Assembly (NCBI GenBank): GCA_051362555.1
Contig: CM120640.1
Location: forward strand, 59,932,788-59,996,787
Origin: Lingula anatina
Taxonomy: Eukaryota; Animalia; Brachiopoda
DNA: 64,000 nucleotides
Reading direction: 5' to 3'
Position 1 is the stretch's first letter, and each line of letters begins with the position of its first letter. Both the position numbers and the translations under genes were made by a program. The notes under the pieces were generated by a model that saw only the letters and a program-made list of their open reading frames with translations, was not told where the DNA came from and did no database searches. Positions 1 to 64,000 of the stretch are shown piece after piece.

Positions 1-722
1 TTGCTCCTGCTACATGTATATCTGCCATTATTTCTGACCCTACTTTCCTTAAAATATCCTGCAAAATCTCACTTTATGATTCACTAATTAAGTCATGAGA
101 GTTTGGTCTAACATGTATTATCCCCATTACATGCTTACACATATCTTCATGCCATTGGAAATAATGTGTGCATTTACATCTGTAATAAGATTTTCAAGAG
201 AAGAGTACTGGCTGATAGTTCCCATGACAGTTCACCCTCAGCCTTAATGATATTGGTTTAGCAACTCTAGGGGTAACACAAGCAGTCCTTTGCTTAGATA
301 AGTCTCAGTAACACTTGTGTCTACACTTACATGTCCATTTCTTTGTTGTAAAAGAAACATCACTGATATATGAGACACCCTATGCATGGGAAAAAGACAA
401 AGATGTTCCATGTTTCTGCAGTGGCAAACGGTATTTGTGTTCTCTTGCTAATGTTGAATACGTTGCACAGATTTACCTGCAGTTTTTTATGATTGTGGTT
501 ATAGTGGGCAGCACTTATGCCTTGTTTCATTAATTTCTGTCTTATAGCTAACTGGATTAAGGCATTGAATATATATATTTTTTAGTTTGTAAAATGAATT
601 ATGATTAAAAAAAGTAAAAATAAAATAAAATAACCCGGAAACATTTGAAGTAGGTGAAATACAAACTTTTTGTATCATTTCTTTTTCTTTAAAGTGATAG
701 ATAATATATCATTTATTTCCAG

Positions 723-1324
723 TTACCCCCAGTTTAATTGAGGCATTGGCCAAACATCCCAGTCTAGAAGAAATACTTTTGAGGAACAACAAACTGGGTA
801 AGATTTGTTAGGTTTTTATGTATCTGTCGGTCTGACTGTCTGCATGCATGCATGTATATATGAACCCTTAAAAAGGTATAACAACGGTTTGTGTGAAATT
901 AATATTTCATAATAAAAACATTGTAATTTGTAAAGAACTCATAGAAAAATAATAAACTCTATTTTACCACCAAAACAGCACAATTATTCTTGAATCGACA
1001 AGCCATCATAGGGTGCTATACCTATGTAATAAAAAAAAATTATTAAATCCTACAAAGGTCCATCAAATTTCAAGAAATTTTCAGTTTTCTTGGTTACTTT
1101 GCAAAAAAGTTGTTATTTTTAAAAATATGCTGCAAATGGCATAAAAGGCACTAGATACACACTTGCATATGTCAATTTCTCAGATGATGTATCCTTGAGG
1201 TACCCCCACAGAAAAAATCTGGAGGGGGGTTCCAATCCAATGAATGCAGTGCCCACTCAAAATGATCTTACACATATTGAAGTTTAAGTCCAGCAAATTT
1301 CTTGAAATTTGATGGACCTTAATA

Positions 1325-1367
<43 letters not shown>

Positions 1368-4300
1368 GGGGGGGGGGGGGTCACCCTGTGCTCTCTTTAA
1401 AGATAGTTACAAAAAAACCAAACTTTTTAGGAAAAAATACCATGGACTAACTTTGAATGTTTGAGTGGATTCATGAACCATTGGTAAATGGCAAATTGTG
1501 GTTCACCCCAGGTAAGTCCATTTTTTGGCAAAAAAACAAAACAAAAAACAGTTGTTATCCCTTTTATGTCACCTCAATGTCATATCATAGGTATGAACTG
1601 TGCATTGCCCCCAAGTCCCAATGTTACCAATGAGAAGGAGGAGGGACTGAACAAATGTGCAGATATATGTTAGAAACTACCGATAGGATAAAAGGATAAT
1701 TACAATGGCCTTTTATTAACCATACTATGATACATTGATGGAATTCCAACTCACCTTTTCCCCTAGGGTTGCATGTTATTTTTCACTGAATTGACTCTTT
1801 CTGCCAGCCAGCCCAAGTTGAATTGTCGTGCATGACGTCACACACAATCTTTCTGAAGGTGAGAGAACACTGTTCAAAAAGTACTAAGCTCTGAAACATA
1901 TGATGTACAGGTGCACTAGAAAAAGAGCCATTGCAGTGCTTTTCTGAAAACCACACTTTTTATTAGTGAATGGAGAAGAACTACATGAAAGTCTCCTAGA
2001 ATTTTTTTTCTTGGCATTTTATAACTATGTATCATTATCATGTTATCTAGTTTAGAAGTTCAAGGTATTATGACTTTTTTCTGTTGAATATGTCATGCAC
2101 CCTTTAGAATGATGGACTAGGAAAGGTGTAGCAAAGGAACAGGAATTAAATCTTCTTGCTTTTTACACTTGCTTATTGTCAATCACAGCAGCATCAAAAC
2201 AGTGTGTTTTCAATATAAAAAGTTCAAAGCAAACAAAACTTCACGTTATGAGCGAATGCATTTCTTTGGACAAATAAGTTAGAATTTTATCTGATAAATA
2301 CATATAAAATATACGATTAAATTAAATTGATGCGATTAAATTTTTCAAGTTTTTCACATGTAAATAATTTTTCTAACCTGTGTTTTTTTACTTTGGAAGA
2401 GCTAAGGCATAGATCTTAAAGCAAAAAATAAAGTTGGATAGTAGACCAATATCAGATAATGACTTTGAAGTCATGCTAATCAGTAAAGCCACCACAATAG
2501 GTTGGTCCCAGTCATGTAATTGGTCATGTAATATTGATGTGTTTAAGTTGCTGGTTTGACAAACTTGCATTAAATAGAATATATCTTTCCAAATTCTATA
2601 ACCAGTGGTTAAGTGACTCTTAAGTCTGTGGCCATGCCACGTGCATGGCACACACTGCACTATGGGTGTCATCCAGGGTTGAGGTGTTTGGCTGGTGGCA
2701 TACAAGTGTCAACAGTTTGATTTGTGGGGACACTAACACACAATGCCTAAAAGATTATAAGCACTGGGGCTTTTTACCATGCTGTATGGTGAGCCCTAGG
2801 ACTATGAACCCTAGATTAATAGCTTGGTGTTTCCCAATGCTGAGTGACTCATACAACAGCCCCTGAGACAGATTAGTGTATAAACACACAAACTTGTTGT
2901 ACAGTTGTAATTAGAGGTGGTGAGGTGGGAAAGAGGTCTTCAGGCACTGTTTTCTTGAACTCTAATAAAAAAAATTAATTTTCTGAGCGATGCGCAAGTT
3001 GTTTATAAATTTGTGTGATTCCTTTAAGGAAAGAAAAATTGAAATAGTTGAAAGCATTTTGCTAGCTGCAGGTTAAGTTTTTAACTTCTTTGTCTTTCAG
3101 TTGCTCTTTTCATTGGATCAAAAAGAAATCATAAAATAAGTTTAAAGGGCTTTTTTTATCCAAATTAGTACATATATGCTCCTTGTTGAATTTTTTTCAT
3201 AGGTTTTCTTGTTGCACAATACTTAAACAAAATTCATGTTAAATTTACAAATTTGTTAAATAAGGTGTAAGTAGGTAACCTGCACTCTTCAGACTCTTGC
3301 ATGTATACAAAAATCTGTTTGTTCCATGGCTCTTACAATCACTTTAGGTACAAATCGTCATCACAGTTTCTACTTTGCACCATTACTTACCAAGATGTTC
3401 TAGATGGACTACACCATGTATTTGGAATTTCACTTTATTTCATGTAAAGATTGACACTTTTAGAAAGTTTGACAATAGACCGTGATGCTTATGTGACTGT
3501 ATGTAAAAAGGTTTTTATCACTGTTTACATTTGGTGACTCACTGTTTCGTTATTTGTGTGTCAAAGGTGACTTTCACATTATTTAAACTTTTCAAAAGTT
3601 ACACGAGTGGGACATGTTTGTGCAAGTTATTTTTAGATCGTATGAGGTACTGTTTACATTGCAATAAAATTTTTGGTGTTTTGAATTGCAGATTATTTGG
3701 TGCCAACTCTGTATCTGGATATTTCTATTTCTCTAGATAAAAATGATTTAAGATATATATTTGAATAAAAATAATTTTCAGAAGAACTTTCTGGGTTGTA
3801 GGGTTGTAAGTGTTTTTCAGAGTGTTTTTTTTTTTTTTTTTTTTTTTTTTTGCAAACAGCATACAGAAAGGTGGTTGAAGCATTACAGTGCTATGGAAAA
3901 AAAAAATGAAATTTGCTATTTGTACCAGAAAAAATAGATGTGTATTAATTTTATCTGTTAAAAAATTCCCTTAAGTAGGGTTTGTTTTCTTTGCAAAATT
4001 TTATGTTTTATTTGTTATTTAACCAAGCTTATCTGGCTGTATTGTTTTGGTTCATTTGCTAAATATATCTGTTGGCTGTCAACTTGTGTTGCAGCTATTA
4101 TTTTGTCTTATTTGGTTGAATCACAAAAGAAGTGTGGCATTCTACATACTTGTGGTTCCTCTCTGAATGCAGGATTTACTCCATTTCACGGACAGCTTGA
4201 TTAGTTATTTAGCTGTTTAAGACATTGATGATTGACAGCTTTTTCAGGCGTTAAAGGTTTGACAACAGAACAAAAGAAGTAAACTGAAGCACAAGGAAGC

Positions 4301-7300
4301 AAATTCAAAGTAAACAATGCAGTAATTATTGTATTCAGGCTAAGGTGCTGGTCATGCTCTAGGTTGTTATATTAGTTATTGTATTCAGTGGTTTATTAAG
4401 GCTCATGCCTTTCCTTGTATTGTGTGACTGACTTGTTTTTATTGACATCAACCAGGTGTTAAACATATGCCAGGTAAGCTCTTGTTTGTAGGCATGCTAA
4501 AAATCTCTTTGGTGTCTTTCATTTGATATAGCTCTATGGAGCTGGTGAAATATCATTGGGTTTTATGTGATATCCCCCCCCCTCCCCCCAGGTTGGTTTT
4601 ACTAGACTTTTCTTCTGGTCCTCAGGGGAACTATTCATCAGCCCTTTAGGATTCTGTCATAAATTTAATAAAGACATTTACACCCCTTACTAGAATATTT
4701 ATGCCCCTTAAAATTGGATAATTTGAAGATATGAGCAGGTTGACTCTGATGAAAATGGAACTTTTTATACTGTTTATCTTTCACAATAATTTAATTATAT
4801 TGGACACGGAAGAAGGACATGCCTAACTATTAAATGAGCACTCTATGGCCAATAGTTTAGTTAAGTGAAAAATAAAAGGTCCTTATATTATTATCATTAC
4901 TTTGGGTGTTTACTGAAATTAAAAATGGGCAAATTCTGTACATTTGATGTAGGTTGAGTAAATATGTTATAATAAAAGTTGAAGAAGTGTGTTGAAGTTA
5001 TGACAGTTGATTTATGAATTAAATGATTGGTGAAATGAATATTTGATTTCTTAAAATATATATTTCAAAATGCCATTTTCAAATGAAATTTGAAATGAAC
5101 TAATCAAAATTGCTCGTTGAAAAAGAGAAGAGAAAGAAATGAGAGATTCAATTCCAATTTTATGATTTATGAATTAAAATGATTGATGAAAATGAATATT
5201 TGATTTCTTAAAATATATATTTCAAAATGCCATTTTCAAATGAAATTTGAAATGAACTAAACAAAATTGCTTGTTGAAAAAAAAAGGGAAAGAAAGATTA
5301 AAGATTCAATTCCAATTTTTATGTTAGATGAAGACTTCAAAACCCTCTGTTCATGAGTCCAATGACAACAGTGACACACACACACACACACTAAAAATCA
5401 CCCCTCAGTTACTGCTCAAACACTTCCAAAGGAAACAAATTAGTAGCCAAGAGCCCAATAACTTTGAAGTAGACAAGGCAGTGAACTGTCCAGAGACTTG
5501 TCTATGTTATTGGAATGGCAGTGGTTCTAGTTGTGGATCATGAACATCAATCAGGATTGACATCCACCTGTGCTCTAGTCTCTGCCAGTAATCAAGTTGT
5601 GGAGGCACACCTGGCCACCCTATCAGATCCTAGGAGGTGATTTTTTTAAAGTAAATTTTCTGTAGTAAATCTGGTATTATCAAAGGTTGGTAGAGGGATT
5701 TTTATGAGAAATGATTAATCCAGAGCTCTGGCACTGTCCTGGAATCCAATCAAAATATGCTAGCTGTACAGGGTAGCATTATTTAACCTATAAATCACCA
5801 TATCAGTTTTTTTTTTTAAAAAGTGAATTATGTATTTTGATAGTTAAATTATTTTGCATGACTGGTGGATTTAAGTAGTAAAGACAATATCTTCCATTCT
5901 TTAATTGAGGAAGTGCTTTAATTGAGGAAGCATTTTTGGCTGGAAGACTGGATTATTTATCTTAGCTTGAGGAAAAAAGTAACAATGACCATGTCAGTGT
6001 GTACTGTTATAACATAGTGAGCTGGAGTATGTACTTTTACTTGAAATTCAAAATAGGTGCACTGGGTGGGTTATTGATGCAGTTTCCAGGTTACAAAGGA
6101 TTTGGAATGTGATAATAAAATGTTTTATATTCCCATTTTTATTGAAGAGATAAGTGCTTTACTCTGATGTTAAGTGCACTTTTAATTTTGATTTTTCTTT
6201 CTAAATTGAATGACATTGAGGTCTCTTCCCCATCTTGCTATAATATTGTGTGCACCTGTAGGTACTTTCACCCAGAGCTGATAGCTTTCAATGTAATTTA
6301 CACACCAGGAAGGATTTCTTCGAAAATGAAAGTAAAATTAATGTAGGCAGTAAGTGAGAGCTAACCAGCAATTCAATAAAATGGTACCTTATGCAGCTTT
6401 TCTTATATTGCATATTTGTTTTTCAAAGTGGTATTGTCAGATATGTTTTTTTTTTTTTAATTTTTGTATACCCTTTACTATTTAAAAACAAACATGCAGG
6501 ATTTTTACACTTGTTGGCATTTCCTTTAATTCTACACATATTTTTTGCAATCAATTTTTATGAATATCATTGATCACAATGGATAATTAAATAATACATA
6601 TTTTAAGAAGTGTAATGTAAGCAGTCCAGAGTTAAGTATGAAACATTAATCTTCCAGGTGATGGAGCACTGCGAGGGCTACTGCAGGTGTTCAGGAGGGC
6701 ACATGCTGGGGAACACGGTCAAACTAAACTACACACCCTAGACATCAGGTAACGTCAAGGGAATTTACTCCTCTTTTTAGTAGGGTCAGCACAATTGTGC
6801 TAGAGGTTATCAGGTGTGTAAGCCAAATGATATATTACACAATATTAATGCTAGTAATTGATGGATATATTAAAGCATTAATTTTGTTTACTATATATAT
6901 ATTTTTTCCCTGATAACCATAGAAAATGGATAGAATTGAAAATGAAATGTACATGTATCTTAATATCGAGGGACTGAAAATGTTATCATTGATGGTAATA
7001 GAAAAATTATAATCTAAAATTGGACCCCCCTCCAAAAAAAAAATAAATAAATAAAATAAATAAATAAATAAGAACCTGCCTTTTTTTTCCAAAATGTATC
7101 AAGAAGTGATTATGTACCTAGTAACTGCAGCTGTTTTAGTACAAAGATAAGGATCATCAGTAAGTGGGATTGCCCAAGAATTGAAAGCACCCCTGTCAAG
7201 TTGGTTCTGTTGTGATCATGTTTCACCTTGTCAGAGCAATGATTACCTGAAAGTTCTTAACTCACACCTGTCCCACTACTTCTTATTTGAAGCACCACCT

Positions 7301-9513
7301 ACAGTCCAGTACTCAAATAGTGATTGGCTGTCAGATGATTCAGCATAAAGTACAAGTCTGTGGTTTTTGGCAATCTGTTATCACTTCATGGTAATGGCTG
7401 CCAGTTGCCAACTTCTGTTTATTTTTTCTGATCATTATGATGACACTTCACACATTTGTGAGAGCTTCTCAGGGAAGGTTACCTAGAATGGTTGACTGTA
7501 GACTTAAGTGATGGTCTGTAAGGGTACATAATGTAGGGCTAATGTAAATATGACTGCAAAATTTGTAAACAAGTTGAGATTTACCTCAAGTCCATGCTTT
7601 GCTGTAGCATGGAGAAGTAACCATAAGGCAGGTGCCCTACAACCTTTCATAAAACCAACTCTGATCTCTCAGACATGTTACAATTAAATCCATCCAGACA
7701 GAGATGCCCTTGCCAGAAATGCTGGGTGGAAAGTAACTAATTACACTGAGTGTTTTTAACCATACTTCCTGCTGTTCTTTTTTACCCATTTTAAATTCTT
7801 TATTGTTATTATTATTATTTTGTTTTTTACTATCCAAAATGATGAAATTAGAAAGTTTTCAGTTTTTGTTAAACATTGGTATCTTTTGTGTAGCTTCTTT
7901 TCTACAGTCATTAACAAAAAAAAAAAACTCTTAAAAAGAGTTTTACTAAGAATCATTAAATATGAAAATCTGTTTCTGAAACCACTATAATAACTTGCAG
8001 ATAATCTCATTTTGATATTTCACAAAACACACATTTAATGTTGCCATCTTAATTTTTTAAGTGAAAGGAAGTACTGGAAGATGGTGACAATATCAATTTA
8101 TTAGATAATCCTTGATATCAAGTGTACCTCTCTAAATGTACATGATATTCTTGATCAGTTCTGAACCTATGCCATTTGGGAAAATTATTCACTAAAAAAA
8201 AGTAACAATATAATAGACCCATCCCCCCAAATAAGTGATAAGATTAGGGTGTGGTACTTCATTTTGGATATTCCCATGCTCCAATACTTGCAAAAGAGGT
8301 GTATTGCCCTTTGTTTTGTTTCAAAGCACTGGCTTTTCATGAAAATCCAGGTTGAAATGTTACCTGCCCCCTTGATAAGTGCTAGCATGTCCATGTTGCC
8401 AACCAAGGCCATCAGGAATTTAACAGGCATTTGACAAAGACATCAAAGTGAGACATATCAGCTAATTGGGAATTAATTTGTAAGATAATTAGGTTGATAC
8501 AACTAAATAGTGTTAGCATTTACATGATAATAGTGTAATATAACAAATCTAAAAGGCATATTGCCAAACTGAACACATAATGTTCACTGTAACAAAGGGA
8601 ACTATCATGATGGAGTTTTTTAGAACTTTGGGGGATTTTTTTGATGAATTAAAATTGACATTTGGAATTTCCTCCTATGGGTATATTTATTAGGTTTGGA
8701 TTATTGCCAAAACCATCCACTGTATTTGTTTTTTATCTTACATGCAGCTTTTGTCAATATTTAAGAGATAATTATATGTGTTCTGTGAAATCAGGAAATG
8801 CTTTTTTGGGTGCCTCATTTAAAGAAAGTCACAGTAAATATGTTTAGTATCTTTTTTTCAACATCAAGGATATGTGAAATTTAAGATGTGTTGAAGTATT
8901 AAAGAGGCTAAATAAATTTTAGAAGTAATTAAGCAATAAGTTGGAAATCCCCTGTGTAGGAAATCCCCTATTAACCATGTGACGTAGCTCATTGTCAAGT
9001 TTCAAAGATGGCATGATGCCAAACTTTACCATACCACTCCTGGATGAAGGCTATGGGAAATGAGATGTATCTGTATTGCCTATCTTGGCATTAGTTAGTG
9101 TCTATTTTATTTTTGTGAAATATTTCTCAATTAAATATTTTCCTATTATTGTATTATGGAGCATTTTTGTTACTTAATGTTTTTAGATGAATGGGGATTT
9201 TTATATGCAAGTGTAGGCACGAGTTATGATTATCTTAAACCCCCTTTTGCTTAGTTTCAGCAAGCGATGTTTTACAGAAGAATGCCTCACAGAGTTTGCC
9301 AGAGGACTGGAAGTCATTGCTAAATATGAGAAAAGACACATCCTTTATAGACTGGCGTATATTCAATGTCATTGGAAACCTGGTTTAAAACCATGGCAAT
9401 TAACTCAACAAGATATCAGGCAAATTCTTTTAAATTCTGTTCAATTTCCATATGGAAGCCTGCTTCCAACAGAAGCCTCAACATTATTTGGAGAATTCTT
9501 GAGTCAAATGTGA
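723..9513 (+). CDS. LRRC41: Leucine-rich repeat protein, LRRC41-like, 3' partial (last 3 coding exons: 723-797, 6658-6748, 9261-9513)
   Basis: The three exons have AG/GT boundaries and compatible phases (1,1,2). They splice to ...TPSLIEALAKHPSLEEILLRNNKLG-DGALRGLLQVF...LHTLDIS-KRCFTEECLTEFARGL...STLFGEFLSQM*, with an RI-like LRR pattern (LEEILLRNNKLGD). The C-terminus FGEFLSQM resembles the LRRC41 tail as I recall it (FADYVSTM). The 5' exons lie outside the window. Confidence 0.7.
1009..1388 (-). mobile_element. Degenerate Tc1/mariner-derived MITE with a transposase remnant
   Basis: Termini (t)AGGGTG...CACCCTG. Long inverted repeat AAGGTCCATCAAATTTCAAGAAATTT / AAATTTCTTGAAATTTGATGGACCTT. The minus strand at ~1190-1235 reads [12 protein letters not shown], the motif following the third catalytic residue of mariner-type transposases. 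Confidence 0.7.
5008..5323. repeat. Tandem duplication, two copies of ~157 bp
   Basis: GATTTATGAATT...GATTCAATTCCAATTTTATG occurs twice head to tail with few differences. Confidence 0.85.
8943..8985. promoter_or_regulatory. Tandem NF-kB-like sites plus a CRE half-site (candidate enhancer)
   Basis: GGAAATCCCC at 8943-8952 and 8959-8968 (reverse complement GGGGATTTCC); TGACGT at 8980-8985. Confidence 0.4.
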
Positions 9514-9873
9514 CTGAAACTTATTAACACTGATGGTGGTCATGAATTCTACATTTATCAAGTAAGTTTCATCATCTTTTGATAGGCAATCCATTATTTT
9601 TTCATTATTATTTTACATTAATATTAATTTTCTTTTCTTTTTTTGCTGATGAAAAGTAAATGATTTACTTTACGAAAAGTTGTGTGCGTATCATTTTAGG
9701 TACAAAGGTATAGCTAGGCTGTTTTGGGCCAGATACTATGGGAATGTTCAAATGTTTGGCAATGTTATATTAAGCGCGAAGAGTGGAAGATTAATTACAT
9801 TCATACTTATGCTAAGAAAAAGAAACTAAAAACAACTGTCAAGTCAGTTTGATCTTGTATTCATTGTATGAAA

Positions 9874-9889
9874 TTTAATAAATAATAAA
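9874..9889. terminator. Overlapping candidate poly(A) signals of the convergent LRRC41-like (+) and jun (-) genes
   Basis: Plus-strand AATAAA at 9877-9882 and 9884-9889; minus-strand ATTAAA at 9874-9879. Confidence 0.45.
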
Positions 9890-10280
9890 TGGCAATGATT
9901 TAAGCATGAATTTTTCAGTTATAAGCACCGAAACTGTACAAATATTTACAAAACTGAGGTACAAAATGATATGCAACATGCTGCATACTTAAAAATGAAC
10001 ATATTTACAATGCAAAAAAACTCAATATCACTCTTATTTACAACAACCGTTTTAAACACATATAATCACTGATAGCATACATTTAAAACATCTTTTTAAA
10101 ACAAATGCTGTCATATAAAAAAGAATCTGATCAACAGATCCATTTTATAAGAAAAAAATGCTCTCCAAGCTTTTTCACATCGAACATTGCAAGTCACATT
10201 CAACAGTTCTTTTTCTTCAAACAGACAAAGTTTGTGCATATGTCACATATATATAAAGTATTTTAAAGCCCTCCAGCTTA

Positions 10281-11120
10281 TTAGCTCATGCTTGTTGAAA
10301 TCATGACCTGACATCCACTGTTCACATGTTCCATTATTTGTTGCTTGAGGTACGCAACTTGGTCTCGGAGCTGGCCTGCTGTACTTGAGAGTTCAGTGTT
10401 AATAGATTTTAAATGGTTTACTCTTTCTTCAAGGCGCGAAATTCTCTCTAATTTACGCGTGCGGCACTTTCTGGCAGCAACGCGGTTTCTTGCCCTCTTC
10501 CTCTCCAACTTGATTCTTTCTTGGCTCTCCATGTTTATAGGTGACAGTGGAGGGGTGGTGCCAAGGCATGGGACCGTCTGGGGCTCTTCCTTCAGGTGTG
10601 TAAGCTGCATATTCTGTGGCATAGCATAGTTTGGGTGTGACTGCTGCATAGGTGGAGCATAAGAGGCTGGAGCACTCACCATGACGGTTGTTCCAGGCAG
10701 AGAAGTGCATGTTGTGGCACTAGGGGCTGTCGTACGCATAGGCTGGAGTGTTGTCAACGTGTGGGAAGCAGAGGAAGGCACGGTCCCACTGCTGGAACTC
10801 TCTTCGGGGTGCTGGTGGAGTTCTGCCAATGCGTCGACGAAGCCACGGGCGTAAGCCTCCTGTTCTTCTGTAACGTTTTTTGGATAAATAAACTGGGTCG
10901 GTGTAGGAGTGGTCACAACCATACCGTTCTGTTGGATTATCATCCTCTCGAGCTCTGGTGAACCCAACTTCAGCAAATTGAGATCTGGCGAGTTCAGAAG
11001 GCCTCCGAATTTTTGTGCCTTTGTTTTACCGGCACCAAAGTCTAAGGTCATAGCCTTTTTCAAGTCCTTTACAGCACTTCTGTTGTTAGCCATGCCGTCT
11101 TCGTAAAAAGTAGTTTCCAT
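10281..11120 (-). CDS. JUN: Transcription factor AP-1 / c-Jun (bZIP), intronless, 279 aa
   Basis: METTFYED start; delta/JNK-docking-like KKAMTLDF; [23 protein letters not shown] (S63/S73 equivalents); TTPTP; EEPQTVP; TPPLSP degron; basic region [32 protein letters not shown]; leucine zipper ending HVNSGC. Confidence 0.98.
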
Positions 11121-11314
11121 TGTGTTTCTTTCTCAGTAAGGTGCGACTCGGCTTCCTGATGAATAACTTTGTTTTGATGATTCAATTGTCTCTGTGGTAC
11201 GTGTACGTGTGTTCACAATAGCTTACCACAGCTGAAATGTCTGAAACAACTCTCTGATTCACTATTTCTGGCCGTTTGGCGCTATCTGTCCTGCCTGATT
11301 TCAAAACGTGTTTA

Positions 11315-11624
11315 TGACTCAGAGAGTGTACTCCTCTGTACTTATAGTGGTGAGTAATACACTATATTTAGAATGACATCACTTTTCAGTCAGCCGATTG
11401 GTCAAAAATGACATCACTGCCATGTGACTTGAATAGACATTCGCGGACTTGACCTTTCACCCCGGCAACGTGTTGCATTGTGGGCCGCAAAATCCATGAC
11501 GTATACTGTCTGCGTAACAGTTTTGCCCTTTTATGGAAAGCGGGATTTCCCTTTTAGTTGGATGTGCCCTAGTTTCTAGCAGGTTCGGAGCGCAAAACAA
11601 ATCAATATTCATATCGTGACGTGG
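11315..11624 (-). promoter_or_regulatory. jun proximal promoter with immediate-early elements
   Basis: AP-1 TGACTCA 11315-11321; TATA-like TATAAG (-) 11341-11346; MEF2 CTATATTTAG 11362-11371; TGACATCA 11374-11381 and 11409-11416; CCAAT (-) 11397-11401; CArG CCTTTTATGG 11527-11536; kB GGGATTTCCC 11542-11551; TGACGTGG 11617-11624. The region retains CpG. Confidence 0.75.
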
Positions 11625-13218
11625 CAGTAAAATCGGAAATGACCTAGCATTCTTAGTGTACAGGTATTCTTGTTTGTGTAAACATTCGTGTTAAGGCCTG
11701 TCATAATTTATAGACGCGCTTTTCAAGTAACTTCACGGTATATCATAAATAATGTACATGTACCGTATGTCTGAAATTTGTGGAACTCGGTGATGCCATT
11801 TTATTTAACAAGACTGTCTTTTTTTGCTTTGATAAGCAGACGATGCCTTTAATTCCCATATTCTAAATATACCGTGAAGTAAGGTGAAGGCCAATGAGTC
11901 ATATAAAATTCCCCGGGTTGCAAAATTTCCGGTCAACCCGCCTCTTACTCCGAATCAAATTTTACGCAAATGAAAATTGAAAAAACATTTTTTCAGTGGT
12001 ATTCCGCAATATATAGTATATATTGGAGGTGCGCTTTTGACATTTTACCCTAAAATTAGGTGCATAAAGTCAACATATGTGTTAAAAAGAATTTTTTTTC
12101 TCTCGCTTAAACCAGCCTTACTCTTTTCTTAATAATTATTGTTTTTTCTGTTGTTACCACCTATTAAATTGAATGGTTGGAAAGTTAAATCCGAAATTTC
12201 AGCAAAAGCATCATATCAAATTTTATCAGTGGAATCATATTATTCATATATACTAGTATGCATACAGTGTATAAAGTTGCTTAAAGTTCTTATGAAGTAT
12301 AAGCCCATCCACACATTCCTAGTATGCTGTGCCTGTGAATCTTTGATGTAGTTATTTGTTCAATGTGTCTCTGCTATTCAAATAAATAGTATGCACTCTA
12401 CTTAATTATTTTCATTGTTTATTCCTGAAATGATCTTGGCTCACGAGCTTGAATTTTGTTGTTAAACACTTATGAGACACTGGGAATCAAAAAGTTAACA
12501 GCTTTGCTTATCAATCTTTTAACACTAAAAAATTCCCCTGTGAAAAGTTAAGTTGTAGTTTTGAATATGCCATTTTTTTATAGTGATGAGGGTTTTGCAT
12601 CTCAGTTGGTCTATATAGTCAAAAAGTTGAACAGACCATATTGAGGCTCTATAGTCTGAAATTTTTTTAATTTGAAATGATTTTTTTTTCTCCAGTAGTT
12701 CATTGGTCTTACCCTGATATCCAGGTTCTAAGCAATGCTATACATCTTCTAGTATCTGAGCTTTTATGCCAATGCATTGTTAACAATTGTGGTAAAACTT
12801 GGAATAGTCCTTTATTGCATAAAGTTTATTAGTATTCCAAATGCCCAAAATATATCAGTTAAATACCAAATGCTGTATCAATTGATAACTGATCTAAACT
12901 TCAACAGTAATTAAATAGCAATATCTTTGAAAGTTTTGAGCCAATAAACCTAAGATCATTGTATTTTTTAACTTAATGAACATTCAAATCAATAAACCTA
13001 TGCAAGTCAGTTTCTTAATTAATATTTTTTTCAAAATTTCTACAAACTTAACCCATTTAAATTAAAAGTAATTAAGTCAAGTGATGAGTATTAGGTGCCA
13101 AAATCTGAGCATATATGTGTATATATTATTTGGGAGCAAACAAGCTATAGTTATATATGCAACAAATTTACTAAATTTTTTTTTCAATTTTTTGTAGGGA
13201 ACTAAGTTTTATTAAAAA

Positions 13219-13621
13219 ATGTCAAAAAGTAAATTGTCAACCACCAAGTCCAGTGTAGATATAACTACCCAATCCACATCTTGCTCGCCCAGTGCAGAGG
13301 ATGACAGCTTCAGTGACACTGACATCACTGTCAGAAATGAAGCTAGAGAAGACATTTTCTCAGAAGAGTTTGAGCAACAGGTGCCCTCCTTTGTTTTTAA
13401 TTTTTTTCTTTGAAATAATAATAGTTAACATGACTTACAAATGTATTTTTGGAGATTTCAAGGAGATTAAAGCATTCCAAGCCAGGATCTTCCAGCAAAA
13501 ACTCATACATATATTTATCTCTCAAAATACGTGTTTAAAGATTAAATTTTTTTAAAATAAGTTCAACGAGAAGCAATGCATGCACTTAGAATGCATTCAA
13601 AACCCTGGCTTGGATTGCTTT

Positions 13622-13665
<44 letters not shown>

Positions 13666-15065
13666 ATGATAGTTTGAACACTCATAGGCTCAGAAATGAC
13701 AGGAAATGAAATTCTCAGTGCTAAGGTTCCCTGGCCCAAAGTAAAAAAGTTAACATTGTTTTTGCTATCTGTATCTGTCTTAAACATTTATTTTTCCAAA
13801 GGGAATTGCAGTATACCAGTGAACCTCTCGACTAATAATAACATGATAGTTTTGTAGTAATAAACATTTGGATTTAACCAGATTTTGGAATTGGATGAAC
13901 ATGTAGTGAATCTTTGGACTTTTGGTACACACCTTGTGCTTATGAATGAAGCATAGAATGGCTTCTACATATTTATATTAATTATGTTTCTACTATTATA
14001 TTTCAAATCTTTGTGTATAAGGACGTATGTCAGTTTACTTATGCACCTTTAAAATTTTCTCCAGAAATATAACTTTTTTTCATCAGATATACTTAAGCAT
14101 TGTTTGGAATGCTGGAAAACTAGGTGTGGCCTATTATGATGTAGACACTACACAGATCTATCTCATGTTGGACTGCAGAGAAACTGATGACTTTCAGATC
14201 CTAAATAAAGGTAGTAAAAGGGTTATGGGGTGTGTGTCTTGGGAGAGAGAGTGTCTTGAAATGTTTAGAAAGCTATGACATTTGTACTTCAAAATGTGTT
14301 TGACATTAAGATATTACAAGGCATAAAGGTAAGAGAGAGAAAATGCACAACATGTTGTTTGCAGACATATCTTTTTAACAGAACTGTTGTGAGAGAATAA
14401 TCATTAATACCCTCTAGGACATTTAAACCACCCAAAAACTGCTTACCCTGAAATACAAATTATACAAAAATTATACCATTTAAATAATGAAACAAAATTA
14501 TCAATAGATTTGAAAATAAGAGTTGATAGCAAAAACAATTTAAAAGAATTGGTATAAAAGATAATGTTGTGTATTAGTGATAATGGTATAAGGTGGTTGA
14601 TGATCTTTATTTTCAGTTCTTTCACAAGTGTTACCAACTTGTATTATCACTAGCTCCAAACAAGATGACAGACTGTTGAAAGTTTTGCAGGAAAAATATC
14701 AAGGTAAAAAGGATCATGTTTAATTTTAGAAGTTAAAAGATATCAAATTAATGTGATTCAACATATTTTGATTACCTAAAAATGTTTAAATGAAGTTGGC
14801 ATGTTTAAAAGGTCTCTTGCTGTGAAACAGATCTCCCTAAGTATTTAATTTTAATTTCAGAGAAAGGTGTGATTTTGTATGCATGCTTATTGCAGTGTAG
14901 GTGGATTGCATTAATTCTCACCATATGTATGGGCTGTACAGGTATTTCCTCACCTGTAATGGCACTGTAGTTAACCATTGTCCTAAATTTAATTTAATGT
15001 ATATGGAAATGTACACGAGGGCTGTTAAAGGCTAGACTATTTGGACAATTATTATAGATGGTGAT

Positions 15066-15134
<69 letters not shown>

Positions 15135-18100
15135 ACGCTACTGGGTAACAGCAGGGGGTGATCATCTTTGAAAGTCTGTCAAAATATTCCTATGTGTTGG
15201 ATTACAATGGGGGTGCTTTCATGTTAAAGGGGGTGGATTTGTCTTATTAAAACAGACAATTTTACGTTTCCAAACATTGCTGTGTATTTTAAACTTTTTA
15301 GCCAAAAATGACACTAAAACAGTGCTTAAATCTGGCACAAAGTCATATACCAGTCCGTTTTCCAGCTGTATATTATAGAAAAAAAAGCTCTCAGAAAATT
15401 ATTGTCATATATATATTATAATAGTATTAATAATATTATTCATTAAAAAGAATTAAATATTTCATACATGTAGAAGATTTTGAAGCAACAGCTTATTTTT
15501 TTTCTTTGTAATACATTTTTAGGCGAAGATAATGATGAGAAAGATAGTAATGTCTTACAGTTCCTTCCAAGTGCTGACTTTAGTGAGTGTAAAATTGTCA
15601 AATTATGAATATAATGACCTAAAAAAAATTAGACCAGATAAATGTTTTCACCTTGACACTTTATCAGTCAAGTCAAATCAATTTGTCATTTTTATTGATG
15701 TGTTGTTAGTTTTGTTCTATAACAACTAATTGCTTGAATCGTGGAAAGATTGTCATTGGAAATATTTCAAACAAAAACACCATGTCATTGTAGCTCTTGA
15801 AGTGTGCAAGAGACGTCTGCTTACAGTAAACCTCCCAGGAATACCAGACCATTTTGATGAGTCTCAGAAGACACTATATCTCTCCTCTCTCGTGCCAATG
15901 GACTGCACTAATATGGTAAAGGGATAGGATATAAAAGATTACAGACACCGAAGTTAGCTAGTGATGGTCATCGTTTTTTTTTCTCTTAATGGGTATAGAA
16001 AAAGGGAGGCATAATATTTATCTTTTTTATGAGACAAGTTGGAATTTGGGGATTGATTGCAGTATTTAATTTCCTCTGTAGAAAATTTATTTCATTGGTT
16101 ATATGCAGTTGAAAGTTAGGAAACAGTGTTGTAAACATAAAGTTAAAAAGCTATGGAGTGTTTTAGAAAAGAAGACAGCTTTAGGTTTTGTGGTATTTGA
16201 TGGCTACTTATGGGGGATGTGGTTTGGTGATTGCAGACAGACAGCCCAGCCTCCAAATTGTACTGTTAAAGATATATGATAATGAATTTTTGCTGTTATT
16301 ATTCTTTATTCTTTGTTAATTTTCCAATTAATGAGATAGTAAGTGCATCATAAATTAATTAGTACAATGTGTTCTATTAACCATATTCCAGTTAAGTTAA
16401 TTCTGTATGTAGGTTTGACTTTTATCAACCTGAAGATATATATTTATATATATGTTAAAAGCATTTAACTTTCATATTTTACATAAGGATAGTTCTTTTC
16501 CACGTGTCTCTATGTGAACAGTGTTATAAAAGTTAAAAAGAATTTGATAACAGTTAATTAGCTAATAACCTGAATAACAAGCAAGATTGAAATGAAATGG
16601 GGATGTAGGAGTAGGCTTTACAATTACGTAGTACCCACATCATATCAAAGAGTCTCCAGCCACATCAGGTTGCATGGGTAACCACAATTGATGTTGTGGC
16701 TGTCACGGGGTTGATAAACCCAGTGTGATGTTTGTGGTAATATGGGACCTGGAAAACTGTCACATTTGGGTGTCATTGACGTATGTATGTGTAGATGCTG
16801 CTATAGTTTGATATGAATTATAAAAAAGGATTTCATTCTTTGCAGCACAAAAACACATTGCATTCACTAAGCAGCATAACTGGGAGGTCTAACAATAACT
16901 AATATATATAACCATATGTCTTGAAATAGAATGGATATGGAGAGAATAATATACCCAGTAACTGAATTAATTGTTAGACTGATCATGCCCTTTTTTGAAA
17001 AAATTGGTTATAAATTTCACTATACTAATACAAAACTGTAACTTTAAAATATTCTGTAATGACTAGTCCACATTTGTAAATCAAGGTTCGTGCCACAGGA
17101 GCACTGCTGAAGTATCTAGAGAAGTGCCGTGTAGGTGTAGAGCTGGAGGGAGCTGATGTCAGAGTGCCAGTGCTGGCTTTGAAAACGTTTTCTCTGTAAG
17201 TAGATCATTCTCCTTTGTTTGTCAAAAATCGATGGAGGAATTTTAATTGAACTAAAAGGTTGTTGTTTCACAAGAATTATTATGATCTTGTTCATATTTT
17301 AGGTCATTGAATCATAAATATGGATTTTAAGTTTTTAAAAAGCAGGAGTTAGGTGTTATCAAAGGAGCTAGTTAATGATGTTTTTTTACTTTAAATTTAA
17401 TAAATGAATGCTTAAACATTCCTCCTGTTAATATGTGCAACATTTATAATTCTTAAGAATCAACATTCATAATACTTGAGAATCGTAAATAAATACATTA
17501 AGTTCTAGGTAAAGTTAATGTTTTCTTACACTTCATTTTGTTCAATTTATGTGTCTTGGCTCAGCCATAATTTCTTAGAAGGAGGCCATCAATTATCACT
17601 GTGATAAATGATGTGTAGGCGGCTGTCCAAGAAAGAGACCAGTGCAAAATTAAAAGTCAGTGCCACAAAAGATGAGATTAGCAGGGTTTTATTTTGATGT
17701 GCTGAGTGCCATAATAATAGGGTTAAATCTCCCAGTGATGGGTTTACCTGGCTTGGATCACTTAGTGGGCCTTGGACTGAGCTATCTATTACCTTAATCT
17801 ATGACAACGACTCAGCTGTCATGCAGAAAGGTCATGCACATGTAAAGCGACCATTCACTGTTGAATATAAGACATAGTAATGTTTATCTCTAATATAATA
17901 TAAGAGTTTCTATCACAAATAATGTCTCAGATAGTTGCCAGAGATAAATTAGACAAGAAGATTAAGTTAGATATATTTGGCCTTTCTGTACGTACTTCTG
18001 ACATTTCAAACATAAAAAAACAGTAAGCTATTTTCTTACAAGTTGTTTGTCTCACTGTGATATTATCTTTCATGGTGGAAAGCAGCTAATATCTAAATGA

Positions 18101-18359
18101 CACCTCTGCAAAAAGTGATCTTTTGATGAAGTTCTAGATTTTAAACTAGATTTCTTTTAGCCTTCATAATTGGTTTCAGCTATGGGTCTGATGTAGATGA
18201 TATACAGACAAAATATTAAATATATAATATGAGAAAAAAAAGGCTGCTTCTTACTAAAGTAATCAAGCCATTTTTATTTTAGCTAGGTCACTCACCTAAG
18301 GAGAGGTCCATCTGTCAGTAAAATCAAGAATGTATAATGCATTCTTGGCAAACTTAATC

Positions 18360-18390
<31 letters not shown>

Positions 18391-21300
18391 TTTGGGGGGG
18401 GGGGTAAATTAGTCTAATGCCTTTCCTTCCTTCATCTAAGACCCCACTACTTAAGATCGACCTAACTCCCTGGGGGGTTCACGCTATATAGCTGTCAGCC
18501 GAGCGGACACGAAAGTTAATTACCCCCTTACAGCTTGTAGTAGGCGGGACGGACATTTAAGCCGGATTATCTGACAGTAATCTAGTGAGACTCCCCGTGG
18601 GGATAGATCGATCTAAAAGCTCTGGGAATACAGCCTAAGTTACACTGTAGATCATGTATTTGACTAAAAACTTGAAAATATGAATTATTCAAAAAATTTT
18701 TACGTAGGTAATGGAAACTGTAGACAATCATGGTCAGTAACTGTGTGAGGCTAATAACTTGAAGTTTTAATGGCACTTTACAACTGTAGCAAATTCTTCA
18801 TAATTAATCTGTGCCAAGTCATGTTATCAGTCCAAACAGTGTTTGATCATGTGTTTAATTGCTTAATTACTATACAGTGAAGGCCCACATAGGTCTCCAT
18901 TGTCTGCCAGCCACCCAGGTTGACATGTTCAGCACTAGCAGCAGAGTGGAAAACTTAACTGTGGTAACTGGAACTGATTACTGAACATATGTTAGGCTAG
19001 AGAATTACCTGTGAACTTCATTTGATGTGGGTCCTTTCATGTCCCAAATTAAGCCAGCGACAAGGGTATCATTGTACCTTATCCTGGCTGGTGCAGGAAG
19101 TGCTCACCTGGGCAGCAGGAGCACCTGTTTGATTAGGGGCTATATAGATATAATCTTTTTTCATTATTTGTCCTTGTCACTAAACAAGGCTGTTGACAAT
19201 AAAAGCAATAATTGCTTTCATGTCCAATAATGAGTAAAGAATTATTAAGAAATTGAATGGCATCACACTGCATTTGAACTCTGCACTTTGATGATACATC
19301 TTGTTATATTCAATAAAAAATACCTATCTTTCTATCTATCTATTTTATCTATTTTCATTTTTAGAGATGACATGATGATTATTGATGACAATACATACTG
19401 GTAAGTATAAACTTGACTGATAGAAATAACCTATAACCAGACATGAGCTTTTTCCGCGGAAACGTGGAATTCCACATTTTTTTATTCAATTCTGATGGTT
19501 CCTGAGAATCGTCTTGTCTGAGATACGATAAATGTTCAGAGTTTTTTTTAAACCTAGGCTCATGTCTGTATAACTATTTATTACTTTTTTTAAGTGCATT
19601 TCTGAAATTTATCATATAAACCCTATAAATTGTGAATTCATTTTTGCAAAATAAAGCTTATAAGCCATTGTTCATTTTCATCAAAGATCATACATTTTAA
19701 TATCTTACATATCTTTAGTTTTGATATGAATTTTTTCAGTGATTGAGATTTTCTGTTTTATTTGCTCCATCTGGCTGTGTTGATAAAGACTTCAACAATA
19801 TTGAAATCTTCCAAGTCACAGTTGTGGTGATTTGCTCAAGTGGGGTGAACCATTTACAAATTGGTTCAGTCAGACAAATTGATAACAGGGTAGATTAACA
19901 GGCCCTATCACCACCACTTAAAGCTCTTCTTATGACAGTTACTATATTATATTCAAATATGACCAAAACATACATATACCTATATTTATATATGTGTAAG
20001 ACTAAATTGGCTATGGTAGATGGCATTGCAGATTATTCACCCAGATAATTCACCCATGAGATATCACTTTGTGCTTGTTGACAAAAGACATTAAATGATG
20101 CTTTTTAGTTAACGTTTGATAATGCATTTTAAGCTCATGACATTAAATAGTGCTTTTTAATCTGACGACATTAAATATTACTTTTTAGTTTTTTCTAAAT
20201 GTAATTGTGTGCAAGTGAACACAAGAGAAAAGATATTTGTTCTTCTCTTAGTGCACTGCAGATTTTCCAAAAGGAACTCCATCCTTCTGTGTATAAATCT
20301 GGCAGTTGGAACAGTGCCAAGGAGGGCCTAAGTCTGTTTGGTAACACCATTAAATAAACTACTGAAGACTTACAGCAATTTTTTCCTTCAGGATTAATTT
20401 CATCCTGCTGCCTTGTTGGTTTAAATTATACCAGAAACAAATTCTTTTGTAGGGATTTTTTACAAGTAATAAAAGTCATATTAATTTAAAGGATATTAAG
20501 ATATCCTCAAAATGTTGATTGAATTCAAAGTTGCCAACATGACATAAAATGATCATTATAATTACTCAGTACAGAATCGTTAAGAATTGATTCTACTTTT
20601 CAATTCCATTTACATAACAATATAAATGTACCATTTTCTTGTAGGAATTGTAAACAAATGTAAATCAAGAATTGGTTCCATGATGCTAAGGTAAATACTT
20701 TTTACTTACTTCAGATATTTATTTTTTAAAATTTAATATGATACCAGTGTATAATTTAAATTTTTAACAAAATTTCAGCATGAAATAGAATATCTGTTCA
20801 TGAATTAACTATTTTGTTAAATTTATTAAAATATTCATTTTTTAGGCTTTGGTTTCTGAGGCCTCTTAAAGATATTAACACTCTAAGGCAGAGACAAGAT
20901 GCTGTTGCCTTTTTCTTCAATCCCAGAAACATTGAGATAAATAACTCACTGCAAGATTGCCTAAAACACATCAATAATACTCCTGTAAGAGATTCCAAAA
21001 TATCTTTACTTTGTACATTTTATATGTGAAGATGCAATTGAAAATATTTATTTATTATTTTTGGTGAATGAATCTGTGCAAGGTAAAGACAATCCAGTTA
21101 TATATGGTATCTGTTTTGTAATTATGAAATTATAATGATAACCAGTGTCATTTTATGTGTGTGTGTGAGTGTGTGTGTGTGCACTTATGTGTACCTATAG
21201 ATGTATATATGCATGTTTGTCATCAAGCGTACATTTGATTATAATCAGTGGAATCTACATGTTTTCAGAAAATTCTCAATCGAATGAAACAAGCTCAAGC

Positions 21301-23808
21301 TTCAATAGGGGATTGGCAAGCATTGTACAAAGTAAGAACTCGCATCAGCATGGCCACCTGTATATTGAGCACACACATAACACACTTTGAAATTATGATT
21401 TGAAGAAAAGACTCCTAGTATTCATCAACACTTATTCTGTGCACTATTTGTTAAGTATAAAGTTTTTTTTTAAGACTATGAATAAGGTGTTATGATTACA
21501 GGGTGGTTCATAAAAAACAGCCTATTTTGTTTTCCCTCTAAAAACAGCGTTAAGGAGGAAACGGGGAGTCAATATAGACACTGTAATCTTTCAACAGGAT
21601 AGCGCACCACCACATTGTTCAACCTGAATGTTGGAATACCTTCGCATATATTTCCCTAGGGACAGACTCGTCTCATACACACTGACTTTCCTTGGCCACC
21701 CTACCTGCCAGATCTCAATCCCCCAGATTTCTTCCTTTGGGGATACCTTGAGGAAACAATTTATGCTAACAATCCACAAAAACTAGATGCTTTGAGGACC
21801 AGCATACATTTAGGGAGTTAAGGAACATTCCGACTGTCATGACTGTAAGATTTTTATTGCCAATTTCAAAGATCATGTGGCTGCTGTTATTCAGCACTGA
21901 GGACCATGGATAGTTCACATCAGTTATTGAAATTTTACTGACTTAAAGGTTTCCAGTTTCTGCAGAATTAGCGAGGATGAAATGGTCTTCCTTATGGAAC
22001 AATTTGGTTAAAGAAAGTTGGAAATATCTTAATTATAGCAAAATTGAGATGGAAAGTAAAATAGGTCATTTTTTATGGACCACCCTGTATTACATTTTAA
22101 AAATCAGCATAGACCTTATATCATATGAATACAGACAATAACTTGAAATTGAAAAAATGTCTTTTCAGACAATTTACAATGCGATTCACATAGGTGATAT
22201 CTGCCGTGCACAGGCTGACAAAATTGACATCTTTGAGAAGGTAAGCTATACGGTGGTTTGATTAGACAGTATCTAACAGAAATATGTTCAGAGTCCACAG
22301 GAGACCAAGTAGTTCCAGCAATATTCACTGCTTTTTTTTTTTTTTTTCAGCTGAGCCACAGTGTTTAAAAGACTATTTTTTCTGATTGAACAATATTGAA
22401 CACAAGTTTTACACAGGCAGAACTTATAGTATATTTTACAGGGATTTTATTTCTTTTCAGATAAGTACAGCATTCACAGAAGACTTGCACAGGATAGCAA
22501 TTTTGATCAGTAAAATAGTAAGTATATCAGTTAGAATGCATGTAATGTTGTAAAAAGATCTAAAGAATATGAATGATGTTGAACGAATAAAATTTTTTCT
22601 TATTTTGTCATTTAGTGTTTTGTGGTTTTATAGGTTGATTTTGATGAATCATTCGCCCAGAATAGGTTTGTGGTCAAGCCAAATGTGGATCCAACACTGG
22701 ATGAAAGTAAGCTAGTTTAATGCTGTCATGGAATCAGATATAAATTAGTGAAGGTAGAGCCTCTAAATTTCAGAGGTAGAATTTTTCTGTATATTTTACA
22801 CTTCTTGCTTGTATCTTCATTTGTTTATTTGGAAAGCATGGCTCTTGTGTCAAAATAACAATCTGGTTCAGTGCTTTTTAAGTGAATAAACATTCAGGTG
22901 CCAGGTTCATGATATATTACTCTGTATCTAAATGTCATTAAAATGAAAAGAAAAAAACATATATTTGACACCATTAAAAATTGGAAAAATTTTAATATAT
23001 TTGTTTCTCAAATCTAAATGAAAATTTAGTAATTCAATTTCACTTTTTTTCTGATTACTCTTTGTGTGATGTTTTAGAAAAGAAAACCTATAATGGTCTG
23101 CCTGATTTCATGACGACAGTTGCTCAAGAGGAGCTGAGTAAACTGAGTGAGGACATTTTGGAATGTAATGTCATTTATCTGCCACAGGTAAACCATGGTT
23201 TATCTGCAAAGACTTGTCAAATTCAGCCTTTCACTGTCACTAATTTCAGTGATGTTAGCCACTTGTTTAATATATAGGCATTTTTCCCATTCTAACAGAA
23301 ATTGTTCTGGCATTTTTCAAGTATTTCTTTGTCTCTTCCATACCTTACTTTGAAGCAGACTCTTTTTACTATCATCAAAGCACAATTGTTAAAATGACAT
23401 TTTACAAAAATATTTTGAGGCACTGAATATATGATTTTGTTGAGAAATACAATTTATAAACTATCCTTGAAATCCAGACTCAAGAATGCCATACAGATAT
23501 ATATTTTTACAAGACTTTTTTTCTTCACTACTGTACTTTAGCTAAGTGGAACAGTTGCACATATGCCATCTTATGGAGAAAGGCATTTTTTGAGCAGGGC
23601 CAGTGAATTCATTACTAAAAATGAAAAAAAAAACAAAACAAAAACAGCACACAATGTTTTATCTAAAAAGAAAACCAGTAGATTTTAAACAATGACATGC
23701 TGTGAACTCAGTCCTTTTAACAGTGTGCCATCATAATTTCTTTTTGCTTAACTTGATTTTAACTAAAAAAAAAGGATTAGGTGAAAACACTGATTTTCTT
23801 CAATTGAA

Positions 23809-23854
<46 letters not shown>

Positions 23855-26800
23855 TTATCTATCTTCATTGCATTTAAAAAAAAAACTAAAAATCTTGCTT
23901 GTTGTCATATTGTTATCTGCATTTTAGCTTGGTTATCTACTTGCCATCCCAAAGAGTAAGTTTTTAGAGGAGAAAGAATACCAAGTACCAGGACTGGATT
24001 TCATGGTAAGAGCTGTCATCATCACACCTGACATTTTTGTTTTGTGATCCAAATATTTTTTTTTTTCAGTTTGAATAGTATTTATTTTCTGTGTATTTTA
24101 GATTGCCAGTCATTTGCATTTGTTTTATATCCTTTCAAACAGTGATACAAATGGATAGGTCAGTTTTGTATGCTAAGATGCTGTATGAGTGAAAACTCCC
24201 ACTCAATCATGTGTTACCTCTTACTCACACTTTGATGAATATTACTTGCATTTCTTCCTGGTTCTGGCTCATAGACTGCACAATATGCCTTTAAGCATGC
24301 ACAGTTAGGTCCTATTTCATCTATGATCCTCTCTTTTATCTCTCTTTCTGATGTAATTTTTTTTCTATTTTCTTAAAGGGACAGTTTATACAATTTTAGT
24401 TGAGATGAATCTTTATATGTTCCTGTTAAGTTGCTTGTAATTTTGCCTCAAAGGCATTTTATATCCTTTCTAGACAAATCCTACTTAAACTTAGCATTTG
24501 TCTGATTTGTACATGATGTGAAATACAAAGAATACATACTGTATAAAGAAATGGACTTAAATGTCTGTATGATTATGTTCTTTTTAGTTTGAAACTTGAC
24601 ATCGTGAGAAAATTATCCCCGATGCCAGCTAGGAAAGTTCAATCTTTTATTCTTCTCAAAAAAACCCTGTGAATGGTTCGTTTAATTGAATAGAAACTTG
24701 ATTTATTAGCTGGGCATGAACAGGGTCTGTATGAGGCCTGGCTGGTTGCTATGAACAGCTTTGTCCAATTTTGCATAAAAATTCATTTTTTCCTATTTGT
24801 AAATATGTTGGTATTTTCTTGATGTTCAAGGAGAAAATTTTGTTTTGATCATTAAGTTACTGAATTCAGTTAGAGAATGTTGAAAATATCAAGATAGTTT
24901 AGTTTGTTGACTATGGACTATAACCCCATAGTCCATTTAATTGCATGGCATTTGATAAACCTGATGCTTCACATTTGGATAAAATAAGTACATCGGTTTT
25001 AAACTCATTTTCTCTTCTATGTCACTGTGAGAGGTTTTAAAATCAGAATAAAATGTTGTGACATATTTCATGCCAACTGAAAGTGAAGTACATCTTGCCT
25101 TCACACAGCTTAGAGTTTTTATGTTTCCCCCAGTGCAGTGCTCTGTATTGTGATTTATATTGCATTGCTAAGATTTTGTTGTTCTAAGTTTCCTTTAGTG
25201 CAGTACAGTATATTGTGATATACGTTAAGCTACTAAAAATAGGAACCCCATTTATTCCATATCTCTGTTAAGGCAGCCCACTTGTTATGAATCATTGGCA
25301 TTAGCAGCAAATGTTCCACATAACTGATTTATATAACAGTTGTTTACTATGATACAAATCTTAATCTCCTAAAAAAACAAAACTTCCTGGTTTTCTGGTG
25401 CATTCTCTTAGGAATTATAGTTAACAAATATCATGAAATTATGTTTATGAATAATATGAAGGTTTAACATTTTCAGTTTTTCTCAAATGATACAAGCTAT
25501 TTCAAGAGTGCTAGAACAAGAGGTATGTTTGGAAATTTTTAATTTAAATTAATCAATGAAATTTGTTACCTAGAGTAAAGGAGGTCAGTGCACCCATCAT
25601 GAAATGTGAAGAATTTCATGTACATGACATCTTTTCAGTAAGATATTAAATTATATAATTGGTTTTATGAATTCAGAACTGGACCATCTACTTGGTGACA
25701 CGCAGTGTGATATTACTGGTGAGAAAAAAGCTTCTCTAGCACATCAATCTCTGTCAGATCTTAGCTGTCCTTCTCTAACACAGCTACAGACCCATTTTGT
25801 AATATCCTATATAATTATCTACTACATGACTTTCCTATATATAAATATTTGATAAAATAAAAATGTATTCTGCCTTTCTGATAATTCTGCCTGTATTTAA
25901 AGAGGACTCAAACATGCGTCACGAGAATTAAACATTTACTATTAGGTTAATCATGAAAGTACAGTTGTATAGCACAGAAACTGTCTTCTTTGAAAGTTCT
26001 GTACGTCTAAGTTTTAAAATAAAAGTCTGCTTCCTCATGTCTTCAGCAAATGCCCTCCTTGTTTCATTTAGTATTTCTATTTTCAGATCATGAAACTAGC
26101 ATCATGCACAGACTACAGAACACCATCCTAGAGCACTGCAAGGTGCTGCTGGATATCATGGACTTGACTTCTCATCTAGACTGGTTTGTTGACTAGATAA
26201 GCAGGATTGCTAACATTTCATCCCCCAAAATTCATAAATCAGTTATTTTTTATGTTATAAATAATGGAATTAAACATGAAAACAAAAAGCATACTAAAGA
26301 ATTAATGAAATGTGCATAAAATTGCATAAAATTAGTATTCCTTGACCAGCTACAAATCTTGTGTAATCATGCAGACAATGGAATCAGTCAGGGGTGGAGA
26401 AGTTTCTCTGGCCATTGCCCACAGTCAGATATGTAACATATGTTTGTCTCTTGTTTTGTAAATACAGTATATTCTATGTTCAATATTTCAGTTTGCTAGC
26501 ACTAGCTTCATGTGCCAGAGAATATAATTATGTCCGTCCTGAGCTGACCACTGAAAATATCATTGTGATTCAAAGTGGCAGGTAGACAAAGCATATTACA
26601 CAGAAATAATCAAAGTTAACCTTTACAATGCAGATAAAATTTATAGTAATTAAAAAAAAATTTAATTTTGTTGAAACTTTAAAGTAGAATGACAGATGCT
26701 GCTTCTGTGGGTAGTTGTGTTCATTAGCTTTGTGTCTGTTAGCTACTGAGAATTTATATTTTCTGTCCAGGCATCCTCTTCAAGAACTGTGTTGCAGCCC

Positions 26801-29800
26801 TTTTGTTCCCAATGCCACAATGAGTGGAGGAGACCATAGCAAGATGAAGGTTCTCACAGGGCCCAATGCCAGTGGAAAGAGTGTCTATCTGAAACAGGTT
26901 ATATATGCACTTTAAGAAAAAAATTCGATCTTTATTTTCGTATTATATTTTTTCTAGTGTAAAGGCTGCCTAGAAATTTGTCTGAATTTGCTGTTATGTG
27001 GGTGATGTGTACATGTATGCACATGTGTACCAAAAGCTGTATATACTCATATTTATGCATGTGAGTATAAGCATATACACGGTACATGTACTAGAGTTTT
27101 ATTGGTCAATTGCTGTGGTGTAGTGTTAGATGAGATTTTGAATGAAAATCTATGTATTCCAAGAAATTCATAACACTGTGTTTTGAAGCTGGATAGCTAA
27201 TCTCTTATTAAACTGTCTTAATGAGCTCATTATATTTTATAGGGATACAATTTATATCTTGTTCATTGATTGTCTTGTCTATTTTTCTGAAGGTTTTTCT
27301 TTCAAAAGGAGACCAAAGAAAGAAAGAAAATGTCCACATTTTGATGTCTGCAATTTCATTGGTTTAAAACTCACTGCATGTGATAGGGACATTTTGTTTG
27401 AACAACATTGCCTATGGAATCTACATCTATTCTCTTAAGTCTTATAGCCTTAGTTTCTATTGGACTTTTAAGGTGTCAAGAGGCACACATGTATAATATA
27501 CAGTAGTAAACTTTTTCTTTGCAGGTAGCCCTCATAACATTTCTTGCCCATATTGGTAGCTATGTTCCTGCTGAATCTGCAAGAATTGGTCTTCTGGACC
27601 GTATTTTCTCTCGTATCAAAACAATGGAGAGTGTCTCTGTGGGTCTTTCTACATTCATGATTGATTTGAACCAGGTAGGCAACAATAGCAGTGAGTCCAA
27701 CTTGTTGTTATATGTCCTGACATATTACACTTTTCAAGTCTAATCCTTCTGCAAAGTATTGAAGTAGGTTATGAAGCAAAAACTTAGTACTTTGATAATA
27801 TATTAAAAATTAAGTATAATTTATTAAATCTATAATGATAATGATAATTTTTTTTGAAAGTTTGCCTATTGATGTCAACTTTTTTTCTTTAATTTAACAA
27901 AATACAGGTATCAGCAGCAATAAACAATGCCACACAAAATTCTCTGATCATTTTGGATGAATTTGGAAAAGGCACAGAGACGGTATGTTATATTTATACC
28001 AATGAAGGATATACAAGCATTATTAGTTGTTTTTTAAATTATACCTAGCCTAGCTGGCACATCACCTGTTTGAATGATTTTTCCCTATGCCCATTTCCAC
28101 ATGCCCATATATTTTAGAAACCTCAGTTAACCTATGAATGAAAATTGGGCTTATATTTTAATAATAATGAAACAGTACAGATGTACTTTATTTCAGTTTT
28201 GGTCAAACATGATGTGTGTGTGTATGTGTGTGTTTATATGTGCCCTCAAAAATATACTTCAATAAATGAACACATTTACTGCATGTTAAGAATATGTGAT
28301 GAGGTATCCATTCTATTTAGCTATTATTATGTTGAATATGTGTCTAATTTGCAAACATATCTTGTGTATTTCAGACTGATGGTTTGGCTCTATTATGCAG
28401 TTGTTTAAAGCACTGGTTAGCACTTGGTTCCTCCTGTCCTCATGTACTGGTCTCAACACATTTTCATGGACTTATTCAGCACAGACTACTGCCAAACTCT
28501 CAACAACTTAAATTTCAGGTTTATTTGAATTTTTTTTTTACCTCATACATAATATATTACCATGAAAGATTAATTTATTATTATTATTATTATTTATTAT
28601 AACATTTTTAGAAAAAATACTTTCAAGTTTATTTTAGTGCATTTTTGTTTTTCTGATTATTGCACAATTCTGTTAATTTTGAGTTGCTAGGCGAATTATT
28701 AGTGAAAAAAATTCCACTGGTGAAAATGTACATATGAGAGGTTTTATTACATTTAAGGTCTGAATTGGCCAAGAGAAATATTATAGCTTTGCAGGATATA
28801 TTTAGACATAGAAAATATGGCTTTAGGATATTTTAAACATGGATATTATACCTTTAATTGCAAAAAATAAAACTTATTTAAAATTTGTTTAGATAACAAG
28901 TTACTGCTATGATATTTTTAAAAAAGATATCTTGGTTTTGACAGTCAGTTCTGATTTCTTAAAATCAATTAATGGAATGTACCAATAATGGGAGCACAAC
29001 AGATGTCAAATCAAAATGAATTTTTGGTCATTAGCAACTGTGAACTCACTGTATTTTGAGACAGAAAATTCACCCTCTTTATATAAACAAAGGAATATAC
29101 AGAACATGTGACTGTGGGAGTGATCTCATTGACTACACCTGTCAGTGTATAACTGTACGCCACAGTTTTGGCTTTCATACTTAAAAGGCTAGATTTGATT
29201 ACTCTGAAGGAGATTAATTGTTGATAATTGGTCAGCTCCTGTATATTTCAAGTTCAATGGTTATATACTTTATGACAACACTCCCCTATATCAATCTGAC
29301 CATGAATTTTATTTTCGGCAACTGCATATTTTAAATAATGCATTATGATTTGGCACTTTTCATTATATAGAAATCAGCACTTTAAGTGTACAACAAGTAT
29401 ACTATATTACAATTATTTATTTTTAACATGTGGCATCTTCATTTTCTCCAGACAATGGACATTGTGCAGAATGAAACAGAGCTGGTTTTCCTGTATCAGC
29501 TGATAGATGGCAGCACCAACTGTAGTCAGGCATGCCATATTGCTGCTCAGGCAGGATTACCAAAGGAAATAGTCAGCAGAGGACTGGAGGTACAGTACAG
29601 CCACAAGTTATGATTAATAAATGCACTGATTTTGTTGAATTAAAGGGCTCCTTTATCATTTGGATGAATGGAATGTTTTATTCAAGTTTATAAATAGGAA
29701 TTGATAGTACGTATTCCGAATATTGTGCACCAGATACATATATATATAGTAACGTTACCTTACTTACATGTATTTAACATGCTGTTGAATCCTTTTTTAT

Positions 29801-30317
29801 TAATGCTTTTCCAAAAGAGAGTATCCCCTCAACTCCACTTTCAATCATTTAAAAAAGGGGGGATTTGTCATGAAATCATCATAATTTGATTTATTTTTTA
29901 AAAATCTTTAGTTGATGATATTGATTGTTTTAGGTGTCAGAGTTATTGCGGAAAGGAGAACCTGTCCATAGACAAAACACCTCCAGCACCCTGGCACTCT
30001 ATAGGAGGTTGTAAACATAAATATTTATTAATCTGCTGGATTTTTACTGATTCAAGTTTTAAAAAGGGAAATATATCTACATATTTTAATTCATATTTGA
30101 GGATGGCTTTTTAGAACCTTTTTTATTTTTGAGTTGAACTGAAGAAAATGGCCTTTCACCTGAGAATCTTCCTTGTTATAAGTCTCGGCTTAATGCTTTT
30201 ATTTGTTTCAGATGTGAGAATGTTGTAAACAAGTTCTTACAACTGGATTTGGAGAAAGAAAACCTAAACGCTTTTCTTCAAGAGTTTGTCATTCCTGCCA
30301 GCATAGACCTTAACTAG
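13219..30317 (+). CDS. MSH5: MutS homolog 5 (meiotic MutS-gamma subunit), 27 coding exons, 838 aa
   Basis: Exons 13219-13380, 14087-14210, 14617-14703, 15523-15582, 15794-15915, 17086-17195, 19365-19400, 20252-20340, 20645-20690, 20846-20984, 21269-21331, 22169-22240, 22461-22517, 22634-22706, 23078-23187, 23928-24005, 25477-25522, 25677-25718, 26087-26183, 26492-26581, 26771-26897, 27525-27674, 27908-27982, 28375-28518, 29452-29589, 29934-30007, 30212-30317 (2517 nt, in frame, all GT-AG). Motifs: [20 protein letters not shown], Walker [27 protein letters not shown], Walker [14 protein letters not shown]. No N-terminal mismatch-binding domain. An acceptor AG at 13196-13197 implies an upstream non-coding exon. 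Confidence 0.95.
13624..13664. repeat. (GT)n microsatellite
   Basis: Perfect GT run in MSH5 intron 1. Confidence 0.95.
15069..15130. repeat. (AT)n microsatellite
   Basis: Perfect AT run. Confidence 0.95.
18440..18635 (-). mobile_element. MITE family A (PIF/Harbinger-like), reverse copy
   Basis: Reverse complement of the copies at 33237-33452 and 58733-58946. Flanked by TAA...TAA; one TIR has an internal deletion. Confidence 0.85.
19438..19568. mobile_element. Small MITE with 11-bp TIRs
   Basis: CAGACATGAGC...GCTCATGTCTG, flanked on both sides by TATAAC. Confidence 0.6.
21499..22087 (+). mobile_element. Tc1/mariner-superfamily deletion derivative with a decayed transposase C-terminus
   Basis: TA|CAGGGTGGTTCATAAAAAA...TTTTTTATGGACCACCCTG|TA. 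Internal FQQDSAPPH and [35 protein letters not shown], interrupted by a stop and a frameshift. Confidence 0.9.
23809..23854. repeat. (ATT)n microsatellite
   Basis: Trinucleotide run; it explains the poly-Ile ORF in the ORF track. Confidence 0.95.
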
Positions 30318-31310
30318 AAGCATTTTGTGTTGTCAAAGTGAAAAGAAAGATATGAAAATATTTCTGAAAATATAAACTTTTCATTTTGCCCTTTGTAATA
30401 TTTAATTATATGTTCTACACATAGTTAAATACACATACACATATGTATCTTTCAGTAAAGAAAAACTTTATGTGTAATGGACAAGATGGTCTGCCCAGTA
30501 AAATTAAATTTGATTCCATTGTTTTTATTCCAATTTATCTGTTTATAATTTTGTTAAGTTTTGATATTTTTTTTAATATTCTGCCAGGTTGATATCTACT
30601 TGTTTTGGATCCACCTTTATATATGATTTTCAAATGCGTAACTTGATATTTGTCTTTTTTAAGGTTTTATCTTTTCATAATTTTAATAAGTTTGACATTT
30701 TAAGTCATGGCCATGTTTATATATATTCATTGGTCCATTAATTTTTTACAAAGTTTACATTTTTTTCTTTCAACATTTACTCAACTTGTACTTAATTATT
30801 AATTATTTTCACATTGTATATCACAGGAACTTTTTTTTTTTTTTTTTTTTTTTTTGTTCCTTTATGTTGAAGATTGATTTTTTAACTTAATGGAAAGTTC
30901 AGAATTTAAATATGATATATTTTAAAATGATAATAATTAATAAGCTCCTTTGTATTGTTTTCTTGACATAAAAATACTTTATATACCATGTCATGTTTCA
31001 AGTTGGAATTTGATTGGTTTTTGATAAAAATTTTATTAGTATTTTTATTTGTATATTTGTCCAGTGTTAGACAATTAGATGGGAATTTTAAATAAATACC
31101 AAATACTGATTTTTTTTCTTCTCTGTCAAAGTGAAAACAGCTTTTAAATTGTGATAAGTGTTCTTGCAAGTCCATAGATGAGGTGTATGAAAAATGCAAA
31201 AATATTAGCCGCGTTCGTTAACTGTGATGTTGTGACCGAGAAGAGCGTGTCATCATTCCCCCCCCCCCCCCCGCCCCATTTACCAGGTTCTCATAATGCA
31301 TCAAAAATAT

Positions 31311-31515
31311 AGGTCAAGGTCACAGTCATTTATGTTGTCAGTTTTATTGTCTTTCTGTGTTTCTTTCTTTTTATTTTCGGCTCACGAAAATTTAACATTC
31401 ACAATGTTGTTCTTTGGTATAAATTTTGAAGAAAATTGAGTGTTTTTAGGCAGTTTTATGAAGGCATATGCATTTCCTTTCGTATCGAGACTACACCCCC
31501 ACTCTGATGACGTCA
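31311..31515 (+). promoter_or_regulatory. Candidate MFSD14 promoter elements: DR0 and a full CRE
   Basis: AGGTCAAGGTCA at 31311-31322 and TGACGTCA at 31508-31515, in a CpG-retaining patch upstream of the ATG at 31615. Confidence 0.45.
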
Positions 31516-31614
31516 CGTACAAGGATTTTGGAGCAGTAGTGATGGTACATAAAAGAGAAATATGTGTTTCTATTTCTTGCCTATATAAACTATGTATATG
31601 ATGTCTAAAATACA

Positions 31615-34600
31615 ATGATTGGAAAAAAGAGAAAGAGAGTAGTTGGAAGTATTATCAGAACCAGGAAATCGGCTTTACGGGACATAAAGTCGGTAAGTAT
31701 CGTAGGTAAAGTGAAGAATATGTTGCTCATAAATGCAACCTCTACTATTTATATGATATATCTCATTGTAAATATTATTTATCTGTAAATTTTAAGACTT
31801 ACCCTTATACATGTGTGTCTCATTATATGTAGTGTTGCCTATGTTTGTAGCTTGATCATGCCACGTACATTATGGTTTACATCAATAGAGTTCTGTTCTT
31901 TTCTGTACCAATCACGTGTAATCGTTGAACCGTTTGGAGTGCAGCCCCCTGCCTGTATCATTCTGATTGAAAACCTTTACTAAGTTCACAAATGCAGACA
32001 CAATGCTGTCATTTTTTTTTTTTTTTTTTTTTGAGTTGTTTATGTTTTAATACATTTCATAGATACGTTCTATTTAACTTGAACTGTATTACTGATACTT
32101 GTACTAGTGTATTACTAGTACTTGAGTATGTTACATGGCCAGCCATTTAGATATAGATATTATGAATAAGGTGTTCATATGTCCTCCTTCCTTGCATTGT
32201 ACTGTTTATTTAAGTTTTTTAAAAAAATGTGGTAGAATTATCTTGTCTGTGAGCAAAATGACAACCTAAACTGAGAAGACTCCCAGAAGCTACAGGGAGA
32301 ACCACTCCCATTCAGAGAGTACACTCAGTTAAATGAACACCATTCAACTCTGTTAGCACTCTCCATTATTATTTTGTTTTGATAGATTTCTTGATGATGA
32401 TAATATATTATTATTTTTAGTTTTTCCATGCGAATAAACTACATATAAAACCATATTGACAAAATACAAAGAAAAATGTAGTATTAATAAGGGTAATAAT
32501 TGATTTTTTAGGTAGATCTGATTTTTATTCAATTTTTGTAAATCTCTGATAACTGATCAAACCAGCCCTTTGCAGCACCCATCATTGACACATAATTCAT
32601 ATGCTTTAGCAATATGCCAAGTATTGTAAAACAGTCCTTGTTCATCAATTTTCATACAGATTCTGGGAGTATGCAAAGGATACAAAGTTCCTTCCGGCCT
32701 TACTAGTGTTCTCTCATGCCTCACAGTCAATGTATGAATGCAATGCACCAGTTTATTCACTAATAATTGTATTAACATGATAACATCACAGATATTGTTG
32801 TTAAATTCCAATACAGTAATAACATCAGGATACAGATACAGCTTGGATGTTTTCCAACTTATCCCCCCAACAGTAATAGTAGATCTACTTTCAGAATGTT
32901 GTCAGCAAGAGCTCTGTCTCCTGGTAGCTCTCCAACTGCACTGTTCTCCATGTCTGTTTCTTCACACATTTTAACAATCGTGCATTAGCAACCAGATTGT
33001 ATTAAAATAATTGTCACTATTGGCTCATCCCCAATGAAACTATCAGTCTACATAGATCAGTCCAACTCTGCAGGAACTCTTGCTGAATGCAATCACATTA
33101 GTGGATTAATAAACCTTCCCCTGGCGTTATGTAGAATACGGTAAAGCTGGTGATTATATGAGTACCCTGGAAACGAGTAGGTGTTTTAATCTTATTGCAT
33201 TCAGTGAGTCTCCGTGAAATTGGATCAATCTACTTAGGGCGTATTCCCAGAGCTTTTAGATCGATCTATCCCCGCGGGGAGTCTCACTAGATTACTGTCA
33301 GATAATCCGGCTTAAATGTCAGTCCCGCCTACTACAAGCTGTAAGGGGGTAATTAACTTTCGTGCCCGCTCGGCTGACAGCTATTTAGCATGAACCCCAG
33401 GGAGTTAGGTCGATCTAAAGTAGATCTATCTAAAAGCTCTGGGAATACAGCCATAGACTGATAGTTTCATTGGGAATAGCTTTATTTGTTTACACTGCTC
33501 TCACAATTATATCAGTATACTACTTAGTACTGTGCATCAGTGGGAAAGTTGCCCAGCTCAGTTTCACAGAAAATTTAGTTGACTAGATTTGGTCATTATG
33601 CTCCATGTCCAATGTCTATCTTGGTTCCATTTTTAGATTGTAGTTGTTATGGTGTTACAAATACTAATAAAATCACACTTTTGTTCATTGTGTGAGCTTC
33701 CAAACTGTCAAGCTTCAGACTTCAGTCTGAAATTAACTTAATTTTAATATGAGCATTGTATTTAGTCAGACTGGGTTCCCATACCTAGATCGATCTAATA
33801 GGATCAATCCATCTTTAAGGGGTTTCTTGCTAAATTGCTTTCAGCTTAAGCAGGTTAGATGTCTGGCACACCTACTGAAGCTGCTAAATGATAATTAATT
33901 AGGCCACACTTTTTTATTTTTATGGATGACATCCTCTGGGTACCCCAAAATTGGTGCGAGAAGGCGAAAAAAAAAAAAAAAAACAGTCCAAAAAAAAAAA
34001 TACTGCTTAAGTAAAGGAATGCTGTCAGTACACAGCTGGAAACACAAATTTTACCACAGAAACACGTATCAAACTAACAATATGTCTTTATCCATGCTCT
34101 CAAAATATTAAAGCATTGTGAATACTTCGTAGAAATGTAAAAAAAAGTCATGAATAGATACACTTCTTATTACAAAATCTATTAAGGTTATTTCATGCAT
34201 TTTGTTGGTATAGCAATCAATAAAACAAATATCAAACAAACAGTGTGTCTTTATTTGTATTCTCAGAATATTAAAGCATTTTGAACACTTCACAGAAATG
34301 TTTAAAAAATGGTGCAAAGATATGCTTAATACTACCAAATCTATTAAAGGTCATTTTGGACGATGCCATTTTGTCTACTTCGACTCACACGGCCAAACTG
34401 TCAGGTGGCCTGTCCGACCTTCATCCCACCAAATACCTCGACGCCCTTGTCGACCCTTTTTTCGCTACAGAAAACCTGGTAGCCTATGTGCTGCTTTGTA
34501 CAGAATGTCACTGAAATTTTTCGGGCGATAATCGCTGGTGGCCACCAGTCTTTCGCACAATTGTAAAAAGGTGATATCTCCATGCCCAATATCAATGGCA

Positions 34601-37600
34601 TACCAATCCAAAACGATGGCACCTGTTCTCTTTATGACTTTAATTGTCCTGTAATTTGAAAGTAATCCTAGAGATGAATTTGATGGCAAAGCGGCCACAT
34701 TTCCACGTGGCGATAATACGCATGCGCAGAAAGCTCATTTCCTGGCAAATTCAATAACGACGTTTGCGACAACCGACTTCGTTGGGGGCTGGGAGGGGGG
34801 ATTTTTTTTTTTTCCGGAGAACGGGCGAAAATCGGTGCGCGCGCAGGATGTCATCCATAAAAAAAAAGTGTGGCCTTACCCCCTAGCAGCCTCAGTAGGC
34901 ATGACAAATATCTAAGCCTTTTAAGTTAATTGCAATTTAGCGCGAATCCGCTTGGAGATTAATCGCTCCCCAGTTAGTACGATAGGGTCTGGGAATGGTC
35001 CCTTAGAGTAGGCCATTTGCATCCCAAAGCTTCAGCACATAAGCCTGTTTTATTTGCTTCAGGAGAAATATGCTTGCTTTCAGTAACAGCCCAAAAGTGA
35101 TCAGATTTTTTTCTGATTTGTCTTTGCAGGCAAGTAACCAATGATAAACAAAAGACAAAATCCTGCAAGTACAATGTATTTGGTATGGGCACAATATTTA
35201 CAGTTTTTGTTTGTACAAGTTGCATCTTTCTTCATGATATTGTTTTTGCACAACGAGCACAGCTTTGTTAATGTTGCACCAAGAGCACAATCTTTTTAAT
35301 TTCATTCGGGTCTTGTAGCTTACTTTAATTTACTTTCCTAAATTGATAGTAATGCCATGACTTTTTTGATCTGTTGTGTTGCAGTATTGCTTAGTTTTTT
35401 GTCATTGGCGAAAGATTTTTGGTTGTACGTTTTGCTGACGATAACCTCACTTTTTGGTTTTACGTTTTGCTTAAGATAACCTCACCTTTATCTGGTGAGC
35501 AAAAAGGCCTTGGGGTGAAGGGGCTGCAATTGTATTATTGGATGTTATATAACCACAATATCATTTTGAGTATTTGGTATCATCAGTGCAAAAGGCCTTT
35601 CTAAGGTATATAAATCTTATTTGTTTGGCAATTTCCTTAACGTTTTGTTTAATGCACAAAATGATGTCAAATTGATTATCCCTTTACACCTTGTGATAGA
35701 TTACCCTCAAAATAATATCAGAAATTAATACTTCATAGAATATCAAACAAGATTACCTGATATTTTTGACCAACATAATTGTACCACCAGCGTTAGCGCT
35801 GGCGGTACACATGGTTTCGGTCCCGTCCGGATCGTTCCGCCGGCTCCGCCGGCTCCGCCGGACGGCTACCGTTACCGCTTCTCCTCCTAGACGGTAAGGG
35901 CCCCCGTACCCATCTCATGGATTTAGGTCACCTATAATCTCAACTCGTTCCACGTAAAATTTGGGCTTTGTCGGTATTGGGGTCTGGGTGTGGCACTCAT
36001 TACAATGCACCCTTGTCTAAAAATGGCAAAATTAAATGCTAATTATCTACCCTACGGAAGGAGTTATGGGAAAAATTTCTATAGACGGCTTTCCAAAAGT
36101 CATATGTGTAGATTTCAAATATACCCTTGGATTTGACCTTTGACCTTTACTTCAAGGTCAAATAGGCCAAAATTTTCAAAAAAATGAAATTTTTTACGAA
36201 AAAAAATTTTTTTGCCCTGTTATTCAGACACTACACAGACTTAACCAATAATATTATTGGAAAGTGTTACCCTTCAGGTCATCTTTCATCTCCATGAATT
36301 TGGGGTCAATCGGTGCATTTTCACGGGAGTAGCGGCCATAAGATACCGAAACTGAAAACTGTCTCTAATTCGGGAACCGTTAATGCTAGAGACCCATTCT
36401 TTTTTGCATTTTGTAGAGCATGTAAAGCCCAACACTGGAGGTGGTCTCCGTTTTTTTTGTATTCCATACGGTTTTTGAGTTACGCTGTATCAAAAAGTAC
36501 ATATTGGTGGTAAAAGCAAAATGTGCAGTACGGTAATGGATAATAAATTTTGAACTCTGGAAAAATAAAACATAAGGCTTGGCAAAGCAGACAACTTGTG
36601 TTCAAAAATGACATTATTTCATCAAATTTGAACTTCTGAAACTTCAGAGCACCTCCTATTTCAAGAATTTTGACCAAAATGACATTTTCTCTATTTTAAT
36701 TAATTTTTTCTGTACGAAATTTAAGGCACATTATGGTAACTCCAAAATTATAACATTTAGTCCCTTATATCTCCAAAACTGGCAGAGATAGGTCCATAGT
36801 TACTATTGAAGTTGAATAGGAAGTCATATACTGGCTATCTTACTGTGACCTTGAAATTGACCTTTAACCTACTTTTCACCATGAACTGAACTTTGCAAAT
36901 TTTGCTTCCCTTTTATCTCCAAAACTGGCAGAGATAGGTCCATAGTTCTTATTGAACTTGAATAGGAAGTCATATACTGGCAATCTAAATGTGATCTTAA
37001 AATTGACCTTTGACCTACTTTTCACCATGAACTGAACTTTGCAAATTTTGCTTCCCTTTTATCTCCAAAACTGGCTGAGATAGGTCCGTAGTTACTATTG
37101 AACTTGAATAGAAAGTCATATACTGGCAATCTAAATGTGACCTTGAAATTGACCTTTGACCTACTTTTCACCATGAATTGAACTTTGCAAATATTGCTTT
37201 CCTTTTATCTCCAAAACTGGCAGAGATAGGTCCGTAGTTACTATTGAACTTGAATAGGAAGTCATATACTGGCAATCTATATGTGACCTTAAAATTGACC
37301 TTTGACCTACTTTACACCATGAACTGAACTTTGCAAATTTTGCTTTTCTTTTATCTCCAAAACTGGCTGAGATAGGTCCGTAGTTACTATTGAACTTGAA
37401 TAGAAAGTCATATACTGGCAATCTAAATGTGACATTGAAATTGACCTTTGACCTACTTTTCACCATGAATTGAACTTTGCAAATTTTGCTTTCCTTTTAT
37501 CTCCAAAACTGGCAGAGATAGGTCCGTAGTTACTATTGAACTTGAATAGGAAGTCATATACTGGCAATCTATATGTGACCTTAAAATTGACTTTTGACCT

Positions 37601-40600
37601 ACTTTTCACCATGAATTGAACTTTGCAAATTTTGCTTTCCTTTTATCTTCAAAACTGGCAGAGATAGGTCCATAGTTACTATTGAACTTGAATAGGAAGT
37701 CATATACTGGCAATCTATATGTGACCTTAAAATTGACCTTTGACCTACTTTTCACCACGAATTGAACTTTGCAAATTTTGCTTTCCTTTTATCTCCAAAA
37801 CTGGCAGAGATAGGTCCGTAGTTACTATTGAACTTGAATAGGAAGTCATATACTGGCAATCTAAATGTGATCTTAAAATTGACCTTTGACCTACTTTACA
37901 CCATGAACTGAATTTTGCAAATTTTGCTTTTCTTTTATCTCCAAAACTGGCTGAGATAGGTCCGTAGTTACTATTGAACTTGAATAGAAAGTCATATACT
38001 GGCAATCTAAATGTGACCTTAAAATTGACCTTTGACCTACTTTTCACCATGAACTGAACTTTGCAAATTTTGCTTTCCTTTTGTCTCCAAAACTGGCAGA
38101 GATAGGTCCATAGTTACTCTTGAACTTGAATAGGAAGTCATATACTGGCAATTTACTGTGACCTTGAAATTGACCCTTGACCTATCTTACGAAGAACTTA
38201 AATTTGATTGTTCCATATATATTTTTTGCAAAAGTTTAAAAATTCTTGTTGATTGCATTTTAACAGCTTGTCAAGCACAAAACTGGTGGCTGTGTCCCTT
38301 ATTTTGTGTATGTGGGGGTCTATACGAATGCGCTTGCTCCAGCTGGTGGTACAATATTCGGAGGCGGTATCGCCTCTCTGATCCTCTAGTTAGTCTTAGT
38401 CCTAACAGTCACTGTCATCTGCTCCCCCTTTCCTTCATCTCCCATTAACAGTTACTCACAGTCACTTCAATAATAAGACATTCCCATCAAGAGAGAGGGG
38501 TCTTGCTATAAAAATGCAAATGACTTGATAGATAACCCTGACAATATGAGTGTTGCAGTATTTAACTCTGTGCACATATAAGAGTTCTGCCCAATGTCAG
38601 TCATATCTTTACAAGAAAGCTAAATGTAAAACTTATTTTCTTATGTGCTGTTGACATTTGTTAATTTTCGAAATAAGATGAGTTACTCAAAATGGTATGT
38701 ACAGTAATTGTCAAGTAAAAATATGTGAATAAAAATTTAATCTGTTTTTTCTTTTCAGTCGTCTGGAATAGGCAATCCATCAGTATACCATGCCTTAGTA
38801 GTGATATTCTTGGAGTTCTTTGCATGGGGGCTGCTCACAACTCCCATGATATCTGTAAGTAAACCAGGTTTCCTTTCATAGAGTTACTATTATGAATTGT
38901 GGAAAGTTGTCTATTATAATGTATGTTTTTACAGCAAGAATTGCATTAAGTTGATGAATTGATTTAAAACATGTCTGAATAGAAGATTGCTTTAAACCAC
39001 CCTGACTGATGTTTGACACTTTGTGTCTATTTTCAGTCAGATGAACACCCCATCTCTTGTTCAAATATTCTTGTATAAAATCACCAGCTTTTCTGTATTC
39101 TACTCAATGCCAGGAGGAGGCATGTAAACTGTAAATCTGATCAGATTGCATTCAGCGAGAGTCCCCCATAGGTTGATTAATCTAGGTAGAAAAATAGTTT
39201 TATTGGAATTGATGAGCCCTTAGATATAGCTCTTTTTTGTACAGGAGCCAAGTAACAGATGTTGTGCCACACTTAAATTTGAATATGTATACTCAATACT
39301 TGTATGATGATCAGTCTGTCAGTTAAATTAATATATTTCACTACCCCCCCCCCCCCCCCCCCCCCAAATGTGGGCTCAATGAAGCAAAGGTATATCCTTC
39401 TGTGATTTCAAATAAGCAACAGCTGTTGGATCTCAGCAACCCAATCAATTCAATAAAATAGTAACTTTTCTTGAAACAAATTTCCAGCAGTTGTTTGATG
39501 TATAAGCACAGCAGACTTTGGTTTGAATGATTTTCCTCTCAGGCCTTCGTATATCACAACATATTGTCCTTATTTATTTCAGGTGTTAGATGAAACATTT
39601 CCAAAGCATACTTTTCTGATTAATGGACTAATACAAGGAGTGAAGGTATGGGCAGAATGAATGGTGAAATAAACACCAATACTCATTCCTATCCTCAGAA
39701 ATTTAAAATTATTTTTTCCAACAGTTTTACTTCCTTAGTTTGAAAACTATTATTCATCTCATGATCTATACTTAGTAGAAATACCCAATATTTATGTATT
39801 TGTCATTGTTTTGCTCTAAATTATTTTCCTGAAGTTTGAAGAACATACTGTAATGTATTTGGTACATTATGACTGATCTTCTGGAAATGGTATGAGAGCA
39901 TACTAAATCCTGCATTTTAGTGCAGCCTTGAAAATCAATAATGTTAGATATTTGTACTTTGTGGAGCACTCAGCTTTTATACATATTAATTGTTGTCAGT
40001 GAGCATACATTCTCGCAAGGATATAATTATATACCAGAAATGTTTCAACACAGCCTTGATTATGATATCATATAAAATAGGACTTAAAATGGATTGAATG
40101 CTAAGCCTTCTTGGTACTCAATTTATGATGCTGTAACATGATTTATAACAAACTTTTTTTTTTTTTTACAAAATCATAAGGTCCCAAGAGTTAAAATATA
40201 TTACGCATACTATATTATTACTATAGTTAAACAATGCAACCATTTTTACCACTTCTCTTTTTGAAACTTAATCACTAAACGTTAAATAATCTGCCTATAA
40301 ATTGCTTTCAACCTGCATCATGTGAATGCATGGTGGTTTTGTACACTGGCTGAAAACCACTTCAGTATTTCCACTGTTCTAGGACATTATCTTATTCCTG
40401 GCTGTTCTGACCGTTGACTATCTTCATCAGACAGCCTATCATACAACACAACACGTCTTGTTGAGATGTAATAGCGGTAAACTTTAATAAGAAAAAATAA
40501 ACAAAATATAAGTACAAAGACAATAACAAAGTAAACTTTACAAAACTATTTCGTCTAAAAACTGAAGGCCAATTACGGTAACATAGTTGTGATGATAGTA

Positions 40601-43600
40601 AGAATGCTGTATAAAACTTAACGATAATTACGGTAATAAAAGTGAGCAATTTAAATAACGTTTTTTGTACTAAAGCTTAATTTCAATACCAATGCACAAC
40701 ACAACGTACATGTATCTGTCCTAAATTAAACTGCATTTACCGTACTAGATAAACAAATGTAAATTCTCACAAGAAGTGGTGTCACCGGCTAAAACGTGCG
40801 AAGCAGTACTGAGAACGTGCAACAGATTCGCAATGACCTGAAAACGGGAACCAACAATAAATTCGCTGGCACGCTAAACTCTAAACAATATCACTTGCAT
40901 CACAACACTAATACAGTAAGTTTGCGCTAAGCTTACGGTAAAGTGCCATGAATTTCGAACGGCTCTTGAATTTCGAACGATCTTAAAATCGGCCGTCTGG
41001 AGTTTTTTCTGGACCATGAATTTCGGCCAGTAAGCAATTTTGCGCGATCTTCATTTCGTGAATTTCGTACACCTTAAAATCGGCCACCGGGCTATTCTCG
41101 CGCTTATAAAGATCTAACAGTCGGCAATGTTGCCCTAGCGTACCTTTACCTGAGTACTACGTGTGCGGCCCACGGTGCAAGATAACGATCAGTACAGTTA
41201 GTTTAGGACGCTAAACAACATCGTCATATCCATTCATTCAGATAACAGGAGAATCTATTAAGAGTTGTACTGTCGGGCTGTTGTTTCTTTACCGCAGTAT
41301 TCGGTGTGAGATAGCGATCGGTAGTTTTGCTGAGGCGCACAATAGCATTGTTATCGTAGAGACTTCAGTAACAGAACAAAAGAGCAATATTAAGAGCTGC
41401 AATAAAGATTACCATTATTGCTTTCTTGACGATCTTCCGCTAATGAAGTCCCTTGAAATGTACAAATGAAATGAAAAATATTTTTAAAAATAATAAATTC
41501 CAATGGGGAGGGATGGAGGGTTAAAAACAATCTAGAACGATCTCCGGCTGACGATCTGCCGCAAACGAAAGCCACTGAACGAGTATGAGCTTTCTCGTTT
41601 CACTCGGATTGCGACGCTGACGATACGAAAATTGCGTTCTCGTCTCGCCCTTTGGCTTACGAAGTCTCTTTAACAAATATGAAAATTGCCTCCTGGTCTC
41701 TCTCGGATTGCGAACCATCTCTCGCTGAAAATTTGAAATTTTCCTTTTTGTCAATCAGCTTTGTCAGTTGCCGTGCGTATGAAGGTCCGGAAGGTGTCCC
41801 CTTTCACAAATTGGCCTGTAGTTTGCTTAGTGTTTTGTACCGCATGAAGGTCACTCTTGTCACTGCTGCATACGGCGTGGAATGTGTATCTTAAAGTTCA
41901 TAGAAACATTTATTGTGTTTTGTAAGCTTTAGGAAGTAGTTTCGTCGTGACTGAATATCAGCGTACACTACAAAGTAGTACCATTCATTTGTGACGCATC
42001 ATAAAAGCTAGGTACGTCAAATTACTCTAAGAAAATTTCTTACAACGTCCACGGCTGTCCCGACAAGCCAAGACGTCATTAAAAAAAAGTCGCAAGCCTT
42101 CTAGCCGTCTTTGAAAATATAGGCCGTCCGGTGATGTCAGCGGCCGTCCAAATGACGGCTGGACAGTTCACTGGGAAAAGCCTTGCTCATAAGGGTATAT
42201 TTATTTAACTAGGGGCTTACTGACATCACCCAGCTTACATGCGGGTGCATGCCTCCCAAAATTATATTAAATGATAAAATTGTAATATATCTAAATTTAA
42301 TTGTTTGTAAATTTTGTAAAAATTGCCCATGCCACCCCGTTAGTTTGGAGGGTTAAGCTCGATCAAGTCCGTGTCAAAATTCTTTGAAACTTTGCAGGAA
42401 AAATCAATCTTCCTTTGTTTCTCTGGCTCCTTGTTTAGCCCGATGATCAGATTTATTTAGTGCCCCCAGGTCTGCTGGAGCAGCTCTTTGAAATAACACA
42501 CAGGTAGATTTTTATCTGAGATAAATATCGCGTTCGATACACTCAAGACAAAAGCTACCTGTGGGCTGAAGGGCACTTTACCCTCTAATTAAGAGGTAAA
42601 GCAAGTTCCAGCTAGATGGACGATTAAGATCGGACTTCAGATGGTAACTAGTATTGTTTACCTCAGTTCTGTGAAAGCAAACGAGAAGGGTGTCAGAACA
42701 ATGGTGCATATATAAATTATACAGAGAATTTGTACATTCAGGTGACCTTAACATATAATCGAAGGGGATTTTCGATAATATTCCTTGAAAAGTACACTAG
42801 ATTTATGGAGAATAATATCATGGTTGGCCAAAAAATTATATACGCACAGTGTATCCGTGCGTATGCCTGGTTACGCCCCTGTCGCAAACCAGCAAACCAT
42901 ATCCTACTGACTACATGAAAATTGCCTTCTAGCATGGACAAAAAGTCCAAGCTTCTATGCTTGCTCGGATCGCTGACGATCTCTTGCTGACGAATATACT
43001 AACGAAGTCCCTTGAACTAGTGTGGAAATTGACTTACTGTCGCGCTCAGGTCGCTCACTATCTCCCATTGTCGATCTTCCAGTCCCTTGAACGAATATAA
43101 AAGCTGCCTTTTCGGTTTACTCTAGATTACCTATCTCTCGCGTTTGTTTGAAGATGGTTTCAATGACAAAACGTACACGCTTTTCAAATGCGTACATTGA
43201 CGCAACTATGCGCCAGGAAATCAGTTGCTGCTGCTGGTTAAGATTGGGTTGCCTGAGCGAAAAAAAAAAAAAAACGGCCCTGCACCCCCCCCCCCCCCCA
43301 AACCTAGTATATTTGATCGCAGACAACAATCAGCGGTCATCTTGGTCGCAGCGCAAGACGGAGAGAGACCGTAATACACAGTTCGGCTGCCGTGGCGAAG
43401 GCTACCTGTGCGCCGCACATACCGATCTGCGGTCGTAGTGGCCTCTCTGCACGGAGGAGAGGCCGTAGTGCCGAGGCCGGCTTCTGCAGGGAAGGCTACG
43501 TATGCGTCGGAGACACCGACCCGCGAACGGCGAGATGAGGACGCATTCGCGCGTAAAGCTCCGCCCGACTTTAACGGTAAAGGCAACGAACCTGGTCGCG

Positions 43601-46600
43601 GAAGACACTTATCGCAGATGAAGGCTACCTGCACGTGCGCCATAGACACTGATCGGCTGTCGTCTCAGTTTCAGTGCACGGAAAGGAGCAACGGTAACAC
43701 TAAGCTTCCATAGTAAAGGTTATCTGGCCGTGACAGACGCTAATCGTCGGCCATCTCTCCCTCCGTCCACTCCCGTTCTGAGCGCCAGGATCGTTTTTGA
43801 AAAACGACACTAGTTTCTGGCTGCCAGAATCGCGTTTGAAAAACGACACTACTGACGCATTATTTTATAAATGGTGCAAGGACGTGCTGTTTTGCGGCCC
43901 TAGACAACAGTACCGCTCTATCTATGGGCCATACACAGTGATCGGGTGAAAGTACGTGTATATCTTTGGTCGCAATTACCGACACTCACACATCATACAT
44001 TATGGTAACTCTAAATAGATCGTCGGGAGAAGATAACAGAAGGCCTAGCGACGAACAGACAACTTCCGGTCAAAATTGACAGAATTCCATGAAATTCGAA
44101 CTTTCGGAAGTTCTGAGCACCTCCATTTCATGAATTTCGGCCAGAACGATCTTTTCCCAAATTTAATTATTTTCTACTGTTCGAAATTCATGGCACATTA
44201 CCGTAATAGCCGTTCTACGATTGAATATAGCTTTTACAGAGGGTTTATACAATGAAATACGCCAGATAAATTGTAGTGACACATTGCGCAAACGAAAACA
44301 AACACGAAATCACCCTAAGTAAATCTGCATCGTTAAATGACACTGAACGCTATCAAAGATCGTCGCGGCAGCAATTTAAGGTATGTTTACAAACTAAATC
44401 ATATAACTTAACAAAAAAAAACCTTAAAACATACTATAAACTCAATAACTTGTCAACAAAATAAAAACGCTTACTTTAACTCCTACGGTTGACGGAGTTG
44501 GGTCTTCCTACTGAAGAACTAGAACGGCGTGTATCTTCTGAGTATCGTGTGAGTGAATGAAGATCATTCTAAGTGTAACTAACTAATATCAGAGTTTCTG
44601 GCCAATAACATCCAGCCAACACCCCTCACCAGATCGATCACGCCACTTATCCCCGTAACATGGGGGTTACTGACCAATGGAGTCCGGCCGACACCCCTCA
44701 CGAGATTGAAAGCGCCACTACCCGTTATACAATAATCTAACCCCAATACAGAGACAGCGCTAGGAGGCTAGCGAAGTGAAAGGGCTACAAATTTACAGAA
44801 AGGGGTCTTCAGATCTATACATAGAGTACTTAACATTCTCCTGGAAATAATCCTGTAGCAATTAAATAACAGTAAATAATAATAATAATAATAGTTGGTT
44901 TCAACACACTGGCAACTTCTTTGGTGAGGACACTGTCAGTTATTCACATGTATTGTTTATATGGACATGCTGTTTTTTTGTAGTTGGTGCAGGTGGGGCC
45001 AAAAATTTAAGACCATACATATTGATTCCTGTATTTCTGTTTTAAGGGCATCCTGTCATTCCTGTCAGCTCCTCTGGTGGGGGCACTGTCAGACATATGG
45101 GGTCGCAAGCCATTTCTGTTGCTTACTGTCTCTTTTACATGTGCTCCTATACCACTCATGAAGTTTAGTCCTATGTAAGTAATTTGCAATCATTAACTAA
45201 TTGGTGCCCTTTTAAATGTGCATACTCATAGCATAGTTTTTTTAACAGTTCATTATCTCATTTATTGTTTTAGGTACGTACTGTATTTTTTGGTTACAAT
45301 TAAGTAAAATATCATTATATTCAGTCATCTTAGTGTTGGGTATTTTATTTTAAATAAATGCACTAGCAACAGACTTTTATAACATCTGGTACATAAATTT
45401 GTGTGTTTTCAGGTGGTACTTTACCATGATCTCAATCTCAGGAATCTTTGCTGTCACCTTCAGTGTAGTGTTTGCCTATGTAGCTGATATCACAACAGAG
45501 GAAGACAGAAGTGCTGCTTATGGACTGGTCAGTGAAATGCATACACACAGACATGCACAGACATACAATTTTTTTCCAATTTCATACAGCAGAATGCTCA
45601 GTTCATTGTTTGCCCAAACACATGAAGGTGACTGATCTCTCCTGATGATACCTCTGAACTAAGATCTGAGTATTTGTTTCTTGAATTTTATAGGTGTCTG
45701 CAACATTTGCTGCAAGCCTTGTGACCAGTCCTGCCATTGGTGCTTACTTGGGTCACATGTACAGTGAGAAGTTAGTTGTGGCCCTAGCCACTGCAATAGC
45801 CTTACTAGATGTGCTCTTTATACTTGTGGCAGTGCCGGAGTCGTTGCCAGAAAAATTACGACCGTCTTCCTGGGGATCACACATCTCTTGGGAGAAGGCT
45901 GATCCATTTGGTGTAAGTAGATTTCTTGTGGTAATGTAGAAAGTAATATTAGGCCTACAAAATCTCTATGTGGAGCATTTTCTCACATTTTCTCTGGTGC
46001 TTAAACCCTTAGTGACATTTATTCTTCATATTCATTGTGCTTTAAAACTCATGTTTTAGAATCAGTTGAATATTTCATTAAAAAAACCCATAAACAATGT
46101 AATTATGTTTAAGTACATAGTTCTAATTGTAAGTTGAGAAAAGACTTAACTGTCTATTAAAGTTTCTTTTTCCCTGTTCTTTTCAGGCTTTGAGAAAAAT
46201 TGGTCAAGATCAGTTAATACTCATGTTGTGTGTAACAGTATTTTTATCCTATCTACCAGAAGCTGGAGAATACTCCTGTTTCTTTGTATATCTAAAACTG
46301 GTGAGTTGATTTGTTAGAAATCTACATGTCTCCACACATGAATTTTGCACCATACTGCTTGATATTTGCTAAACATCCACAATATTTGTGATACATGCTT
46401 GTATCATTTGGCCAGCATCCGTACATGTCCGTAATAATCCGCAGAGGCACTTGTTTCTCTTCCCTAGATTTTTGAGATGTCCAAAATTTTGGTTGTGGAT
46501 GATATGCGCAGCATACATACGCAAAACAAAAGTAGTACATTTGCAAAACATGCACTGTTTTCTGCTCTTATCCACAACTCCAGGGTAACCTTATGTAGAG

Positions 46601-49600
46601 CAACCCTATCACAAATGTAAATGATCTAGTTCAAATATTACAGATTTGTCAGGATTTAAACATTTCTGTTGCGTCTGATTTGCGAACATCTGCAATGGCA
46701 TCCAGTTTTAATCGTGATACATATACTGTTATACAATACATAATATGTTCGTAATTCATAGTGTTCTTATCAGCATACTATTACGGAAAATTTGTCATTT
46801 TTGGTCAATTCTGTTGCGGATGACTACGAAGGCCCGAATCCCTAGAATATTTGTATCCTCAATTCTCTCGTCAGTATGATCTGGCCTTATCCGATTACAC
46901 AATTGTAAAAAAAACTGAATGTACAAATGCCTACAATTTATCCCATAAGATAATTTGTTCAGTAATAACAGCATTTTTTTCAATCTTTAAGTTGCATGCA
47001 GTGTATACTGTACATTTTTCCAGATAATGGGATTCTCAGAAGAAGCAGTGGCATCTTTTATAGCTGTTGTAGGGGTGTTGTCAGTGTTTGCTCAGGTGAG
47101 TAAGGATAGAAAAGACACTGGAAATGCTGTAAAATATAGTGCTTTGCATAAATGAAGATTTTTTGTAAGTTTTTTAAAAACAAAAATACTATATTAACCC
47201 CATATGTTTGAATCTATTTTCAGACTGTTATCCTAGCCTTCTTAATGAAGTACCTAGGCAGTAAGCATGCTATTATAGTGGGACTTACTTGTGAGATGGT
47301 GCAGCTGGCCTGGTATGGCTTTGGTTCACAGCCTTGGTAAGTAATACCATCTAGTTTGTCATTTACAATATGCCAAATTGAGTCTATATATTTAATGGTA
47401 CAGTTGGATAAGATGAATATTTATGTATAGTATGTAGTAGAGTAATAAGATGCTTGTTTACCAGAGCGGAGGCTTGTATCAATGTTTTAATGCTAGAAAG
47501 ACAACGTTGCAGGTCAGCAGGTCAACTTGTGTTGGACTCTAATTATTACCAAAGTGAATAGGGCACCAGACATGTTTTATCACGGCAAAAGGCATACTCA
47601 CTCACAGATGTCTTAATCTTACTTGTTTCAGGATGATGTGGTCAGCTGGGGCTATTGCAGCCATGTCCAGCATTACATATCCAGCCATCAGTGCATTTGC
47701 CTCTGCTCACGCTGATGCTGACCAACAAGGTAAGTCCAATAACACATATGACTAGGTCATTTATCAACCGACTTTGTTCAATAGTAACTGCTTTTATGTT
47801 TTATATCCAATTTGGTTGACTCAAGAGTGGGTAGTTTCAGGTTTTAGATGTAAGATTTACCCTGAAGAGTGATCAGAAACACTTGCAAATTTACTGTGAC
47901 AGGCCATCTCTATTAAATTGGAAGACGGGGGTGTGAGAAGTGAGCAGGACCGAAATCTTAGTTTATGTCAGGTGTTTAATCTTATCATTCCAGGTGTAGC
48001 CCAGGGGATCATCACAGGAATCCGGGGACTGTGCAATGGGCTGGGACCAGCGCTTTATGGATTTATCTTCTTTCTGTTCCATGTTGACTTGAATGAGATG
48101 TCATCAGACGCAGAGAAGCCACTCATTCATGCAAAGCCAACTACCACCCTCCAGCCTCTCACCAATCAAACCTCTTTTGTTCACATGGAACCAATGCCAA
48201 ATAGGACAATAGATGTGAGTTCTTTTTTTAGGTCCACTGTAACAAATCAAAGATTATGCCCAAATAATATTTGATTTGATTTGTTACATTTGGTGGAATT
48301 GATAATGTTTTGGAAATTTTAATGATGGCATTACCTGTTTATTTAGACTAATGTCAGTAGGATGTGAAGTAAACTTTGCAACGTGAAAAGATTATCCAAA
48401 AATTATACATGATTATAAAAGAATTAAGAGGTGAACCTTAATTGCACTATCAGACTGTTAATGGTCCTGATATATAACAATAAGGCTCCTTTGTCACTAT
48501 CACATGCATCTATTAGATCTAAGTCTTGTGTTTGTAGCTTTTTGAATAATATTTTCTCATCCTAACATTCCTCATTATAACACTGGTGATTTTCTGCCTT
48601 TTTCCTCTGTATTTTGGCTGCAAGAACATTGTCATTTATTCATGGCTGCAGGTCTCTTTTCACAAGTGTTTTCACTCACAAAATTACCACCTTGTCCAGT
48701 GACAGTCACAAAACCCTATCCAATTTACTCGACATGTTCATTTGGTTAGCAGTTTGGCAAAAAATCTGTTTTACTGAATGGATACCTGGTTCTCCAGCTT
48801 TCTGATGCTGGTCTCCTTCATCTTCGCGAGTTCTGTGTGGATGATAGATCCAAATTGCAGTACAAAGAAGTTTTATGCAATTTATTTGTCTTACACAGTC
48901 GTTTTCCATGTATATGGCAACTTAAAGCATCTATGAAATACTGGTAGCTCTTGCCAACGCTTCATTGTGTTCCAGTGAGCTATTTGCCTCTACACTAGTT
49001 AGCTGCTTTATCTTCTTCTATTGACCAGTAGGGATGAAGTAGGTGCAAATTCTGATGCCCTTACCTGTGATGTTAATCTATGTCCAGTTGCAACTTTTTA
49101 TCAAGAAATAATTTTTAGCTTTTTATTAGACTATTTAATGACTGTTGATTTTGTATTATATTTCACAAAAATAGATTGTCTTAATAGATTGTTAAAATAA
49201 TTACATTTTTCTATTGAGTTTAAACCTTTTTGTTTCTTTTCAGTCTGTAGTTCCAGGTCCTCCATTTGCTTTTGGTGCCATTCTAGTCATCTTAGCCCTC
49301 CTTGTGGCAATATTCATTCCAGAAAATCCACACACAAATCTAAACAAAAGAACTTATAGTCATGACAAAGGTAAAACTAAAAAATAAATAATCTTGCTTG
49401 TCAATTATAGGTTTACTTATCCTTTAATTGTACTGATTTTATTCAAAACTTTGTTTTTGTGATGAGTTTTATAAACTATGTGAATCATTTGTATTTGTTT
49501 GCTGTTAGTTATTCATTTAAGATGTGTACTTAATTTAATATCAACTGAAGTAAAACGTAGTATTTTTCATTTCTAAAATATTTCTATTATTTGCATTTCA

Positions 49601-49633
49601 GAAGCCTTAATATCCAGTGAAGAAGAGGCATGA
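31615..49633 (+). CDS. MFSD14A: MFS transporter MFSD14 / hippocampus abundant transcript 1 (HIAT1), 13 coding exons, 491 aa
   Basis: Exons 31615-31692, 38759-38854, 39583-39645, 45047-45174, 45413-45527, 45694-45912, 46187-46300, 47024-47095, 47224-47336, 47632-47729, 47994-48214, 49244-49370, 49602-49633 (1476 nt, in frame). Motifs: GIGNPSVYHALVVIFLEFFAWGLLT, MFS motif A GALSDIWGRK, FAYVADIT, AVPESL, GIRGLCNGLGPALYG, PGPPFAFG. Likely co-ortholog of vertebrate MFSD14A and MFSD14B. Confidence 0.95.
33021..33481. mobile_element. MITE family B, with a family A copy inserted in its right TIR
   Basis: TIR CCCAATGAAACTATCAGTCTA / TAGACTGATAGTTTCATTGGG; the right arm is interrupted at 33237-33452. 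Confidence 0.75.
33237..33452 (+). mobile_element. MITE family A (216 bp, PIF/Harbinger-like)
   Basis: TIR GGGCGTATTCCCAGAGCTTTTAGATCGATCTA / TAGATCTATCTAAAAGCTCTGGGAATACAGCC; flanks TTA/ATA; three copies in the window. Confidence 0.9.
33769..35002 (-). mobile_element. Fold-back MITE family C, split by element D
   Basis: 33769-33901 and 34876-35002 are the two halves, in reverse orientation, of the intact copy at 58473-58729. Confidence 0.85.
33902..34875. mobile_element. Non-autonomous DNA transposon D (974 bp, TTA TSD)
   Basis: TTA|GGCCACACTTTTTT..ATGGATGACATCCT...AGGATGTCATCCATAAAAAAAAAGTGTGGCC|TTA. The empty site is a single TAA at 58597-58599 in the intact C copy. No recognisable transposase. 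Confidence 0.9.
35778..38391 (+). mobile_element. Helentron-associated (HINE/DINE-1-like) non-autonomous element with an internal satellite array
   Basis: 5' subTIR ATTGTACCACCAGC (35778-35791) with an adjacent palindrome and a (CCGGCTCCG)-like microsatellite. 3' subTIR GCTGGTGGTACAAT (38342-38355), hairpin GAGGCG-GTAT-CGCCTC (38361-38376), end CTAGTT. No TSD. Confidence 0.85.
36771..38184. repeat. 146-bp tandem array, ~9.7 units
   Basis: The unit anchor CTCCAAAACTGGC (CTTC in one unit) starts at 36771, 36917, 37063, 37209, 37355, 37501, 37647, 37793, 37939 and 38085, an exact 146-bp period. Confidence 0.97.
39075..39219 (-). mobile_element. Degenerate partial copy of MITE family B
   Basis: AATCACCAGCTTT..GTATTCTAC, GATTGCATTCAGC and the terminal GATGAGCCC match the reverse complement of 33021-33160. 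Confidence 0.6.
40375..44835 (-). mobile_element. Candidate solo LTR (~1.2 kb without its insert), interrupted by element G
   Basis: TGTT...AACA termini; minus-strand ATTAAA ~110 nt before the end; duplicated CCAAT..ACACCCCTCAC..CGCCACT blocks at ~44600-44720; CpG-rich relative to the host intron. The flanks (TTCCAC / TTCTCC) are not a clean TSD. Confidence 0.45.
40936..44203. mobile_element. Non-autonomous TA-TSD DNA transposon G (3.27 kb, Tc1/mariner/pogo-like)
   Basis: TA|CGGTAAAGTGCCATGAATTTCGAAC...GTTCGAAATTCATGGCACATTACCG|TA, with subterminal GAATTTCG repeats at both ends. No recognisable transposase ORF. Confidence 0.9.
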
Positions 49634-51068
49634 CAGTGACAGTTTAGTACACTGGGTCTACATTTGCCCTGTCCAAATTATGTGCTAACATTGTGTTGTT
49701 TTACTTGGATACATTGCTGGTACTAACATTTTGTTCATAGACATGGGTATGTTGCCCATGCCAACAGAACACCTGTCAAAGTCTCTGTCATACAATACTT
49801 AGCAGTTTGTAACGCAAATTCAGTTCAGTAAGGATTGATGGATCCCTTTGGATCTTTAAACCTTGCAGCCTGTCATCCTGAGCAAGTAACTTGTTGCCTT
49901 GTCAGTAGTGAATGAGAAAGAGAAGTGAAGCTCACAGGTATTCTGTGAATCTCAAGATAGAGAAATAATTTTCATAATATTATGAGAACCTGCTGCACTG
50001 GCAGACAGAACAGTAACAGCAAGGTTATTAAATACATTTGGATTACAGCATGGTTACTTGAAAAAAGGATCCCTGTGTAAGACAAGTTGATTGCAATAGC
50101 ATAGCCGTTTTCATGTATTTATGTACCAACATTTTTTTTCTGTTGGAAATGGAGACCATTTTGATACCATTTTGCTGCTGTCCCACCGTGTATCTGACCT
50201 AAATATTCTGTATGTATGCCACCTCTACAGTTGTACGCCTTACTAATACTAACTCAATACATGCAGTTGCTCTTCAAACTTTTCATGAGGAACTGCAAAA
50301 TACTGGATATTATTTCTATAGCAGAATATGAAACAAAACTTGCATTTTATCCAGATGAGGACATGCTCTTCACAGTTTAAGTCTAGTTGATGAAAAAACT
50401 GACATGCAGGTGGATCAGGTTGCAGGAAACAGGCAGGATGGATTTGACTAGAACATGTCACAAAAGCCATACATTTAAGCTGAATTTGAGTTGTTGTTTG
50501 AAAAACTAAATTGTAACATTTAAGAAACATTCAAGCAGTGACTGATATGTGTCACTGATGTTAGAAAAGTGCTTTACTAGTGCATTGACCAGGTAAATGG
50601 CAGGAAGTAAATGGATGATTGTTGTAGTACCATATAAGTTTTATATTAAAAAAAAAAACATCAATTAAATTGATTTTAATTTAAAAAAAACAAGTTTTTT
50701 TGTTATTTGTTGTTATTGCCTTTTCATTTTGGGTGTGAGATGGGTAGGATGTTTTGATGTTTTTTTAAGAGGAAGGGATAGGGATAAATTTTTAATTTTT
50801 CAATTAATACTTTAAAATAATATTTAAAAGAATGTTAATATTGAAAAAGAATATTTAAAAATGTGAAGGGATGGGTGTTGGTGGTTTTTCAATTTTTTTT
50901 CCAGTTGAATAACAAATTAAATGTGCTTTCAATGTCCAAAATTGCTTCTGGTTCTGCTGCACAAGAAAATTGAGCAGTGGTATTCAGGTTATAACAAAAC
51001 TCGGAACTAAATTTTGATGTACAAAGAGGTCAATAAGAACTGCTTCATAGGGACAAAGGAAACCAAGG

Positions 51069-51222
51069 GGGCATCTCGATAGTCCGCAGGTTCACTGTCC
51101 GGAAAAATGGTAACATTTTTATCATTTTTTAATCAAGGATCCATTGGTCCGAAGGTTCTATAGTGAACGTTTGGACCAATGGACCTTCATACTTTTGAAC
51201 CCTTGGACTATTGCCACAGCCC
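51069..51222. mobile_element. Degenerate MITE with internal inverted repeats
   Basis: GGGC..ATAGTCC / GGACTAT..GCCC ends; internal TCCATTGGTCC / GGACCAATGGA. Confidence 0.45.
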
Positions 51223-51708
51223 TAAAACCAAATGTGAGTGGTTTCTGTACTATGCAGGACAAAGGTTCTTGCCAGTAAAATTGTATTTGAAAATTATAGG
51301 AATTGTATGACAACGACTGGTCTCTTTGTGGTGTAGCTAAAGAAGACATCTTGCATATTTTCTTTCATTGAGCTATGAGTAAGAACATTTGTGAAGAATC
51401 AAAATCTTATATTTTCAATAGAACAAGTAATGGCATTATCTTTATCATCAATGAAAAATGTATTCTTTTTGGCTCTCTGCCAAACTCATCCAGTCCAATA
51501 AATTTATCCTGTATGTACAGCTTTTTACATTCACAAAAATTTCAAAAAGAAAGATGTTAATTTCCCTCCTGAAAGAACAATTTAGTATAGATTTATTGCA
51601 TTAAAAATCCCAAATTTCACTAACTTTGAAAAAAAAATACAGAAATTGGAACAATATGTTTGAGACAAACCAGTTACTAAGTATTTATTTGTAGTTGTTT
51701 CTCTTATT

Positions 51709-53228
51709 ATGTACAGACACAGATGTGTCTGTACATATTGCCATCACCTGCGTCTGTCGTCGCCGATGGCGATGGCGATGGCGATGGCGATGCCGATGCC
51801 GATGCCGGCGCCGTGCACTTTCCTTGTAAACACGATAAGTGGAGGGCAGTTTTACTTTTTGGCTTTATATTTACAGAGCTGATGAATATTCATAAAACGC
51901 AGGTCAAGTTCGAAAATCAGTATGATCGGGCCATTATTGTAGAAGTTATGCTGTTTTTTCACTTTTCAGCATATTTTTCACATTTCCTCAGATTCAATTC
52001 TTAGGCATGTTAACAGTCTCATTATTAAACTAATAAGATACATAAAAGTGTTTGTTTGACATTAACTGCATCTTTACAACATTGTTAGTTGATTTTGTAA
52101 AAAAGATGGTAAACTTGTTATCATGTATTGTGTAATAAAGTTTCAAAAATAGAAAAAAACTCATATCATTGCAGTTTGTCAGATTCAATCATTCACTATG
52201 TTCAGAATCTCAGAATGGAAGAAATTGGACATTTAACACTGCTCTGTTGATATTTTTCCCATCATCAATTTTCTTAGTTGATCATATAAAAATGGCAGTA
52301 AACTGTTAATTTTGTTTTATGTTAAAAATTGTTAAAAATGGAAAAAAAAAACATTTCAGAACAGTGCTGTCTTGTTTACATTTTGGCATTTTCAAGTTGT
52401 GACTTTGAAGTTCCATGGGCCTGAAGACCTTTGCTAGTCACATTTTCTGAACATCCATGATACTAATATTTTATTATTAAAAATTGATGGTCATTATGCT
52501 GTTAAACATTATGTAATATTGCATCAAAATTTGAAAAAAACATATTTTGGGCACTGTTCCCATGATGACCATTTAAGAAAAACCATGTCAATTACTGTTC
52601 TTAAACAGTACAGTAAATATATATAGATGTGTCTGTACATATTGACATCACCTGTGTCTGTCGTCGCCGTCATCGCCGTCGCCGTGCACTTTCATTGTAA
52701 GCACGATAAGTGGAAGGCAGTTTTACTTTTGGGCTTTATATTTACAAAGCTGATGAATATTCATAAAACACAGGTCAAGTTCAAAAATCAGCATGATCGG
52801 GCCTTTATTGTAGTAGTTATGCTTTTTTTTTTTCACTTTTCAGCATATATGCAACACTGTAAACACATTTCAAGAAAAACCGATAGGCTTGTTGTCATGA
52901 AACTCACAGGAGTAATTGATCTTACTAAAACGCAAGTCAAGTTCGAAATCGGCATGCAGCCTGAGTTGGAAAAGCAGTCTAATTGGCTTCTTTTTCTGGA
53001 AGTTATACATGTTCAAAGTGTGAACTTGAACTCCCATGGGCCTGAAGCCTTATGCTTGTTACACATTTTACTTACATTGGTATTACCTGTTGAGCATAAT
53101 TAAAATTTGATGTTAAATTTGCAGTTTAACATAATGTACTTTTGCATCAGAATTGACATTAGCCTATTTTGTGCATAGTTATTTCCTGCTTTTTGTCTGT
53201 ACATTTGACAGCTTTGCTGCCTTGTTTT
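51709..53228 (+). mobile_element. Second HINE/DINE-1-like element with a duplicated 5' module
   Basis: 5' palindrome ATGTACAGACAC-AGAT-GTGTCTGTACAT and a (GATGGC/GATGCC)n microsatellite; the 5' core is repeated at ~52626-52850. 3' subTIR TGTCTGTACAT (53194-53204), then hairpin CAGC-TTT-GCTG and CTTGTTTT. Confidence 0.7.
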
Positions 53229-54567
53229 TAAAACTTGAATTGTTTTGAAATTCATTTTTTTTTTTTAAGATCCAAACAAGTGAAAGTGAGAAAGTTGGGA
53301 ATTTTTCCGTAGTACGTGATATCATTGGTCCAAGTTAGCGTTCATGAAACCAAGAAGTTATAAGAACTTCTTGATGAAACCGAACTCCCAATTTCTCTCT
53401 CTCTCTCTCTCTCTCTATCTTTCCCACGCTTTAGATAATGACAATACACAACATAACAGTGTGCGGCTGAGACAATTCGCATTGTGTTTTCTTTGCAAAG
53501 AGACGGGGTCTGTGATCATAATCAGTTAGACTACCGAGCACCTCGCCCCCGTTGCGGCCTGTGTCATAAACAATGCTTCAATGTGTAATCCCTGGTGGAT
53601 TGCAGTCAACAAAAACTGTCTCCAGTGATTACTTCACACGCAGTCAATGAGGAAAACAAATATCAGTATTTCTTATTGATAATAGCGCGGTCAATGTCCA
53701 CACGTGCCTATTTCTGTATACTTTTGTGTAGACCAGACCACTTTGCTTTTTTGAGAGTAATAGGCGTCGAAAATAATAAAGAATATCGATAAGACAAAAA
53801 TATTAGACTCCCAGGCAGGATCGGCAAACTTTGTTCTGCAAAGATTTGAGTAAGACACAGTTCATATCACCCGATACCAAACTAGGACCCACCTAACATT
53901 ATAGGTCCTAGTACCAAAGAAAAATATATTTTTCATTAAGTTTTTTTGAGATAATGAGCCGAGTTATAAAGTGACGAGATGTGCAGAGCACACTGTATAC
54001 TTTTAAGTCTCCTTTTGAGTTGTGGTGCACGGATAATTTGACTTGAAACATTTGATGGTAAGTGTCTCCGTTGAAAACAACCAAGGTGCCAACCTGAATC
54101 AAGGAACCACCAGGTCGTAAGGACATCACACACGCACTTTCTCTCCCCCCCCCTCTCTCTCTCATCTCTCTCTCTCTCTCAGGTCTCAAATGAACAGTTT
54201 TTACAAATGGCTGTTAATAGCTGAAATCCAATCATGATATGCTCTAATTCAGGCCAGGGAGAAGATAATAAGTGGCGTAGCTTTTTATCTATTGATGCGA
54301 GATACTGCAGGAGACGGTTATGATCGCCTTTTTCCATTAATCATTTTATGCCCAATGACAATACGATGGCTTTTCACGTACGGTAAAGCCTTCAAGGCAA
54401 GGCAAAGCAGTCGGATATACAAAAATTCATCTTGAAACCCCTCCTTTACAGTATTTCTATTAGATGGCGCAGAACTCATCATTATTCATGGGAAATATCT
54501 GACCGAGATTATTTGACATAACTTATATGTACCATGAAAAGTACCCGTGTTTGTTATTAAATCATAT

Positions 54568-54650
54568 CAAGGGGCAGATCCAGGATTATTTGAAGGGGGG
54601 TCCGGGACCCCCCCCCCCTCCCCCCATGACCCTCCTCTAAATCCACCACT
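54568..54650. mobile_element. Tiny GC-rich MITE
   Basis: AGGGGCAGATCCAGGA...CTAAATCCACCACT, flanked by ATCATAT on both sides. Confidence 0.5.
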
Positions 54651-55774
54651 ATCATATGATGGTTCATAATCACAAAACTTGATTTATTTCAAAACAGAAC
54701 AGAACAGTGATGTGCTACCTTCGTCTTGTTGTGCGGAATCCACCGTTCCGTTCAGCAAACGTTGACTCGTATTTCCCTCCAATCTTTTTAAAGGCTACCT
54801 TTTTTTATGACAGAGATATGTAGAAAACTAATTAAACGAAGGGAATTTCTTATCAGCCGTTTTGGTTCTTATACCCTTATAGTAGGTATACCTAGCCTTC
54901 TCTATTTCCCACGACTTTTAAATGTCTGTCACGTTCTTTTCTCTGTGTTACCAGCAAAGCAGATCGAGGGGATTAGTAAAAATAAAACTGAATGCAATCA
55001 ACTAGGAGGCCACTATGTCAAAGTTACCATCGTAAACAAAAACAAAAGACAAAAGAATTGGACATTATTGAGACTAGTCCCGGTATCCTTTGAATATCGA
55101 TGCATGTGAACACACTTAAAATACTAAAAAAAATCACATCATTTCAATATATATATATATATAAATATATATACATATCCCTTTTTACATAGAATTTTTT
55201 CTCTTTCTTTCCAAATCAGAGAGAGAGAAGGGGGATCTACTTAAAAAGAGAACTTTTTCATTGTAAGTACGACGAAAAATCAAACTTAAAAAGTTCTAAA
55301 AAGGTCATTGTAGGGTCACGCACTAGACCCCCCACTGTTCGCCGGCCTCTCTCATCTTTAAATTTTTGTCCTACTTTTATCTCATCTCTCAGCAACTACT
55401 TAAAAGATCCTTTTATTTTTCAACAAACTTGTTAGCAGCCATTCATTTGATTGCAAATAGCGTGGCGCTTCGAACTAACAAAGATACCACCTCTTCGCTC
55501 AATGCATTGACCTTCCCAGAGGTTTAGTGTTCAGCTGACTTACGTCACCAAACAGGCAAAATTTGTCGCCCAACTGTCTTCATGCTCTCCTGCTTATCTT
55601 AATTGATAGGTGTCAATCTGAAGAAGAATCTTCGGTGAATTAGAAAATGCGCGTGCTCAGAGCTGTTACACATGCGTAATAGCCCTAATTGCGAGCAAAG
55701 CTCCGCCTCCTCCACGGACCGATTTATTAGCGGGGAAGTACGAAAAGTCTTCAGATAGACTCAAAAACTTCCAA

Positions 55775-56782
55775 ATGGCAGCGTTTTATCCCCCGTGCTC
55801 AGGTCTTTCCGAAGAGCTGACAAGATTGTTTAGGTAAGAATACGAGCGTTTAAGATGTAACATTAAGTACGTCTTTCTTAGTGATACTCGAATTGATTTG
55901 CTTGAAGTAAGAAAAATACAATTTTTAAATTAAAATTGAGAAGAAAACTTTCGTTACTTCAAATATGAAATAATCTTATTTTCAGCTTGCCACCTCCGAG
56001 CAGAGCCTCAGTTTGCTTAAAGCAGGCAGATGAGCAGTCGTTAGTTGATGTTCGTGTTCCCCGTGTAGACAAGGAATTTGACATAGATCCCTTTGATGAC
56101 TGGGAAAGAAACGGCAGGTCAAGTGACATTGACGAGTTCGACAGGCTGTTGTGGGCCCTGAGAGAGAACTGCAGTGCCAACTCCGGGAATCAGCGCCGCC
56201 GGACAAGTAGCAGCGGGAGTAGCCACAGCGGCGGCCGCGCCGACCAGAACCAGGGGATGGGGCGCAGTGTCTGTGTGTTCTGCCGCAACAACAACGAACC
56301 AAAGTCGTGGTTTACCAGTCACCGCCTGAAGGATGACCAGGGACACGTCGTTTGCCCTGTCCTGTCTGCTTACACCTGCCCTTACTGTGGAGCCACTGGA
56401 TCTAAGGCGCATACTAAGAAATATTGCCCAAAGAGAACCCCAAATACTTTACAGGTTGGTAAAATTTATTTTTACTATATGTTATTTTCCCACGCATCTA
56501 CTAAAATATTTTGGAGATCGCATTGAAACATTATATCTGCTTTGTTATTTTGTATCTTCTAATATTACTATCACCTACCAATTTTTTGTATAAATGAAAA
56601 AAATTAATCGGACAAGAAAGTGAACGTGAAAAGGTATAGGGAATGTTCCCCCCAGTTATGCACATGGTAATATCATTATGATATTCTAAATCTCACCACA
56701 TTAGAAAATGAAGATGTTGAAATTTTATTTTGTTGAATATTATTTGTTTCAGGAGATTGGGAAAGCCACTGCCTTGTGTTGA
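55775..56782 (+). CDS. nanos: Nanos (2x CCHC zinc finger), 3 coding exons: 55775-55833, 55986-56454, 56753-56782 (~185 aa)
   Basis: [43 protein letters not shown] is the Nanos domain. Exon 1 (AAATGG start, AG|GTAAG donor) is phase-compatible with the TTCAG acceptor at 55985. The last exon is less certain because an alternative donor lies 4 nt downstream. Confidence 0.92.
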
Positions 56783-57475
56783 AAGGTCCAAGTGGTTAAG
56801 TTATGAAGTGGGAGGAATTATCCAGGCAAAATGTTTTTATACCTCTATAATTTGAACTGTCATCACAGGTTGAGAGCAGTATAAGTTTGTGTCCTAAAAA
56901 CTTGTGTGCCACTCAATAAATGCCATGTTTAATTTTTTCTTACTGTAAAATATATATTTTAGTAGTTTTACACCTATATTGATTTGTTATTTACAGTGAT
57001 TTGTAGTCATTGTACAAAAGAAACTTGAACGTATTGTAGTTTATAATAAGTATTACAATTAAATGGCAATAACATTACTGAAGTACATTTATTAAGACTG
57101 CATGTTCAAGTTGAAAACCTTTCAGTAGTAATTTTGTAGACAGTGTAACCTCTTAAGCAAATAGGCTGAATTGTAAGCAATATTTTCCTTTATCAGTAGT
57201 ATTTTAGTATTCATTCATAACATTTTTCAGTGATTTTGAAAGTTGAATAGCAGTTTTGTTCTATGCAATTTTTTAATCATTCCATTGGAGAACATGTACA
57301 GGTTCCCAATTTTGTAGTTATTATATATTTTGTTGTTTTAAATTTCCCCAGTGGGGAAGAATTCAATTGTTATTAGCATAGGCACATTTATTAAAGAGGC
57401 ATTCTTAATAATAAAGTTTGAATTGACATTTCAAAAAATGACTTGGATCTTTTCTTAATAAAAAAGAACAACTAT

Positions 57476-57630
57476 GGCCCCATTCAGAATAGGAGGGTTA
57501 AATGTAGCTGACTCACTTGAATACTTCCCCATGTAATATCTATTCAGTGTATTAATGGATTAGACTGCAAGCATTGAAGGGGTACTATATTTGACCCTCT
57601 GACTAGTTATCCCCCTGTGTAAATGGGGCC
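57476..57630. mobile_element. MITE family E (155 bp)
   Basis: TAT|GGCCCCATT...AATGGGGCC|TAT, with internal inverted repeat GAGGGTTAAATGTAG / CTATATTTGACCCTC. Confidence 0.7.
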
Positions 57631-57899
57631 TATTATCTTACTTGCCCTCTTTTTAAAAGCTAATGCTCAAAGAAACATTAAATTTGTGGTCTGGTGAAGG
57701 AAAAATGAGGAATTAATTCTATTCTTGCTCAATTAAAATTTTGGCATTTTGAAGATCCCATGAAAATTGGAAAAAATCTTGGAAAGGGATGTCATATGTG
57801 GATTTGGAACATTCAGAGAGGCGTATCCTTCTTGTTGAGTTGATCCAGCTCTGTAATTACCCCTAGAGGTGTGTCATTCAGTTAAGCTGATTGCACTTA

Positions 57900-58420
57900 G
57901 GCACCGTTCACATGAAAAATCTAAATTCGTAAGATCCAAAAATCCATTGGCGGTATCTAGTGATCACGGTGTGCCCCCCGAATACCCCGCAGTATAATTA
58001 ACTAGCAGAGTGAGTGAGTTAATTCCAAAGCTGTAATTAATTCTCGGCTGTGCTTGGAGGAGATTCCGACACCTTGACGCATGTGCAGTAATAAGTTACA
58101 GAGAAAGAAATTGCGGTTTCCCTTAAAAATGTGTTTGTCAATTTTGTGCAACAAGACTAAGAAGATGAGGTTCATATACACACGACAGATTATGAGTGCG
58201 ATCTGATGAACTCCACAGTTTAGAGATACTTCTGCGCATGCAGCAAGGTGCCAGAATCTCCTCCGAGCACAGCCGAGAATTAATTACAGCTTTGGAAGTA
58301 ACTCGCTCCCTCTGCTAGTTAATTACGCAGCGGGGTATTCAGGGCACAGACCGTGATCACTAGATACCGCCAATGGATTTTTGGATTTTTAGAATTTAGA
58401 TTTTTCATGTGAATAGTGCC
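57900..58420. mobile_element. Fold-back MITE family F (521 bp, ~190-bp TIRs, Harbinger-like)
   Basis: TTA|GGCACCGTTCACATGAAAAATCTAAATTC...GAATTTAGATTTTTCATGTGAATAGTGCC|TTA; the arms are complementary over ~190 nt. Confidence 0.93.
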
Positions 58421-58472
58421 TTAGCATTAGCCCCAGGACTGACCCAACTAGTATGATCTGAATGCTCCCTTT

Positions 58473-58729
58473 GGAACCATTCCCAGTCCCTATCGTACTT
58501 ACTGTGGATCGATGTATCTCCAAGATGATTCTGGCTAAATTGCAATCAACTTATATGGCTTAGATGTCTGTTACGCCTACTGAAGTTACTCAGGGATAAT
58601 GAACTATCGTTAAGTAGCTTCAGTAGGTGTGTCAGACATCTAAGCCGCTTAAGCTGAAAGCAATTTAGCGAGAAGGCCCTTGGAGATAGATCAATCCTAT
58701 TAGACTGATCTAGGTATGGGAACCCAGTC
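58473..58729 (+). mobile_element. Fold-back MITE family C, intact copy
   Basis: Imperfect full-length palindrome (GCTAAATTGC..GGCTTAGATGTCTG..CCTACTGAAG / CTTCAGTAGG..CAGACATCTAAGCC..GCAATTTAGC); matches the split copy at 33769-35002. Confidence 0.85.
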
Positions 58730-58732
58730 TTA

Positions 58733-58946
58733 GGGCGTATTCCCAGACATTTAGATCGAGCTATCCCCGTGGGGAGTCTCACTAGATTACTGTCAGATAA
58801 TCCATCTTAAATGTCTTTCCCGCCTACTACAAGCTGTAAGGGGGTAATTAACTTCCGTGCCCGCTCGGTTGACAGCTATTTAGCGTGAACCCCCAGGGAG
58901 TTAGGTTGATCTAGTTTGGATCGATCTAATCTCTGGGAATGGGGTC
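58733..58946 (+). mobile_element. MITE family A, third copy
   Basis: TTA|GGGCGTATTCCCAGA...TCTGGGAATGGGGTC|TTA; it abuts the C copy. Confidence 0.9.
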
Positions 58947-61204
58947 TTAGTGTCAGCTACATTAAACCAAATGGCCACCTGAAGCAGACACTTCCTGCAT
59001 AGGAATTTCCTTATGGATGCATTTCTTATCAAGATTGGAATATAGCTAGACCTCCTTTTTTTACAGTGCATTAATTTAGATCTGAACATGATCTGTGAAG
59101 ATGTGACACATTCACGCAGTTCCAAAGAGATGCAGCAAATGACACTTCGATTTTGCGCGGAAGGGGGCTTGCTGCAAATGATATTCAGCTCATAAGATAT
59201 ATGTTAATTTGAACAGCCAATGTTACCAAAAATTAAACTTTGAAAAAGATTAAAACAGTCTGCAAAATGAAATGATTTCTAATTTTATTTATGTCCAGAC
59301 TATTCACAAGTAACAACCCTAGTAGATTAGCTGGTACACCAAGTGCTAGAATTGACTTCTTGGTTCTAACATATGCATACAGATCTGCATATTTTTCCAC
59401 ATTCAATGCTAGTCACTTAATTTACAAATGAATACACTTGGACTAGCAATACCTTACAGCAGAGCTAATCAAGTAAAAGGATAAAACTTTACTAAAACCA
59501 AGCTACATCAAACAGACCTGACCTAGTCCTTCCAGTGTGATACTCAAAGAGCACCACTGAATTAGACATAAATGCCCCTTGTTTCAATGTGAGAACATGA
59601 AGGGTTCAATTCATTACTTAGTACTCGGAATATCAAAGATATGCACAAGTCACTGGATAACTTAACTAATACTCAACTTAAAAGGAACTAACTTAACTTT
59701 TGTGAAATAGAAAACCCAAACTATTCACATTTTACTTCATATTAAGTGTTTTTACCTTTCCCACATTAAGATGTATTAATCATGATAGTTAAATTTAATG
59801 GTCAATTGATTGCACAATTATAAGATAGCAGCGATTGTACCTTAAAATGTTCTTAATCTTATTTTCAATCACTTCTAAGCGAAATTTTACTTTTACTACA
59901 ACAACACAAAAGGACTTCTTTAAAGAGCTAATTCTTTGTAGCTAGAATTCACTTGTATCACAGTAGAAAGGAACCATACAGTTACAGGTAGTAATGCAAG
60001 CTATAAGTAAATAACTTAGGCAGGCACATTGTACAGCCATATAGTAGTGGAGCTTAAAACATGCTACTTACAGACTGATTTTAACTCCTCAGTTTTTAGC
60101 TACTTAAAACTAGAAAAGAAGCCCCATATTTGTGATGAAAAGTCTTATTGGTCTTTCATAATCAACATTTTACATAACCCTGTCATAGCCAAATTCTATA
60201 CAGGATATCAAGAAGTCATCCAGGATATGCAGATGGCGTAATGCAATCTGAAAGAACTGTGAATCTTTACTGCTTCTACTGAACTACTCAAGTTCCATAC
60301 ACAAGCAGGGAAAATAATTAAGTCTCCATTTTTCAACATGTCTATGACTTTCAACATTTGAAAAAAGATCAAATTATATGTATATTGCACAAATCTCATT
60401 AATTGCTGACTGTTTTATAAATTAATCTAAAAAAAAAATTCAACAAAGAGTTACATTGTACATGTGCAATTTACAAGCTTTAGATTACACAATCACATGA
60501 CTTCAGTATCAAAGGTTAGTCTACAAGGCAGCATGTTAACTCCATCGGGACCTATAGCAGCAAAATGGAAAGGTCCACTAGTCACTAAGCTTACCTACCC
60601 TTGATTTCCAAATCAATTATGACTTTTCTATAGACTACATTAAATTGTTTATTTTTAAGTTATAACTAAAGCACCATCTAAACAAAGTGTGTCTTACTGT
60701 TTGGATAATGATACATCCAAAAACAGAACATTTTCACGAAAGAAGTCTGATTTTGACCTGAATAAAATATGAGGATATAAGAACAATTATTTCTAAAAAA
60801 AAAAAATCCACAAAATTGTGAAATTAAGGTCAATTCTCTCTTAAAGACATGTTACAGCACCCAACTCCTGAAGATGAGTGTTCAACCTTCTTTAATTATG
60901 CTTCACATATGTATGCTCTCCTTCCTGCTATTCTGCACCACTTTTAACTGATCTTCACCTAACTGGGAACTGCTTCTGCAGCTGACTTACACCTGAACTT
61001 TAGTTACAACAAAACATGAGACGGGGTTATGACTTACAAACACCACTACACATTGTATTCTTCAAACTATTACAACACAATGTAAGACAACTTTTACTAC
61101 AGCAGTCATTCCCACTCAGGTTGTCAGCTGTGTAGGGTTGGTGTGGAAGCATCCATTGGTTTTGGGAGTATTTCTCTCAGCATACATGTCCATGGTAACA
61201 AATC

Positions 61205-63652
61205 TCAGTCCTTCTTCTTCTCATCCTTGCCCTTGACAACATCCTGCTTGCTGTCCTTAGTTGTCCCGTTTTCCTTCACCTCCTCCTTCACCCTCCTCAG
61301 AGCATCCCACATCCCTCCCATGAACACTGCACAGAACAAGTTCTCAAATGGAAGGAATGGATCATGGATACCCAAGAGGAGAGAGGACAGACGGAAGTAG
61401 ATGAAGAAGATCACAATGCCGAAGTGGATAACAGCGTGGGGTGCTGTTAGGTAGTTCATACGCTCCAACACAAAGATGAGGGCTGCCGCAATACAAGCCT
61501 TTGTAGTGCTGCAATGATAATGTAATTACATGGAACACTGTCATGATAGCATTATAAAATCAATCCTTACTCTCCTTGCCCATTATTGAGGATTTTTACT
61601 AAAAGAAGCAGTATGAAGAGACATTTTCAATTCATAATTCAAAAGACAAACTTTATTTGAGTGAGAAAACCCTAAGTGATAAAAATACATGATACAGCAA
61701 TTGCAGTGTCATTACATTGTAAGATATCTTTTGTTTCTAATTTAAAAAAAAACAATGTGGGCCAGTTGTGTTATGCATTAGAAATCATATATATATATAC
61801 ATATCTAACACTATCTAATTCAAAATCATTTTCGGATATATTGTCATATAAGAGTACAAATGAAGCTCCAATCCTTTTTTTTCTGATTAAAATAGGTTGT
61901 TTTCATTAAACCATATGATTTAACTGTGCACATATTCCACCAACCCCTGCATTATACTCACAACGATGGCTGAAGGAGCTCGTTAGTGGTAGGGATCCAC
62001 AAACCTCTCACGAGGCGTTCAAAGTTTTTGATGACATAAGAACCACTTCCTATAAAAATTATGCACAATTCAAATTGCTGAGCAACTGACTTGTGGTCCT
62101 CTTTGATGACGTGTCCTTCCCATTGAAAACTATGAGGAGTAATTTCACTTTTGTTTGTCTCAGTCAGATATGATCTTCCCAGAATTAGAAAATATCTCTT
62201 ACTTAATGCATTTTCATCGCAGTAAAATTAACAGAAATTTTGCAACCTCAAACAGTAAAGGTCTACTGAAAATCATTCGCTGTTATGTCATTGTCATTGG
62301 GAAAGAGTGCATCACCACAGAGTGCCCAGGAACAGATGGAATCAAGACAAATAAATTTCACATCTTCATTGATTCCATCTTCCTATAATCTTTCAACAAA
62401 AGCTTGATCAAAAAGTAATCAATTTAATCAAGTCTTTGTTGTTTTCAATGTGATGAACATAACAAACCTTATGTACTTACAATGTTGGTAATAAAATTTC
62501 ATTAACTGTTGGAATCCACACTCCTCGTACCATACGCTCAAAGCTTCTCATAAAAGCAGCACCACCTCCTACAAAATCCAATGTGCTCACAAATCACACA
62601 AAACAATGGTGGGAAAGGAAAGTGCAGGGAGAGATGCAGGGTCCACAGTGCAGTCTGCCAAGGACAGTGCAACACTGGGGGGAAGGAAACAGCACAAAAG
62701 TGCAGGTAAACAGATAAGAAAACAGAAAAGAAAGAAAAATTCAAACTGCTACTCAACAAAATAACAACATGATAAACATATACAATGGTGACTTAAAAAC
62801 AGTATATTGCTCTGATGCAACACTTACTCAGCAAATATGAACATGCAGATGTGTAACAAAATGTCTTTGTAACTTGCTTCCACAATGAAAAATCAGATTA
62901 ATTACTCAGCCATTGGAAAAATTATACAAAAAATCTTAAATTATTGTTGATGTGACATCAACTCCCTTTCATACTTTCAATGATTCGTAACAGTTGCAGA
63001 TGTCAAACCACTGCCCAGTTGTAACAACTATTTCATTGCTAACCACTGCCCAGCAGTTGCAGTTATAATAATAAATGCAATGTATAACCATTACTTACTT
63101 GTAACAGCTACCACAATGTTCATCTATTCCCAAGTTGTTACAACTAACAATGTTCAGCAGTAACAATTAACACAACACTTAACTGCTGACCAGCTGTAAC
63201 TACTAACACAATGTATAACCATTGCCTAGTTATAACAACTAGCACAATGTCCAAACATTGCACAGCTGTTACAACTAGCACAATGGTCAACCACTACCCA
63301 GTTTTGACAACTCCAACTGCACCCCCACCTCCAACAATTGACAGCACTTTTGAAGCAAGAAATATAATAGAAACATTTCCATTATGAAGGCCATGACATC
63401 TGACCGACTTCCTAATCATGTGAAAGCTTGTAAGGCTGATTATTTGTTTTCTGTTGCATTTACAAACCTCGTGACACAGCGATTATAATCATTAAAAGGT
63501 AAGCATTTGGATGAAGCTTTGCAGTGATGGCAACTCCGTCATGAACTTGTTTGGCCCTCCGAATTTCAACAGCAAGGAATGCAACTACACGGAGGGGCAA
63601 TAATCTCATAGTTTTGTAGCAGATATCCATAGGTGAGTAGTTGATCAAGTAC
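61205..63652 (-). CDS. TMEM38: Trimeric intracellular cation channel (TRIC/TMEM38), 3' partial: exons 63652-63468, [62568-62481 or 62049-61962], 61508-61205
   Basis: (W)YLINYSPMDICYK..LPLRVV..EIRRAKQVHDGV..AKLHPNAYLLMIII; FER.VRG.WIPT.NE; TKACIAAALIF..HFGIVIFFIYFRLSSLLLGIHDPFLPFENLFCAVFMGGMWDAL; C-terminal KKKD* dilysine ER-retrieval motif. Confidence 0.92.
61962..62049 (-). CDS. TMEM38: TMEM38 alternative exon B (88 nt)
   Basis: ttttatag|GA...TT|gtgag; encodes (G)SGSYVIKNFERLVRGLWIPTTNELLQPS(F). Confidence 0.9.
62481..62568 (-). CDS. TMEM38: TMEM38 alternative exon A (88 nt)
   Basis: ttttgtag|GA...TT|gtaag; encodes (G)GGAAFMRSFERMVRGVWIPTVNEILLPT(F). Confidence 0.9.
62987..63312. repeat. 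Degenerate 36-bp minisatellite in a TMEM38 intron
   Basis: About 9 units resembling GTAACAACTAGCACAATGTATAACCACTGCCCAGTT. Confidence 0.75.
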
Positions 63653-64000
63653 CTAATAATCACAGGGATAAAGGGAAAAGCAAATTACATCATTGAACAG
63701 ATGTGCAAAGGGTTGGAAGCATTGATGTTTATGAGATATTGCGCCTTTTGGCAATCCTGCAAGATTGAAGGCTGGTCTACAAAAACTAACAGAGTAAATA
63801 GTTTATGTTTTATGTACGATCTGGCAACTGGACCTGCTACAAGCTAGATCAGAATATGAAAATAGATCTGAGAATTTAAAAAGAAAGATTTAATAGTAGA
63901 CTGAATGGTATATTATTAGGGCAGCAATGACAGCAGCAGATCTGAAAAAAATGACGTAGCTATAAGATATAGACTTCTTAATTTTATGCTCTATCTGAGG

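Follow-up and report, generated by a model that had tools for sequence, protein, structure and literature searches.

We consider it probable, at roughly 0.7, that in the TMEM38/TRIC gene of Lingula anatina two adjacent exon pairs, 4a/4b and 5a/5b, each tandem-duplicated and each mutually exclusive, switch mostly in concert, yielding either a typical channel (4a+5b) or a divergent one (4b+5a) with likely altered gating. The gene lies on the minus strand of the window, that is, the whole 64-kb stretch of DNA analysed. The exon names are working labels, since the window does not reach the 5' part of the gene. Its assignment to the TRIC family rests on PF05197, precomputed on records P0003/P0004, and on matches to six TRIC sequences of the PDB with E values from 2e-88 to 3e-46, the strongest being 5egi (E 2e-88). 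The peptide of the last exon is 100% identical to the L. anatina RefSeq protein 'TRIC type 1B.1' (isoforms X1 and X2). RefSeq holds four Lingula isoforms of 285 amino acids each (XP_013398594-597, isoforms X1-X4), which represent the four pairings of 4a/4b with 5a/5b; exon 4b is found in isoforms X2/X4 (P0004, P0124) and exon 4a in isoforms X1/X3. The isoform sequences are therefore already known as automatic annotation, without mention of exclusivity, coupling, lysine loss or sharing across phyla. The features concerned are the following.

63468..63652, minus strand: exon 4b, 185 nt; helix M4, flanked by the end of M3 and the first half of M5; VEIxRxxQ in place of KEVxRxxK
63568..63570, minus strand: Val122 codon GTT, replacing the lysine aligned to C. 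elegans TRIC-B2 Lys130 (PIP2 head-group binding)
63547..63549, minus strand: Gln129 codon CAA, replacing the gate lysine (chicken TRIC-A K129, C. elegans TRIC-B1 Lys136)
62569..63467, minus strand: intron between 4b and 5a, 899 nt, GT..AG
62481..62568, minus strand: exon 5a, 88 nt; M5 kink, second half of M5 and M5-M6 loop
62050..62480, minus strand: intron between 5a and 5b, 431 nt; no joint across this intron alone was listed
61962..62049, minus strand: exon 5b, 88 nt
61509..61961, minus strand: intron between 5b and the last exon, 453 nt, GT..AG
61205..61508, minus strand: coding part of the last exon, constitutive; M6, M7, C-terminal tail and stop

Elsewhere in the window, three open reading frames presumably encode, judging from their translations, c-Jun (10281-11132, minus strand), an MFSD14/HIAT1-type transporter (45354-48274, plus strand) and nanos (55969-56526, plus strand). 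Near-identical ORF-like units at 37161-38113 probably form a tandem repeat.

The two 88-nt exons at 62481..62568 and 61962..62049, reported in a preliminary description of this DNA, hold up in every respect: the peptides match, the phases are the same, and each exon is preceded by AG and followed by GT. The copies are identical at 55 of 88 nucleotides (62.5%) and encode the same residue at 15 of 28 full codons, with neither indel nor stop. Purifying selection on both copies, as had been proposed, is supported by a saturated pS of 0.81 against a pN of 0.26 and by synonymously different codons at 11 of the 15 conserved residues. In a tblastn search of the window, the 5b peptide matched 5a at E 1.7e-7, and the next match outside the exons of the gene had an E value of 1.0. 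Translation of the spliced combinations confirmed that either exon 5 alone gives an in-frame protein of 285 amino acids. With both included, translation ends within 5b at a stop 57 nt upstream of the last junction, and skipping of both leads to an early stop within the last exon.

Splicing was followed in eight of the nine raw-read RNA runs of the species (run labels are coded), sampled at about 6% (runs X1-X6) or 25% (runs X7-X8); a joint was listed in a run when supported by at least three reads from two starts. The joints 63468>62568, 63468>62049, 62481>61508 and 61962>61508 were all found in reads. Joints to the last exon from 5a and 5b, respectively, numbered 58/0, 80/2, 67/0 and 16/231 in runs X1-X4 and 12/185, 2/8, 7/17 and 20/26 in runs X5-X8, for totals of 262 and 469 over the eight runs. 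At this threshold, neither the joint 62481>62049 (5a>5b) nor the double-skip joint from 4b to the last exon was listed in any of the eight runs. Each exon 5 is thus spliced in and the two are used exclusively, as the preliminary description had supposed. By the usual rule, a message with its stop in the last exon is not a target of decay. The double-skip message should therefore escape decay and yet its joint is unlisted, which suggests a true exclusive choice. Stitching of haplotypes or paralogues in tandem by the assembly, or a dead pseudo-exon, has in its favor the 1.6% heterozygosity given in the genome paper (PMC4595640, in part); the probability of such an artefact is negligible, since an exon identity of 62.5% is far beyond that of alleles, intronic reads cover the introns in runs X5, X6 and X8, and the junction reads, which join each exon to identical flanks, already refute it.

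The choice between the exons varies by sample, as had also been anticipated: the share of 5a was 98-100% in three runs and 6-43% in the other five, a range of 6-100% in which study, genotype and life stage are confounded with the isoform ratio. Runs X1-X3 have one mixed site in common (61382) and could stem from a single source, and runs X7 and X8 represent a diverged population with many UTR differences. An alternative is that the ratio depends on genotype or population and not on tissue or stage, with 4b and 5a being relaxed, near-neutral duplicates. Ratios do split by study (P1 vs P2 vs P3), and 4b and 5a are farther from relatives than their counterparts (mean identity of 0.44 for 4b vs 0.54 for 4a, and 0.53 for 5a vs 0.60 for 5b). 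This explanation is nevertheless very unlikely given that synonymous sites are saturated at a pN of 0.26 without indel or stop, that both forms occur within single runs, that both are spliced in the X7/X8 population despite its differences at many UTR sites, and that exon 5 swaps are found in three phyla (see below).

Several further observations concern these samples. Over 60400-63652 of the window, runs X7/X8 show many fixed UTR differences, which point to another population or a cryptic species; among the changes listed, five fall in the last coding exon and are all synonymous, and those in 4b comprise one synonymous change and one A121V. Read depth in the 3' UTR (60830-60900, minus strand) drops about 11-fold in run X1 and 3.5-fold in run X4 and not at all in X7 and X8. 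An ATTAAA at 60896 lies near this drop, and alternative polyadenylation is possible.

The preliminary description held that exon switching yields two channel types from one gene, with a division between muscle and non-muscle as a speculative possibility. The exon 5 pair it was based on is real, but a second exclusive pair just upstream was missed: the upstream exon ending at 63468 is 4b, one member of the pair 4a/4b. That reading was incomplete, and the larger functional change is that of the 4a/4b pair coupled to 5a/5b. Exon 4a was absent from the 64-kb window in a tblastn search, and we infer that its DNA lies upstream. The 4a and 4b proteins align without gaps over residues 95-155 with 56% identity (27 of 61 residues differ); their homology rests on this protein alignment, the genomic length, phase and splice sites of 4a lying outside the window.

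The two pairs are largely switched together. Joints of 4b>5a numbered 33, 47, 29, 12, 8, 1, 9 and 12 in runs X1-X8, while those of 4b>5b were 0 in X1 and X4, unlisted in X2, X3, X5 and X6, and 11 and 9 in X7 and X8, respectively. Loose ends at position 62051 whose sequence matches the end of 4a (4a>5b) amounted to 107, 88, 4, 11 and 4 in runs X4-X8 and were unlisted in X1-X3, these counts not being strictly comparable with joint counts. No 4a>5a loose ends were seen among the rows listed (20 of 30 in one set and all in the other), and the loose ends behind 4b correspond to exon 3 with 100% agreement. In run X4, all 12 of the 4b joints led to 5a against a background of 16 of 247 (binomial p 5e-15), and in run X5 the 4b-5a coupling had p<1e-8 even when two unlisted reads were allowed. 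Six runs (X1-X6) thus pair 4b with 5a or 4a with 5b, and X7 and X8 also use 4b+5b. Alternatively, the two pairs could be regulated independently, the apparent coupling arising from a mixture of cell types that switch both, so that the protein parts need not match. The X7 and X8 runs, where 4b+5b is as common as 4b+5a, the presence of all four combinations in RefSeq, and the nemerteans and annelids, in which exon 5 swaps occur and exon 4 swaps were not seen, are in line with this view; the strict pairing in six runs speaks against it. Independent regulation is conceivable but somewhat doubtful, and would alter only the proposal of a matched module, not exclusivity.

The most prominent feature of 4b is the loss of two lysines from the family motif KEVxRxxK, which reads VEIxRxxQ in 4b (K122V and K129Q) and is kept in the 4a isoforms. 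Lysines 122 and 129, Gly152 and Lys155 are retained in 196, 196, 197 and 194 of 197 distinct relatives, respectively, and are replaced in 4b by Val, Gln, Ala and Arg; Gln at position 129 occurs in none of the 197 (non-Lingula exon 4 segments). These conservation counts leave out 24 of 291 proteins (those shorter than 160 or longer than 400 amino acids, the two pieces used as queries, and seven models that aligned poorly), and the homolog sets consist of the best 120 of 214 and the best 120 of 513 matches. Exon 4b retains E123 and R126 and gains an arginine at 125, three residues (i+3) from position 122, that is unique in comparison with 136 relatives. No exon 4 swap was seen outside Lingula among the proteins compared. 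A search with residues 95-190 of 4b+5a, a weak one that needs shared exact words, returned only Lingula among 55 candidates. Apparent exon 4 swaps in mussels were rejected as a gapped gene model (P0219) or sequences of different species.

The TRIC fold is retained in the predicted structure of 4b+5a, a model guided by 112 relatives with a pLDDT of 83 and a TM score of 0.91 to 5egi (C. elegans TRIC-B1) by target length. Helix breaks at residues 63 and 157 fit the seven-helix fold with kinked M2 and M5. According to the model, exon 4 encodes M4 as a long helix (112-140) plus the first half of M5, and exon 5, from the kink glycine 156 onward, encodes helix 158-170 and the M5-M6 loop; together with the PDB alignments, this agrees with the earlier placement of the exon 5 pair at the M5 kink and the following loop. 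Both exon 5 copies retain G156, G158, R167, W173 and E179. At the glycine cluster of the kink, G156 and G158 are present in both, and the third position, which is Gly in 98 of 162 distinct relatives, is Tyr in 5b and Ala in 5a; in C. elegans, the M5 kink glycines are G163/G165/G167, and C-kink glycines are named in the portions seen of PMC9899828 and PMC5143425. Exon 5a has small kink residues (GGGAA, with Ala-Ala where 5b has Tyr160), retains E166, and carries Leu at position 182, which is mostly Gln in relatives, as it is in 5b. The copy nearer to relatives is 5b, which shares up to 25 of 30 residues with scallop.

Positions K122, R126 and K129 align to Lys130, Arg134 and Lys137 of C. elegans TRIC-B2 and to K122, R126 and K129 of chicken TRIC-A, and PDB chain 6iz1 carries Gln at the aligned position 129. 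The KEVxRxxK motif of eukaryotic TRIC channels is named in passages of PMC9899828 and PMC5143425. As described in part of PMC5401562, the PIP2 head is bound by Lys130 and Arg134 under a cap formed by the M5-M6 loop, M5 lines the lipid tails, and Lys136/137 lies at the pore centre. In chicken TRIC-A, K129A is reported to be constantly open and K129Q mostly closed (excerpts of the review PMC7940156). By analogy, the lysine-less 4b isoform likely gates differently or stays mostly shut. Exon 4 would bring M4 with the gate and lipid-binding lysines and exon 5 the kinked half of M5 with the loop capping the PIP2 head, so that the two exons may act as one lipid-gate module, swapped as a matched set. 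The prediction for the 4b+5a form is that it stays mostly closed or escapes the normal control by PIP2 and voltage. Limits on this reading are Arg125 and Arg155 of 4b, which could restore the lost charge, the loose coupling in runs X7 and X8, and the RefSeq models with 4a+5a.

It is also imaginable, if unlikely, that 4b+5a conducts normally, with Arg125, Arg155 and the 5a kink compensating for the lysines, and that the switch tunes lipid preference or conductance. The i+3 placement of an arginine unique among 136 relatives and the retention of E123, R126, G156, G158, R167, W173 and E179 would suit such a channel; moreover, 4b+5a is nearly the sole form in runs X1-X3, and a tissue with nothing but a dead channel is harder to explain. 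Loss of a pore lysine can have the opposite effect and open the channel, as K129A is reported to do, but the exact K129Q change is reported to keep TRIC-A mostly closed (both from the same part of PMC7940156), and four near-invariant sites are altered at once in 4b.

Regarding the way exclusivity is enforced, two candidate mechanisms gained no support. Steric exclusion needs an intron or a donor-to-branch distance of less than about 50-60 nt; for its simple form, the 431-nt intron between 5a and 5b is too long. As to docking/selector pairing of the Dscam type, shuffles did as well as the best intron duplexes in 18 of 40 and in 3 of 40 cases, so that the pairings were not above chance. The intron between 4b and 5a contains a pyrimidine-rich tract before 5a (62589-62768, 71% pyrimidine) with four TGCAC and a degenerate 36-nt tandem repeat of about eight partial copies (about 63000-63313). 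This tract and the repeat constitute the only lead and are compatible with protein-mediated control. A splicing factor, cell-type- or stage-specific, would likely toggle the adjacent 4b-5a block via the intervening intron, with decay of the rare double-inclusion message as a possible backup.

The exon 5 switch is common to other lophotrochozoans, for which the preliminary description had suggested a search: protein pairs that differ in exon 5 only were found in the nemerteans Lineus (XP_064626466/7) and Tubulanus (XP_074640898-901), in the annelid Owenia (CAH1776252/3) and among annelid-like records. The pairs of Lineus, Tubulanus, Owenia and P0049/P0149 are 100% identical outside exon 5 and 37-53% identical inside, and the pair P0071/P0154, with P0079 in the same group, is 98% identical outside and 43% inside. 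In a tree built without exon 5, P0049/P0149 and P0071/P0154/P0079 group with Capitella and Paralvinella (support 89). Mollusc and ecdysozoan proteins showed no exon 5 swap in the collection compared, which consists of proteins and not of genomes. The exon 5 copies fall into two types: one with Tyr at 159-160, E166 and Q182, the other with small kink residues, a residue mostly other than Glu at 166, and position 182 occupied by Lys, Arg or Leu. In the tree of exon 5, which has 30 columns and long-branch warnings, the Tyr-type copies of annelids and nemerteans group together (95/82), no species has its two copies as sisters, and Lingula 5a and 5b are unplaced. The AU test rejected only the grouping of all annelid copies in one clade (p 0.043 without correction for the seven tests made), the other p values being 0.28 for Lingula 5a+5b as sisters, 0.59 for all alternative copies with 5a, 0.12 for the four nemertean copies and 0.11 for the Owenia pair. 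One old duplication is favored for annelids and nemerteans because the Tyr-type copies group across phyla and no own-species pairs are seen. The exon 5 pair is thus likely old and would trace to an annelid-nemertean, perhaps brachiopod, ancestor. By these sequence comparisons, an independent duplication of exon 5 in Lingula would also fit the data (sisters p 0.28). A more far-reaching proposal, which we regard as tentative, is that an ancestral exon 5 switch of annelids, nemerteans and brachiopods was joined in Lingula by the coupled switch, which in certain cell types or stages would put a gate-less (K122V, K129Q), non-conducting pseudo-channel, made by splicing and with a role other than counter-ion flux, in place of the conducting channel.

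Other variation was seen in the same protein set. In Tubulanus, P0038/P0039 and P0040/P0126 differ over residues 1-45 by alternative first exons that swap His for Asn, a second exon switch lining the pore: the site aligns with the pore-centre His34/35 of C. elegans and with Lingula H26. Of 267 proteins, 210 have His and 36 have Asn at this position, Asn being found in many annelid-like rows. The TRIC gene may thus duplicate exons repeatedly. The crustacean isoforms P0073/P0136, P0131/P0132/P0135 and P0180/P0181 vary in the C-terminal tail and not in exon 4 or 5. Two further models are possible artefacts: P0005 (Diploscapter), of 569 amino acids, has two TRIC copies end to end, and P0247 (Patella X2), of 186 amino acids, stops exactly at the end of exon 5, which might alternatively hide a missed exon.

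Tandem-duplicated exclusive exons that retune gating are known from AMPA receptors (flip/flop), CaV1.2 (8/8A) and NaV (5N/5A). Those exons keep the essential gate residues, whereas in Lingula 4b these are replaced. In myosin heavy chain, mutually exclusive exons take the place of vertebrate paralogues, vertebrates and nematodes having paralogues and other bilaterians exon clusters, with losses in some lineages (PMC3912159, in part); this is another gene family, and the Lingula case concerns an ion channel of the ER with two adjacent, largely coupled clusters. The Lingula protein is like other TRIC/TMEM38 channels (5egi, 5eik, chicken TRIC-A 6iyu and frog TRIC-B 6iz3) in sequence and predicted fold, and 4a+5b keeps KEVxRxxK, but the 4b forms are without both motif lysines, and diversity is created by exon switching instead of paralogues. 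Vertebrate TRIC-A and TRIC-B likewise provide two TRIC types in different contexts (passages of PMC11381013), and both keep KEVxRxxK, unlike Lingula 4b. The parallel drawn earlier with TRIC-A and TRIC-B survives as an analogy but does not extend to the exons themselves, neither of which maps to TRIC-A or TRIC-B: by hand count on alignments, 5b is identical to chicken TRIC-A and frog TRIC-B at 17 and 16 of 30 residues, and 5a at 16 and 13. Engineered chicken TRIC-A K129Q (6iz1) has the same substitution at the aligned position; in Lingula, by contrast, Q129 is natural, is dominant in three runs, and is accompanied by K122V and about 40 other changes over two exons.

The literature searched, consisting of main texts, contained no report of exclusive exons in TRIC; splicing databases such as MetazExp may hold such events. 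A splice switch is likewise unmentioned in the portions consulted of PMC7940156, PMC9899828, PMC11381013, PMC10522464 and the Lingula genome paper PMC4595640. The role of TRIC channels is debated between that of a counter-ion channel and that of also regulating calcium-release channels (PMC7940156, in part). A natural K129Q isoform that is nearly the sole form in some samples would allow a direct test of this role, for which the same gene supplies a matched conducting form as control, and the four isoforms would provide a 2x2 set for separating the contributions of the M4 lysines and of the M5 kink and loop to lipid gating. Found in three phyla, the exon 5 swap represents an overlooked splice switch of ER calcium handling, possibly of Cambrian age, and may serve as a character for gene evolution in lophotrochozoans.
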